DNA of 64,000 nucleotides from Chiloscyllium plagiosum. Taxonomy: Eukaryota. The stretch is from NCBI RefSeq assembly GCF_004010195.1, contig NC_057718.1, positions 44,678,143 to 44,742,142 of the forward strand. Direction: 5' to 3'. A program made the translations under genes and the position numbers. Of this stretch, positions 1 to 64,000 are shown one piece after another. How positions within the stretch are numbered: the stretch's first letter is position 1; each line of letters opens with the position of its first letter. The notes under the pieces were generated by a model. That model was not told the origin of the DNA. It worked only from the letters and a program-made list of their open reading frames with translations, and ran no database searches.

Positions 1-430
1 CATTTGCCTGGATAAGTACAGCACCAATAACATTCAAAAAGCTCAACACTGTCTCAGATAAACCAATCCATTTGATTGTCCCTCCATTTAACACCTTCAA
101 TAGTCATTCCCTCCATCACTGAGACAAAATGGTGGGCATATGTTTCAGCTAAAGACCACTTTACTCACGCACAATCTCTAGGAATACAAAAGTAGCAGAT
201 ACATGAGAACACCACCACCTGCAAGTTCCCCTCCAAGCCATACTATTCTGCCCTTCTTTCACGATTGCTGGGTCAAAATCCTGAACACTCAGTCCTTCAC
301 AATAGTGTGCCTGTACCAATACCACATGGACTGTAGCAGTTTCAGAAAGCAGCATACTATCGCCTTCACAAGTGCAATTACAGATGGGTATAGGCAACCA
401 ATGATGCCCACATCGCATGAATGAATAAAA
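1..430 (+). mobile_element. 3' fragment of the same old LINE family
   Basis: Homologous to 17240-17630 (gaacaccaccacctgcaagttcccctccaagcca...gcccacatc..atgaatga). Confidence 0.75.
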
Positions 431-1958
431 GAAAACACTGACATTTTTAACAACAGGAAGTTTTTCTTCTAAAATCCATAAAGTTCAATTTTAAATTCCT
501 TGTCATTTGAAAGCCCTCTTTGACAGTTACTGAGAATTCCAATAACATTTCAAAGTTCTATGCACAAACGAGTCTACTTTAAATAACTCCTAAGGTCACT
601 TGGCCTCTCCAAAGCATTTATTACCTCTTCCAACTGCATCGGACATCTCCTAAACGTGTCCCAATATTACATCCAAAAGAGTACCCAAATTCTCCAATGA
701 AATCTGCTAAATTCAGACTATATTCTGCAAAATCGAATGTACGCAGCTTATCTTTTGGACATCCCAATAGCAAACATCAGACCGAACAAGGGTGCTGCAG
801 TTTAATACTGCAATACATTTGTGGGTCATGGACATCCAAAGAGAGATTCAGCTCAGTACCCTGTTGTAAAAATGGTAGATGCCAGGCTCAAGGATGGGAT
901 CACCAGCTTTGAGCCTCTAGCATAGTTTTTGTTGCAAAACAAAATCAGGCCTGAGGTGCTGTTGTAGCAGCCTGAGCTCTGCTGGAAGCTGTTTGTGCTG
1001 CAAGGATAGTTTTCCATAAGTGTGTTCATACAGGTTCCACATTGGAGAGGATGCGCTCAATGGTGTCTGGAAAATTTTCTGTCAAGTTTGAAGTGAACTC
1101 CTTCATCGTCCTTTGTATTGTGCAAAAGCTTTTTGGCTGACATTCCAATGCATTAAGCATCTTGTTATGTGTGCTCATCAGCCTTCTTCTGAAACTTGAT
1201 GAATCAAAATCTTCACCTTGCTCCTTTCCAGCAAAATTAATGTGCGATTTCACCTGCTGGCAAGCTGGCACCTCTGATAGCTTTTCCCATACCCCAGCAT
1301 CTGCACACTTGTGCCCAGTGTCTCACCATGTGCAGGTCCCTCCTCTATCCTATATAACACATAGAGTGTGAATCTCTGAACTGGTAATGTGGAGTATTAG
1401 ATCTTGTGATAATGCCATTTCGTGGTGACTGTCTTCTTCCTCCTCCTCCTTTGATTAAGCAAGTGCCAGTTCTCAAGTATCTGAAATGCAAAAAGACAAG
1501 GATTGGGTAACAATGGGAGGACGATGAAGACCACACTACCAGCAGTATGGGACTCAAAAGGGAGATTATGGGAAAAGAGAGAAATGGGAAGAAATTAGGA
1601 GATGATGTAGGCAAATTTCCTCATCTTCAACCCCTCCAGTGCCACCTGCGACCATGTCCTCAGCAATGCCCCACTCTGAGCTTAAAAGAGGCTTAAAAGA
1701 TGCAGGTGTGTTTGTCCACCTCCAAGTTTCTGTTGCTATAACCTGTCATACACTAGTTTCTCTTACATTTTTCAGTGTCAGTAAGTGACTTGTAAACTTT
1801 AGTTTGAGTGATATAGTTATTGAAAAGTAGCTGACAGTATGTTTGAGCTCTACGTTGTAGGTGTAAGGCTTGCAACTATGAGAGAGTGAGGTCAACATGT
1901 GTTGACTGTTGATAAATAAGTGACAAAGTTGTGGTGAATTGAGCAATGGATGCGTTTA

Positions 1959-2258
1959 ATAGAATCCCTAAAGTGTGGAAACAGGCCATTCAGTCCATCG
2001 AGTCCACACTGATCCTCCAAAAAGCATCCCATCCAGATGCAACCCCCTCTACCCTATCCTTGTAACCCTGCATTTCCATGCTGATCCACCTACCCTGCAC
2101 ATCTTTGGATTGTGGGAGGAAACTGGACCACCTGTAGGAAACCCATACTGACACGGGGAAAATGTTCAAACTCCACACAGATTACTGTCTGAGGCTGGAA
2201 TCGAACCCAGATCCCTGATGCTGTGAAGCAGCAGTACTATCCACTGAGCAACCATGCC
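1959..2258 (-). mobile_element. HE1-like V-SINE
   Basis: tRNA-like head, V-domain (TGTGTGGAGTTTG..TTCCCCGTGTC..GGTTTCCTCCCACA) and CR1-like tail. Confidence 0.85.
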
Positions 2259-3979
2259 ATCAATTCATTGGGAACATCATTGGTTATACAATTTTAATGA
2301 ACTCAGTCACCTGGTTTCTTATCTTTATACTCCTCCCTGCACTGCATCAAAGTTCCTGAAACAACACACCAGATAACATTCCATTCTCCCTGTCAATGAT
2401 AGGATGAAGTCTGGGCCAGCCAACATTGTGGCATACATGCCCATCAGCATTCTCTGTATATTGCCCAATCAAGATCTATATCTGAGCCCTTTGCTGCAGA
2501 ACTCATCTACAAAGCCTGGAGAAATAACAAATGAATCATCCTTTTATCTTGGCGTGCCTACTCATGCCCAATGACACACTATGTGCTTATTCTAACTTTA
2601 TGCTGGCCTATAAGGTGTATATGCAGTTAATGGCATCAAATGTCAGATCCATTAATAAAGACTCCCTATCTGTTCTGGTGCTCTCTGTATGCTCTCCTTC
2701 AGCTGTTGTCAGTTGGCAGTTGACAGTTCTTGGGTGGCTGAAAGCAAGAAATCAAAAGAGGACAGTTGGTGTGAGATAAAGGGGATGGGTAGGAAGCAAG
2801 AGTTCTGCAGTCAGACTATCAGTAGCTTTATGAACTCACTAAGCAACTGATTTGATGTCTGCCGAGGAGTATTCAAAAGGGGCAGAAGTCAGGAACATAC
2901 TATGATCCTCAATGTTGTCAGAGATGCTGGGTGCTACAGACTCTGTTGCAGTTGGAACCACACTGCTGAGGGCTACCTCCTTGATGAGACTGTAGAGATA
3001 CAGGCATCCCTGTCCCCTCAGGCTCTACTCTGCTCACTTCAGTGCTACCTTCGTCTGAATGAGAGAAGATAAAACATGAGTGATTACATTGTGTTATGTT
3101 TGAGCAATGTGGCCTGGTCAGATTGCTGGAGGAGTATGATTGCAGTGAGAGGTGATGTGTGACTTGCAGGAGGACATTGGAGAGTTGAAGAGGCGAATCT
3201 GAATATTAGACATGTGAGTGCTAGAGTATGTCGATGAGTCACTGATCACAGTGTGATGCATTGAACTGAAGGTGGTGGGTAGGGAATGTCATATAAAGAT
3301 GCATTCACTGACCTCGCCAATCCATTTGGATGGTCCTTCAACTTCTTGTGTGACTGCTTTCAAGTTCAGACACTGGGAAGTAGTCCCCTTAGCCACCTGC
3401 TCTCGCTCCCTTCTGAAGGTGTTGATGGAAATTAATTGGTTTCCTAAGTTACCATGTGACCCCCTCCTCCTGCCCATTTTCATCACTAATGTCACAGCAT
3501 TGACCGATCAGCTTGAAAATCTATTATTCAGTAATGCTTATCTTTAAAGGGGGAAGACCATGTATAATCAATACAATACTATCACAGAGGAACCAAGACC
3601 ACCAAGAGGAAACTAGCAGTACAAAACCTGCTCAGTGGATACTACAATCAAATGTTCATGCTTAAACAACACATTGAAATAGATTTTAGCTCTCCTCCAT
3701 TGTTAATAAAGTCATAACCAAACATTGAAAATTATTAATATCACAAGACAATTCACTACTCCTTTTAGAAATTCATAGAATTTAGACATTTTCCCTCAAC
3801 CAATACAGAATCCAAATCCATAGTCATCAGAAAACCACCACAAAATATACAATTAAGATCATTTGAAAAGACTGGGCCCAGGCCTCATTATTCAACTGAC
3901 AAGCATTCGTTGCCAGAATTGCATCAATGCTGGGCCAGACATAAAAGAAAGAAATTAGTTTTATTTCTATCACATTTTT

Positions 3980-4260
3980 CATAATCCAAAATCCTGTGAA
4001 AAATAGTTGAAATGCAGTCATTGTTGTAATGAAGGGAAACACAAAGGCCAATTTGCAGTTAGCTAGATTACACAAAAACAATGATATAAATGACAAGGTT
4101 AGAATTTGTTTTAAACATGGTCTTTTTTGAAACAATATTGACAAGAACATATGAGACCTTGCCCTGCTCATCTTCAAACAGCACCACAGGATTTCGTTAA
4201 TGTTCAATGTTTTAACATGAAACAACACTGCTTCCTGAATGCTACATTGAAGTATCAAGC
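3980..4260 (-). mobile_element. Ancient Deu-domain SINE-like remnant
   Basis: Reverse complement resembles 41200-41400. Confidence 0.5.
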
Positions 4261-4426
4261 AACATTAGGGCCTAGATTTTTGCAGAGTCATGGAGGCCTT
4301 AAATAAGATGGTGCCATGACATTGTATCTGAAGCTCCTTTTCCATCTTCAACACATCCCAGTTTCACAGAGAGAAGAATGAGATGGAACCTACTGAGACA
4401 TGGATGAAACTCAAACCCATCAGGGC

Positions 4427-4981
4427 TGAAATAATTCTGCAGAGGCTAGTAACCCACCACCAAGTCACCCTTTATTTAAACATGCATAGTAGTTGACACT
4501 GGTCTGGCTTCCTCAGAGCCAACTCTCAGAGTGAACAGAACCTCTGACACTCCTGTTTATTTTTTAAAGTTTTATTAAACAATTACAAAACAGTTTACAA
4601 AAAACAGTTAACATTTACAGCTGTATACAACAGCAATTTTACAAGGGAGAGGAGCAACAAAGCCAGGCGCCAAACCCTACCGTTCAACCAGTTTACAGAG
4701 AGATGAGGACAAACTCAAATCCCCACATTCCTGTTTTTTTTTCTCTTTTACCCCACACTACCGCCTAACTGCGGTCGTGCTTATTTTTTCCCCAGCACCC
4801 ATGTTGTGTGTGTGCAGGTGTGAGACACAGTGAGAGACACAAGGTGTACGAATCTTTATTCAGTGTCACTCCTGTGTATATGTGACAGCCAGGGCTCCTT
4901 GATTGGACTAGATTAACAGCCAATCAGGGGACTCATATATTCTATGAGGTCCACCTGGCTGACCTTGTTACAATCACTACA
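4427..4981 (-). mobile_element. Probable solo LTR interrupted by a ~305-bp insertion
   Basis: TG...CA termini and AATAAA on the minus strand. Internal duplication CACTCCTGT(T/G)TAT at 4548-4560 and 4867-4879. Confidence 0.45.
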
Positions 4982-5600
4982 AGCCATTTGAAACACAGTG
5001 CTGAGTTCAAGGAGATTTTGAGTTTGCTGCAACCAAGGGTTTATGTCACAATATGTGACTTACATTTTTTTTAAGAGTAAATATAAATACTCGTAAAAGG
5101 ATACAGTCTGTGGAAGTCAAGTCGTCAAGCTATTTAAATGGCAAGCATGTACATTCACAAAGTCTATCTATTGGTTGAAAAATATCTGTGTTGGCAGCTT
5201 CAAGAGATCACAAACTTAAGTATTGTCACTTTAGCATTATTAATGCTTTGACAACTTGTGATTATCACAGTGGAGGGAATGTAAGTTCATAGTTTAACTG
5301 ACAACTCTAAAATAATATTAAATAATTAACTTTCTTTGATTTGGGGTTAATATAGATGTCTTTTTTAAAGGATTAAGTACTTAAGAGATTAGTCCTTTTT
5401 ATCGATAAGCATTGTCTTTATATCGTGAAATCTGTAGTAGACCATTTAAACTTTATTTTGTTTCATCTTAGCATGATTTCTGAGACTTGCCTTGTGGATT
5501 GAGTTGGTAAAGCTTGTAAAGCCAAAGGGTGTGGGTGGGTATGTTAGCATAAGTTGTCACAAATTTGACTAAATGGTTATAAAAGGATGTGATTTTGGAA

Positions 5601-5895
5601 TAGATTCCCTACAAGTCCACACCGACCCTCCGAAAAACAATCTACCCAGACCCATTCCCCTACATTTACCACTTCACCTAACACTACGTGCAATTTAGCA
5701 TGGCCAATTCACCTAACCTGCACATTTTTTTGGACTGTGGGAGGAAACCAGAGCACCCGGAGGAAACGGAGAGAATGTGCAAACTCCACACAGACAGTTG
5801 CCTGAGGCAGGAATTGAACCCGGGTCTCTGGCGCGGTGAGGCAGCAGTGTTAACCACTGTGCCACTGTGCCGTTCACTGTGCCACCGTGCTGCCC
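5601..5895 (-). mobile_element. HE1-like V-SINE
   Basis: Same head, V-domain and tail; short duplication in the head. Confidence 0.88.
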
Positions 5896-6667
5896 ACATG
5901 TGGATGGGAGAAGGCTTGAAGATGCCATGAGCTGGAATGGATGGAGCCTGAGAATAGTCACCATTGATCCATGCCCATATCCTGACACCAGAATGCAGTC
6001 CAGCACCTCCACTCCCACAACACATGGCTGTCCCTGAATGAAGAATCATTTATTCATTGCACTTTTTTTGTTAAGTTGTATGTGGAATGTCAGAAAATTT
6101 CCCAATTTTCTGACATTCCACAAATGCCTCAGAAGCTAAAATCCACAGCAAGATGTTCAAGTCTCCGAGGTGAAGTTACATCATAACCCTCTGACTAATT
6201 GAGTACTACAACTGAGCTAATGTTGGCATACAGTCCGGAGTGTGTTTTCCTAATTATTTCTTGAGATGAGGGGGTCATTGGCAGAGCCAGGTTTTAGTAC
6301 TCATCTCTAACTGAAGTGAATCTCTTGCTAGACAATTGTGGATGGAAATGAAATGTCAACCATGGCTGTGCATTTGGTGTCACACGTAGGCCAGACCAGA
6401 ATTGCAGATTTTATTAATAGAGTTTAAATTCGAACCAGAACATGGTGGGATATAAACACTTGTCCCAAAAACATCAACTTTGGGTTTGAGGATTTTTAAC
6501 ACCGATACATTACCATCACATGTCCTTCTTTCATAAAACCATTAGACTCCATGAAAGGATTAATAGTTTATGAAAAACAGAGAGAAGAAGGCTATGTATG
6601 ATTGTCTTCAGGAAGTTTACATTTAATGGTATGTCTGCGTAACAAGAAAATAAAAATAGCAGCATCA

Positions 6668-6967
6668 AGCCTCGGGTGACTGTCTGTGTGGAGTTTGCAC
6701 ATTTTCCCTGTGTCTGCGTGGGATTCCTCTGTGTGCTCTGGTTTCCTCTCACAATCCAAAGATGTGCAGGTCAGGTGAATTGGTCATGCTAAATTGCTCG
6801 TAGTGTTCAGGGATGTGTAGGTTATGTGCATTAGTCAGGGATAAATATAGAGTACCAGGCTAGGGGAATGGATCTGGGTGGGTTACTCTTCGGAGGGTCG
6901 GGTGTGGACTTGTTGGGCAAAGGGCCTATTTCCACACTGTAGGGATTCTATGGATTCTAGGGATTCA
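6668..6967 (+). mobile_element. HE1-like V-SINE, 5'-truncated
   Basis: V-domain plus (GGATTCTA)n tail. Confidence 0.85.
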
Positions 6968-7105
6968 AACAAGAGAGGAAATCATTATTGAGGCAATAAT
7001 GAGAATCTTTTAAATAAGAAGGAGTGACCCTTTCAGGGTAGGAGGAGAAAAACCAGCAAGCCATACTGAAATACTTTTTTGGAACAACTTTGTTTGGAAA
7101 CTTCA

Positions 7106-7108
<3 letters not shown>

Positions 7109-7139
<31 letters not shown>
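7109..7139. repeat. (AT)n microsatellite
   Basis: Direct reading. Confidence 0.95.
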
Positions 7140-7145
<6 letters not shown>

Positions 7146-10100
7146 TGTAAATATTGAACATATTATACTATGTCTAATCAGCTATGTTTTAACAATGGAT
7201 TATGCAAGCAGAAATATCCCACTGGTGAAAATGCCAAGAGCTGCTCAGATACACTTAAAAATAAGTCTTCAGTTTTATGCAAATACAGACCTAATTCAAT
7301 TCACACTGATGGCCATTGCCAACAAGAATGGGAAAATTCATATTCTCCCAATATACTAATTTGGTTCAGTATTTCCATTGTGGTGGCTGGCTGGACTAGA
7401 CCTCTTTGCTGTGCTTCAAGTAATATTAATCATCCATTTGTTTCAATGCTTGAAAATCAGTGCAAAAAACTGAAAAAGTGTGTTTTTTTTATGCACTAAC
7501 ATAAGCAAATAAATGTCTGTATGTGTGACAAGATGTGTTACAGCAAGATGCCAAGGCTCACTTGGCAACACCTGTCAATTCCACAAACTCAATTATCTGG
7601 AAGAACAAGGGTAGTATGCAGACAAAAAAATCACCATCTAACAATTCCTTCCAAGTCATGCTGCATTCTAATATATATTGTCATTCCTTTACTGTTGCAG
7701 GGTCAAAATTCTGGAAGTGGATTCCAAAATGTTACTGCATTTCAGGTCTCATTTAAAGAAAACCTAAAATTTAGGTTTTAAAGAAAAATCATAACTTAAT
7801 AAACTAGGTGGAAGAATCAGAGTTAAAACAGTTTGGTTATTGGCTTTGGAAACAATCAGTGGAAGTGAATTACTTTTCTCCACTTTATAGACCTCTTATA
7901 ATTTTGTTTTGAATCTCAGGGGAATCAGATAATTGTACTGAGTCAATGATTTGAAAAGCATATGACTTCTATGGTTTAAATTAAAAATACATGTTTATTC
8001 AATGTAGAGAAAAGGAAAGTTAAAGGGCAAGGATAAGAACAGAATTAAATATTAAGCTATAGATGATTTATGCCCCTATAAATAGAAAACTATGGCACCA
8101 TTTAGGATCATATAGAGGAAATTTAAACATGTTATTTCAATTAAGCTGTTTTCAAAATATAAGTTTCTTGCATGTTCTGATTTTATAAAGATTCCCTAAT
8201 AGTACAAACTCCTCTAAATGATTATTCTAATTACCATAGTTTCAATATTTAAAAATAATCAAAACGTGGATTTAAGTTATAAAAGAAATAAAACACAATC
8301 ATTGTGTTTTGCACATTAATAAGAACATATGAGTACCTTCAAACCTTCAACTTTGAATTTTGAACGTTGTTTGGAAACAGTCCTGGGATTCTGTTTCCTC
8401 TCATATTTTCTTGTATGAAGACTGTGGTGGAAATGAGTAGTTTGATGAGATACACTTGAAGTGGATGAAGAAAGCTTAAAGAAGGGATCAGGACAGGAAA
8501 AAAAGTAAAGGAAGAATAAGCTATGTTAAAAAATTTATACTTGTGTACATTTCTTTTCTGTAGCTTTTCCCTTCTTGTTGCCATGTGTTTGTGACATTTT
8601 GTCTGAAAGTTTTGTTATAAAATCCTATTCCTATATTAATAACAGAAAATACCTATGTAAACCTTTTATCTTACTACAACATGGCTCAGAGGTTCCATAA
8701 CATGACCTTTCTTTAAATTAAAATTGTTTTACAACCAGTACTTTTGTCTCAGTAATTCATATTTGTAATGTCCAAAACAATTGTTGAAACAGTATATTCA
8801 TACGTATACCTAGAGAAGGATGCTGTGAGAAAGATTATGATTGTGCAGTCTGAATATATGTAGTGTACCCAATGGTTCACATTATACCATGTTGTTCAGT
8901 CTGCAATACTGAAAAGCAATTTTTCTTTTGCTCTGACAATTTCTGCTGAGAGGTTCTTAAAGTTATTTGAAAGAAAGCTGGGAATGAAAAGCCAAAACTT
9001 TCCTGCGGTAAAATTTGCAATGCTTTTTTTCACACTGCTCATTCAGGAAGAAACAACAGTGTTTTGATTAAACACCTGTTCCATTACTTGTTTTAAGTTC
9101 GATAATATTTAAAAGTGAGAGAGACTAAGAATATGGAGAGAGTAAAGGGAACTTTAACAACAGAATCTCGAGTAAGTTAGAGAGTTTGGCGAGGAAGTGA
9201 AATGGATTACGTTTCCTAATAATTTTCTTTGAAAAATCACCACTTTAATTTTGAAATTAACTGATTACATTTATTTTATTTTGCTATAAATGATCACTGG
9301 ATGCTTCCACCAGATAGAGGAGAGAATCTTAACTCAGTCATCTATTTTTGAGAGAAAACAATGAATATTGTGGTAGACTTCCTGCCCTCAAACTAGAGCA
9401 GAGTTCCATCGTAAACATCCAGGATGCCAAACAGGAGTGCTCCTGTGCACCTTAATGCATTTGTGGTCCAAAAAAGATTTGTGATCTGGATGGACTCTTC
9501 AGATCAGACCTCAGCATTGGAGGTGGCAGATTTCCCACTTCCCTCAATGAAAAGACTGCAGCAAAACGCTTGTTTGGTGTCCAGTATCAGGTAGCATTTA
9601 TTCAACTCAAAGCTAATTTTGGTTCGGGTCCATAGATATTTCTGGTATAACGTGATGGGTGTGTTCCTATGGAGCCTAGCGCTCTGCAAAATCGTGCTAT
9701 AGAGAATCACTATACTTGTGCAGTAGATAGTTTGTGCTATCCAAACAGCAACCACTATTCATCAGTCGCGTTAGAGTCAATTCGCATTGACGAAGCACAC
9801 ATTACACCAGAAATACCTGTACTTGGAATGCCAGCAATAGACATCCGTCCATTTATTAGATGCTTACTTTGGCTCTTTTGCATTTCATTAAATTCTATCT
9901 CCTATTAGACAATGGGTGTGGGGGAAAGAAACAATAAAGAGAAATAAATTATCATGTCACTTTCTAATTTTATTTTATTTTTAAGTTGACTTTTCAAAAA
10001 TGAGCAAATCCTCTGTAAGAAATGGAGGGTACGTGAGAAGACAAGCTAATTGAGGATTCGGACATATCTAACCATGTTCTAACTGCTATGTTTCAAACAA

Positions 10101-10432
10101 GTGGGATTGGGGACATGAATGAAGAACAAAGGGTCTGGTTAATAACAGCAGTGCAAGGGGAAAGGGAGATTAAAAGGATTTGAGTGTTTGATTGAAGGTT
10201 TGGTAGAAAGAGGAATGGATAGTGGGATATAATTTGGGGGACCAAGTGAGATTGAGAAGATGGATGCAGGTGAAAGAAATTAGTGAAGTTATGGTAGGGG
10301 AAATCACAAAGGGCCATATTTTCTATGCAACCCAATGCCAAATGCAGCCTACAGCTTTAGTGGTTGCTTTCACTTCCATTTCATCTCATCTAATGTAGTG
10401 TTCCTTTAAGTGACCGTGACTGTAATCTGTAT

Positions 10433-10826
10433 ACATCACCTGTATACAACTCGGCCTGGGCAATCACAAAGGCCAACCTCCCATCTGTAGAATCCATCTA
10501 CCAGGCCCGCTGTCAAGGAAAGGCCGCCAGCATTCTCAAAGATCCATCCCACCCTTGCAATGTTTTTCTACCATCGGGGAGAAGGTACAGAAGCCTGAAC
10601 ACACACACCAGCTGGTTTTGTAACAGTTTCTATCGTACTGTTGTTAGAATACTGAATGGATCCACAAACTCTTAACATTCGCCTGTACCTGTGTTTTTGT
10701 TTTTGCAGCTGTTTTACTTATCTATGCTATTTAACTCTGTGATCTGCCTCTATTGCTCGCAAGACAAAGCTTTTCACTGTGCCGCAATACAAATGACAAT
10801 AAATTCAATTCAATTCAATTCAATTA
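10433..10826 (+). mobile_element. Rex1/Babar-like LINE 3' end
   Basis: Encodes LPSVESIYQARCQGKAASILKDPSHP...PSGRRYRSL...NSFY, followed by AATAAA and an (AATTC)n tail. Confidence 0.8.
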
Positions 10827-10994
10827 ATTAGGTAGGATAAAATGTCACATATCACATGATACGGAGTTTTTGCATTGTGTTCGCTAATCAAGCAAGCTGT
10901 CTTTGTAGTAAGAGTTCTCCAGAAATGTACAAATACACCTGCAACCTTCAAATGAAATAACTCACATCATGTTCCTTTATTTTCACAACAAAAG

Positions 10995-11207
10995 CCAAAA
11001 GAACTGTGGATGTTGTAAATCAGAAACAGAAACAGAAATTGCTGAAAAGCTCAGCAAGCCTGTCAGCATCTTTGGAGAGAAATCAGAGTTAACGTTTCGG
11101 ACTAAGTGACCCTTCCTCAGAATTTTGAGGACAGGTCACTCAACCTGAACCTCTGTTTTCTCTCCACAGATGTTGTCAGGCCAGCTGAGCTTTTCTAGCA
11201 ATTTCTG
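10995..11207. mobile_element. Palindromic Penelope-terminus element of another family, with a hammerhead motif
   Basis: Inverted arms 11033-11120 and 11125-11207 around CCTCAGAATTTTGAGG. Minus strand reads CTGAGGAagggtcacttagtccGAAACGTTaac; the other arm is decayed. Confidence 0.75.
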
Positions 11208-11542
11208 GGGTTTTTTCAGTCCTACCTAAATGATTGACACCTTTACGTTGAAGGATATACACATTCTCACCTGACAGGGAAGAAGGGCAAAATATAGGAA
11301 AGCAGAAAAGGTAGAAAGAAAAGGGTGTAAGAAAAGAGACAGTGAAAGATATCTAAAGAAGGAAATGTAGAAAGAAAGAAAAATAGGAACAGAATGATAG
11401 CAGAGACATATTAGAGAGAGATAAAGAGACCCCAACCTGGAATGAACTGACCCCACATATATTAACAGGTGCAAGACAGGTATCTCAACAGACAATACAA
11501 AAGAAGGCTTGTGCATGCGCATTTCATATGATGGGACAATAC

Positions 11543-12160
11543 ATCATAGGAGCAGAAGTAGGCTATTCAGCCCATTGGTCTATTCCGTAATGAGATCATA
11601 GCTGATCAGATGATGCTCAACTCCACTTTCCTGCCTTTTTTGCATAATTTTTATCTCCCTACTATTTAAAAATCTGCCTATCTCAGCCTTGAATAAACAT
11701 AACTGCAACCTCTATAACCCTCTATGGTAAAGAATTCCACAGATTCAATACCCTCTGAGAAATGTAAGCCTCCAAATTTCGGTGTTAAATGAGTAATCCC
11801 TTACTCTGACATTATGCTCCCTTCCCAAAAAGGGAAACAACCTCTTTGCATCTACTTTGACAACCGCAAAAAAATCCTGTATGTTTCAATAAGGTCTCCT
11901 CCAATTCTTCTAAACTCTAATGATAAAAGCCCCACCTACTCATAACCTCCTCATGAAACAATTCTTCCATGCCTGGAATTAACCTAGTGAAACCTCTCTG
12001 GACTGCCTTCAATTCCAGTTCTCTCTCCTTAGATACAGGACGAAAACTGCTCACAGTATTCCAGTTGTAGTCTGACTAGTGCCTTATATAGATTTAGCAA
12101 GACCCCCTATTTTTATACTTCATTTCTTTTCAAATAAAGGCCAACAATCCATTTGCCTTA
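11543..12160 (-). mobile_element. Older CR1 3' fragment; continues at ~12670-13058
   Basis: Typical CR1 tail (cataggagcagaagtaggc...) and RT C-terminal remnants. Confidence 0.8.
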
Positions 12161-12169
12161 TTATTCCAT

Positions 12170-12612
12170 TAGACCATAAGACATAGGAGTGGAAGTAAGG
12201 CCACTCGGCCCATCGATCCACTCCGCCATTCAATCATGGCTGATGGGCATTTCAACTCCACTTACCCGCATTCTCCCCGTAGCCCTTAATTCCTTGTGAC
12301 ATCAAGAATTTATCAATCTCTGCCTTGAAGACATTTAGTGTCCTGGCCTCCACTGCACTCCGCAGCAATGAATTCCACAGGCCCACCACTCTCTGGCTGA
12401 AGAAATGTCTCCGCATTTCTGTTCTGAATTTACCCCTCTAATTCTAAGGCTGCGTGCACGGGTCCTAGTCTCCTCGCCTAATGGAAACAATTTCCTAGCG
12501 TCCACCCTTTCCAAGCCATGTATTATCTTGTAAGTTTCTATTAGATCTCCCCTTAATCTTCTAAACTCCAATGAATACAATCCCAGGATCCTCAGCCATT
12601 CCTCGTATGTTA
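12170..12612 (-). mobile_element. Young CR1 3' end, near-identical inverted copy of 21820-22265
   Basis: ORF 12335-12616 reads YEEWLRILGLYSLEFRRLRGDLIETYK. Direct reverse-complement match by eye. Confidence 0.92.
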
Positions 12613-12801
12613 ACAATCCCAGAATCTTGGGATTGAATCTAGGATCCCATGCTGATCTTGGATTCTAACCATTTGTGAATCATGCATGAGGACCCCCCAA
12701 ACCCATCTGTGCTACAGCTTTCAGCAGTCTTTCTCCACTTAAATATTTACTCATCTATTCTTCCTGCCAGACTGCATAACCTGCAATGTTCCCACACAAT
12801 G

Positions 12802-12978
12802 CAGAATAACCTTGGCTATCTGAACATCATTTATCTGAATTTTGGATTATCTGAACAACATCTCAAGGTTCTGTAAAAATGTAATCTGTTATCTGAATAT
12901 TCAGTTCCCCAAACAATCAGTTATCGAAACAAAATACTTCCTCCTCTCAATCTTGTTCAGATAGTCGAGGTTGTTCTA
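12802..12978. mobile_element. Tigger/pogo-like MITE inserted in a CR1
   Basis: 25-bp imperfect TIRs CAGAATAACCTTGGCTATCTGAACA / TGTTCAGATAGTCGAGGTTGTTCTA, a right-flank TA, and internal TATCTGAA repeats. Confidence 0.7.
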
Positions 12979-13059
12979 TATTCCATTTGCCATGTTTTTA
13001 CCCACTCACTTACGTATCAATATCCTATTGTAGACTCTCTGCATCATCCTCACCACTTA

Positions 13060-13525
13060 GGATGGGTGTCTGAAAAGCCCCCCAGGGCTGTCGGGCTGGC
13101 ATAAGCTGGTCATGGAACACATCCCTTTGGACTTTCTTACAAATATGACACACCATAAAACTGAGAATTTTTATAAGATATGGCTGTCCTTTTTGGACTA
13201 CTTAGGTACAGATTTTTATGTCGTACTAATAAGGGCCTGTATGTAGCCATGACAATTCTGTTTAATGAGTCTGCTATCCAGACAGGAGGGACTGCAATCA
13301 CATGAATATGTATAAATTTATGCTCTCAATGGTCAAGGGCTATTACTTTGCTTTGTTGAGCTGTATTATTATTATGGTCATTTTTTTTTAGTTAGTTATT
13401 AATTATTATTTATTTATTTAATCAGTGGGTTTTTTTTATATTGGTTCGAATTGTTTGTTTTGTATTTGTTGTAATGTCCAAAAAATATTCTCCTCTTTTC
13501 AATAAAGATATATTTTAAAGAAAAG
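13060..13525 (+). mobile_element. L1-clade LINE 3' fragment
   Basis: W..EKPP...WHKLVMEHIPLDFL...FYKIWLSF-like ORF2 C-terminus, T-rich UTR, AATAAA and an A-rich end. Confidence 0.55.
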
Positions 13526-14899
13526 GATCCTAAATCTCCCGCATGTCTTGTACAGAGGAATTCTTCTCTGCTGAATCTAGATGTCTTTAATTTTAATTTT
13601 CATCATGGAACAGCTGCTCAACACAAACAAGTTTTTTCATCTTTGTGGTATCCTAGATTTTGAACCAGGTAATTTCTTCTTTTTGACCGTGTCCTGAATC
13701 TGCAGACATTTGTCTGGTTTCCAATGAATCAAATGCAACGCAGCTTCATTTTGTGCTATTAAATATTTATTCTCAATTTGCTCTTAAAGCTGTATTGAAG
13801 GATATAAATTCTTAAATTCAACTGATGACTAGATTGGATATCTTCATTCACCCTACATAGTTATTGTACTGGGACACCTCCCCCCCACCCCACCCCACTT
13901 CCGACCCCCAACTCATGGTACTAGAGGACGGCTGCTGACCAGCACCTCCTCATCATAACATTATTTCTGTCACTGGCACTGATAGTTCTGCTTTGGAAGA
14001 CAAATAATTTAAATATTCCTCATGAACTTGTATCATCTTACCACAAGGCATCAAATATGAAGCTGCTATACACTTTGTTCAGAAGACCATGTTGGTGCCT
14101 TATTGTTTCAAACTAAAGATTGATCAATCAGTTCAATGGCTTGTCCTTCTTAGCCTTTACTTCCTCAAATGCATCTTCTTGCAAACTTCGCTGATTTCTG
14201 TCATCTGAATTTTCTTCACTGATGATAAAGGTGTTTTCCATTCTTTCTAATCCTGTATAATCACCGATTTTACAATGAGTCTATGACATCATCAACCTCT
14301 TCCTGAAGTCCCTAGCCACCATACTGCCACTGAGGAATGGCTGCACATCTGGCTAACCCTAAGTCTGATGGGTGTATCCTTACCTGGTCGGAAATAAAGG
14401 CTTTAATGTGGGCAGCTGTTTCTCCCTTTTTGGTTATTCCATGTGTTCCCATTGAGTCTTTGTTTGTTCAAGCACTTGCAGCTGATGTCAGTGGGTATAG
14501 ATAGTTCTTTAAGAGGTAAAAGACTTAAAGGCTTGTACACTCACTTGGTCCTTTGCAAATTTATCCTTCTGGGTCCAATGGATTATTTCATCACTGCAGT
14601 TTGTGATATTAAGCAATGATGCTCAATGCTGATCACCAAGTGGAATTTGTGGATATGAGAATGCTACCACCAATCAGGTTTCCTTTGGCTTGGCATATAG
14701 GAGTAGAGTCTACCTCTATTGCATCTGAACAAGAGGTTTCTTTTACCTTAAACAAGAAGTTGTTATTGTATAACAGCAATTAGGAACAAGTTACATTAGT
14801 TTATCAGGTATTGTTACTAAGATCATGAGGAGACCTATGGGAGTCTGCACTCCTCAGGCATAATCCTGCCATGACAGATGAGTCACTTTGTAATTGCAA

Positions 14900-17635
14900 A
14901 ACGTAGTCTGGAATTAAGAGTCTAACAATGACCAATAATCCATTGTTGATTGTTGTACAAACCTAACATGTTCACTAATGCGCTTTAGAGAAGAATACCT
15001 GCCATCCTTACCTGGGTCTGGTCTGCATATGACTCCAGACACATCGTGATGTGGTTGACTCATAAATACCCTCTCTCAAAACCTAGGAAGCCACTCAGTT
15101 GTATCTGACCACTAACGTGTCTCGAGAAAGGAATGAAACCAGACTGATCACCTGGCACAACCGAGACACCAGAACAACAGCAAACGATGCAGTATAATGA
15201 GCCCTGCCATCCCTGTAAGTCCTCCTTACTAACATTTGGGGTCTCATCCCAAAATTGGGACAGCTGCCTTACAGATTGTTCAAGCAGCAGCCTGACACAG
15301 TAAGAACGATGCCTTGCTGATAATGTATAGACACATCAACACTAACCCTGAGCTGTCCTGTCCCACCAGAAGGTCAGGCCCAACAGAGGTGCTGGGCGGT
15401 GCTATACAATCAGGTGGGAGTCACAGGGGGAGTACTCAACATTGACTCTGGATCCCATCAAGTCTCATGACATAAAATCTTAGGTGAAATATGGGCAAGA
15501 AGATCTCCTGCTATTTACCATGTATTGAGTCTGCCTTGGCTAATAATTCAGTATTAATCCATGCTCAGCATCACTTGAGGAAGCACAGAGCGTGAGAAGA
15601 GTGTAGCATGGGTGGGGTCTTCAACATCCAGAACCACGTGTGGCTTGGCACCACCACTAATTCAGTCAAATCCAAAAGAACATAGCCGTGAAGGGACCAA
15701 CAGAAGGCAAAATCTTATTTGACCTTATTCTTAACAATCTGCCTGTCACAGATGTACCTATCTGCAACAGTATCAGTATAACTGGCCACTGTGCAGTGCT
15801 TGTGGAAAGGAGTTCTGCTTTAAAATTGGGAGTACCTTCTGTCATGCTGTGTGCCACTATCACTATGCTAAATGGGGTAGATTTGAAATAATCAAGCAAC
15901 TTAGCATCCATAAAATGCTGTGGGCCATCAGGAGCAGCACAATTGTACTTAGACACAATCTGTAATGTGTAATTTCATGGCCCAGCATAGCCTTCACTCC
16001 ACCATTACTATCAAGCTAGGGAACCAACCCTGGTTCAATGAACAGTACAAGAAGGTATGCCAGGTGAAGCACCACACATCTCTAAAAATGATGTGTCAAC
16101 CTGACATAGTTATAACACAGGACTACATGTGTGATAGACAGAGCTGAATGATTCCACAACTAATGGATCAAATCTAAGCTTGGCAGTCATGCAACATCTG
16201 CTTGTGACTGGTGGTGGACAATCAAACAATTCCTGCAGGAGGAGGTTCCACAATTATTTCCATTCTCAATGATAGAGCTGTCCAGCACATCAGTGCAAAA
16301 GATAAGGCTGAAGTATTTGTAACAATCTTTATCCAGAAGTGTCAAATGAATGATCCATCTTGGTCTCCTCCAGACATACTCAGCAACACAGATACCAGTG
16401 TTCAGTCAATTCGACCCCATAAGACATCAAGAAATGGCTGAAAGCACTGATACAGCAAAGGTTGTTGATCCTGACAACCTTCCAGCAATAGTCCTGACAA
16501 TTTGATCCATAAACCTGTCACACCGATAGCCAAGCAATTCCACAGCTACAACACTGGCACCTACCAATAATGTAGAAAATTGCCCAGATATGATTTGTAC
16601 AAGGAAATGAAGCTAAATCCAACCTAGCAAATCAGAAATCTGTTTTTAATCATCAGTAAAGCAATGGAAGATGTTTTCAACTGTGCTATCAAGTAGCGCT
16701 TGATTAGCAATAACTTGCCCACTGACACTTCAGGTTCTACTTTTCCACTCCTAACCTAATTGCAACTTTGGTTCAAACATGGACAAAAGTACGGCATTCC
16801 TGACTTGAGGGGAGATGATTCCTTGTGGCATCAAAGCTGCATTTGATTGAGTGTGACATTGAGAAACCCTAGCAAATGTAGAGACAATGGGAATCAAGAA
16901 GAAAGCTCTCCACACTGGCTAGGACCATACCATTTGTGATTTCTCAGATTCTGAAGCGGTCCATGTCCAAATGCACCAAGATCTGAATGATATCCAAGTT
17001 TGGGCTAACAAGTGGCAAGTAACAGCTTTACCATTGCTGAATCCACCACCATCAACATCCTAGACATTACTATTGACCAGTAATTGCACTGGCCTAACCA
17101 TAAAAATACTGGGGTTACAAGAGCATGCTAGAGGCTTGGTTCCTTGTAGTGAATCACCCATCTGTTGACTTCCCAAAATCTGTCCACCACCTACAAGGCA
17201 CAAGGGAAGTGTGTAAGGGTTTTTTGAGTGGCATCATATTCTCAAACATACACTTGCCTCCCTACTGATGCGCAGTAGCAGTGGCATGTACCAACTAGGA
17301 CATACACTACAGAAACTCACTAAAGCTCCTTGGACTACACCTTTCAAGGACAACACCTTTCAATTCTATGAACACTACTATCTAGAAGCATGTGGGCAGC
17401 AGAAATGTGGGAACACCACCACATGCAATCCCCTCTCCAAGCCACTGATTATCCTGATATTGAATACATCAGAGTTTCTGGAATTCCCTCCTGAGTGGCA
17501 TTGTAGGTCTGTCTACATCAAATAGACTTCAGCTGTTCAAAATGGCACCTCACCACCACCTTCTCAAGGGCAGCTATGAACCAGCAATATATACTGTCCC
17601 AGCCAGAAATGCCCACATCCCATGAATGAGAAAAG
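14900..17635 (+). mobile_element. Old, internally deleted non-LTR retrotransposon (APE plus RT; CR1/L2 group)
   Basis: PTEGKILFDLILNN, QPWFNE and KDKAEVF remnants. Its 3' tail is shared with 1-430, 26020-26260 and 52900-53360. Confidence 0.75.
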
Positions 17636-18704
17636 TGCACTTCATGCATTTTGAAAGCGGCTAGAGGCACTGGCAGATGGTTAGCAGCCCCAAGCAGGGT
17701 CACTTGGATTCCACATTGTTAAAGTCAAAAGATACCTCGATATCAGGAGCCTTTCAGTAATTCTGAACCGGATGTGAACTTATTGGTTCCTTTTGCTAAG
17801 ACTACACTGGGAGGATGCACTACTTTAGTTAGGAAACCCATAAGGTACGCCATTAGTAACCAACTATGCCTCACAAAACTCATCTCTCTGAGTACTCTGA
17901 GAAAAGTGCCATCTATCTTGGGAATCTAATTTTTGATTCCCTCTATCCTATTTAACATTCCCATCTCATTTGTGTTGAAGCCATTAATTATATTAAGGTT
18001 GCCTTTAGTCAGGGAGGGGAAGTTGCTCTTCTCTTCCATTTCATATGCTTAAGAGGGATTAATCATTTGAAACATTAGCCATCCTCTGTTACAGAGGCAT
18101 GTTTTATGGTTCTCACCTCATTTTCACAGTCCTCTTCTTGGTAAGTTACAGAAAGCATTTCAACAGTTTATTTATCTGCAGAGAAATGCCTTATTGCCAG
18201 GTTTCTCTTCGACATTCTGAACACCATCATAACAGCCTTTGGCATTTCCCTGTTAGTGATCCCATCAAGAAACATTTTATCTTTTCCCCTGTAGAATTGC
18301 TGCAGAACTTGTTTTCTTTTTTTTATTTCACTTCTCATTAACTTGTTAATAAATGTAAAGTCATATATAAACTCCCACTCCTGTGTACAGTATAGAGGCA
18401 AAATGTACAACTGCAAATCCTGTGTAAAATTCTGAAGATTTTTAACTGTCAATAGTTTTCTATTAAAATGTCCCTGTTTATGTGCATCACTTTGTCAAAA
18501 AGCTATTAAAAACTAATTTTCAAAAATTGATAATCCTCATTATTTAAATAAAATATTATTCTATGACATTCTAGATAATATTAAGTATGCATGGACTTTA
18601 AATGTCACCTAGGGAATTTAACACTCAAAAAAGGTGATAAAAATCTAACATGTTATTTCATAGTTTTGCATTCATTTATTATGAAGTACACTTGTGTAAC
18701 TTAC

Positions 18705-18865
18705 GAGGAATACATCTTCCACTTTAGCGATTCCTTTCCCAAATATGGTTCCTAGCTGGTCACCAACACCAGCAAGTAAAAACCCAAACAGCGGAATCCC
18801 TAACAAGGCGTAAATGATGCAGAATATTTTTCCACCTACAGTAGTTGGAGAGATCTTTCCAAAAC
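18705..18865 (-). CDS. KCNK2: Internal exon (161 bp, phase 1 to 0) of the same channel: selectivity filter 1 and M2
   Basis: Acceptor cttatttcctcccAG|GT, donor CTC|GTAAGT. Continues in frame as (G)[53 protein letters not shown], close to TREK-1 [54 protein letters not shown]. This frame is absent from the ORF track. Confidence 0.95.
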
Positions 18866-20940
18866 CTGGGAGGAAATAAGATCAAACTGAATTACACATA
18901 AGTTATCACAAGGTTTTGCAGTTGCAATAAGTCTTAGATTCTTTAAAGGAATGCAGTGTGACAATTTGTGTCTCTGAAGACAAACTGAAAAAGGTGCAAA
19001 ATGTTTGCATGTGAAAAACACATCTTATATTTGAACAAATGACTCTTATTTCCTTATAATATCACTGTTACCATGTTAGAGTTTAAATATTTGCAGGTTG
19101 AAATCAATAGGATGATCATACATCATTTATTAATCAAGGTTGTTTCAACTCTCCATGAAGAATTTTGCTGATATCATTTCTTTCATCTGTTGGGTTTTTT
19201 GTTGTTATTTTTCACTCCTCCTTCCTTTCAGTTGGCTTGAAATTATACATGTGCCAGAAAACCTCCAACTGTTCTCCCATCTGACAATTCTTCACTTGTG
19301 TCTCAACACATCTCAGTCAATATTGTGTTCAGAAAGTTCCATATAAATGGGGATTCAGATGACCAGAATAAGTTTCCCTAAATTATTTTACTCTTCTGGC
19401 ATAAGTTAATTATTTTGTCTGATTACTGCCATGGTTGAGATCAGTTCATTTAAGGTAGATGAGAAATTAAATTTTGAATTCAATCAGAAAGTATGGTCTG
19501 GGAAAAGGAAAGGACGGAAAAGGAAAGTGAAAGGCATGGAGGATGGAGGACTGAACAGGCAAAGTTATCAGGGAAAATCAGAGAAGAGAGAAGGGATGAT
19601 CAATTGAAGACTTCCTTCCAAATAAACACTTGTAAAAAGGATTGTGAATCTGCATAACAATTCCAAGGAAGTTGAGCTGCAGCTGCCACGCAGGGAATTA
19701 GGTGAAGAGCTGACCCAGAACCTGAAAATCGAGCAGAATTGTTTTGGAGTTTTGCAGGTGAATAGTAAGAGAAAATCTAAACAAAATATTTAGCTGACTC
19801 TTGAGTAATTAGGTCAGCATTCAGGAAGGCTATCTGGCTGATTAGTAACAGAGCCATGAGATGAGGTGCACAGAGGTTGATGCAGAGGTATAGCATTGGC
19901 AGGACTGTTGGGAAAACTCTGGAGCTTCCATCATGGAGAGGCTAAGCAGGACTGTCAGTTTCAAGTGTTACAGATGTTACATCAGAGCAATACCAAAGAC
20001 ATTAGGTTGATGGTCATGAGGTCACGAGACAAAGGTTTGAGACAATCATCAGGAAAATATGGTCAGGTTTTTAAGAGGCATCAAGGTCAGAACAGCAGAG
20101 AGCATAAGGGCAGATGGTCAGCAGGACTGATGTGATACGGGGCTATTTCAAACAGCAAAATTAGATAAATGTGATGGTCCTATGTTATGTTAGTAGGTTG
20201 GATAGAAACAAAAGCAGGAGCAAAGTTATGGTTACTCATCAAGATACCCATTATGCTATATCAAGTGGCATGGTGCAGTCCCATCCTGTAACAAAAACCA
20301 GGAAGGTCAATGAAAAACCAAAAAAATGGAAGTTCTAAAAATGAACTGCTTCTCCTGTTTTGTACTCAAGCAGTTTATCAGTCTGTTCTATTCCATTCAA
20401 GTATTTTAATTTGTCCCTCCCCTCTCCTCATTCTGTTCCTTTTTAAATGCTATATATCTGTAATATCTTTCAATTCTGATCAAGTATCGATTCCTGAAAT
20501 GTTAGCTTGCCTGTCCGCTCAGCAGATGTTAAGTGATTTAAGCATTTCCTTGACTTCAGGGCAAATTAAGATCTGAAATAATGGATTATTTGCAGTTGAT
20601 CTAAGCTTGCCAATTTAGTACTATTGCCCAAAGTTAAAGGTATGTTTTTAATATGTAATAGGTTAGATGAACTGTGTCTATAACCACAAGAACAGTATTA
20701 TGAAATATTAGTTAAACAATATAAATTGCCGATTACCTGAAGGAATTGGAGAATAGTAAGCAATGCACTATAGAGATAATGAAATGTAGCTCAATGTACA
20801 AGAATCAGCAAGTTTGCAGATTTTGCTAAAGTTTCAATGTACCAATTATTTGAATCTCAAGATGCATTTCTTTCAAATGAATATGTTGGACATAATTAAA
20901 TCATGAACAGTCGATGCCAGATTTATTATAAATGTCTTAC

Positions 20941-21058
20941 CTATGGTGGTTATAATGGTGCCTGCAAAGAAGAAGGAACTGCCCAAGTCCCAGTGGCTGG
21001 TTTGATTGGTAGAATTCCCTGCAGGGTTAACACCTGCATTTACAGCTTCCATCAAATG
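20941..21058 (-). CDS. KCNK2: Internal exon (118 bp, phase 0 to 1) of a TREK-subfamily two-pore K+ channel: M1-P1 loop and pore helix 1
   Basis: Translates [40 protein letters not shown]. Acceptor ...ctgacAG|CAT and donor ATAG|GTAAG. The [18 protein letters not shown] motif is diagnostic of TREK/TRAAK. The exact paralogue is uncertain (KCNK2-like). Confidence 0.93.
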
Positions 21059-21560
21059 CTGTCAGTTTGAAAAGAATACATCAGTAATCGTGCAACATTA
21101 TTAATCATCCAAAGCAAGACATTCATAATAATTCTTTAGTGTATTGACATAAGTAGACCTGAGTAACACCACCATGTTTTATTCGAAAAACACTTCAACT
21201 GATTTTATTTTACATGATTTGTTTTCATTGTTCTTATCTCTTTCCCTCCCATAGTTTTCAGAATCTTTTCCATTTGGGGGGTTGATTGATACCTGAGATT
21301 TAGTCTGACGTAATGGCATTAAAATCTTTTCCCTCTTGGGTGGCTATTACATGTTCAAAGTAAAAATTTTTTAGCAAGCACATTTGCAACTTTTGCTTCA
21401 TGTAGAGTCAGGCCATAAAAGTACCGAAATGCTAACACCATTCATTAACTTAGCAACTTTATTTAGAGTGAACAAGATAGATGTGAGATATGACAAAAAT
21501 AACACTGCTGTGATCAGAGGAACTCTTAGATTTTAAAAATAGCAGCTTTAAAACCATTAA

Positions 21561-22273
21561 GTACAAAGGGATCTGGGAGTGCTAGTCGAGGATTCTCTAA
21601 AGGTAAACATGCAGGTTGAATCTGTGATTAAGAAAGCGAATGCAATGTTGTCATTTATCTCAAGAGAGTTGGAATATAAAAGCACTGTTTATAAAGCTCT
21701 GGTTAGGCCCCATTTGGAGTACTGTGTCCAGTTTTGAGCCCCACACCTCAGGAGGGACATACTGGCACTGGAGCGTGTCCAGCGGAGATTCACACGCATG
21801 ATCTCTGGAATGGTAGGTATAACATATGAGGAACGGCTGAGGATCCTGGGATTGTACTCATTGGAGTTTAGAAGGTTAAGGGGAGATCTAATAGAAACTT
21901 ACAAGATAATACATGGCTTGGAAAGGGTGGACGCTAAGAAATTGTTTCCATGAGGCGGGGAGACTAGGACCCGTGGGCACAGCCTTAAAATTAGAGGGGG
22001 TCAATTCAGAACAGAAATGCGGAGACACTCCTTCAGCCAGAGAGTGGTGGGCCTGTGGAATTCATTGCCGCGGAGTGCAGTGGAGGCCGGGATGCTAAAT
22101 GTCTTCAAGGCAGAGATTGATAAATTCTTGATGTCACAAGGAATTAAGGGCTATGGGGAGAATGCGGGTAAGTGGAGTTGAAATGCCCATCAGCCATGAT
22201 TAAATGGCGGAGTGGACTTGATGGGCCAAATGGCCTTACTTCCACTCCTATGTCTTATGGTCTTATGGTCTTA
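21561..22273 (+). mobile_element. Young 5'-truncated CR1/HER1-like LINE
   Basis: RPHLEYCVQF and RRLRGDLIETYK motifs with a (TCTTATGG)n tail. Confidence 0.92.
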
Positions 22274-23685
22274 TTAATTGCGCACAGCTAGTATAACAAT
22301 AAAACTTGCCAGAGACTCTAAAAGCAGAGATTAGGAAGACAATTTTTTTTTTACTTGCTTCTCATTTTTGCATTCAGACCAGAACCAAAGTCATAGCTAA
22401 ATATATTCAAAAAGTAGTTTAAATGCAGAGTGAAACTCAAAGCTGATATTTCACTCATGGTTGTAAAGTCAGCTCAATCCTTAATGCAGCAGATATGTGA
22501 CACAATTTTGTCAAACCTTCGAAATTAATATATTTGAATAAAAAATAAAAACATCTTTCTGCTACTTTGCCATATTAGTCAATATCCATTCCATGGGCCA
22601 TATCACAAGTTGAAAATGCTCTCTACTGCTTTAACAAACATATTGATCATAAAATGATCATTTATTTTTAATATTGATATAAATTCTGCTTTTATTGATT
22701 TTTCACCTCAGGATGAAAGAATTGGGCAGTTCTGTCCTGACTTTGTTTTCATATCTTGATAACAAAAAGTTGCAATTCGCACATTCACATTCCCAAATTA
22801 TTCAAGTTGTTGTAAATATATGAATTTCTGTTGGCAACTTCATTGATTAGAAGGAGAAACACTTGTGACAGTTTTATTTAAGAATTGGTTCAATGGAAAT
22901 GCACACAGACTGTTTATATTTGTTTATTGCAGAAATCCACCTGATTTTAATGTTACACAGGGTATCCCAAGTGATACCCTCTACCCTGTGGCCGGGAGAA
23001 CAGGAGTCAGCTGATTTTGAGACCAAAGGCACTCTCTGAGTAGGGTTTTTACTATTACTTGCAGGCTTTGAGGAAAATAAAGGAAAACATTTGGAAAACT
23101 TTATCACACAACTTGACTAAGCCAAGCTGCATCATGATACTGGCCATTTCCTTATATCTGGCTTCTCAGTGCAAAGTTAAATCTCGAAATATTTCTCTTT
23201 GCTCCAGGTCCTTCTCAGCAGCAATAACCAACTGAAGAACACTGCAGAGGAGGTCTATCCTTCAATGTGGTGATCTTTCAGTGGCCCATGATGGTCTTTC
23301 AGCCTGGTGTGACCCCAACGTGGACTTCCGGCTTTGAGGTGACTCCAGAGTGATCGCCCAGCCCCGAGAACCTTGAGGTGAACCCCAGTGCAGTCTGGAG
23401 CGAAGGCTCGATGAACTGGAGGCTAGGTGCCGGTGTGGACTGGGTTTGAAGGAATGTTGTTCTGAACTTTTTATTCCTTTATTTTTCTAATTTATTCCTA
23501 CAATCTGCAGTGTTTAAGTTTTTAATTTCTTTATTTTTCTAAGTTTTTTTTCTTAAGAATTTGTACCTAGGAACCTTGCATCTAAGACGGCACCGTAAGT
23601 GGTGACTTGTAGACTTTTCACTGTGACAATAAAAGTAATTCAATTCGCCGTCATGTGTGCAGCATCACTTGAACGGAACAGCTCA

Positions 23686-23813
23686 GAGTTTCATTGTCTT
23701 AGGGAATGAGTTAGAGGGGATTGCATACAGACTTCATTGTCTTAGGGAATGAGGTAAAAGGGATTGCACATAGACTTCATTGTCTTAGGGAATGAGGTAG
23801 AGGACTGCACACA
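23686..23813. repeat. Tandem repeat, 3 x 43 bp
   Basis: TTCATTGTCTTAGGGAATGAG starts at 23690, 23733 and 23776. Confidence 0.92.
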
Positions 23814-25239
23814 AGCCTAATGTGCAGGAGCAAGGATTAGTGTCAGGGACAGCCCAGGTCTTTGCCAGCCCTGATGAAGAGGACATGGATAAAGATTTCA
23901 GGGATCCCATTTTAACAAAGACAACTTACATTATGTAACCGTTTTAATGTAAGTTAAAAAAAAAGGAGCTTCTTTGGACCGTTAGCAAGGAAAAGTAGAC
24001 AGGAACTCACAAAGACTAGCTGCATATTTCACTTTTGTTTAATGCAAAATCTAGGGCATGATGAAACGATAGTGAATACTGAGCTGCTTTTTTGTCACAT
24101 TTTAAGCAATGGCATTGGGCAGGTTACTGATAAAGTGTGCTGTTAACTTCTCTCTAATCTCCGAAGCCTCTATGTACTGACCGGCCTTTCTTAGTTGAAT
24201 ATTGCCATGCAGTCCTCCATGGTGATGCTGTATGGGCTCCAGAGCTGCCTACACAGAGATTGTGTTGACAACTCCAAGAGGCCACCCACCATCTTTAGTT
24301 GGATCGCAAGCAGGGAGGAGGATAATTAAAAGGCCGCCCGCAGGAAATTCACTGGCAGGTCCCAGATTTGGGGCCTGAAGTCCATGGTAAAGTTCTGCCT
24401 TGAGGTCCGGTGAGAAGATAATGTGATGGCTTGCTCTAAAGGGCACTTGAGCTGGTCGAAGCAGCTGTGCACTGCAGAAAGGGTGATGTCTCCTGTTGCA
24501 TGCTAGAAGGAGCTTGTGGGGAAAAGCTAAGTGGTGAGAGTGTTTCCCATTATTTGCGAGTCGGACAGTACACATCCAAACAAAAGACTCTCAATACTAT
24601 GCACTTAGCTGCACACTACCTGTGGCTCCTGTCACTTCCTCTATTCATGACCAACATCTCCCATACTTCATTTCACGCCACTGCCTTCAGCTCGCACTGA
24701 CACTTCAGGCTAAATTCTACCAGAAATTGGTTGTCAATGTTTGCGAGCTTCATGGAGGGTTTCTGTCCGTGTGTTTTCTCAACTTATTCTCTGCAGGTTC
24801 ACCTCATTAGCTGAGCACCACACCTCTCTATCACCCAGCTTGCACAATCGTCTGCTCAGCAACCAGAGGTATTTGCCGCTGCTGGGACCTCCCAGCATTC
24901 CTGGCACGTGCACCATTTTTAAAGTCCAGATGTGCACAAGGTCAAGCATTGCCCGCTAGGAACGGCCCTTCACATAGCAGAAGGGGAATGATCGAAAAAC
25001 TTTTCTGAGGACACCATGGCACTTTTATAAATGTCTGGCTATTAAGGATACATACTACACCCTCCTTTTGCATCATTTTAGAATCCTGACTGGAATAGTA
25101 CACATTCTCTAATGCCCTGTGTAGCTTTGTTTTGTTCAATGTGGGAGTGTCACTTACTGGAAAGCCTTCAAATGGCTGAAAAGTTCACTTTTATTCAGTA
25201 ACAATGAAAACAAAGAAAAAAATAAATAAAAGCTACATT

Positions 25240-25950
25240 TCCCTCTAAGATTAGACAGGTGATGCTATCAGACAGGAATAAATGGGCCTTTTTCTGAATG
25301 GAAGACAGTAACTAGTGGGGGACTGTAGGGATCAATGCTTGAACCCAGCTATTCACAATATATATTAACAAGTTAGATGAGGAAATTAAATGTAATATCT
25401 TTAAGTCTGAAGATGACACAAAGCTAGGTTGGAGGTTAAGTTGTGAAGAGGATACAGAGATGCTTCTGTATAATATGGAAAGTTGGGGAGTGGGCAAATG
25501 CATGGCAGATGAATTACAATATGAATAAATGAGAGATTATCTACTTTGGTAGCAAAGAACAAAGACAGATTATTATTAGAATGGCAATAGATTAGGAAAG
25601 GGGAGGTGCAACAAGACCTGGATGTCCTTGTACCCCAATCGCTGAAAGTAAGCAGAGTCTAGAGTAGAGTGATGCTGGAAAAGCACAGTAGTTCAGGCAG
25701 CATCCGAGGAGCAGTAAAATCGACGTTTCAGGCAAAGGCCCTTCATCAGGAATACAGGTGCTGAAAGTAAGCAGGCAAGTGCAGCAAGCAGTGAAAAGCA
25801 AATGGTATGTTGGCCTGCATTACAAGAGGATTCGACTACAGGAGCAGGGATGTCATGTTACAATTGTACACGGCCTTGATTCAACCACATATGGAATATT
25901 GTGTGCAGATTTCCTCTCCTTAGCTGAGGAGGGATAATTTGGCTATGCCG
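25240..25950 (+). mobile_element. CR1 RT fragment hosting the 104-bp insertion
   Basis: GPQLFTIYIN..KxxDDTKLG remnants. Confidence 0.8.
25656..25759 (-). mobile_element. 104-bp solo Penelope-terminus insertion with a hammerhead motif and a 15-bp TSD
   Basis: GCTGAAAGTAAGCAG occurs at 25641-25655 and 25760-25774. Minus strand reads CTGATGAagggcctttgcctGAAACGTC. Same family as 44190-44277. Confidence 0.85.
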
Positions 25951-26369
25951 AAAGTCATGAAGTCATTAAATATTTTAGCAATGAAGTCATGGTCTGCTAC
26001 CACCAGTAGAAAACTGGTTCTTTTTGATTCATTCATTTGATGTGAGCATCACTGGCAAAGCCAGCAGTTATTACCTGTCACTAACAGCTCTTGAACAGCT
26101 GATGGTGAGCCACCTTCTTGAACTGATGTCGCCCTTGAGGCGTTGGTGCAGCCTTCGTGGTGTTAGAAGCAAGTTCAAGGATTTGAATTCATCAACTGTG
26201 AATGAACAGCAATATATTCCCAATTCAGGATGGTGTCTGACTTAAAGGGGGAGGCAATGGTGCTTGTTGTGCCTCTTTCCTCACTGGAATATCTTCCTAC
26301 TATCCGGCAGTTAAAATGGCTTTCTCATTCAGCCAATTATCTTCTCTATAATTCTCACATTAGCATTAG

Positions 26370-27200
26370 ACAACCATGGCATTTTGGCATTTATTGCTAA
26401 AGGAATATAGGGAACTGTTGCTGCAATTATACAGGAGTGTGACCACACCTGAAATATTGCATACAATGTTGATCTCCTTACTTGAGGAAGGATGTAGTTG
26501 CATTGGAGGCAGTTCAGAGGGTGTTCACTAGATTGATTCCAGAGATGAGGGGTTTGTCTTTCAAAGAGAAATGGAGCAGTTTATATCTATGCTTAGAAGT
26601 TGAGAAGAACAAATGGAAATTTAATTGAAGTAAATAAAGTGCTATAGGGGATTGACAAAGTAGATGGAGAGACGATGTTTCCTCTTATAGGGCAATGTAA
26701 AATGAGAGGTCATAGTCTTAAGAGAAGTGATAGCAGACTTAAAGCAGAGATGAGGCAAAATTACTTCTCTCAAATGGCCATGAATGTGTGGAATTCACTA
26801 CCCTAGAGTGTGGTGGATGCTCGGACATTTAGTAAATTTAAGGAAGAGATTGACAGATTTTTTGATTAGCAGTGGATTGAAGGCTTATTGGAGAAAGGGT
26901 TGGTTAGCTTGGATGGCTGGTTTGCGATGCAGAGTGATGCCAACAGCATAGGCTCAATTCCACATTGACTGAGGTTACTATAAAGGTCTGACCTCCTTAA
27001 CTCCTACCCTCACTAGACGCCTGTTGACCCTCAAGTTAAACAACCACCAATCATTACTCTCTAATGAGACAGTAGCCCCATGGTCAGGTATGTCTGCAAC
27101 AACTTTACGGAGGGCAGGAAGGAAAATGAAGTTGAGGCCAAACTGAGACCGTATTGAATGGCAGAGGGGCTGAAAGGCCTACTCCTGCCCCTAGTTCTTA
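26370..27200 (+). mobile_element. CR1 3' fragment with a tRNA-headed SINE-like insertion (~26897-27108)
   Basis: LEAVQRVFTRLIPEM motif and CR1 tail, interrupted by a segment with box A/B-like motifs (ggttagcttgg; ggctcaattcc). Confidence 0.7.
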
Positions 27201-27600
27201 CAAGGAGGTTGGGAGTGGGAGTGCTAGAGGAGGGTATTAGTAAGTACCTGCAGTTGTTGCTGTCCTAAGTCGTCTTCTGAAATTTCAATGACAGTTTCAT
27301 GAATTTAAATTGCACCGCCCCTTCAAGAGATACAGGATGTTTTTAAATAGTGTCAGCTAATTGATGTTCCTCATAGATATTTTCTAATCAACCTGTTCCA
27401 AGATGTTATTATACACTGCCAGTGCAGTGGGACCAGAAGCCAGACCTGGTAGTTCAGAGATAGGGACACTATCACTATGCTTCAAAATCCTTCTTGATGT
27501 TTCTGATAAATCAAGTCATCGATGGAGAGCACAAGAAACGCAGAGCACCTATTTTGTTCAAATTAAATGAAAAGCAAAACTGTGTGGCCTTCTTTGTAGC

Positions 27601-27916
27601 CATGAATCATTGAATCATGGAATCCCTAAAATGTGAAAGCAGGCCTCCACACCCCTTCCCCAAAAGAGAATCCCACCCAGACCCAGCTCCCCCACCTCCC
27701 CCCCACCCCACCCCTGACCCTATCCCCATGACACTGCATTTTTGCATGGCTAACCAACCTAACCTGCACATTCCTGGACACTACGGGCAATTTAGCCTGA
27801 TCCATTCACCTGACCTGCACCTCTTTGGACTGTGGGAGTAAACCGAGCACCCAGAAGAAACCCACGCAGACACAAGGAGAATGTGCAAACTCCACACAGA
27901 CAGTTGCCGGAGACTG
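27601..27916 (-). mobile_element. HE1-like V-SINE, 5'-truncated
   Basis: V-domain plus tail. Confidence 0.82.
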
Positions 27917-29582
27917 AGTGAAGCTCAAAGAAGTGATCCAAATAAAGGAAGGGCAAAATAGTATTTAACATTAACATTTGAAGCCCACGGAAATACTACA
28001 CAGTTGGCAACATTAATTAAAACCATTAACAAGAGGATTAAAATAATAGAACAGAATTATAGATGAGAAATGCACAAAAACTGAGGTGGCAAATGATATT
28101 ATAACCAGAATTAATGGGCATATATTTTTCCCAGTTACTTAATTTCTATAGCTCAATTATTTCAGTGGTTGCAGCACTACAAGGTCTAATGTTTTTTAAC
28201 AACCAGAAAGCACTATGTTTAATAGGATGCTGCACTTCAACTTAGGCTTTAATTTATTTGGAAAGATGATGGGCAGTGGTCTCAAAATATTTCCCACTCT
28301 CTCAATCCTTTTTCTATGTACAAGCTTAAAGCCCTTTTCTTAACTTTAACAGGATAATATCAGCAGGTCCATCATCTGTTTTTTTTTTGTTTTATGTTAC
28401 CTGAGAGACACCGTTCATGTAATGCCCATAAACCTGTTATAAAAGCTTTTGCATGATACCCATATAGTAGGAGACACATATCAGTCATGCATACTGACTA
28501 CTTATTAGGAGCAGGCTGTAGCATTGTTGGAAAACCACATTATTCAATCCTTGTATATATATTTTTACTTTCAAATTAGACATCAAATTGTGCATTGATT
28601 GTCAGAGTCTGTGGGTTGCTGAGGTGCAGGAGGATCAGATTAAATCTCTTTGGACATTCATGAACTGCTAACATCCAGCAGACTGGCTGTCACACTGTTG
28701 AGTGGATAAACAGATCCAGGGCTCAGTAAAACAGTGATGGGTGCAGTAGACATCTGTGGGGTTACAAATTGCTGGCCAGCAGCACATGCTAGGAATGTAG
28801 CCTTTCCCTTCAGAGAAATACGCAACTGATACAGAATTACATAAAAATTGCATGAATGTCACATTGTTACCTGACATTCTTAACAAAGTGCTCTCCTAAA
28901 AGATGTTAATAGTCTGATTAAAGTAAATGGTGATGGCATTCCAGGATTTTCTGTTGTTGTTTGTGATGGAGCCCTGAGTAATTTTACCCAGAATGTTTGT
29001 GGCTGGTTGAAATTAGCAGGTGACTTAAATTATTTTGTGCCACAGGAACATTTAACAGGTGATGTTTCATGTGCAGACTGACCACAAGTCTTCATAGAGG
29101 GCATGGAAAATTTCTTCATGCAGAGCTCTTCAGAGTACTCTTTATATAATCTAAATATCATGAAAACTCTTTAACATCTTCATTTCACTTTTTTAAAAAA
29201 ATCTCAGTTACACCAACTCTCATCTACAACTAAGTAATAACAATAGTCATTGAAAAAGTTAACAAACCATAGCTGAAGATAGTGAATAACAAAGAGTATA
29301 TTAATCATGATATGCAAATTTAATGTCTTATTTGTACTTGCATTAGAAGTGTCTTTGCTCTCTTCCAATATATTATAATAATTAAGCAATGCTGAAAAAG
29401 ACACATTTTGGCAAAATTTCTCATGCTGCATTCATCAGGACAATTTATGGGAGTTACAATAAAGGGAAAGCAACATTTGTATTGTATGAGAGGAGAGTGC
29501 TGATTGGCAAGAGAACTCTGTTTGCTAGTGGTTTAGCCGTGGGAAGTGCACCAGTTAATTATGACTGACAGCTAACTGCATG

Positions 29583-31796
29583 TGGGCTGGATAGGAATCA
29601 ATGTCCAAGGGGAGTGTTTGCTAGTGCTATTGGGGAGGGTGTCAACTAATATGGTGGGGGTTGGGATCCAATGCAGGAAGTCAGAGGGAAGGAAAGTGAT
29701 AACCAAAACAAAGGGCAGTAAGGGGAAAAGTGAAATTGGAAGGCAGAGAGCCCAAAGATAAAAATTAAAAAGGGCCTGGTTACACCATGATTCTAAAATG
29801 GCAATAAATATTTTTTAAAAAGCCTGAAGGCGCTGTGTCTCAATGCAAGGAGCACTCATAATAAGGTGGATGGATTAACTGCACAGACAGTTATAAATGG
29901 ATATTATGTAATTGGAATCATGGAGACCTGGCTCCAAGTTGACCAAGGATGGGAACTCAACATACAGCATTATTCAATTTTCAGAAAAGATAAACAGAAA
30001 GGAAAGGGAGGTTGGGTAACATTGTTGGTTAAGGGAGGATAGTGGCCTGGATGATGTGGAATCTGTTAAGGGTGGAGCTGTGGAACACCAAAAAGAAAAA
30101 TACGTTCATGGGAGTTGTGTACAGCTCACCAAACAGTAGTAGTGAGTTTGGGGATTTTGTTAAACAGGAAATTAGAGATGCAAATAGCAAGGGTAAGCAG
30201 CTATTATGGGTGACTTCAGTCTACATATAGATTGGACTAACCAAACTGGCAGCGATGCAACAGATGAGAATTTCCTGGAATGTATGAGGGATGGTTTCTT
30301 TGACCAATATGTCGAGGAACCAACTAAAGAGCAAGCCATCCTAGACTGGCTATTGTGTAATGACAGAGGATTAACTAGCAACATTGTGGTATGAGATTCT
30401 TTGGGGAAGAGTGACCATAATATGATAAAATTCTTTGTTAAGATGGAGAGTGATAGAGTAAAATCTGAGACTAGGGTCCTGAACTTAAGGAGAGTTAACT
30501 TTGATGGTATGAGGCATGTACTGACGAGGATAAGCTAGTCAAGGATACTGAAGGGGTTGATGGTGGATACACAATGCCAGACATTTAAAGAATACATAGA
30601 TGAACTTCAACAATTCCCTATCTGACCTAAGAGTAAAAAAACGGAAGGGAGCTCGACTGTGGCTGACAAGGGAAATCAGAGATAGTGTTAAAGCCAAAGA
30701 GGAGGCATATAAATTGGCCAGAAAAAGCAGCAAACCTGAAGACTGTGAGAAATTTAAAATTCAGCAGAGGAGGACAAAAGGTTTAATTAGGAAGGGAAAA
30801 TAGAATATGAAAGTAAGCTTGTGGAAAACACAAAAACTGACTGCAAAAGCTTCTATAGTTATGTGAAGAGATAAAGAATGGTGAAGACAAATGTAGGTCT
30901 TTTGTGGTTAGAATCAGGTGGATTCTTAATGGACAATGGAGAGATGGCAGAGAAGTTGACCAAATACTTTGATTCTGTCTTCACTAAGGCAGGCACAAAT
31001 AACTTTCTGGAAATGCTAGGGGACAGAGAGTCAAGCATGAAGGAGGATCTGAAGGAAACCCTTATTAGTCAGAAATGGTCTTAGGGAAATCAATGGGATG
31101 ATGCTTTGTATCTTAGAGCACTTTTCAGCAAGTGGCCCTAGAAACAGCATGGTGATCATTTTCCAGCATTCTGTAGACTGTGGCAGAGTTTCAATGGACT
31201 GGACTGAAAAAGGAGGAAGAGAGAAAATGGGGAATTATTGGCTGGTTAGCCTGACATCAGCGGTGGGAAAAACATTGGGGTCAATTATTAAGGATGTAAT
31301 AACTAAGCATTTGGAAAGCAGTGACAGAATCAGTCCAAATCAGCATGGATTCAGGAAAGGGAAATCTTGCTTGACAAATATTTTCTGAGAATGTGACCAG
31401 TTGAGCAGACAAGGGTGAATCAGTAGATGTTGTGTAACTGGACTTGCAAAATGTTTTTAACAAGGTTCCACACAAGAGATTGTAAGGAAACTTAAAGCTC
31501 GTGGTTTCCAAGGTAATGTATTGACATGGATAGGGTTCAGCGCTGGGACCCCAGCTGTTCACAATATGCATTAACAATTTGGACAAAGAAATTGAATGTA
31601 ATATCTCCAAATTTGCAGATGACACTAAACTGGGTGGCAGAATGTGTTTTGAGTTGGATGCTAAGAGGCTGCATGTTGACTTGGACACACTGGCAGAGTG
31701 GGCAAATATTTGGAAATTGCAAAATAATGTGAATAAATGTGAGGATATCCACTTTGGTCACAAAACAGGAAGGGCAGGGTATTATCTGAATGGTGA
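29583..31796 (+). mobile_element. Long CR1 LINE, 5' part (end of ORF1, APE endonuclease, RT); split by the gypsy element
   Basis: CLNARS, ETW, GDF..IDW, QYVEEPT..AILD, QHGFRKGKSCLTN and SKFADDTKLG motifs. Confidence 0.9.
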
Positions 31797-32417
31797 TGTC
31801 ACAAAGCTGGTCCCTTTTTTCTAAAAGCTGTTCCTTTCTCAAGTATACTGTGTCTGGATTTTTTCAGAGGGGTTGTAAACAGGCCGGGCTCCAATTAGAG
31901 TAGTTTCATACAGAGATGATTTGGATTTTGAGAGGCCTTTTGTTTATATGTAAACAGACAAGACTTTAGGCCAAAGTGATCATGCTTTATAAGTGACCTG
32001 TATAATGAAAGGGGATTGGTCAGCTCTTTAGTGACTAGTTGGGAGTTCAACAGGAAGCTGTGTGGAAACAGGCTCTTTCTCTCTCATTTTGCCCTTCTAA
32101 CTTCAACCTGTAAGCATCTATGCCCTCTGTACTGTCTTTTAAAGGGGGTTTGCTTAGTGGGACTGTTCTGTATATTCGGAATGGCATAATAAAGTCTAGC
32201 TTGGATAGACTGAGTTCCGTAGGGATTCTTTATTCTGTTCTTTGTGTTTCATTGTGTAATTTTGTGAATAAATTTTTGTCTGTTTTAAAATCTGGTAGTC
32301 AACCTTGCTAACTTACTCCAGATATTTTCATTGTACACTTAGCGAAACAAATTGCAAAGTTATGGTCTGGGCTACCTGCTTAAGAATGTTTTGAGTGGTC
32401 TGACCTAGTCCATAAGA
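31797..32417 (+). repeat. 5' LTR (621 bp)
   Basis: Runs TGTCACAAAGC...GTCCATAAGA and aligns end to end with 39277-39916. Terminal CA is mutated to GA and a ~19-bp segment present in the 3' LTR is missing. Confidence 0.93.
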
Positions 32418-32420
32418 GGT

Positions 32421-32439
32421 TGGGGGCTCTTTGCAGGAT
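32421..32439 (+). promoter_or_regulatory. Primer-binding site, tRNA-Pro type (degenerate)
   Basis: TGGGGGCTCTTTGCAGGAT begins 3 nt after the 5' LTR and resembles the canonical tRNA-Pro PBS TGGGGGCTCGTCCGGGAT. Confidence 0.75.
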
Positions 32440-32559
32440 TTTAAACAGCGAGTGGTAGGTGCTAGTGTCTTTATTTCAGGTGTTTGTTTGGTTGGATAGA
32501 CAAAGCTTGGGATAGTAATGGCTGTTGTGGTTCTGTTCGCCGAGCTGGGAATTTGTGTT

Positions 32560-32599
32560 GCAGACATTTCATCCCCTGTCTAGGTGACATCCTCAGTGC
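32560..32599 (-). ncRNA. Mirror-arm hammerhead motif (CpG-decayed)
   Basis: Reverse complement reads gcaCTGAGGAtgtcacctagacaggggatGAAAtgtctgc. Confidence 0.6.
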
Positions 32600-33415
32600 T
32601 TGGGAGCCTCCTGTGAAGTGCTTCTGTGATGTTCCCTCCGGCATTTATAGTGATTTGTCTCTGCCACTTCCAGTTGTCAGTTCCAGCTGTCTGCTGCAGT
32701 GGTCGGTATATTGGGTCCAGGTCATTGTGTTTGTTGATAGAATCTGTGGATGAGTGTCATGCCTCTAGGAATTCCCTGGCTGTTCTCTGTTTGGCTTGCC
32801 CTATAATAGTAGTGTTGTCCCAGTCGAACTCATGTTGCTTGTCATCCGCGTGTGGATAGCTGGTCGTGTCGTTTCGCGGCTAGTTGGTGTTCATGGATGC
32901 GGATCGTTAGCTGTCTTCCTGTTTGTCCTATATAGTGTTTTGAGTGTTTTGAGCAGTTCTTGCATGGGATTTTGTACACTACGATGGTTTTGCTCATGCT
33001 GGGTATTGGGTCCTTCGTCCTGGTGAGTTGTTGTCTAAGAGTGGCTGTTGGTTTGTGTGCTGTTATGAGTCCTAGTGGTCGTAGTAGTCTGGCTGTCAGT
33101 TCAGGAATGTTCTTGATGTATGGTAACGTGGCTTCACCTCTACAATGTATTCGCCAAAAACGGATACCCCTGCAATTTCATCAACAGATGCCTAAGGGAA
33201 AGACAACAGAATGAGGACGTGCCACAACCCAAAAGACTAGCCATGTTACCATACATCAAGAGCATTTCTGAACTGACAGCCAGACTACTACGACCACTAG
33301 GACTCATAACAGCACACAAACCAACAGCCACTCTCAGACAACAACTCACAAGGACAAAGGACCCGATACACAGCATGAGCAAAACCAACGTAGTGTACAA
33401 AATCCCATGCAAGGA

Positions 33416-33541
33416 NNNNNNNNNNNNNNNNNNNNNNNNNNNNNNNNNNNNNNNNNNNNNNNNNNNNNNNNNNNNNNNNNNNNNNNNNNNNNNNNNNNNN
33501 NNNNNNNNNNNNNNNNNNNNNNNNNNNNNNNNNNNNNNNNN
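33416..33541. other. Assembly gap (126 N)
   Basis: Run of n characters. Confidence 1.
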
Positions 33542-33578
33542 GAAAACATCACAGAAGTGCTTCATAGGAGGTTCCCAA

Positions 33579-33618
33579 GCACTGAGGATGTCACCTCGAC
33601 AGGGAACGAAACGTCTGC
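33579..33618 (+). ncRNA. Minimal type I hammerhead ribozyme motif in the Penelope pLTR
   Basis: GCA-CTGAGGA-tgtcacctcgacagggaac-GAAAC-GTC-TGC: core CUGANGA/GAAA, GUC triplet and a GCA/TGC stem I. Confidence 0.75.
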
Positions 33619-33699
33619 AACACAAATTCCCAGCTCGGCGAACAGAACCACAACAACGAGCACCCGAGCTACAAATCTTCTCACAAACTTTGAATAGTA

Positions 33700-35680
33700 A
33701 TGGCTCTTTCAGTCGCCAAAAGTTTTTTGGAAGTGGATGTGGTCACTTTGGAAGTTTTGCAAAAGGTGGATAAGACTACGCTGGGGGAATTAGCAGAGAA
33801 GCTGGAATTGAAACTGCCTGCTACTGTGAGGAAAGGAGAGATAATTACAGCAATAGCTCAGCATTTAAACTTGCTGGAGAAACCATCAAAATCTGTAGAG
33901 ATGGCAAAAATTCTATTGCAAATGAAATAGCTTGAGCTGCAGAATTGGGCTGAGAGATGGCAAATGGAGTTCAATACAGCTAAATGTGATGTGATGCACT
34001 TTGGGAAGAATAACAGGAAGGCAGAGTACTTGGTCAATGGAAATTCTTGGGTAGTGTGGATATGCAGAGACATCTTGGAGTCCATGTACATAGATCCCTG
34101 AAAGTTGCCATCCATGTGTATAGTGCTGTTAAGAAGGCATACGGTGTGTTAGGTTTCATTCGTGAGGGATTGAGTTCCAGAGCCGTAATATCATGCTGCA
34201 ACTATCATGCGGCCACACGTAGAATGTTGTGTACAGTTCTGGTCCCCATATTTCAGAAAGGATGTGGAAGCATTGGAAAAGGTGCAGAGGAGATTTACCA
34301 CGATGTTGCCTAGTCTGGAGGGAAGGTCTTATGAGGAAAGGCTGAGAGACTTGAACCTGTTCTCATTGGCAAGAAGAAGACTAAGGGGGGATTTGATAGA
34401 GACATGCAAGATAATCAGAGGATTAGATAGGATAGACAGTGAAAGTCTTTTTCCTAGGATGGTGACATCAGCATGTATGAGGGGGCATAATTACAAATTG
34501 AGGGGTGATCGATTTAAGACAGATGTCAGAGGCAGGTTCTTTACGCAGAGAGTGGTAAGGGCTTGGAATGCACTACCTGCTAATGTAGTCAACTTGGCCA
34601 CATTCGGGAGATATTAAACAATCCTTAGATAAGCACATGGATGATTTTGGGATAGTGTAGGGGGAACGAGCTCAGAATAGTTCAGAGGTCAGCGCAACAT
34701 CGATGGCCGAAGGGCCTGTTCTGCGCTGTATTGTTCTATATTCAATGTTCTATAAGGAAAGGGCAGCAGAAATGAAACAGTTTGAGTTACAGTTAAAAAC
34801 AAAAGAGAAAGAGAAAGAACGAAGAGCTTTAGCAGAAGAGAAAGAAAATGAGAGAACATTTGAACTTCAAAAACTGACACTTAAAAGGATGGAGATGAAG
34901 GCTGAAGGTAAGTCTAGTGAGGAAGAGAATGGGGATGAGCAAACCCATGGTGGGCGAAAGCCTGATGAGAAACTGTTTAAGTATGTTCAAACAATACCTA
35001 AATTTGATGAGAAGGATATGGAAGCCTTCTTCATCTCATTTGAAAAAGTGGCTAAATAGATGCAGTGGCCAGTGGCAATGTGGGTTTTGTTGATCCAAAC
35101 AAAAATTGTAGGTAGAGCTATTGAGGTATTCGCATTACTATCAGAGGAGGTTTCTGGGAAGTATGAGGGGGTGAAAAAAGACATTTTAAGTGCATATGAG
35201 CTTGTACCAGAAGCCTATAGGCTATGTTTCAGGAACCTAAGGAGGGACCTTGGTCAAACTTATATAGAGTTTGAAAGGATCAAACAGAGTAATTTCGATA
35301 GATGGGTAAGAGCTTTAAGAATCAAGCAAACCTATGGTGTCCTTAGCGAAGTAATTATTTTGGAGGAATTCAAATATTCACTGCCTGAAGTAGAATGAAC
35401 TATGTGGAAGAGCAGAGAGCTAAAACAGCAAGGTTAGCAGCTGAAGTGGCTGGTGATTATGAGCTGCTCCATAAAACATGGTTTGGCTTCCAGATTCAGT
35501 TTCAGCCCATGAGGGATAGAAATTGGGACAAAGAGAAATCCTCATGTGGAAAGGGCAAGGTAGATCTCAGTGAAGATCGTAAGGACAATTTACCACAGGG
35601 TAAAAAAGAAACCCTTGTAGGGGACAAAGAAGTGTTTTCGTTGTAATAAAGGGGGCCACATAAAATTACAGTGTTAGTGG
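33700..35680 (+). pseudogene. gag of the Gmr1-like element, interrupted by a CR1; SCAN-like capsid region and CCHC knuckle
   Basis: Fragments MALSVAKSFLE..., IPKFDEKDMEAFFISFEKVA and YGVLSEVIILEEFKYSLP (SCAN-like). CFRCNKGGHIKLQC at 35633-35674. Confidence 0.85.
33935..34753 (+). mobile_element. 5'-truncated CR1 LINE inserted in gypsy gag
   Basis: RPHVECCVQFWSP...LEKVQRRFT...RRLRGDLIE...FFTQRVVRAWNALP, followed by a (TGTTCTA)-like tail. Gag resumes at AAGGAAAGGGCAGCA. Confidence 0.92.
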
Positions 35681-36479
35681 GCTAGGAGAAAGCAAGATTT
35701 AGGAAAACCAGACAAGTTTTATTGGGCTAGTAACAAAAAGCACAAGAGAAGTCAGAAACTGCCTCAGAGTGTACAAGATAATCAGAGGTTGATTAAGAAG
35801 GAAGTGTCCAATCTGCTTAAAAAATATACATGCAAGGGTAAAATGTATTTACATAGGCCAAGAGCAGTAGGCAAAGAGGTTACAATATTAAGGAACAGGG
35901 TCCTCTCAGTCTGTAATGCTGAAGAATGAGGAGATACGTACGCCTGAGTGACTATTGCCAGAAAGGTATTGGTAACAAGAATTCATGGTGAGACAAAAAG
36001 CGCTCAGTTATGTAAAGTGAGGCTACAGAGTCCAGAGAAAAGTGGAGAATTTGTGGTAGGAGTACTGGACAAGCTGTCAACTCCAGAAATAGAATTTGTC
36101 CTCGCAAATGATATAGCATGCTGCCTATTTTGGTTGAAAAACCAGTGGAGGTGCAGGCAACTGAACAAATGAAGAATATTTATCCAGAAATTTTCCCAGA
36201 TTGTGTGATCACAAGATCACTGAGGCACAAGTTGAAGCAGGAGAGATCAAAAGGCACAGGTAAGGAAGCTGACATAGCTTTATCAGAAACTCTCTTCAAT
36301 CAGATAAGTGGGATAGAGCAGGAGCAACTTGGTAAACATGCAACTATTTTCAGCTCTGCTAAGCTGATTGAGTTACAACAGAAAGATGAGAACTTAAAAC
36401 AGTTGATTCAAAAGGCATATACAGAGAAGGAAAGCGAATTTATCCCTGTGTATTATTATTTAACAAATAATGTCTTAAT

Positions 36480-37600
36480 GAGGAAATGGAAACCATCACA
36501 CATTCAAGCAGATGAGAAATGGGCAAGGATTCATCAAATTATTTTGCCAGTAGGGTACAGAAAGGAGGTGCTGCAGGTGGTGCATGAACTACCACTTGGA
36601 GGTCATTTATGGTGAGGAAAACACAAGCTAAAATACAAAGACATTTTTTACTGGCCTGGACTGCACAAAGATGCAGTTGAATTTTGCCAGATGTGTCATA
36701 CATGTCAGCTAATTGGAAAGCCACAGGTAGTAATACAACCTGCACCTTCAATACCTATTCTAGCACTTGAGCAACTGTTCACAAGAGTATTAATTGATTG
36801 CATAGGTCCCCTACCTCAAGCAAAAAGTGGGAATAAGTATTCATTAACAATAATGGATGTGTCAACTAGATTTCCAGAGGCAATCCCATTATGCAACATC
36901 ACAGCAAAAAAGGGTTGTAGAAGAATTACTTAAAATGCTTAAGAGGTACAGACTACCAATAGAGATCCAGTCAGGTCAAGGATCAAACTTCACATCCAAA
37001 CTATTCAAGGAGGTTATGGATACCTTGGGAATAAAGCAATTCAAATCTACTGCGCACCATCCAGAATTGCAGGGAGCACTAGGGAGATGGCCTCAAACAC
37101 CAAAGACCATGTTAAGGGCTTATGGTCAGGATTATCCAGATGACTGGGATAAGGGAGTTCCATTTGTATTTTCTGCGATCAGAGATGTACTGAATGAATC
37201 TACCAAATTCAGTCCCTTTGAATTAATTTTTGGGCATGAAGCAAGAGGAGTGTTAAAATTGATTAAGGAGAAATTAATAAGTCAGAATTCAGAGACCACT
37301 CATTTGGACTATGTGTCAAATTTTAGAGAACAATTAATTAGACCTGGAGAGTTGGCTCGACAGCATTTGAAAGTATCACAGCATACAATGAAACAGGAAG
37401 CAGATAAGAAATTACAAGTTTGCAATTGGGGATAAGGTATTGGTGTTACTTCCAGTGACATGCGAGTCTTTAAAAGCAAGGTTTAGCGGACCTTATGAAA
37501 TCGCAAGGAAATTGAGTGAACTACTTGATAAGGACTCCAGACATGAAGAAATCTCACAGAGTGTGTCATGTGAATATGCTCAAAACGTACTTTGATAGGG
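36480..37600 (+). pseudogene. Integrase of the Gmr1-like element, located upstream of RT
   Basis: HELPLGGH...CHTC zinc finger, IDCIGPLP, SGQGSNFTS (D mutated), FSPFELIFG, and a C-terminal CHVNMLK region. Frameshifted. Confidence 0.9.
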
Positions 37601-37799
37601 AAGGAAAGCAAAAGGAGAAGGTGTTAACGATTACAGCACAGAAGGAAGAACCAAGTTCAGAGGATTCTGAATTGGACATTCCTCAAATCAAATTGGATAA
37701 TGAGGAAGTTGTCAAAAATTGGGATAATTTATCGAGTTATCTTCCACAAGAAACTCAAAATGCCCTGAAAGAGTTATTACTATCACATGAGGAGATATG

Positions 37800-39080
37800 T
37801 GGAAATAAACTGGGAAGTGCTAACCTAATTGTGCATGATGCAGATATAGGAGATGCTGTTCCGATTAAGCAACTTTCTTATAGGCATAACCCTCTAAAGT
37901 TGGCACAAGTTCAGAAGGAGAGAGAACACAGGCTCCAAGGTGGCATAATTGAAGTGAGTTACAGTGACTGAAGCTCACTCACACTCATGGTGCCAAAGCC
38001 AGGTGGTACCCAACAGTTATATGTGGACAATCGCAAAGTCAATGTCATTACAAAGACTGATGTATATCCAATTCCATGGCTGGAGGCCTGTGTCAAAAAA
38101 GTGGGACAAGCAACTTACATTTCCAAGTTTTACTTGCTCAAAGGCGACTGGCAGGTACCTCTATCCGAGAAAGCAAAGGCAATATCGGCTTTTGTAATGC
38201 CAGATGGACTATATCAGTTCAAAGTCATGCTATTTGGAATGAAAAATGCTCCAGCCACATTTCAGAGACTATCTAATAAGGTCATTGCCAGATTACCCAA
38301 CTGTGTGGTGTATATTGATAACCTGGTGATTTTTAGTCACTCATGAAAGGTACATTTACACATTCATTGGACTTGTTCAATCGACTTTGGAAGGCAGGCT
38401 TGGGTGGTAAACCTAGCTAAAAGTGAATTTGCCAAAGCGAAGTCACCTTCCTGGGCCATGTTATTGGGCAAGGACAAATGGCACCACGGGATGTGAAAAT
38501 GAAAGTAATTGGGGAATTTCCCACACCGTCAATGAAAAAAGCAGTGCTACAGTTCTCGGGATTGAGTGGATTTTACTGAATGTCTGTGCTAACAGTATGG
38601 CTCTCCACTTAGCGAATTGTTAAAAAAGGGCAAGAAGTTTCAGTGGATAGCGAACTGTCAAAAAGCATTTGACAGCCTAAAAACTGTGTTAATCACTGCT
38701 CCAGTATTAGCCACACCAGATTACACGAAGCCTTTCAAGGTGGCTATTGATGCCAGTGATGTGGGTGTCAGTGTGGTGCTCCTGCAGGAGGATGGCGAGG
38801 GAATAGAAAGACCCATCGGGTATTTTTCCAGGAAGTTGAACATTCATCAAGAGAAATATTCAACGGTGGAGAAAGAGACTTTGAGCTTGGTGTTGGCATT
38901 ACAACATTCCAGCAATGCATCTGAGACAATCGTATACACTGATCAGAAGCCATTGACATTTGTGGAAAGATTTAAAGACAAAATACCAGACTGTTTAGTT
39001 GGAGCTTGTTGTTGCATCCATTCAATTTGACAATTGGCATGTGCAGATTGCGAAAACATGATTGCCAATGCATTATTAAG
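37800..39080 (+). pseudogene. Reverse transcriptase and RNase H of the Gmr1-like element
   Basis: VPKPGG..YVDNRKVNVITKTDVYPIP, MLFGMKNAPATFQR and YIDN (from YIDD). RNase H motifs IDASDVGVSVVLLQ, YSTVEKETL and YTDQKPL. Confidence 0.92.
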
Positions 39081-39276
39081 GCTCAAATGAGAAATGGAGG
39101 TGTTCAGTGGTGGGTGTACCACAGTCTGAATTTGCATGTGGTTGTGCATGTTTGCATGTGTATAGTTAGTATAGTGTATATGTGTGTTCTGACTGCTAAC
39201 TGGGTTTTTGAAGGGTTTTAAAAATGAAGCCATCTTTTGATACTGGGGGGTGGTTCTTTTTTTTAAAGGAGGATGG

Positions 39277-39916
39277 TGTCACAAAGCTGGTCCTGTTTTT
39301 CTAAAAGCTGTTCCTTTTCTCAAGGATACTGTGTCCTTGATTTTTTTTAGAGAGGTCGTAAATGGGCCGGGCTCCTATTAGACTAGTTTGATACAGAGAT
39401 GAAAAAGATTTTGAGAGGCCTTTTGTTTATATGTAAACAGATGAAACTTCAGGCCAAAGTGGTCATGTTTTAGAAGTGACCTGTATAATGAAAGGGGATT
39501 GGTCAGCTCTCTAGCTGAGCAATTCAATCCAGAACTAGTTGGGAGTTTAACATTAAGCTGTGTGGAAACAGGGGCTCTCTCTCTCCTTCTGCCCTTCTAA
39601 CTTCAATCTGTAAGCATTTGTTCCCTTTGTACTATCTTTTAAAGGGGGTTTGCTTAGTGGGACTGTTGTGTATATTCAGAACAGCATAATAAAGTCTAGT
39701 TTGGATAGACTGAGTTCTGTAGGGGTTCCTGGTTCTGTTCTTTGTGTTTCATTTTGTAATTTTGTGAATAAAGTTTTATCTGTTTTAAAACCTGGTAGTC
39801 AACCTCGCTAACTTACTCCAGGTATTTTCACTGTACACTTACCAAAACAAATTGCAGAATTATGGTCTGGCTGCCTGGTTAAGAATATTTTGAGTGGTCT
39901 GACCTAGACCATAACA
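39277..39916 (+). repeat. 3' LTR (640 bp)
   Basis: Runs TGTCACAAAGC...GACCATAACA, preceded by purine tract AAAGGAGGATGG (39265-39276). Confidence 0.93.
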
Positions 39917-39920
39917 GTGG

Positions 39921-40640
39921 CAATTTAGGAAAAGGAGAGGTGCAACAAGACCTGGATGTCATGGTGGAACAGACGCTGAAGATTGGCATGCAGGTGCAGT
40001 AGGCAGTGAGGAAAGCTAATGGCGTGCTGGCCTTTTTAGCGAGAGGATTTGAGTAGAGGAGTAAGGGTGTCTTGATGCAGTTGGTGCAGAGGCCACACCT
40101 TGGGTATTTTGGTGTGCAATTTTGGTCTCCTAGTCTGAGGAAGGACATTCTTGCTATTGAAGGAGCCCAGCGAAGGTTCTCCAGACTGATTCCCTGGAAT
40201 AGCAAGACTGACATATGATTAAAGACTGGATTGACTGGGCTTGTACTTGCTGGAATTAAGAAGAATGAGGGGGATCTCATAGAAACATATAAAATCCTGA
40301 TGGGATTGGACAGGCTAGCTGCAGGAAAACTATTCCCGATGTTGGGGAAGTCCAGAACTAGGCATCACAGTTTAAGAATAGGAGGTAAGCCATTCAGGAC
40401 TGAGATGAGGAAGAATTTCTTCACTCAGGAAGTTGTGAATCTGTGGAATTCTCTACCACAGAAGGCTGTTGGGGCCAGTTTGTTAGATATATTCAAGAGC
40501 TGCGGCTAAAGGGATCAAGGGCTATGGAGAGAAAATGGGAATGGGATACTGAAATTGCATGATCAGTCTTGATCATATTGAATGCTAGTGCAGGCTGGAA
40601 GGGCTGAATGGCCTATTCATGCACCCATTTTCTGTATTTC
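39921..40640 (+). mobile_element. 3' continuation of the CR1 split by the gypsy element
   Basis: Joins 31796 to give TATTATCTGAATG-GTGG-CAATTTAGGAAAAGGAGAGGTGCAACAAGACCTG, collinear with the uninterrupted CR1 at ~25570-25620. Contains GDLIETYK and FFTQEVVNLWNSLP. Confidence 0.9.
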
Positions 40641-41134
40641 AATATTTGTAGCACCTTGCACCTAATAACTGCAGCAAGACCATGGCAGCCACATAGGAAG
40701 CAGCTAGCAACATATCACCCAATACCCATCAATGACTCTCTGATTCAACAGGGAGCTGAAAACAAAAAATTTGGGACATCACAGCATGTCTGGCAGAATC
40801 CATGGAGAGAGAGCAAGCAAATGCGATTTCCAGTATCTGCAGCAATTTGCTCCTTCAACAGGGAACTGGTGGTTTGTCTCTGTTACTCAGCCTGAGGTAA
40901 TACTGCATGAAACAATTTCTAGATCCTTAATTTACTTTAGTTTCTTATCTGAATCTCCAAATCAATATCATCATAAATAGTTGATTTGAAAGAAATATAT
41001 TTTGGATTTGTTCAAAATGACATTTGAACTAATTTGTGATAGCCAGTGTCAATACGAAATGGCGATTTGATAATGGTGTTCAAAATAATTACAAATACGT
41101 AAAGTTATTTCTATAAAGTAAGGTGAAGAACACG

Positions 41135-41465
41135 ATCTAGGCTGTCACTCCAGTACAGTACTATCAGAAGTACATTCATTTGGATGAGATGCTAAACTGA
41201 GATCCTAGCTGCTTGTAGCACAAATTGAAGAGTGAGGAGATCCTGACCAATATCTCAATCGACACTTACAAAATGATTATCTGGCTACTATTATTCAGTT
41301 GCTATTTCTGGGACTTGGTTGTAGCAAACTTGCTGCTGCATTGGCCCACATTATAACAGTGACTACATCTCCAAAAGAAGATTTTTGGCTGCAAAGCATT
41401 TCATAACATCCAACACTTTGGGATGTTTTAAAGTGAATGTGAAAGGTGGCAAATTAATACAAGTT
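41135..41465 (+). mobile_element. Ancient Deu-domain SINE-like remnant
   Basis: tttggatgagatgctaaactgag...gattatctgg...gctgctgcatt..cacattataacagtgactac resembles the DeuSINE/SacSINE1 core; a related inverted copy lies at ~3980-4260. Confidence 0.55.
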
Positions 41466-43254
41466 GTTGACATTGTTGTTCTTTCCTTGATATGCAGGGA
41501 AAAATGAGAGGAAACGCTTTCATGCAAATCGTTATCACATTGTGGAAATTTTGCATGACAATTATAGCATTCACAAAGTTACAAAATATAGAAGTGCATA
41601 AAATTAAAGCAAGAAAATGGGTCTATATCAAATTAGTTGTGAGAAGAGCCCTACATTTATCACAGACAATGAAGACATAGTGGCTTCCAGTATAGATGAA
41701 ATAATTGCTCAGCATGGAGCAAAGCTGATAAAATGCATTCATTTAAGAGGACTACTTCAAGAATAATTGGCTGGCTGCCAAAACACATAGCACCCAGATG
41801 TAGGGAATTCACATAAAGAAAAGGAATACTGGAAGAAATGTGCATTTTTAAAATGTGATACAATCACATCACATGCAACTGGCAATTCACACTGAAATCT
41901 GGATGAGTGCCTGCTTAGGTCTTTAAGTATCATTTATGCAGCAGTGAGTTAGATAGGGATGTTGCCATATGACACTTTCACAGCATAATAACAATAGAAA
42001 TAACAATTACCTTCAGTACAGCAAAATTGTTTCCATTCGATATTTTGGTAACATTAAAAATACGCATTGAAAGCTATAAAGTAAAAACAGTTAAAAGGAA
42101 AGCCTTCCAGCAACTGGAGTTTTGCCTGATGCAGAGAAATACAATTGTCGTTGTCAAACAATGTCATCGAAGCCCCAGGACACTGCTGGAGCTTCACATT
42201 TGTCAGGGAAAAGAGCTCAATGCAAGCATCCTGAGCCTTTAAAGATACTCCTGCCATCATAAGAGTGGAGCGTTGAAAATTCAATTGAAAACGCTTCGGA
42301 TAAAGTAGCAACTCATGTCAGTTTACAGCAGGACTTCAATAACATGCAGTCCTGGGTTGATAATGAAAATTAAGTAATCCTGAAAGTCACAAATAACTCC
42401 AAGTGTAAGCGCCTCAGCAGGACACACATGGAAATGATATGAATAGCTGGAGGTCCCTCCCTACTACAGAAATCATACTCAGTCTGTCAATTGATTTAGG
42501 TCGCACCCAGCTAGCTTGTTATTGGTCAGTATTTCTCCTAGAACGTGGAACATTAGAACATAGAACATTACGCCGCAGTACAGGTCCTTCAGCCCTCGAT
42601 GTTGCATCGACCTGTGAAACTGATCTGAAGCCCATCTAACCTATACTATTCCATTATATCCATATGTCTATCCAATGACTATGTTGTATTGGCATTGGTC
42701 TCCTAAGTGCATCATGGGACTCCCATTTGTCTGCCATTCATAAGGCTTCTGCCTGCCGATGGTAAAATCCTCAGCCAACTGCAAAATAAGTCTTGATAAA
42801 ATGGTTGTGGATACCAGCTGAGGTGGAATGAGACTAAATGGAAGGCAAGACTTTCCCACAGAGGTTTTGCAGAGCATGGAGTTAAAATTCCTACATGGCC
42901 TCAAATCAGGTCAATTTTGAAGTGGTGCCACAATTTATGCTTCCTATTTAAACATGTTTTTCTAGTCCCTTGAAATGATACCTTCATGAATAAGACAGAA
43001 ACTCATGCTTTTCCAATGTATTCAGTCACAATCTACAGGATTTCACCCCAAATCCATTTTTTTTTGTGAAATCTGGCCCCTTTTCTCTATCCCCTGCCCC
43101 ACAACCACCAAGATACTTCAAGATCTCAAGGAAAACAATAGGGTAATTTGAGAGAAACTATTTCTATCAGTTAGAGAATCTGAGACAAGGAGGCATAGTC
43201 TAAAAATTGGAGCCAGACCTTTCAAAAGTGGAATTAGGAAAGCCTTCTCTATAT

Positions 43255-44180
43255 AGAACATAAGAACTAAGAGTAGAGTATTTGTTCTCTTAAGGCTGTC
43301 CTGCCATTCTATAAAATCACAACTTGCCTGCCTCAGGCCCCAATTCATCTTTTATGCCACTCCTTCAGAGCCCTGAACTCCTCAATATTTCAAAAATCTA
43401 TCTACCTGCTCTTGATATAATTTCAGTGACCTGGCTGTCATAACCATCTGGGATACAGAACTATAGACATTCACTGCTTTCACATTTCAATTTTAATGTA
43501 TGCCCCCATAGTCTATAAAAATGTCCCCTAGTTCAAGACTCTCCACTAGTACAAAACTCTTCTCAATATCTACCCTGTCACTCCCCTCAGAATCTTGTAT
43601 GTTACAATAAGATTGCAACATTTTTCTCCTCATTCTTTGAAACTCCCATGAACAAAGACCTTCCTATTTAGCTGTTGTTGGTAAGTCAACCCTTTCATTC
43701 CAGGGATCAGTCTAGTGAATCACTTTGCAACTGCCTCAAATGTCAATATATTCATTTTTATAAATATAGGGACCAACACCCTACACTGTTGTAACAAGAC
43801 TTCTCTCATTTTAACTCCAATCCCCTAGGAATCAAAGCTGAAATTCCATTTACCTTCTTAATTACTTGCTGCATTTGCATACTAACGTTTTGTACTTCAT
43901 GCACAAAAGCACCCATATGTTTCAGTTTTGCACCATTTTGGAGTTTGTCTCTTTTTAAAGAATAGTCGCTCTTTTGATTCTTCCAAATCTAAACTCCATC
44001 CGCCAAGTTTTTGAACACTCATTCAACCTCTCCATATCCCCTTGCAGATTCCTTATGTCCGCCCACCAATACTTATATAGATAGGAAATGAATGAGATTC
44101 TCAGACTGATCCTTGTATCTCTCCACTAGTTACATCTTTCCAACATGAAAAAGATCTACTAATTTGACTTTGTCTTCTGT
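43255..44180 (-). mobile_element. CR1 3'/RT fragment; probable 5' part at 46200-47000 beyond the Penelope element
   Basis: CR1 tail (agaacataagaact) and RT remnants. Endonuclease remnants FIEQYVIQHT..AIIDL and NSIYNKINEL..ITET at 46360-46990. Confidence 0.75.
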
Positions 44181-44182
44181 GA

Positions 44183-46200
44183 GTCAAAAAGTGTGGCACT
44201 AGAAAAGCACAGCAGGTCAGTCAGCATCTGAGGAGCAGGAGAGTCAATGTTTCTGGCATAAGCCCTTCATCAGGAATGTTGGGGGAGGGCGCAGTGCAGG
44301 GAAAGGGGCTGAGAGATAAGTAGGAGGGTGGAGTTAGGGGTGGGAGTGAGGTAGCTAGGAAGGCATTAGGTAGATGCAGGTCGGGGGGTGATGGTGATAG
44401 GTCAGAGCAGAGGGTGAAGCGGATAGGTGGGAAGGAAGATGGGCGGTGTCGATTTGGAGGGTGGGATCTAGGATCAGGTAGGGGAGGGGAGATGAGGAAA
44501 CTGATGGTCAACGTTAATGTTGTGTGGTTGGAGGGTCCCAAGGTTGGAGGGACCGGCCGTCGCGTGGTTTGGATTTGGCAGTGGAGGAAGCCCAGAACTT
44601 GCATGTCCTTGGAGTAATGGGAGGGGGAGTTGAAGTGGTCGGTCACAGGGTGGTAAGGTTGTTTGGTGCGTGTTTCCCAGAGATGTTCCCTGAAACATTC
44701 TGCAAGTTGGGTAGAGGATACCACATCGAGAGCAATGAGGTGGATGAGGTGTTTGGAGGTGCAGAAAATCTCTATCAGATGTGGAAGGATCCTTTGGGAC
44801 CCTGGATGGAGGTGAGGCAGGAGGTGTGAACAGAGGTTTTACACCTCTTGCGGTGGCAAGGGAAGGTGCCGAGAGTGGAGGTTGGGGCGGGGGGGGGTGT
44901 GGATCGGAGGGAATGGTCTCTGTGGAATGCTGATAGGGGTGGGGAGGGGAATATATCTCTCATGGTGGGATCTGATTGTAGATGGTGGACTGGGGGATTC
45001 TATCTTTACTGCAGTTGGTGGGGTGGGATTCAAGGACGGAGGTGAAGGAAGTGGAGAAGATACTCTGGAGGGCATTGTTGATCACATGGGAGGGGAAATT
45101 GCAGTCCTTGAAAAAGGAGGCCATCAGGGATGTCATGAAGTAGAATTGCTCCTCCTCTGTGCAGAGGTGAACACAGAACAATTGGGAGAAAGAGATAGCG
45201 TTTTTCCAGGAGGAGGTGGGTTTGGAAGAGATGGCCAAGTTGAGTCGGTTACTGGAGATGGAATCAGAGAGGTCCAGAAAGGGAAGGGAGGTGTCCAAGA
45301 TGGTCCAGGTGAACTTGAGGTCAAGGTGGAAGGTGTTAGTGAAACTGATGAAGTATTCAATTTCCTCATGGGAGCCTATACAATCATCAGTGTAGCGGAG
45401 GTAAAGGTGGGGAATGGTGCCAGTGTAACTGTGGAAGATGGACTATTCCACGTACTCTACAAAAAGGCAGGCATAGCTAGGGCCCATGCGGGTGCCCATG
45501 GTTACCCCTTTGGTCCTGAGTTCCTGGACCAAAGAGGACAGGATGGTGTTAAGATATGAGGATATGTTCTGTGGGACAGGAGCAGCTAGAGATGATGGGT
45601 CAACCGGAGCAGTCAGGTTTGTGAATTTTGGGTAAGAGGTAGAACCAAGCGGTGCAGGGTTCTGAGACTGTGAGGTTAGAGCGTATGAATGGGAGGTCCC
45701 CTGAGGTGATCAGGTTGTGGATGGTCTGGGGGATGACAGTTTGATGATGGGAGGTGAGGTTATGATTGCGGGGGCAGTAGGAGGAAGTGTCCGTGAGTTG
45801 GCGCCTGGCTCCAGCAGTGTAGAGGTCAGTGCGCCAAACCACCACTGCACCCCCTTGTCTGGTTTGATGGTGAGGGTGGGGTTGGAGTGGATGGAGTGGA
45901 TGGTTGCGCATTGTGAGAATGAGAGGTTGGAGTGAGTGAAAGGGGTGGACAGGTTAAGTTGGTCAATGTCACAGTTGGAGGTAAAGAGGTCAAGGGTGGG
46001 TAACAGACCAGCACAGGGTGTCCAAATGGATGGAGTATGTTGGAGGTGGGAGAAGGGGTCCTAAGAGGGTGAATGGGAGTGGCTGGAGAGAAAGCATTTG
46101 TTGAGTGTGTGGATCCTTCTCAGGATGAAGATTAGCAGAGTTTTTTTGCAGGTCTGGGAGAGTGTGGGTTGCTTTTTGATTAGATCCTTTCACAGACCTC
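44183..46200 (-). mobile_element. Degenerate Penelope-like retroelement (Neptune-like RT) with a 3' hammerhead-bearing terminus
   Basis: Minus-strand motifs GGAVVVWRTDLY, FYLLPKIHKP, GVTMGTRMGPSYACLF, RYTDD, LPFLDL, CHRKRCKT and FREHL. Hammerhead-like CTGATGAagggcttatgccaGAAAC at ~44248-44272. Confidence 0.88.
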
Positions 46201-47419
46201 CTCCTGATCAAGTCTTTCTTTCAACTGGAACACATTTTTATTGAGTCTTATTGAAATATCTGCATAAATACATTACTTATCTACTGGCCTTCCACTTAAT
46301 CTAAATTCTGAGCACATGTTGGACAATCTTTCTACATACCACAGTTATTAACCTTATTTTAGTTGAGGACACTGGTTTGATACCTGAAACTGAATTTGAA
46401 GTTTTCATATATGTGATCATTATCCCCTAAAGAATCTTTAATTACAAGAAGTCCTCTTCGCCTCACCTCATAACACATTATTAAATCTATAATAGCTTCT
46501 TCCCAGGTATGTTGGATAACGTACTGCTCTATGAAACAATTGCTAATGTATTCTGCAAATTCATCTTCCATGTTACCTTCGCTCATCTGATTTGTCCTGT
46601 TCCCTTCTTACGTGACTCAATTATTTCCTGATTTATATTTTGTCCTACAGTGAGGCAACACTTCGGGGACCTACAGATGACTCATACCAATGACTTCTTT
46701 CCTTTGCTATTCCTTACTTCAAGCCAAATTGATACTATTTCATGCTCTATTGTACCCATATCATCACTATTCAGCAACATACTGATAGCTATGAACAATG
46801 TTATCCTGCATCTTTTTCCTTTTTGCCTATTCTTCCAGAATACCGGATACTCTTAAATATTGAACACCCAGTACTGGTCACCCTAGAACCCAGTCTCTGT
46901 AATAGTTATCAAACCACAATAATGTTTTTCTATTTGCACTGTCAATTCATTTATCTTGTTATAAATGCTATTTGATTTCAAATGAGGAGACATAAGCTTT
47001 GAATTTTTACCATAACTACGTAACCTGGTTCTAATATCTGCTGCACTCCTCTGCATATGTTTTCTAGCCCTTTCTGTCACAAGTTGAGTATTATTTGCCT
47101 CTTCACTGACCTACATATCTGCTCTCTCATTCCTTTTTTATTTTTTAAACATAAACAGGATAGTGGACATTTAGAAATCTCTATCACAAGCAGAATTTGA
47201 TGTTCAATCCACAACATAATTTCAAAACTAAGATTGATAAATTTTGCAATGTGACGATTTAAGGGAAATAGGGTAAAGATGAGTATGCAGAGTTGGTTCA
47301 TGCACCAGCCATGATCTGGTTGAATGGTGGAACAGGCTCAAGAGGCTAAAAGCGTATTCCCATAACTATTTACCCATGTTTCTTCATCCCACCATTGGTA
47401 GCTATTCCTTCAGCCTGTA

Positions 47420-47775
47420 ATTCATATAATCATTGAATAATACAGCACAGAAGAAGCCATTTGGTCCATCGAGCCTATGATGAATTTGTGAGAGAGCAAA
47501 CCAGCTGCTCCTTTAGACTGCCTTTTTTTTTCCTTTTGATTTTGTCCAATTGATTTCATAAAGTTATTTTTCACAACAGCTTCCACCGTCCTTTCAGGTA
47601 GTACAATCAAGATCTCAACAACTCTTTTTTTGCTAATGCCAGCTCTGATCCATTTGCGATTTATCCTTAGGATGCATCTTCTGGTTGCCAATCCTTCTGC
47701 CACTAGAAACAATCCCTGCTGATTTACCCTGTCAAGATTTTCAACACCTTTTCCAAATCTCCATTCCACCATAAA
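47420..47775 (-). mobile_element. Old CR1 3' end
   Basis: LDRVNQQGLF..RVVEI..LPE..VEA remnants. Confidence 0.65.
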
Positions 47776-48547
47776 GAGAATAATTCTCCTTTATCTTTTA
47801 CTACCAATTCATTTGCAAAATAATCTTTCTTATTTTTACCCTATCACTAACTTTTCCATTTTTTTTCCTTTCTTACTGCCCCCCCTTTCTGTCCTTAAAA
47901 ACATGAAAAGCAGAATCATTTCCAACAGCTGCCATCTGAAATAAAAATGAGGGCAGAGGTGTTAATCTGAACTCCATTTAAGTTTGGAAGGCTGTAATGT
48001 GCCTATTTAAAGATGGGGTGTTCTTCCTCAAGTTGCCCTTTCCTTCTTTCTGTCCCTGCCCTACTTTCCCTGCCTTGCTTTAAAATTATTACATCTCTAA
48101 GAATCCTCAGTTCTGATGGACAGTCAATGACTTGAAATGTTGTGTGGCATTTAATATTACTGACTTGCATGTTGTGGGGCTGAGGGTCATAACAATTTAG
48201 CAGCCTGTTTATTCTAACAGCTGGCTTTGTTGTGGCTCTTTAACACAGCCAAAATATTAGAATCCTACCTTCACATTTTCATTGGAATGACTGGAATCAG
48301 AATCCAATACCTGAGAATGTGGTGGAAGCAGGTTCAATTGAGGCATTTAGGAAAGAGTTTTTTTATTATCTGGGAAGGAAGAATGTGCAATGCTACAGAG
48401 TGGAATCTAGGAAATGGCACTGGGTACATTGCGCATTCAAAGAACTAACACAGATAGGAAGGGCCAAATGGCTTCCTTCTATACGTTAAACAATCAAAAT
48501 TCATTCTAATATATTTTTCTGCTTTACAAATCTTTGAGTTCTGTGCA

Positions 48548-48615
48548 CCCTAACCCTAACCCTATCACACAGGCCTAACTCTAACCCTAACTCTAACCCT
48601 AATCCTAACCCTAAC
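48548..48615. repeat. Short interstitial telomere-like (CCCTAA)n tract
   Basis: About 10 CCCTAA/CTCTAA/TCCTAA units with a short interruption. Confidence 0.85.
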
Positions 48616-49063
48616 AGGCACTGTGTAGTGCCTCCTGGAAGAAGCCAACACGTTGGCATGCCAATTGGCACACACGGAATCTCTCAGTGGCTATGTGACT
48701 GTACAGTTTAGAGGGAACAATGGTAATAATTCACTCTAATAGGAAATAGGTTAGCGAGACTTATTGTGTAATGGGTTTCATTTGTGTGCATATAGCAAGG
48801 TTCATGGCATTGTGTTAATAAATTAACACTTTTTTCAGACCTTTGTTCTCCTAGGTTCTACTTTGTTGTGTTCCAAAATCACTTTGGACACTGGCCTTGG
48901 CAAATACATCAGGCTGAACTGAGGGTTTTTTGACTGCCATAAGTATGCAATCACTGTAGCTATGGGAATCCAAACACTGCCATGAAGTGACAGCCCCCTG
49001 TGCCTGTCCAGGTTTATCCAAAACAAACAGGACAAAAGTGGCTGCCTTCACACAAGACATTTT

Positions 49064-49240
49064 TGATTAGATTAGATTAGATTTCCTACAGTGTGGAAAC
49101 AGGCCCTTTGGCCCAACCAGTCCACATCAACCCTCCGAAGAATAACCCACCCAGCCCCATTTCTCCTCTGAATAATGCACCTAACACTAAGGGCAATTTA
49201 GCATGGCCAATTCACCTGACTTGCACATCTTTGGGCTGTG
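49064..49240 (-). mobile_element. HE1-like SINE 3' half
   Basis: (GATTA)n tail and body shared with 63470-63620. Confidence 0.8.
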
Positions 49241-49540
49241 TTGGGAATTATAGACAGTAGATTCTAGAGAAGATAATAACAGCTACTTAGAAGAAGCCAG
49301 AGGTAATGCAATTCAGGCCGGCGCTGACCTTGATGGTTCCTGACAGTGTATGCCCAATTGATTCAGTAGGGAGGATGTCTTGTTTGAGGATGCTGCAGTT
49401 GTGAGCAGTCAAGTTGCTTGGTCATGTCAAGAAAGCTGATCCTCTTCCTGTTATACTCTTTGCTGGGGGTATTGCCTCCTTGCAGCTGTAGTTTTGTGCA
49501 TATTCCTCTGTCCTGTGGAGCAACTTAGGATAAATAGTAA

Positions 49541-49598
49541 CTGCTGCTGCTGTTGCTGTTGCTGCTTCTACTGTCGCTGTTGCTGCCCCTGCCATTGC
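49541..49598. repeat. Degenerate (CTG/TTG)n trinucleotide tract
   Basis: Direct reading. Confidence 0.75.
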
Positions 49599-50269
49599 TA
49601 GTATTTCCCTGGCTGTTCTTGTTACCCATCATCAGAGATCCAAACAATTGCTGTATTGATTACTTCCATTCTACAATGAAGACTGACAACAGGAAATTTG
49701 AAGTCATGATGAATAAAGTTCAAGATATATCAAATGACTTCCAGAAGGTTGGAAATCAGCTTTAAAGCAGCAAAATCATGCTCTCACAGGCCAAGTTTAA
49801 CTCCTCATAGACTTTCCCTCACTTCTCAGTTTCCTTAAACAAAGGCTCGACACCAAGTTTTTTAAATGTGGATCCTGGCAAGTTTCATACAATTCAAATA
49901 AACCATACATTGGCTGTTGAACTCAGAAGTTTGATAATTTACTTACCCAACATTTTCATAGTAGTTTCTTATTCTCCCTACAAACCCACCTGAGTTAAAC
50001 ACAGAAGTACACTGAATCAAGTTTGGCTCGCAATGTGTAGAACTGTTTAGGACTTTAATCTCAGCCTACACCCAAACTTGCAATGCTTTGGTAGTTAAGC
50101 TTCTCCTGTTAACTTTGTTTCTTTCTACAGTTGTAACCTAACCTGAGTATTTTTTAGTATTTTTTGTTGTGATCCCTCATACCCAGTATTATTCCAGCCA
50201 ATCTCCCCACACATCAGCCCCTCATAAGGTCTTAGCATTCGAAAATGTACGGATGCTAAGAATTTGTCT

Positions 50270-50840
50270 CAATATTCCAAGCTGACACTTAGCCAATGCT
50301 TTCTAAAGGTTTAGCATACCTTCCTAGCTTTTGAAAAACAAAATCTTGAATGTCTTTTTAACAACTTTCTCAATTTGTCTTGTTACCTTCTAAGACTTAT
50401 ATACATACACCTTCAGGCCTCTCTATTCTTATGCCTCATTATATCTTATCATGTAGTTTAAATTCTTCCTAAAATGCTTTACACCTCTCTGAGTTAAATT
50501 TTATCAGACATATGTTTATCTATTTTACATACAATTTAATTACTTAGTTGAAAGCTTCCCGACAAAGCAGCCTGGTGACTTTTGCACCATGTACAAATTT
50601 TGAATTACACCCTGAAAACCCAAGTCCAGGTCATTAATATATATTAAAAAGAGCTATGTTCTCAAGACTGACTCCTGGGGACATCACTCCATATTACCTT
50701 CCAGTCTGAAAACAACTATTCACCAACACTGCTTTCTCTTACTTAGTCATTCCTGTATCCATGCTGTCATTGCCACTTTAATTCCATGGACATCAACTTT
50801 GCTATCAAGTGCATTATGTGGTATTATAGCAATTTCTTGA
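50270..50840 (-). mobile_element. Old CR1/L2-type RT fragment
   Basis: Reverse complement shows GVMSPGVSLE (GVPQGSVLG-like) and upstream RT remnants. Confidence 0.55.
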
Positions 50841-51965
50841 AAGCCTACAGAGATGATGGTTTATAAATCAACATTCGAAGCTTCAAAATCCCTCCAAAAG
50901 TAGGGGTCAGCTTTTATCCCAAGTATTTTGATGTGACTGTTAGTGATTAGGGTCTTTGTCGTTTGTGACAAAGGATCTATTTTGTGTGAGCAAGTTTTAA
51001 CCTCTTATATATCTTTTCAACACAGTCTTTCCTGGTTAGTTGATCCTTTGCACCCAGTTATACTGCACTGATACGCAAAATATTTATTTGTAAGGTGAAA
51101 AGTTGAAGGTGATTCATAACACAGTATTCAAGCGTAGCATGTCATGGCTGTAACAGGGAACTGATTTATACACTAACTATATGCAAAAGCATGTTTATTG
51201 TCGTTTAAAAATTGAGTGAGCCGATGTGCCAAGTTGACTGTTCCAATCTACGTTATATACACACATCAATCTTACTCATCCATCCTCTCCATTACTTGAT
51301 CAAATAATTTACCCTCAAACTCTCTCAGTTCTCTACCTTTCTGTTCTAAGACTTTCCAACCCTTTAATGAAGCTTTTGATCAGCCATCCTCAAATGCCCT
51401 TAATCAGCTCAGTGTTCATTTTATTTGATTACATCTCTGTGAAGTGCTTTAGGATATTTTCTCATTAAAGCCAGCACATAAGCATGAGGTGCTATAGATT
51501 GCAACTTCATCCATTCTGTATTAGAGTTCAATACTACAAATTGACACAAATTTCATTTTACAACAACTCATAGCTTTAATAACAAAATATAATCAAAATC
51601 TCCATATAATAAAAATCACTGAGAAATGTTTTGTGTGTTTTAGAATATTCAGGAGATAGCAAGAGGAGCACTGGCATCAACTAAGAGAAACAATATTGAG
51701 TACATCGCCTTATCTTTATAACACTGACAGGTTGCAAGCACTTTCTGAGTGCTCACAGGCAGCTCACTACTGAGTGTATATCAGAGGGTACAAGAAGTAT
51801 GCTGACTTGCAATGGAGTCAAACAAGAAATGTTCTCCTACAGCTATGACAACTCTTGCAAATTTATCACAGGAAATGTAATCTTAAGTAACATTAAATCT
51901 CCTACATCGGAGAGAAATATTGAATCTTAGGGTTGTTTTTTCTTTCCTGTTGACATACTTTGTCT

Positions 51966-52363
51966 AATGTGGAGGTGCTTGTATTGGACTGGGGTGGACA
52001 AAGTTAAAAATCACACAACACCAGGTTATAGCCCAACAGGTTTATTTGGAAGTATAAGCTTTTGGAAGGCTGCTCCTTCATCATAAGACACAGAATTTAT
52101 AGCAAAAGACTACAGTGTCATGCATCTGGAATGATATATAGCTGTTATGTCTTTCATCTTTTAGGATGTGTTGCAGGTTTTGGTTCATTAACATGTAAAT
52201 CCCAGAACTTCTTTTAAGTCATATTCTCGAGATAAGTTAAGGTTTTCTAAAAAAAACCTTATACTGTGTATAATCGTCCTGCTCCACAGCTACCTGATGA
52301 AGGAGCAGCACTCCGAAAGCTAGTACTTCCAAATAAACTTGGTGTTGAATGATTTTATACTTT
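51966..52363. mobile_element. Second member of the hairpin/hammerhead family, with a ~210-bp spacer
   Basis: Shares the leader and arm ...CAAAGTTAAAAATCACACAACACCAGGTTATAG with the 60630 element. + strand TAC-CTGATGA-a-GGAG-cagca-CTCC-GAAA-GCTA-GTA at 52291-52325. Confidence 0.8.
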
Positions 52364-52899
52364 ACCTGAAACTTCATGTTAGTCATGTCTGAAAAGTAAA
52401 CCTGAAGGTGTAAACTGGAGTAGTTCCTACTTTGTACTGAAGCAGCAGATACACAATTTGCCTTATTTGTCCCTTTCCTCTCTAAAGTTCCTTGAACATA
52501 TTGCAGCCTCTCTATATTGATAGCCATCTTTCCTGAAACTCGGTGCTTGAATTCCTGCAGTCAGATTTTCACCCCAGGTTCTTTTAAAGTTAGAAATTAT
52601 GATGTAAAAGTAAACTTTCTTACCTCATTCTTCTCCACAAGTCTACAGTTCTGACATGGATGACATCGCTCTCCTCCAATGCCACTGCACTGCCTTGCAG
52701 CTGTCACAACTGCTCCCATCTGTTTCACATCTTGCCTATCTGGCCATAGCCAGACTGTCCATTGTATTAGCATCTCTATTCTTGCACCAATGCTTCTTGT
52801 GTTCCACAAGGAATGGTGCATAACACTTTTCTATTTCTAATCCACAAACTGCCCCTCAGTGACATAATTTAAAAATACATCATTTACTGGTGGAGAACT

Positions 52900-53365
52900 T
52901 GCAGGTCTTCCCAGTTATCTAGTGCTTTGGTCTTTATATTGGTCGAGGATTTGGAAGGTATTGTCAAAGAGCCTCGGTGAATTTCTACCATGCATTTGGC
53001 AGTATGCACTGTGTATAGGACACATTGCAGACATTCAGCAAGGTTCCGTAACATCACCTTCCAAACCACAACCACTACCATCTAGAAGGATAAGGGCAGC
53101 ATAGACATAGGAAAACCATCACTTCCAAGTTTCCCACCAGGCCACTCACTATTCTGACTTGGAAATATATCACTGTTCCTTCAGTGTCACTGGGTCAAAT
53201 TCCTGGGGTCCCCTCTCTACCGACATTGTGGGTCTTCCTGCACCAAATGGATGGTAGCAGTTCAAACAGGCAGCTCACTAGCACCTTTTGAAGGGGAACT
53301 AGGGATGGGCAATAAATACTGGCCCAGCCATTGATGCCTACATCCTGTCAGTGAATGAACACAAA
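52900..53365 (+). mobile_element. SINE or LINE tail sharing the old LINE 3' end
   Basis: Ends ...gggatgggcaataaatactggcccagcc...gtgaatgaa, matching 17560-17630. Confidence 0.7.
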
Positions 53366-53369
53366 GAAA

Positions 53370-54240
53370 ACATTTTCATATTATTGGTGATGGCAGTCCA
53401 CTTTACCTCACCACTGCAACTTCCCCACAGTTCATAAATTATCAGACAGGTTATCAGACGTCAAGTAATAGATGCACAGAAATTTCCTCCAATTAACTAT
53501 TGGGAAGACTAATGCCATTGATTTCACACCCAGTGCCAAATTTTGTTCCTTAACTAACCAATCCATATCATTCGCTGACAACAGCTTGAGGTTAAAACCA
53601 ATCTTTTTGGAGCCTTGGTGTCATATTTGACCCTAAGATGAGATTTTGCCCACATATTTTCAACATCACCGCAGTCAGCTATTTCCAATTCCATTGAATC
53701 ACCTGGCATGCACCTTTCTCAGCTCATCTACTGCTGACACACTTAGCTGGACCTTTGTCACCTCTAGATCAGATTATTCCAACATACTCCTGGCTGGTCC
53801 TATACAATCTACCTTGCATAAACCTGAGGTCATCCTAGGCTTTGTTGTTCATGTGTGTATTTGGACCAGCTACTGTTCCCCACTCTGCTTAGTGATCTAC
53901 ATCGGCTCTACATTTGAAACACCTTGATTTTTATATTTTCAATCCTGATTTCAAATGCTTCATTGAGATCATCCCTCACTATCTTTATAGTCTCCCCCAG
54001 CGCCACATTTGTGAGGTATTTGCACTCCTCTAATCCTGGCCTCTTGAGCATCCCAATTCTAATTGCTCCACCATTAGCAGTCACATCTCCAGCTGCTTAG
54101 GTCCTACATTTTCCTGCTTCTCTGCTTCCCTTTCTACCACAGAGACAATCTTCTTTGATCAAGCTCTTAATCAACTTATCTGTGTCATACTGTGCCATGG
54201 TATGTTCTGTGATGTGCCTTGAATATTTTAAAAATGTAAA
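53370..54240 (+). mobile_element. L2-clade LINE 3' fragment
   Basis: FVTSRSDYSNILLAG resembles the L2 SRLDYCN motif; upstream NxGKT and LGVIFD remnants. Confidence 0.75.
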
Positions 54241-55099
54241 TAGTTGTTATTTGACCTGAGAACATTATCATTGGGAACTGTGGAGTCAGCTGTTTAAGGT
54301 GGTGGTTCTGAAGAGGGTAATGTTGGACACTGCATTAGGCTCCACCCAATCTGATAATGCCACATAGTCTTGTTGGCGGGGGCGCGGGGGAGGGGGTGCG
54401 GGAGCAAGAGGATTCTAGCTCAAGATCTAAATGAGTTCAGACATGTTATTCCAGCCTCCAAATAGTCTCAGTAATTATGTGTAATTAACCAATGTAACTT
54501 GGACCTTTTTTTTAAACATACAATTAATTATGTCTTAAGTTAAGTGCCACATCTTGCTAAGACTCACTAGTAGTTCATACTCTGCCATGTGACAAAGTCT
54601 TTGTCTCTATCAGGGAGTTTTGCTTGATGTGGCAAACTTAGGTTATCGCTTTTAACATAAAAAACAAGGATGTGGCTATCGTGGCACTGAAGAATCCAAC
54701 ACATGTTTGTTACAGATAGCTATTATACTCAGACATTATATTCCTCAAGAATACCTGTTTCAGAGCTAACACTAAGTTTTTAAGTTAAGACAGAGCAGTA
54801 TGCTTGTTGTATTGTGTCATGCTTCAAGTTTTCCTGAGCACAAGTCATTTGCTATTATATAGTGATGATATCATAGGCACGTCTCTTAGAGAAATACTGA
54901 CATACAGAAGATGAAACAGAACACAACACTGTACAACTGTGACCAGATCCCTCAGACCCAACTGTACTGCTTCCCTACATTAACTGCTGGTGGTTGGTTC
55001 CATAATACATACACCATAAACAAATTCAAAGGCCAACTGGACAATTTAATGAAGTTGCAAAATGTAACATTTAGAAGCAAACATCTTTAATACAGGTGA

Positions 55100-56330
55100 G
55101 CCAACTTTAAAGCAGCATGTTACAAATTCTTAAGTACTTTTTTTTTGCCAAGGTATTGCAGAATATGGATTATCCACTGCATTGGCAGATAATTTCCCAA
55201 AGCCTGTAAATACTGCAGAAAAATTATCTTGTCAGAAAATAAGAGGCACTGTTATAATAAAAACTCTAGCTAATCACCATTCTGTATCTGTCATATCTTG
55301 CCAAAACAGACTGATCATTTTAATGGATGAGAACAATGATACTTGCAGCAAGAAGGAAATTTGCATTATCGTCAGAAATTTTCACACTTAGTTTAAACAG
55401 ATCTCATAACCATAGAAATATTAACTTAGTAAATGTTAAGAAAACACATTTAATGCAACATGGTATACATGGAAGAATGTTTTTGAATCTGCCAACATCA
55501 TATGGAAAAAGTAACTGTTCTAAGAAGGATAAAATAGCAGTGAAATTCAGTGCACTATCTGATTTTCTCTTCCTACTTTACACCACCTTGCATAAAGGAT
55601 GCTATTAAACAATGTCAAAATCATTGGAAAATCTGGTGGAGGACATTTTGTTATTCTTTTAGTGATACCAAAATGAAAAGAAATGCACAAGCAACACCAG
55701 CAGTGATTCGATGCAAATGTTTCTCAACTAATAAAACATGCGGCTTTGTCCCTGCTTTAATGATAAGTGGCTTTGCCTCAGCTATCCAGTAGCAAGATAT
55801 GGCAGTCCCTTTAATTATATTTTTTTGGAAACATTAATCAAACAGAACAATCTGGCTGAGTTCAGACAATTTAAAGTAATGTACAAGATGAGGAATTCCA
55901 TCTCTACCTTCTTTATTTGAATATGGGCCAGGTGATTGATTAGTCGGCAATGTTTTTATTCAAGCCAAGGATTCAGGAGTTTCCTACCCCTGGGAAGAAA
56001 GAGTTTACTCCTAAAAGCTCTGCTCAATCAATTTATGAAGTCAGATATGTTGAGCAGTGCCAATGCTGTAATCTTGGCGGATGTTTAAGGTTTAATGAAA
56101 TAGAGAAAACACAAGAAGTTGTCTGTTGCTATTAATGCCAAAAAAAATGTTATTGTGGCAAATAGATGCTACATTTCAGAAGTTCAATGTTGGAGTCAGA
56201 AATCTCTAAAAAAAATGATTAACTGTTTGCTACATGTGCTTGGATTATGTAGAAGATAATATTTTTAAATTACTTAGTTAATCATGCAATTTCCATCTAT
56301 CACACAATCGGATGATGAATTTGTGGATCC
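55100..56330 (+). pseudogene. Highly degraded hAT-type transposase
   Basis: LIILMDENNDTCSKKEICIIVR resembles the hAT first catalytic D region; KWLCL resembles the RW motif. Confidence 0.55.
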
Positions 56331-57541
56331 AGTATCAAGTGGATCACGAACTGCTCGATTGTCACCCAAGGTTAACAAGGCCAGTGGCAGGGGAATGTGC
56401 TGGATCCTAACAAAATGGAGACACAAGAAAAACTATATGCAACACTTTGGAAATCGATCACTAATCTTTGGAGCCTCCTTCATGACCAGGCTTTTAAAAA
56501 TTCTGTGGAAAGCATTTTTAGAAGCAGCAATAAGATCTAGAGACCCGTTCATGCCTTTGGAGACAAGTTTAGAGGTGGGAAGGACCAGAAAAATTATTTG
56601 AAAATTGCATTGGATCAGTTTGCCAGCATGTTCTAGCTTTTATCATTCTTCCTTTAAGGTGGGTTGTTGGAAAAATCAGGAACGCTTACAACTGATGTGT
56701 TAGGGCTATTAAGCTTACAAAGGAAGCAATTAAAAGCATTTCCCAGTGTAATCTCTCTTTTCTAACAGGGCAGTAGTTTCAGATTGTGCCTGAAACCCAG
56801 CAGTTCAGCTGAAAAAAACTTGATCAGTCACCTTGAAGAGCTGCAGAATTGGACATCTTGAGGGATTGCTTTGCAAAGCCCCCTTTCAGTCAGAGGATGC
56901 CAGCTCTTCTTTACATGAGTTCCAACTACCTGGAATGTCTTTTGCCTGATGAGCATGCCACCCATCCATAGCCGCATTTCACTGCTGCCAGCCTTTAGAG
57001 TGACATGGAAAAAGCTTTAGCAACTACACCAAGCCTATTTGGTGAGGGACCATGTCAGGGAGCCTTCACTAGCAGATGGATCAACCAGCATCTCTGCAGG
57101 CAATTGTCCTTTCATAGAGCAGAAGTAATGGCTACCATGATGTAAGTGGAAGAAGGCAGGGTCTACCTGCAGAGGAACCTGATCATAACATGTATAAGCA
57201 CCAGTACCTCAGGAGGCTGACAGGCGCTAGCAAAAGGTCACTGCTGACATTTGCATCCTTATGGTACCCGAGGTTATCAAAAGCACTTTCCTAGTGGGCC
57301 ACATATTGCTAATGTCCTAGAATTTGCCTGTCACTGGAATGCCAACCTCACATGAACACTCCAAATCCCCACCATCTCCTACAACTCCATGTCTCTGACT
57401 CTTGCCAAGTTGTGAGATCTCTTCTCTAGCAAGATTAGCAATTGATATTTGAGCAAATATAATTGATTGTACATAACACATGTACCTTCTCTCAGTTTCT
57501 GTTAGACTGGTTTCAAGACTTTAAAAACAAAGAAAATATCA

Positions 57542-58412
57542 TGTGAAGACTGTATCTTTATGTTTTTCAATATTTATGATTGTGGAATCAAATTGGAATT
57601 GCTGCACTTTTAAAAGTAAATTATTGAAACTCATTGTAATTCATGTTTACATTGCTACTTTGTTCAAGTAGTGCAGGAAGCACCAAGGTGATAGATACAA
57701 AGTGAGATTTGCCGGTTGGTTTGTGGAGTTGTTACCAGTTTTGGATGCCAAAGGCCATCAATCTGATAACAAACATCTGATTGGCTCCTGGGTAGATGAA
57801 TAGCTTATGGGTTTGAATAATAGTGCGAGAAGCATCCAGACTGCTATTAGAGGTAGATGGTGTGTTTTCCTCCCTTGTAAAATAGCTATAGCTGATAAAA
57901 AGTCAGTTTATTTTCTCTCACTAATCGCTGTAAGCTTTGACCTTTGACTAGCAATAAAGAGACTTTGCAGTTAGTGTGCCAATCGCCTGTGCCTCCTGCA
58001 AAGACGTGTAAACAACCTTGAAAAGAGAGATTGAAGGATCCAAAATCCTTGGAGGCAAAAGGATCATCTGAGTCAACTCTGTAAATCAGAACCATTGAAC
58101 TGCTTCCTCTGTTTAGTCCCCTCCACCCATATACTATTTTTTGTTTGCCTGTTTGTTTCTTTGTGTGTGTATAGGGACCTAAGAGTATTAATTAGTAGAG
58201 TTATATACTGACAGTTCATAATAGTTTACTTGTGGTTACAATTTACTTATTTATAATAAACAGTAGTTATTTTTAAGTGCAGAAAGAGTTTTCCTTGATT
58301 TATTCAACGGACAACTTGGAGATTTAAGTACCTTGATAAACTTTAAGTTTTTCAATGACTCTGGAAATTGTGGGCTTTGATTTTCAACGCAGGACCCCAA
58401 TGAGGCATGACA
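57542..58412 (+). mobile_element. Possible solo LTR
   Basis: TGTGA...TGACA termini, ATCA/TTCA 4-bp flanks, and AATAAA in the 3' third. Confidence 0.45.
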
Positions 58413-60629
58413 TTCAGGAATTGTCCTAGCTAAAGGTGCATGGTTTCCACACTGATCGACTCTGCTCCTGGCAGTGTGGATTCCTGCACTGCCTCATTTG
58501 GAAGGCACCCAGCTGGAGGTTGGCGTGGAGATCTTCTCCAAAGGCCAGTGTAATCCTTTGTCTGATTAGCGATGGGAATAATGTTTCTGATCCTGATCAG
58601 AAGCTCTGGGTCAATATAAAAACATGACAAGATAACAGGAAAATGGGTACAAATCTGAGTGATCTGTTGTTTGTCATCACAAACGTAGACAAGAATCTGC
58701 AGTTTTTCTGTCTCTATTTACACACCAACTGCACATCAACAGAAGGGAGACTTTGCAATCCATGCAGATATTTGCATTGTGTGTGCTTAATCACAAGATG
58801 ACATATGCACAGTCAAAGACACCCTGGGGAACCTTGTGGTCCTTGCAAACACCAACGCTTTATCCTGTGATATCCATGGAGAATGTGATGAGTATATTTG
58901 GTCCAACAAGTATAGACATCAGACTGTTTAACGCTTTATATATCCCCTGTGACAGTCTGAAGGGAGCTTAAACAATACACAGCTTTATTACAGCCTCCCT
59001 AAAGAATTGAAGCCTTCTTATATATTAGGAGATTCATTCTGGGCCCATATACTCTGTTGGACATGGGACAGATTTTTCAATGCATGTCTCCTTCCAATTG
59101 CTCACCCTCAGTGCCATATCTTCTGTCAACATGCCTCCATTATTTTCTCCTTCTCCTGTTCTGCTGCAATCATGATGAATATATAAAGAGGGTCACATAG
59201 GTAACATAATGCAATTTGAAATCAGTGGTAATTCTAGACAGCAGTTCTTACCCTCTTTATCTAGTTGCTTGGATCGAGACATTACTTTGGGCCTGGGTTC
59301 ACTTTCCACCAATAGGAGGTTCCATCAGTATTTAACATATATTTCAGCATGGGTGTAAATCAAACATGCCAGAGTTATCATTACTCTCACAAGGAATAGT
59401 TTGTGATATTTATCTGCTTTGTTATCATTACATTCAATTTGACTGATCATTAGCATATCATCTAAAATGGCTGATTACAAGGTTGACCTATACTTGTCAT
59501 GGGATGATGGATCAAACTGGTGACAGACCTCACACATCTTTATTTGCAGCGATACACACTGCAAACATACACTTCCTCATCCAGCAAACAGTTTCAGTCT
59601 GTTTATCTTGGTAGAAGTGAATCTACAAATAATGCCCATCACTTAGATACAATTAAACATAATTAACATAAAATAATAGATTATCTTCTCTTTCCTTAAC
59701 AAAAGTATGTAGAGCTTATATATTCAACTAAATGTTCACATTAAGTCAAAGACCTCCATATTCTATACAAAGCATCATGTTAAATCCTCTCAGCCACATA
59801 ACAGTTTATTTGAGCATGAATTTCTTTCTGTGAAACTATACAAGTATTGATGACTTTCATCCATGCATTTAACTTGAGACATTTCCTTTCTGGCTGATTT
59901 TGGTTCAAACTGAAAAGATCAATCAACATTTTGTCTTACTCCCCCATTTCTTAGCGGGAACATCATCCCAAAAGGAACCATTATTTGACTAACATGACAC
60001 CCAATGTACTGAGTCTCACTTAATGAACATCAAAAAATAGAATCCTATTTCCACCTCCTCCACAAAAGCCGATATTTCAGGGGACCAAGTATGTTTCCCA
60101 ACCATTTCTTACTTTCTAAGCTTCCCAAACTAAAGGGCAAAATTTCACATTTCTATTCATGAGAAGTATTTGGTAACTAGGTACACAGGATAATTAGAAT
60201 ACAAAGCATCACTAATAATGACTAACTTCATGTTCTTTGGATCACTTGAGGGTGGAAATTTAAGTAATGCATTTATCCAAATTTAACTTACTTAATGTTT
60301 CATTTCCACCTGAAGCATTCATTGTACTCTAGGGTGCTCTTTTATAGTACTTTGTTTGGTATGCTTTTCTTTATTGGTCAGAGCATTGAGTATTAGAATT
60401 ACATCTCATCCAAGAAATATCATATCCTGGATGCCAGATCTGCTTTTTCTTATTTTTCACAGTTTTCTTTCAGTACATGGTGCTTTCATAAGATATTTCA
60501 CAAATATTTCTCTCTGAATGGTATTACCCCACTTCTTTACTCCGATGAACATGTGGTCAAAATGTGGCTATCTGAGAGTCCACTGTTACACTGAACCACT
60601 CAGGTGCTCTTCAAAGCCAAGAATAACTA

Positions 60630-60840
60630 ATCATGATTTGGAGATGCTGGTGTTGAACTGGGATGTACAAAGTTAAAAATTACACAACACCAGGTTATAG
60701 TCCAACAGGTTTAATTGGAAGCACACTAGCTTTCGGAGCGTTGCTCCCTCATCAAGACAACCACCTGATGAAGGAGCGGCGCTCCGAAAGCTAGTGTGCC
60801 TGCAATTAAACCTGTTGAATTATAACCTGGTGTTGTGTGA
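60630..60840. mobile_element. 211-bp hairpin element with hammerhead motifs on both strands and a 10-bp TSD
   Basis: AGAATAACTA occurs at 60620-60629 and 60841-60850. Arms 60682-60755 and 60765-60840 are inverted. + strand CAC-CTGATGA-a-GGAGC-ggc-GCTCC-GAAA-GCTA-GTG. Confidence 0.85.
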
Positions 60841-61119
60841 AGAATAACTAGATTTGTTTCAGTTTTTAAGTCCATTTCTGCAAGGGCCTTTCCAGCAAAA
60901 GTCTAGCTGTGTGACAAAGCTGACTATTACCTCAGATGAAGTTCCATGCTCTTTCAAACTATCCAACTCTGGTTGTTTTGCCTCTCTTATAAAATAATCC
61001 ACAAGTTTATTGGCGGCAATCAAAATATCATGGTAATGAAAATATTCTACTTCTATATCATTGTGAGACTTTTTATGGCTTTTGTTTCATTTTCTAATGT
61101 ATTTGAGCTATAGACTTCA

Positions 61120-61790
61120 TTCTGAAGCTGTGCTTTTGGGTCCTAGTCTCTCCTACTTGTCGAAACAGATTATCCCCATCGACTCAATCCAGGCCTCTCA
61201 GTATTCTGTAGGTTTCAATCAGATACCCCCTCATCCTTCTAAACTCCATTGAGTTGACACCCAGAGTCCTCAACCACTCCTCATATGACAAGCCCTTAAT
61301 TCCCATGAATCATTCTTGTGAACCACTTCTGGACCCCGTTAAAAGCCACTACATCCTTCCTTAGATACAGGAACTAAGATATTGCTCACAATATTCCAAA
61401 TGTGACCAGAGGCTCAAACAGCCTCAGCAGTACCTTCCTGTTCTTTTATTCTGGCCCTCTCAAAATGAATGCAACATTGCATTTGCTTTCTTAACTGGCA
61501 ACTGAAACTGCATGTTAATCCAAAGAGAATCTGAACTAGGATTCCTAAGTCCCTTTGTGCTTCAGATTTCTGAAGTCTATCCCCATTTAGAAAGTAGTCT
61601 ATGCCTCTGTTCTTCCTATGAAGGTACATAACCAAGACTTTCTCACATTATATTCCTTCTGCCACTTCTTCACCCCCTCTCCGTATTATTCAATTCCAAT
61701 GCAGCCTCCATGCTTCCTCAACAGTATCTGTCCCTCTTTGTGTCATCTAAAAACTAAGCAACAATGCCCTCAGTTTCTTCCAGCTGCCCA
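61120..61790 (-). mobile_element. CR1 RT C-terminal fragment
   Basis: DYFLNGDRLQKSEAQRDLGILV and RMRGYLIETYR. Confidence 0.8.
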
Positions 61791-63469
61791 ATGCCCATTC
61801 TTACCTCTCTCTTACCTTTTATATGTTGAAAAATGTTTATGCTTGTCGTAGCTTCACCTCTATGCTCTGCAATTGTCACATCCTTGTATTCATTAGATCT
61901 CTGTATAGCATTCAATTATCCATCTTAGGCAGTTGACTTGTAATGTGATAGTTTTGACGTGTATGTCATGATCACTCAGATTACCATCATACATCTATTG
62001 ATCTATTGCATTCTGTTCCTCATGACCTTCACCATATCAGGTATAAGATACTTGGTTTACTTCTATCAGCATTCTAGATTTGCAAGTAATTCACATTAGT
62101 CATGAGTAATGAAGCTTTTCAGTTTGATCACCATGTTTGATAAGCATGTCTTACTGTAAGAACATTATCTCACCAGGGCCTTTCAATTACCTATGACCCT
62201 TTCTTTAATAGTATACCAAGCATCCTGAATTAAATTCTGTCTCACATAATCTTATTTGATGTCTCAATGCTTGCTAGATATTCTCTAAAACCTCAGTTTT
62301 GATAAAAGCATTCAATTGTGTGGAAAAGAAAGAACTAATTGTCATACTTTCTAGTAAGGAGGACAATCCCACAGAGGACAATTTGGGATTTCAGCCATGG
62401 ACTAATTGTTAGGGATTATATTCCCTCATCATGTGAAATAAATTCTTTGCACAGTCCACCCATGTCATTGCAATCTGGTTAATCAGTTAAACTTTTATGC
62501 AGTATTTCATTGATCACAGCATGATTCCCATTTCAAAAGCACTACTGAAAGAACTTCCAGCTGCACTACTCATAACTCTGATGTTCATGTTTTCACCTTT
62601 CTGAACTTGCCACTGGCAAATTATCAGTCAGAAACTTTGTTGATCTCCCAAACTCAGCTCCTATCTAGTTTGCCATGATTTTGCCTATATTCACCTTCTT
62701 GTTCTTACCATGTGCTGCGATAAACAGACTAAATCTTGACACTGGTTCTATAAAATGTAGAATGAAAATATTTCCATCTCTATCACCTATCTTTAGATAC
62801 ACAGAAACTATCTTGCTAAAGCCACGTGTAAAAGGAAGGTTTAAAATAGAGCATAGAACCAAGCTCTGACATTTTTACAGATTGTCACTAAACTGTTTCA
62901 TTAGCCTGATATTCTTCATTAACCAACACAACATATTTTTAGCGAGATTTCTAACCTTTGACAAATAGGGTGAGCAAATTGTCTATATAACTTCAAATGC
63001 TTTTTTTCTCTCATTCTTATCACCTGATTACATATTGGCATCTGTCTCACACACTGATTAAAAACACAAGAAGTTTGTTAAGGGGATACAGTCATATCCT
63101 GACTGAGTGGATAACAAAATCCAAAATTCAATCTCTGTGTCAAATTTTGTCTTCAAAGAACATTCACACAACAGTACGGGTATTTCATTAGAGATTGAAT
63201 CAGTACATATAATATGGTTAATTCTAGTTGTTTTATATGTAATTCTAACTCTGTTTAGTAGCCTCAATATGTTGTCAGCATCAATTCCAAAGCAAGCAGA
63301 ACTTTTGTTTCCTTAACTTTGCATCAATCTTCATTACTTAGTGAATCAAGATAACAATTTAACCAATTCCTGTCGCATAAGGAATCACAAGCACATACTA
63401 GTATTGCAGACTTTAAAAAGTCTGTGACTAACACATTCATCGCAGGCCTAAAGCTCCTTGTGGCCAGTA

Positions 63470-63768
63470 TAGATTAGATTACTTACAGTGTGGAAACAGG
63501 CCCTTCAGCCCAACAAGTCCACACCGATCCTCCGAAGAGCAACCCACTCAGACCCATTCCCCTACACCTAACACTATGGCAATTTAGAATGGCCAATTCA
63601 CCTAACCTGCACATTTTTGGACTGTGGTAGGAAACCGGAGCATCCGGAGGAAACCCACGCAGACATGGGGAGAATGTGCAAACTCCACACAGACAGTTGC
63701 CTGAGGCAAGAACTGAACCCAGATCTCTGGCATTGTGAGGCAGCAGTGCTAAACACCGTGCCACCATG
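63470..63768 (-). mobile_element. HE1-like V-SINE
   Basis: Full head, V-domain and (TAATC)n tail. Confidence 0.88.
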
Positions 63769-64000
63769 GTGAATTTGATCAGATTCACCACTATTTTTAT
63801 CTTTTGCTGTAGGATTTCTTCCATAATGTCTTATTTATAAATCTTATCTCTTTAGCTAGTACACGACATATTGATACTTTGAATTACACAGAGAACATGG
63901 ATCAACTGTTCCTTGTTGGTATTAATTTGCCCATCTTTCTGTTCCAAATTTTTCTTCTGCTGTAATAACCAAAAATACGTGACAAGAGATTTCATCTTCC

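Follow-up and report, generated by a model that had tools for sequence, protein, structure and literature searches.

The window analysed here, a 64,000-nt stretch of the Chiloscyllium plagiosum genome, contains at 60619–60850 an insertion that is real and more than a product of chance. Its unit of 210 bp (60630–60839) lies between two exact copies of an 11-nt direct repeat, AAGAATAACTA, at 60619–60629 and 60840–60850, which form the target-site duplication. A sequence-only reading of this DNA had described a 211-bp hairpin with a 10-bp duplication; the inverted arms and the flanking duplication were confirmed, and both lengths had to be corrected. When 36 ORFs from the whole window were scanned against Pfam, 15 of which lie at 52–64 kb, no gene was found near the element. 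The duplication that brackets this ORF-less unit bears out the earlier view that it inserted as a single event.

The unit is not the plain hairpin that had been supposed. It opens with the tail of a long (L) arm, about 40 nt corresponding to t98–137 of the end module (60630–60670, minus strand), which is AC-rich on the minus strand and on the plus strand forms an unpaired head, the reverse complement of the tail of a Penelope-like element (PLE). The body of the long arm (60671–60755, minus strand) begins at a ribozyme core and holds a decayed hammerhead at 60724–60755. The short (S) arm (60756–60839, plus strand) starts with 9 nt of upstream sequence, GACAACCAC, and then follows the end module to about t90, without a tail. 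Positions 60631–60754 align to positions 14–137 of end module T on the minus strand, and the tail was found in 30/30 aligned family copies. In sister copies the 3′ limit of the S arm is GTGTGATTTTTAAC(T), and in the window copy it is GTGTGA, adjoining the target repeat. An inverted repeat of about 75 bp with a loop of about 9 nt had been noted previously; the repeat was found and measures 84 nt with 86% complementarity (60671–60754 versus 60766–60849) and 11 nt in between, the final 10 nt of its right arm overlapping the target repeat by chance. Apart from a 17-nt pair due to chance and the target repeat of 11 nt, 60300–61200 contains no direct repeat of the unit.

A minimal type I hammerhead motif lies intact in the S arm (60762–60796, plus strand), as the sequence-only reading had recognized. 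It is made up of CAC (60762–60764), CUGAUGA (60765–60771), A (60772), GGAGC (60773–60777), GGC (60778–60780), GCUCC (60781–60785), GAAA (60786–60789), GCUA (60790–60793) and GUG (60794–60796), and from its sequence it is predicted to be cut after GCUA, between 60793 and 60794. On the minus strand, from 60755 down to 60724, the L arm reads UUGAUGA, G, GGAGC, AAC, GCUCC, GAAA, GCUA and GUG; this motif has decayed, with a G bulge and with U3 in place of C3, which is the C-to-U core change already reported for the opposite strand. The L arm starts at the core, which leaves its hammerhead lacking its own 5′ strand of helix I. The part of PMC4209133 available to us defines the minimal hammerhead by the core boxes CUGANGA and GAAA and by a cleavable H17 after helix III; the right arm has all of these, and the left arm departs from them at U3. 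The A at 60772 followed by GGAGC/GCUCC also agrees with the published minimal hammerhead, as does the corresponding part of two other hammerhead families of the shark genome, which were sought by a scan that allowed 0 or 1 extra nucleotide at this position. The palindromic positions 15.2–16.2, which lie outside the hammerhead search descriptor and would allow a dimeric helix III, are also present, as AGCU here and as ACGU in the second family. In a two-strand fold, dimeric helix III was not the minimum-energy pairing, and the two helix II strands paired instead.

The covariance-model search that had been suggested for the hammerhead turned out negative: four Rfam scans of the window copy and of a near-intact sister copy, at the gathering score or at E values up to 10, gave no hammerhead match. 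The only Rfam matches were to miRNA-precursor models, below threshold, and these are due to the hairpin. RNA reads did not pile up with their ends at the cut site, in a 3′-end single-cell library that is unsuited to the cleavage question. Reads from a sister copy mark AAUUAAA (60804–60810, plus strand) as the likely polyadenylation signal of the module: in sister copy L054, at another locus, loose read ends with poly(T) lie at 1475 (342 reads) and 1478 (267 reads), placing the poly(A) about 15 nt past the hexamer. The RNA of the unit folds at −123.6 kcal/mol (z = −18), a value reached by 0 of 200 shuffles, and the module alone folds into a stem-loop at about t75–121 whose 3′ strand is AC-rich. 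In a transcript of the whole unit the two arms would pair as a duplex of about 80 bp that would keep the ribozyme from folding, and the presence of one hammerhead per strand may follow incidentally from the inverted duplication.

Counted with a 35-place pattern, the 35-nt ribozyme motif has 6184 exact matches in the genome, against 0 for the reversed control, and a 200-kb random sample gave a family density of about one locus per 50 kb. A genome search with a single 90-nt arm found no match, which carries no weight on rarity, as very common words are skipped in such a search. Searching the shark's own genome with the unit returned 3351 first-look candidates; the best 40 were scored and 40/40 span the entire unit, a uniformity that is partly selection, as these matches were chosen by likeness to the query. 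Flanks differ in all 30/30 aligned copies. A census covered 86 motif-anchored units on one contig; it favours young copies because it was anchored on an intact 35-nt motif, and hairpins had two chances of being sampled in it. Mini hairpins were the commonest class (40/86 units). A flanking repeat of at least 9 nt was found around 33 of the 40 mini head-to-head units (median 13), compared with 41 of 389 shuffled pairings (median 7), and the repeats of mini units, as measured here, span 6 to 16 nt. The genome search proposed by the sequence-only reading found many copies that share outer ends and have individual target duplications. An apparent preference for GTAA at target ends was rejected, since the sample query included the window's own flank and the preference was absent among the flanks of the 40-unit test.

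The same end module is also found in a copy with a reverse transcriptase (RT) ORF. This copy, L141, is a 3.8-kb unit with 626-nt inverted arms that are 94% identical. It terminates in an S end and, at its opposite side, in an L end, and its target repeat measures 12 bp. Its ORF at 2067–3122 matches RVT_1 (E = 1.9e-8), and the end module lies at 4106–4230, within the same unit. The RVT_1 ORF is followed by a GIY...YIG-like segment (translation ...VYLIRC..C....YIGET..RL..R...), which we take to be PLE-like; it shares 54–98% identity with predicted proteins whose names refer to five shark species, has no Pfam match at E values up to 10, and matches in the PDB only phage T4 endonuclease II (E = 0.31). 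A protein-atlas look-up returned RT-like clusters only. L141 provides the autonomous partner expected of a PLE, with an RT ORF upstream of the same end module, and it supports the earlier proposal that the unit is a product of PLE machinery. The earlier view that the unit carries PLE-type minimal hammerheads is likewise supported.

Comparison of the two arms across the census revealed a near-absolute rule. Among 47 adjacent head-to-head units, 41 were L/S, 2 S/S, none L/L and 4 ambiguous, so that 41 of 43 classifiable pairs combine one tailed with one tail-less arm (P for at least 41/43 under independent choice = 2.9e-15). The partner search reached 1.5 kb only, and at least one pair scored as two solos (L098, L099) is truly one L/S unit. 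Solo copies comprised 23 S, 8 L and 1 ambiguous; the outer ends of the hairpins are no different from the two 3′ ends at which the module usually stops, each of which is seen in solo copies as well. The existence of solo S and solo L copies would suit two independent insertions that happened to land head to head. However, a single target duplication brackets the pair with none between the arms, L/S pairs account for 41 of the 43 classifiable cases, and adjacent pairs make up 40/86 units in a family that has about one locus per 50 kb of random DNA. A MITE moved as a DNA transposon, the other way of reading a small unit of this kind, fits poorly with an inverted repeat that stops short of the left end and with flanking repeats that vary in length, unlike those of a cut-and-paste transposon. 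The L/S rule and the flanking-repeat test refute both explanations for practical purposes, and we consider them extremely improbable.

The inner ends of the arms follow a different pattern. Arm 5′ starts cluster, with 56 of 86 anchored arms beginning at most 16 nt upstream of the ribozyme core, and both arms in the window begin at the core or just upstream of it. Upstream of the core, arm lengths vary without a break between about 0 and 626 nt, and the one-tail rule is the same throughout this range; 5′-truncation was seen in 11/24 long arms and 3/15 short arms, a difference that is not significant (Fisher p = 0.17). The fallback offered by the sequence-only reading, an extreme truncation product, came closest to what we observe, except that the clustered starts show the truncation not to be random. 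Centre junctions comprised 36 distinct sequences among 46 pairs, the commonest being seen 4 times. Because the junction differs between copies, the hairpin was most likely made anew at each insertion and not inherited.

These junctions weigh against the interpretation that the sequence-only reading had preferred, in which a non-autonomous hairpin element of retrozyme/MITE-like character would undergo transcription and retrotransposition as one piece of 210 nt and would use its ribozymes on both strands. Such a family would account for the many copies with the same outer ends and individual target duplications, and for a few recurrent centre types (GTGACTATCAC in 4 pairs, and three more in 3 pairs each). 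Yet the likeness of the best 40 matches partly reflects how they were picked, and the same L/S architecture extends to units with arms of 120–626 nt and an RT ORF inside. A transcript of the unit would moreover form a duplex in which the ribozyme is masked. No tandem arrangement exists at the locus (60300–61200), and the sampled units are inverted pairs or solo copies, with neither tandem arrays nor the terminal inverted repeats of a retrozyme/MITE-like hybrid. We therefore regard propagation as a hairpin unit as very unlikely.

Collectively, our results lead us to conclude, with a probability of roughly 60%, that the unit is the minimal insertion unit of a shark PLE and that its hairpin was likely created at insertion rather than inherited. 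A single target duplication of 11 bp encloses two copies, in head-to-head order, of an end module of about 100–140 nt, which contains the minimal hammerhead, AAUUAAA and the AC-rich stem-loop; the L arm stops at the outer 3′ end, with a 40-nt tail, and the S arm at the inner 3′ end, with none. In the mechanism that we propose, the RT-endonuclease would nick the two target strands at points separated by 11 bp, and reverse transcription would be primed from each of the 3′ ends so freed. One cDNA would begin at the inner site and the other at the outer, probably with one short RNA as their common template. Both would extend as far as the 5′ end of the RNA, a few nucleotides before the hammerhead, where their ends would be joined to form the centre of the unit. 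We infer priming from two strands from the architecture and from in-vitro work on a different PLE. Use of the same RNA predicts arms that are identical at birth; shared derived variants do exceed the number in shuffled pairs, but most arm variants are private (141, versus 11 shared). A test of one versus two templates by shared and private variants, timed by CpG decay, was limited by the 6 CpG positions of the arm, too few to tell differences at birth from later decay.

A hairpin could also arise from a single primed strand, if an outer-primed cDNA reached the 5′ end of the RNA, folded back, copied itself to about t97 and was joined by microhomology to the other side of the break. Self-priming of this kind has been proposed for PLE head-to-head repeats in the portion of PMC3846280 available to us, and it agrees with the palindromic junctions, some of them loop-less (unit L029 is palindromic to the centre), with a centre, GTGATCAC, that was seen 3 times, and with the variable overlap of the copies' right ends with the target. 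Derived variants common to both arms point the same way, numbering 11 against 3.85 ± 1.77 after shuffling (maximum 10 in 2000 shuffles). Fold-back leaves unexplained, however, why the copied-back arm should stop at the commonest 3′ end of solo copies, which have target repeats of their own (23 S versus 8 L). In at least five units (L076, L081, L091, L107 and L131) the S arm is complete and the L arm starts 40–95 nt inside the module, so that, barring later deletion, the L arm was not the template there. The middle base of loop II is also discordant in 9/45 pairs. On this evidence we judge fold-back of one cDNA to be rather unlikely.

An insert of this head-to-head kind is very abundant and already described, and it matches published PLE architecture and in-vitro data. 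The copy in the window is likely an old insertion in which nothing but the ribozyme-bearing end was copied, twice and head to head, with both cut DNA strands probably serving as primers. How PLEs integrate is still little understood, their inverted repeats and one-sided tail having been described but explained only tentatively. Because of its abundance the family offers a good data set for testing models of integration. Such models are constrained by two features, the all but invariable pairing of a tailed with a tail-less arm and the crowding of 5′ ends immediately before the hammerhead. We further suggest, at somewhat less than even odds, that the mini hairpins, which number tens of thousands, are a natural record of a coupled reaction in which one PLE particle primes both nicked strands on a single short hammerhead-headed RNA, with the inner start site serving one strand and the outer start site its partner. 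If so, the coupled reaction would explain why units almost never have two tails or none, the hairpins would be the first in-genome evidence for two-strand priming, so far seen only in vitro, and the units would constitute a large built-in source of double-stranded RNA of about 90 bp wherever they are transcribed. For annotation, the units should be masked as PLE ends; they are neither miRNA precursors, despite the sub-threshold Rfam matches, nor MITEs.

Published PLE units, as presented in the accessible parts of PMC8557442 and PMC3846280, consist of an inverted 5′-truncated copy with a tail of 30–40 bp at one end only and a target duplication, and the window unit and its family show all three features. 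The canonical endonuclease-bearing units described there (Penelope/Poseidon, Neptune) have the same head-to-head 5′-truncated copy, a hammerhead in the terminal repeat, the same one-end tail and a short duplication around the whole, and the window tail matches the 30–40 bp tail given in these sources and in PMC11167929. Unlike in the canonical unit, both copies in the window are reduced to the last 85–140 nt or so, and only two end modules are left. For the minimal hammerheads of metazoan PLEs, the available part of Cervera and De la Pena 2014 (PMC4209133) describes dual motifs on opposite strands, 100–700 bp apart. The shark motif shares with these the absence of a real helix III, with only the palindromic AGCU, and a short helix I; here helix I has only 3 bp, helix II has 5 bp as against 6–8 bp in several of the families described there, the two motifs lie about 10–40 nt apart, and self-cleavage is a prediction read from the motif.

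In vitro, the two target strands are each cut and then extended by the protein of the lizard PLE PAc (Poseidon of Anolis). Its reverse transcription begins at two internal positions that lie in or near an AC-rich stem-loop, and the distance between them equals the tail (Frangieh et al. 2024, PMC11167929). The shark module likewise has a stem-loop with an AC-rich 3′ strand (about t75–121). In the test tube PAc shows no difference in start site between strands, whereas the shark units pair one tailed with one tail-less arm in 41/43 cases. Non-LTR retrozymes, according to the available parts of bioRxiv 10.64898/2026.07.22.740005 and PMC7761336, are head-to-tail tandem hammerhead repeats processed into circular RNAs. 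The window unit resembles them in being short, non-coding, hammerhead-bearing and derived from PLE terminal repeats, and differs from them in being a single inverted pair with no tandem copy; in the accessible text of the bioRxiv article, 'hairpin' and 'palindrom' do not occur, and 'inverted' appears only in the title of a reference. With MITEs the unit has in common its small size, its lack of coding sequence, an internal inverted repeat and flanking duplications. It differs from them in that the repeat is not terminal, leaving an unpaired head of 41 nt, in that the flanking repeats are variable in length, and in that its sequence belongs to the end of a retroelement with an RT ORF.

The repeat finder and the window sequence show an 11-nt direct repeat, AAGAATAACTA, in two identical copies (60619-60629 and 60840-60850) that bracket an insertion unit of 210 bp (60630-60839). 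The sequence-only reading had put the unit at 211 bp with a 10-bp target site duplication; a duplication-flanked unit stands, with both lengths corrected. The window sequence and the repeat finder also bore out its inverted repeat, its direct repeats and a hammerhead on each strand. The inverted arms are 84 nt long, 86% complementary and separated by 11 nt (60671-60754 and 60766-60849); the overlap of the right-arm tip with the direct repeat is due to chance. The right-arm hammerhead, CAC-CUGAUGA-A-GGAGC-GGC-GCUCC-GAAA-GCUA-GUG, lies at 60762-60796 on the forward strand. Its left-arm counterpart runs on the opposite strand from 60755 down to 60724, with a G bulge and U in place of C3, the core change already noticed; since the left arm starts at the core, it supplies no 5' strand for helix I. 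Folded computationally as RNA, the unit forms a single long hairpin (-123.6 kcal/mol, z = -18), outside which the first 41 nt (60630-60670) remain as an unpaired head. In the hammerhead search that had been proposed, Rfam hammerhead models matched neither the window unit nor a near-intact sister copy; the sole Rfam matches were sub-threshold microRNA-precursor models responding to the hairpin shape. No recognisable coding ORF was found near the unit. The window copy is old, as judged from the 86% complementarity of its arms and the loss of one intact ribozyme. Elsewhere in the window lies a decayed LTR-type retroelement (about 35060-39030, forward strand), in which fragments of ORFs show matches to the SCAN-like, integrase core, RVT_1 and RT-RNase H families.

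The window unit is a member of a real, very abundant repeat. A search of the shark's own genome with a 231-nt stretch gave 3351 first-look candidates, of which the best 40 were scored; all of these span the whole unit at 85-93% identity, a uniformity that is partly a selection effect, since they were chosen by likeness to the query. In an alignment of thirty of the 40, the flanks differ in each copy and each has its own short flanking repeat. The exact 35-nt right-arm hammerhead motif, with one loop base free, occurs 6184 times in the genome (3136 + 3048), and its reversed control 0 times. A 200-kb sample drawn at round coordinates, of which 9546 positions are N, contains four family loci, or roughly one per 50 kb as an order-of-magnitude estimate.

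Copies were aligned against a reference arm, T, cut from a natural copy whose palindrome extends to its centre. In these terms the window unit is the reverse complement of T 1-137 followed by T 1-97, so that the 41-nt unpaired head is the reverse complement of one arm's 40-nt extension. The start of this end module lies some 10 nt before CUGAUGA, and the module has two 3' ends, a short one (S) at about t97 (...GTGTGATTTTTAAC) and a long one (L) at about t137 (...CCAAATCATGA). Its predicted fold comprises helix II and a stem-loop that spans about t75-121 and is AC-rich in its 3' strand; the S site falls near the apex of this stem-loop and the L site just past it. Some solo S copies carry their own flanking repeats (e.g. 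loci L117 and L104), and S is thus a genuine start site, more than a junction. A second module copy lies in the window at 51967-52083 (reverse strand; t14-132, 86% identity), and 209 bp from it, in the opposite orientation, is a 53-nt fragment (52292-52344, forward strand).

To describe the family's architecture, we took the first 100 listed matches of the 35-nt motif in genome order on contig 1, a sample unbiased for architecture except for the requirement of an intact motif. Loci were drawn from 30 + 60 of these matches, 5 matches fell in loci already included and the last five were left out; 4 loci dropped as the other arm of a counted unit left 86 units. These comprised 40 mini and 7 longer head-to-head units, 7 inverted pairs separated by a spacer, and 15 mini and 17 longer solo copies. 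The longer solo copies include at least one pair that is really one unit (L098 and L099, which are opposite ends of L141, described below), because the partner search spanned only 1.5 kb. Allowing one mismatch, a flanking repeat of at least 9 nt was found in 33/40 mini units (median 13), compared with 41/389 shuffled left/right pairings (median 7), which shows that each hairpin is a single insertion event. Among the 47 adjacent head-to-head units, 41 were L/S, 2 S/S, none L/L and 4 ambiguous; independent choice of ends, given solo copies of 23 S, 8 L and 1 ambiguous, predicts 38% L/S pairs (P(>=41/43) = 2.9e-15). Sequences between the cores were also diverse, with 36 distinct centres in 46 pairs and the commonest seen 4 times, indicating that the hairpin is made anew in most insertions and not from a few master hairpins. 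Of these results, the one-tail rule (one L and one S arm per unit) and the variety of junctions most deserve further work. Two contig 1 loci, L057 and L069, are more complex than a single pair: within 700 bp, each has several incomplete modules whose orientation alternates or repeats.

These data divide the earlier interpretation. A non-coding unit made by a Penelope-like element (PLE) in one insertion event is upheld; a self-propagating ambisense-ribozyme hairpin family is not, given the diversity of centres. The presence of a hammerhead on both strands is a consequence of the inverted duplication. Ribozyme activity would not be expected in a transcript of the unit, because the sense ribozyme is predicted to pair with its antisense copy. 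Nor does ribozyme cleavage define the copied RNA, since 5' ends cluster before the ribozyme and not after GCUA: 56/86 anchored arms start at most 16 nt upstream of the core, the remainder being spread out. In one raw-read RNA run (X21, a 3'-end single-cell library), coverage of a sister copy was mainly sense-strand, with 1723/1841 reads matching it only partly, and no pile-up of read ends was seen at the hammerhead cut site, although a library of this kind is ill suited to showing one. At L054:1475-1478 in that copy, corresponding to about t73 of the module and 60825 in the window right arm, 342 and 267 reads, some of them perhaps duplicates of one molecule, carry long poly(T) loose ends. These put the poly(A) addition site about 15 nt downstream of the AAUUAAA within the module. 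Polyadenylated transcripts would lack the start sites, because poly(A) is added upstream of both.

We infer that two-strand priming on the end module is the most likely mechanism of hairpin formation. The PLE protein would nick the two strands of the target at positions offset by about 11-13 bp; each target 3' end would prime cDNA on the module, one at the inner site and the other at the outer; both cDNAs would extend to the RNA 5' end, immediately upstream of the hammerhead, after which their ends would be joined. If a single RNA served both cDNAs, the near-absence of S/S and L/L pairs would follow, as would more frequent truncation of L arms (observed in 11/24, versus 3/15 S arms; not significant, p = 0.17). 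In copies of poorly dated age, arm variants are mostly private (141 vs 11 shared), which speaks against a single template, whereas shared derived variants exceed chance (11 vs 3.85 +/- 1.77). The loop II middle base (60779 in the window right arm) is discordant between arms in 9/45 pairs and non-consensus in 50/188 arms, the next most variable site reaching 14; this would fit either a mutational hot spot or the use of two templates. A live rival is snap-back self-priming, proposed in PMC3846280, which fits the palindromic centres but leaves the fixed S end unexplained and sits poorly with units whose L arm is without 40-95 nt present in the S arm. Two-strand priming remains the reading we prefer.

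Longer copies link the module to an RT-bearing element. Inverted pairs with longer arms (165-494 nt) were found, as were copies with 5' ends scattered to at least 400 nt upstream. The L141 unit (3.8 kb) has 626-nt inverted arms, 94% identical; it terminates in S on the left and in L on the right, and is flanked by a 12-bp repeat. Between the arms, a decayed ORF matches RVT_1 (E = 1.9e-8), and downstream of it lies a segment ...VYLIRC..C....YIGET..., which we take to be the GIY-YIG nuclease motif of PLEs; Pfam and PDB searches gave no confirming match for this identity. Predicted proteins named from five shark species match the segment at 54-98% identity, the best being from Chiloscyllium punctatum, and the PLE lineage is therefore widespread in sharks. 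Sequence words of a sister copy also occur in sequencing runs of four organisms. A second internal inverted repeat in the ORF region (L141:1721-1993 and 3220-3476; 273 nt, 92% identity) suggests a further rearrangement. The putative endonuclease segment also appears, at 61-90% identity, within several sharks' gene models named as ordinary host proteins (P0002, P0012, P0020, P0022 and P0028-P0031; e.g. a PPP1R12A-like isoform, septin 5a, XRCC5 and CYP2C-like), either as exonised PLE fragments or through annotation errors.

At least two further minimal-hammerhead families occur in 618 kb of sampled C. plagiosum loci: CUGA(A/U)GA-A-GGGC...GCCC-GAAACGUC and CUGAGGA-A-GGGUC...GACCC-GAAACGUU. Both retain helix II pairing with compensatory changes, the extra A and the palindrome, which, as noted with the GGGC/GCCC family, is ACGU in place of AGCU; only the extra A and the palindrome are independent of the search, because the descriptor demanded helix II pairing. 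The hammerhead of the window family shows the features that PMC4209133 gives for minimal hammerheads of PLEs, and dual motifs on opposite strands are also noted there.

Collectively, the window unit is a shark example of an already known type of structure. As described for rotifer, fly and fish elements in PMC3846280 and PMC8557442, PLE units carry an adjacent inverted 5'-truncated repeat with mostly head-to-head junctions, an optional 31-40 bp tail at one end, and a target duplication surrounding the whole unit. In purified form, the protein of a lizard PLE cuts the two strands of its target and extends each of them. It starts reverse transcription from a pair of internal sites, located in an AC-rich stem-loop, and the spacing of these sites corresponds to the tail; the lizard hammerhead requires the protein for cutting and is dispensable for insertion in vitro (PMC11167929).
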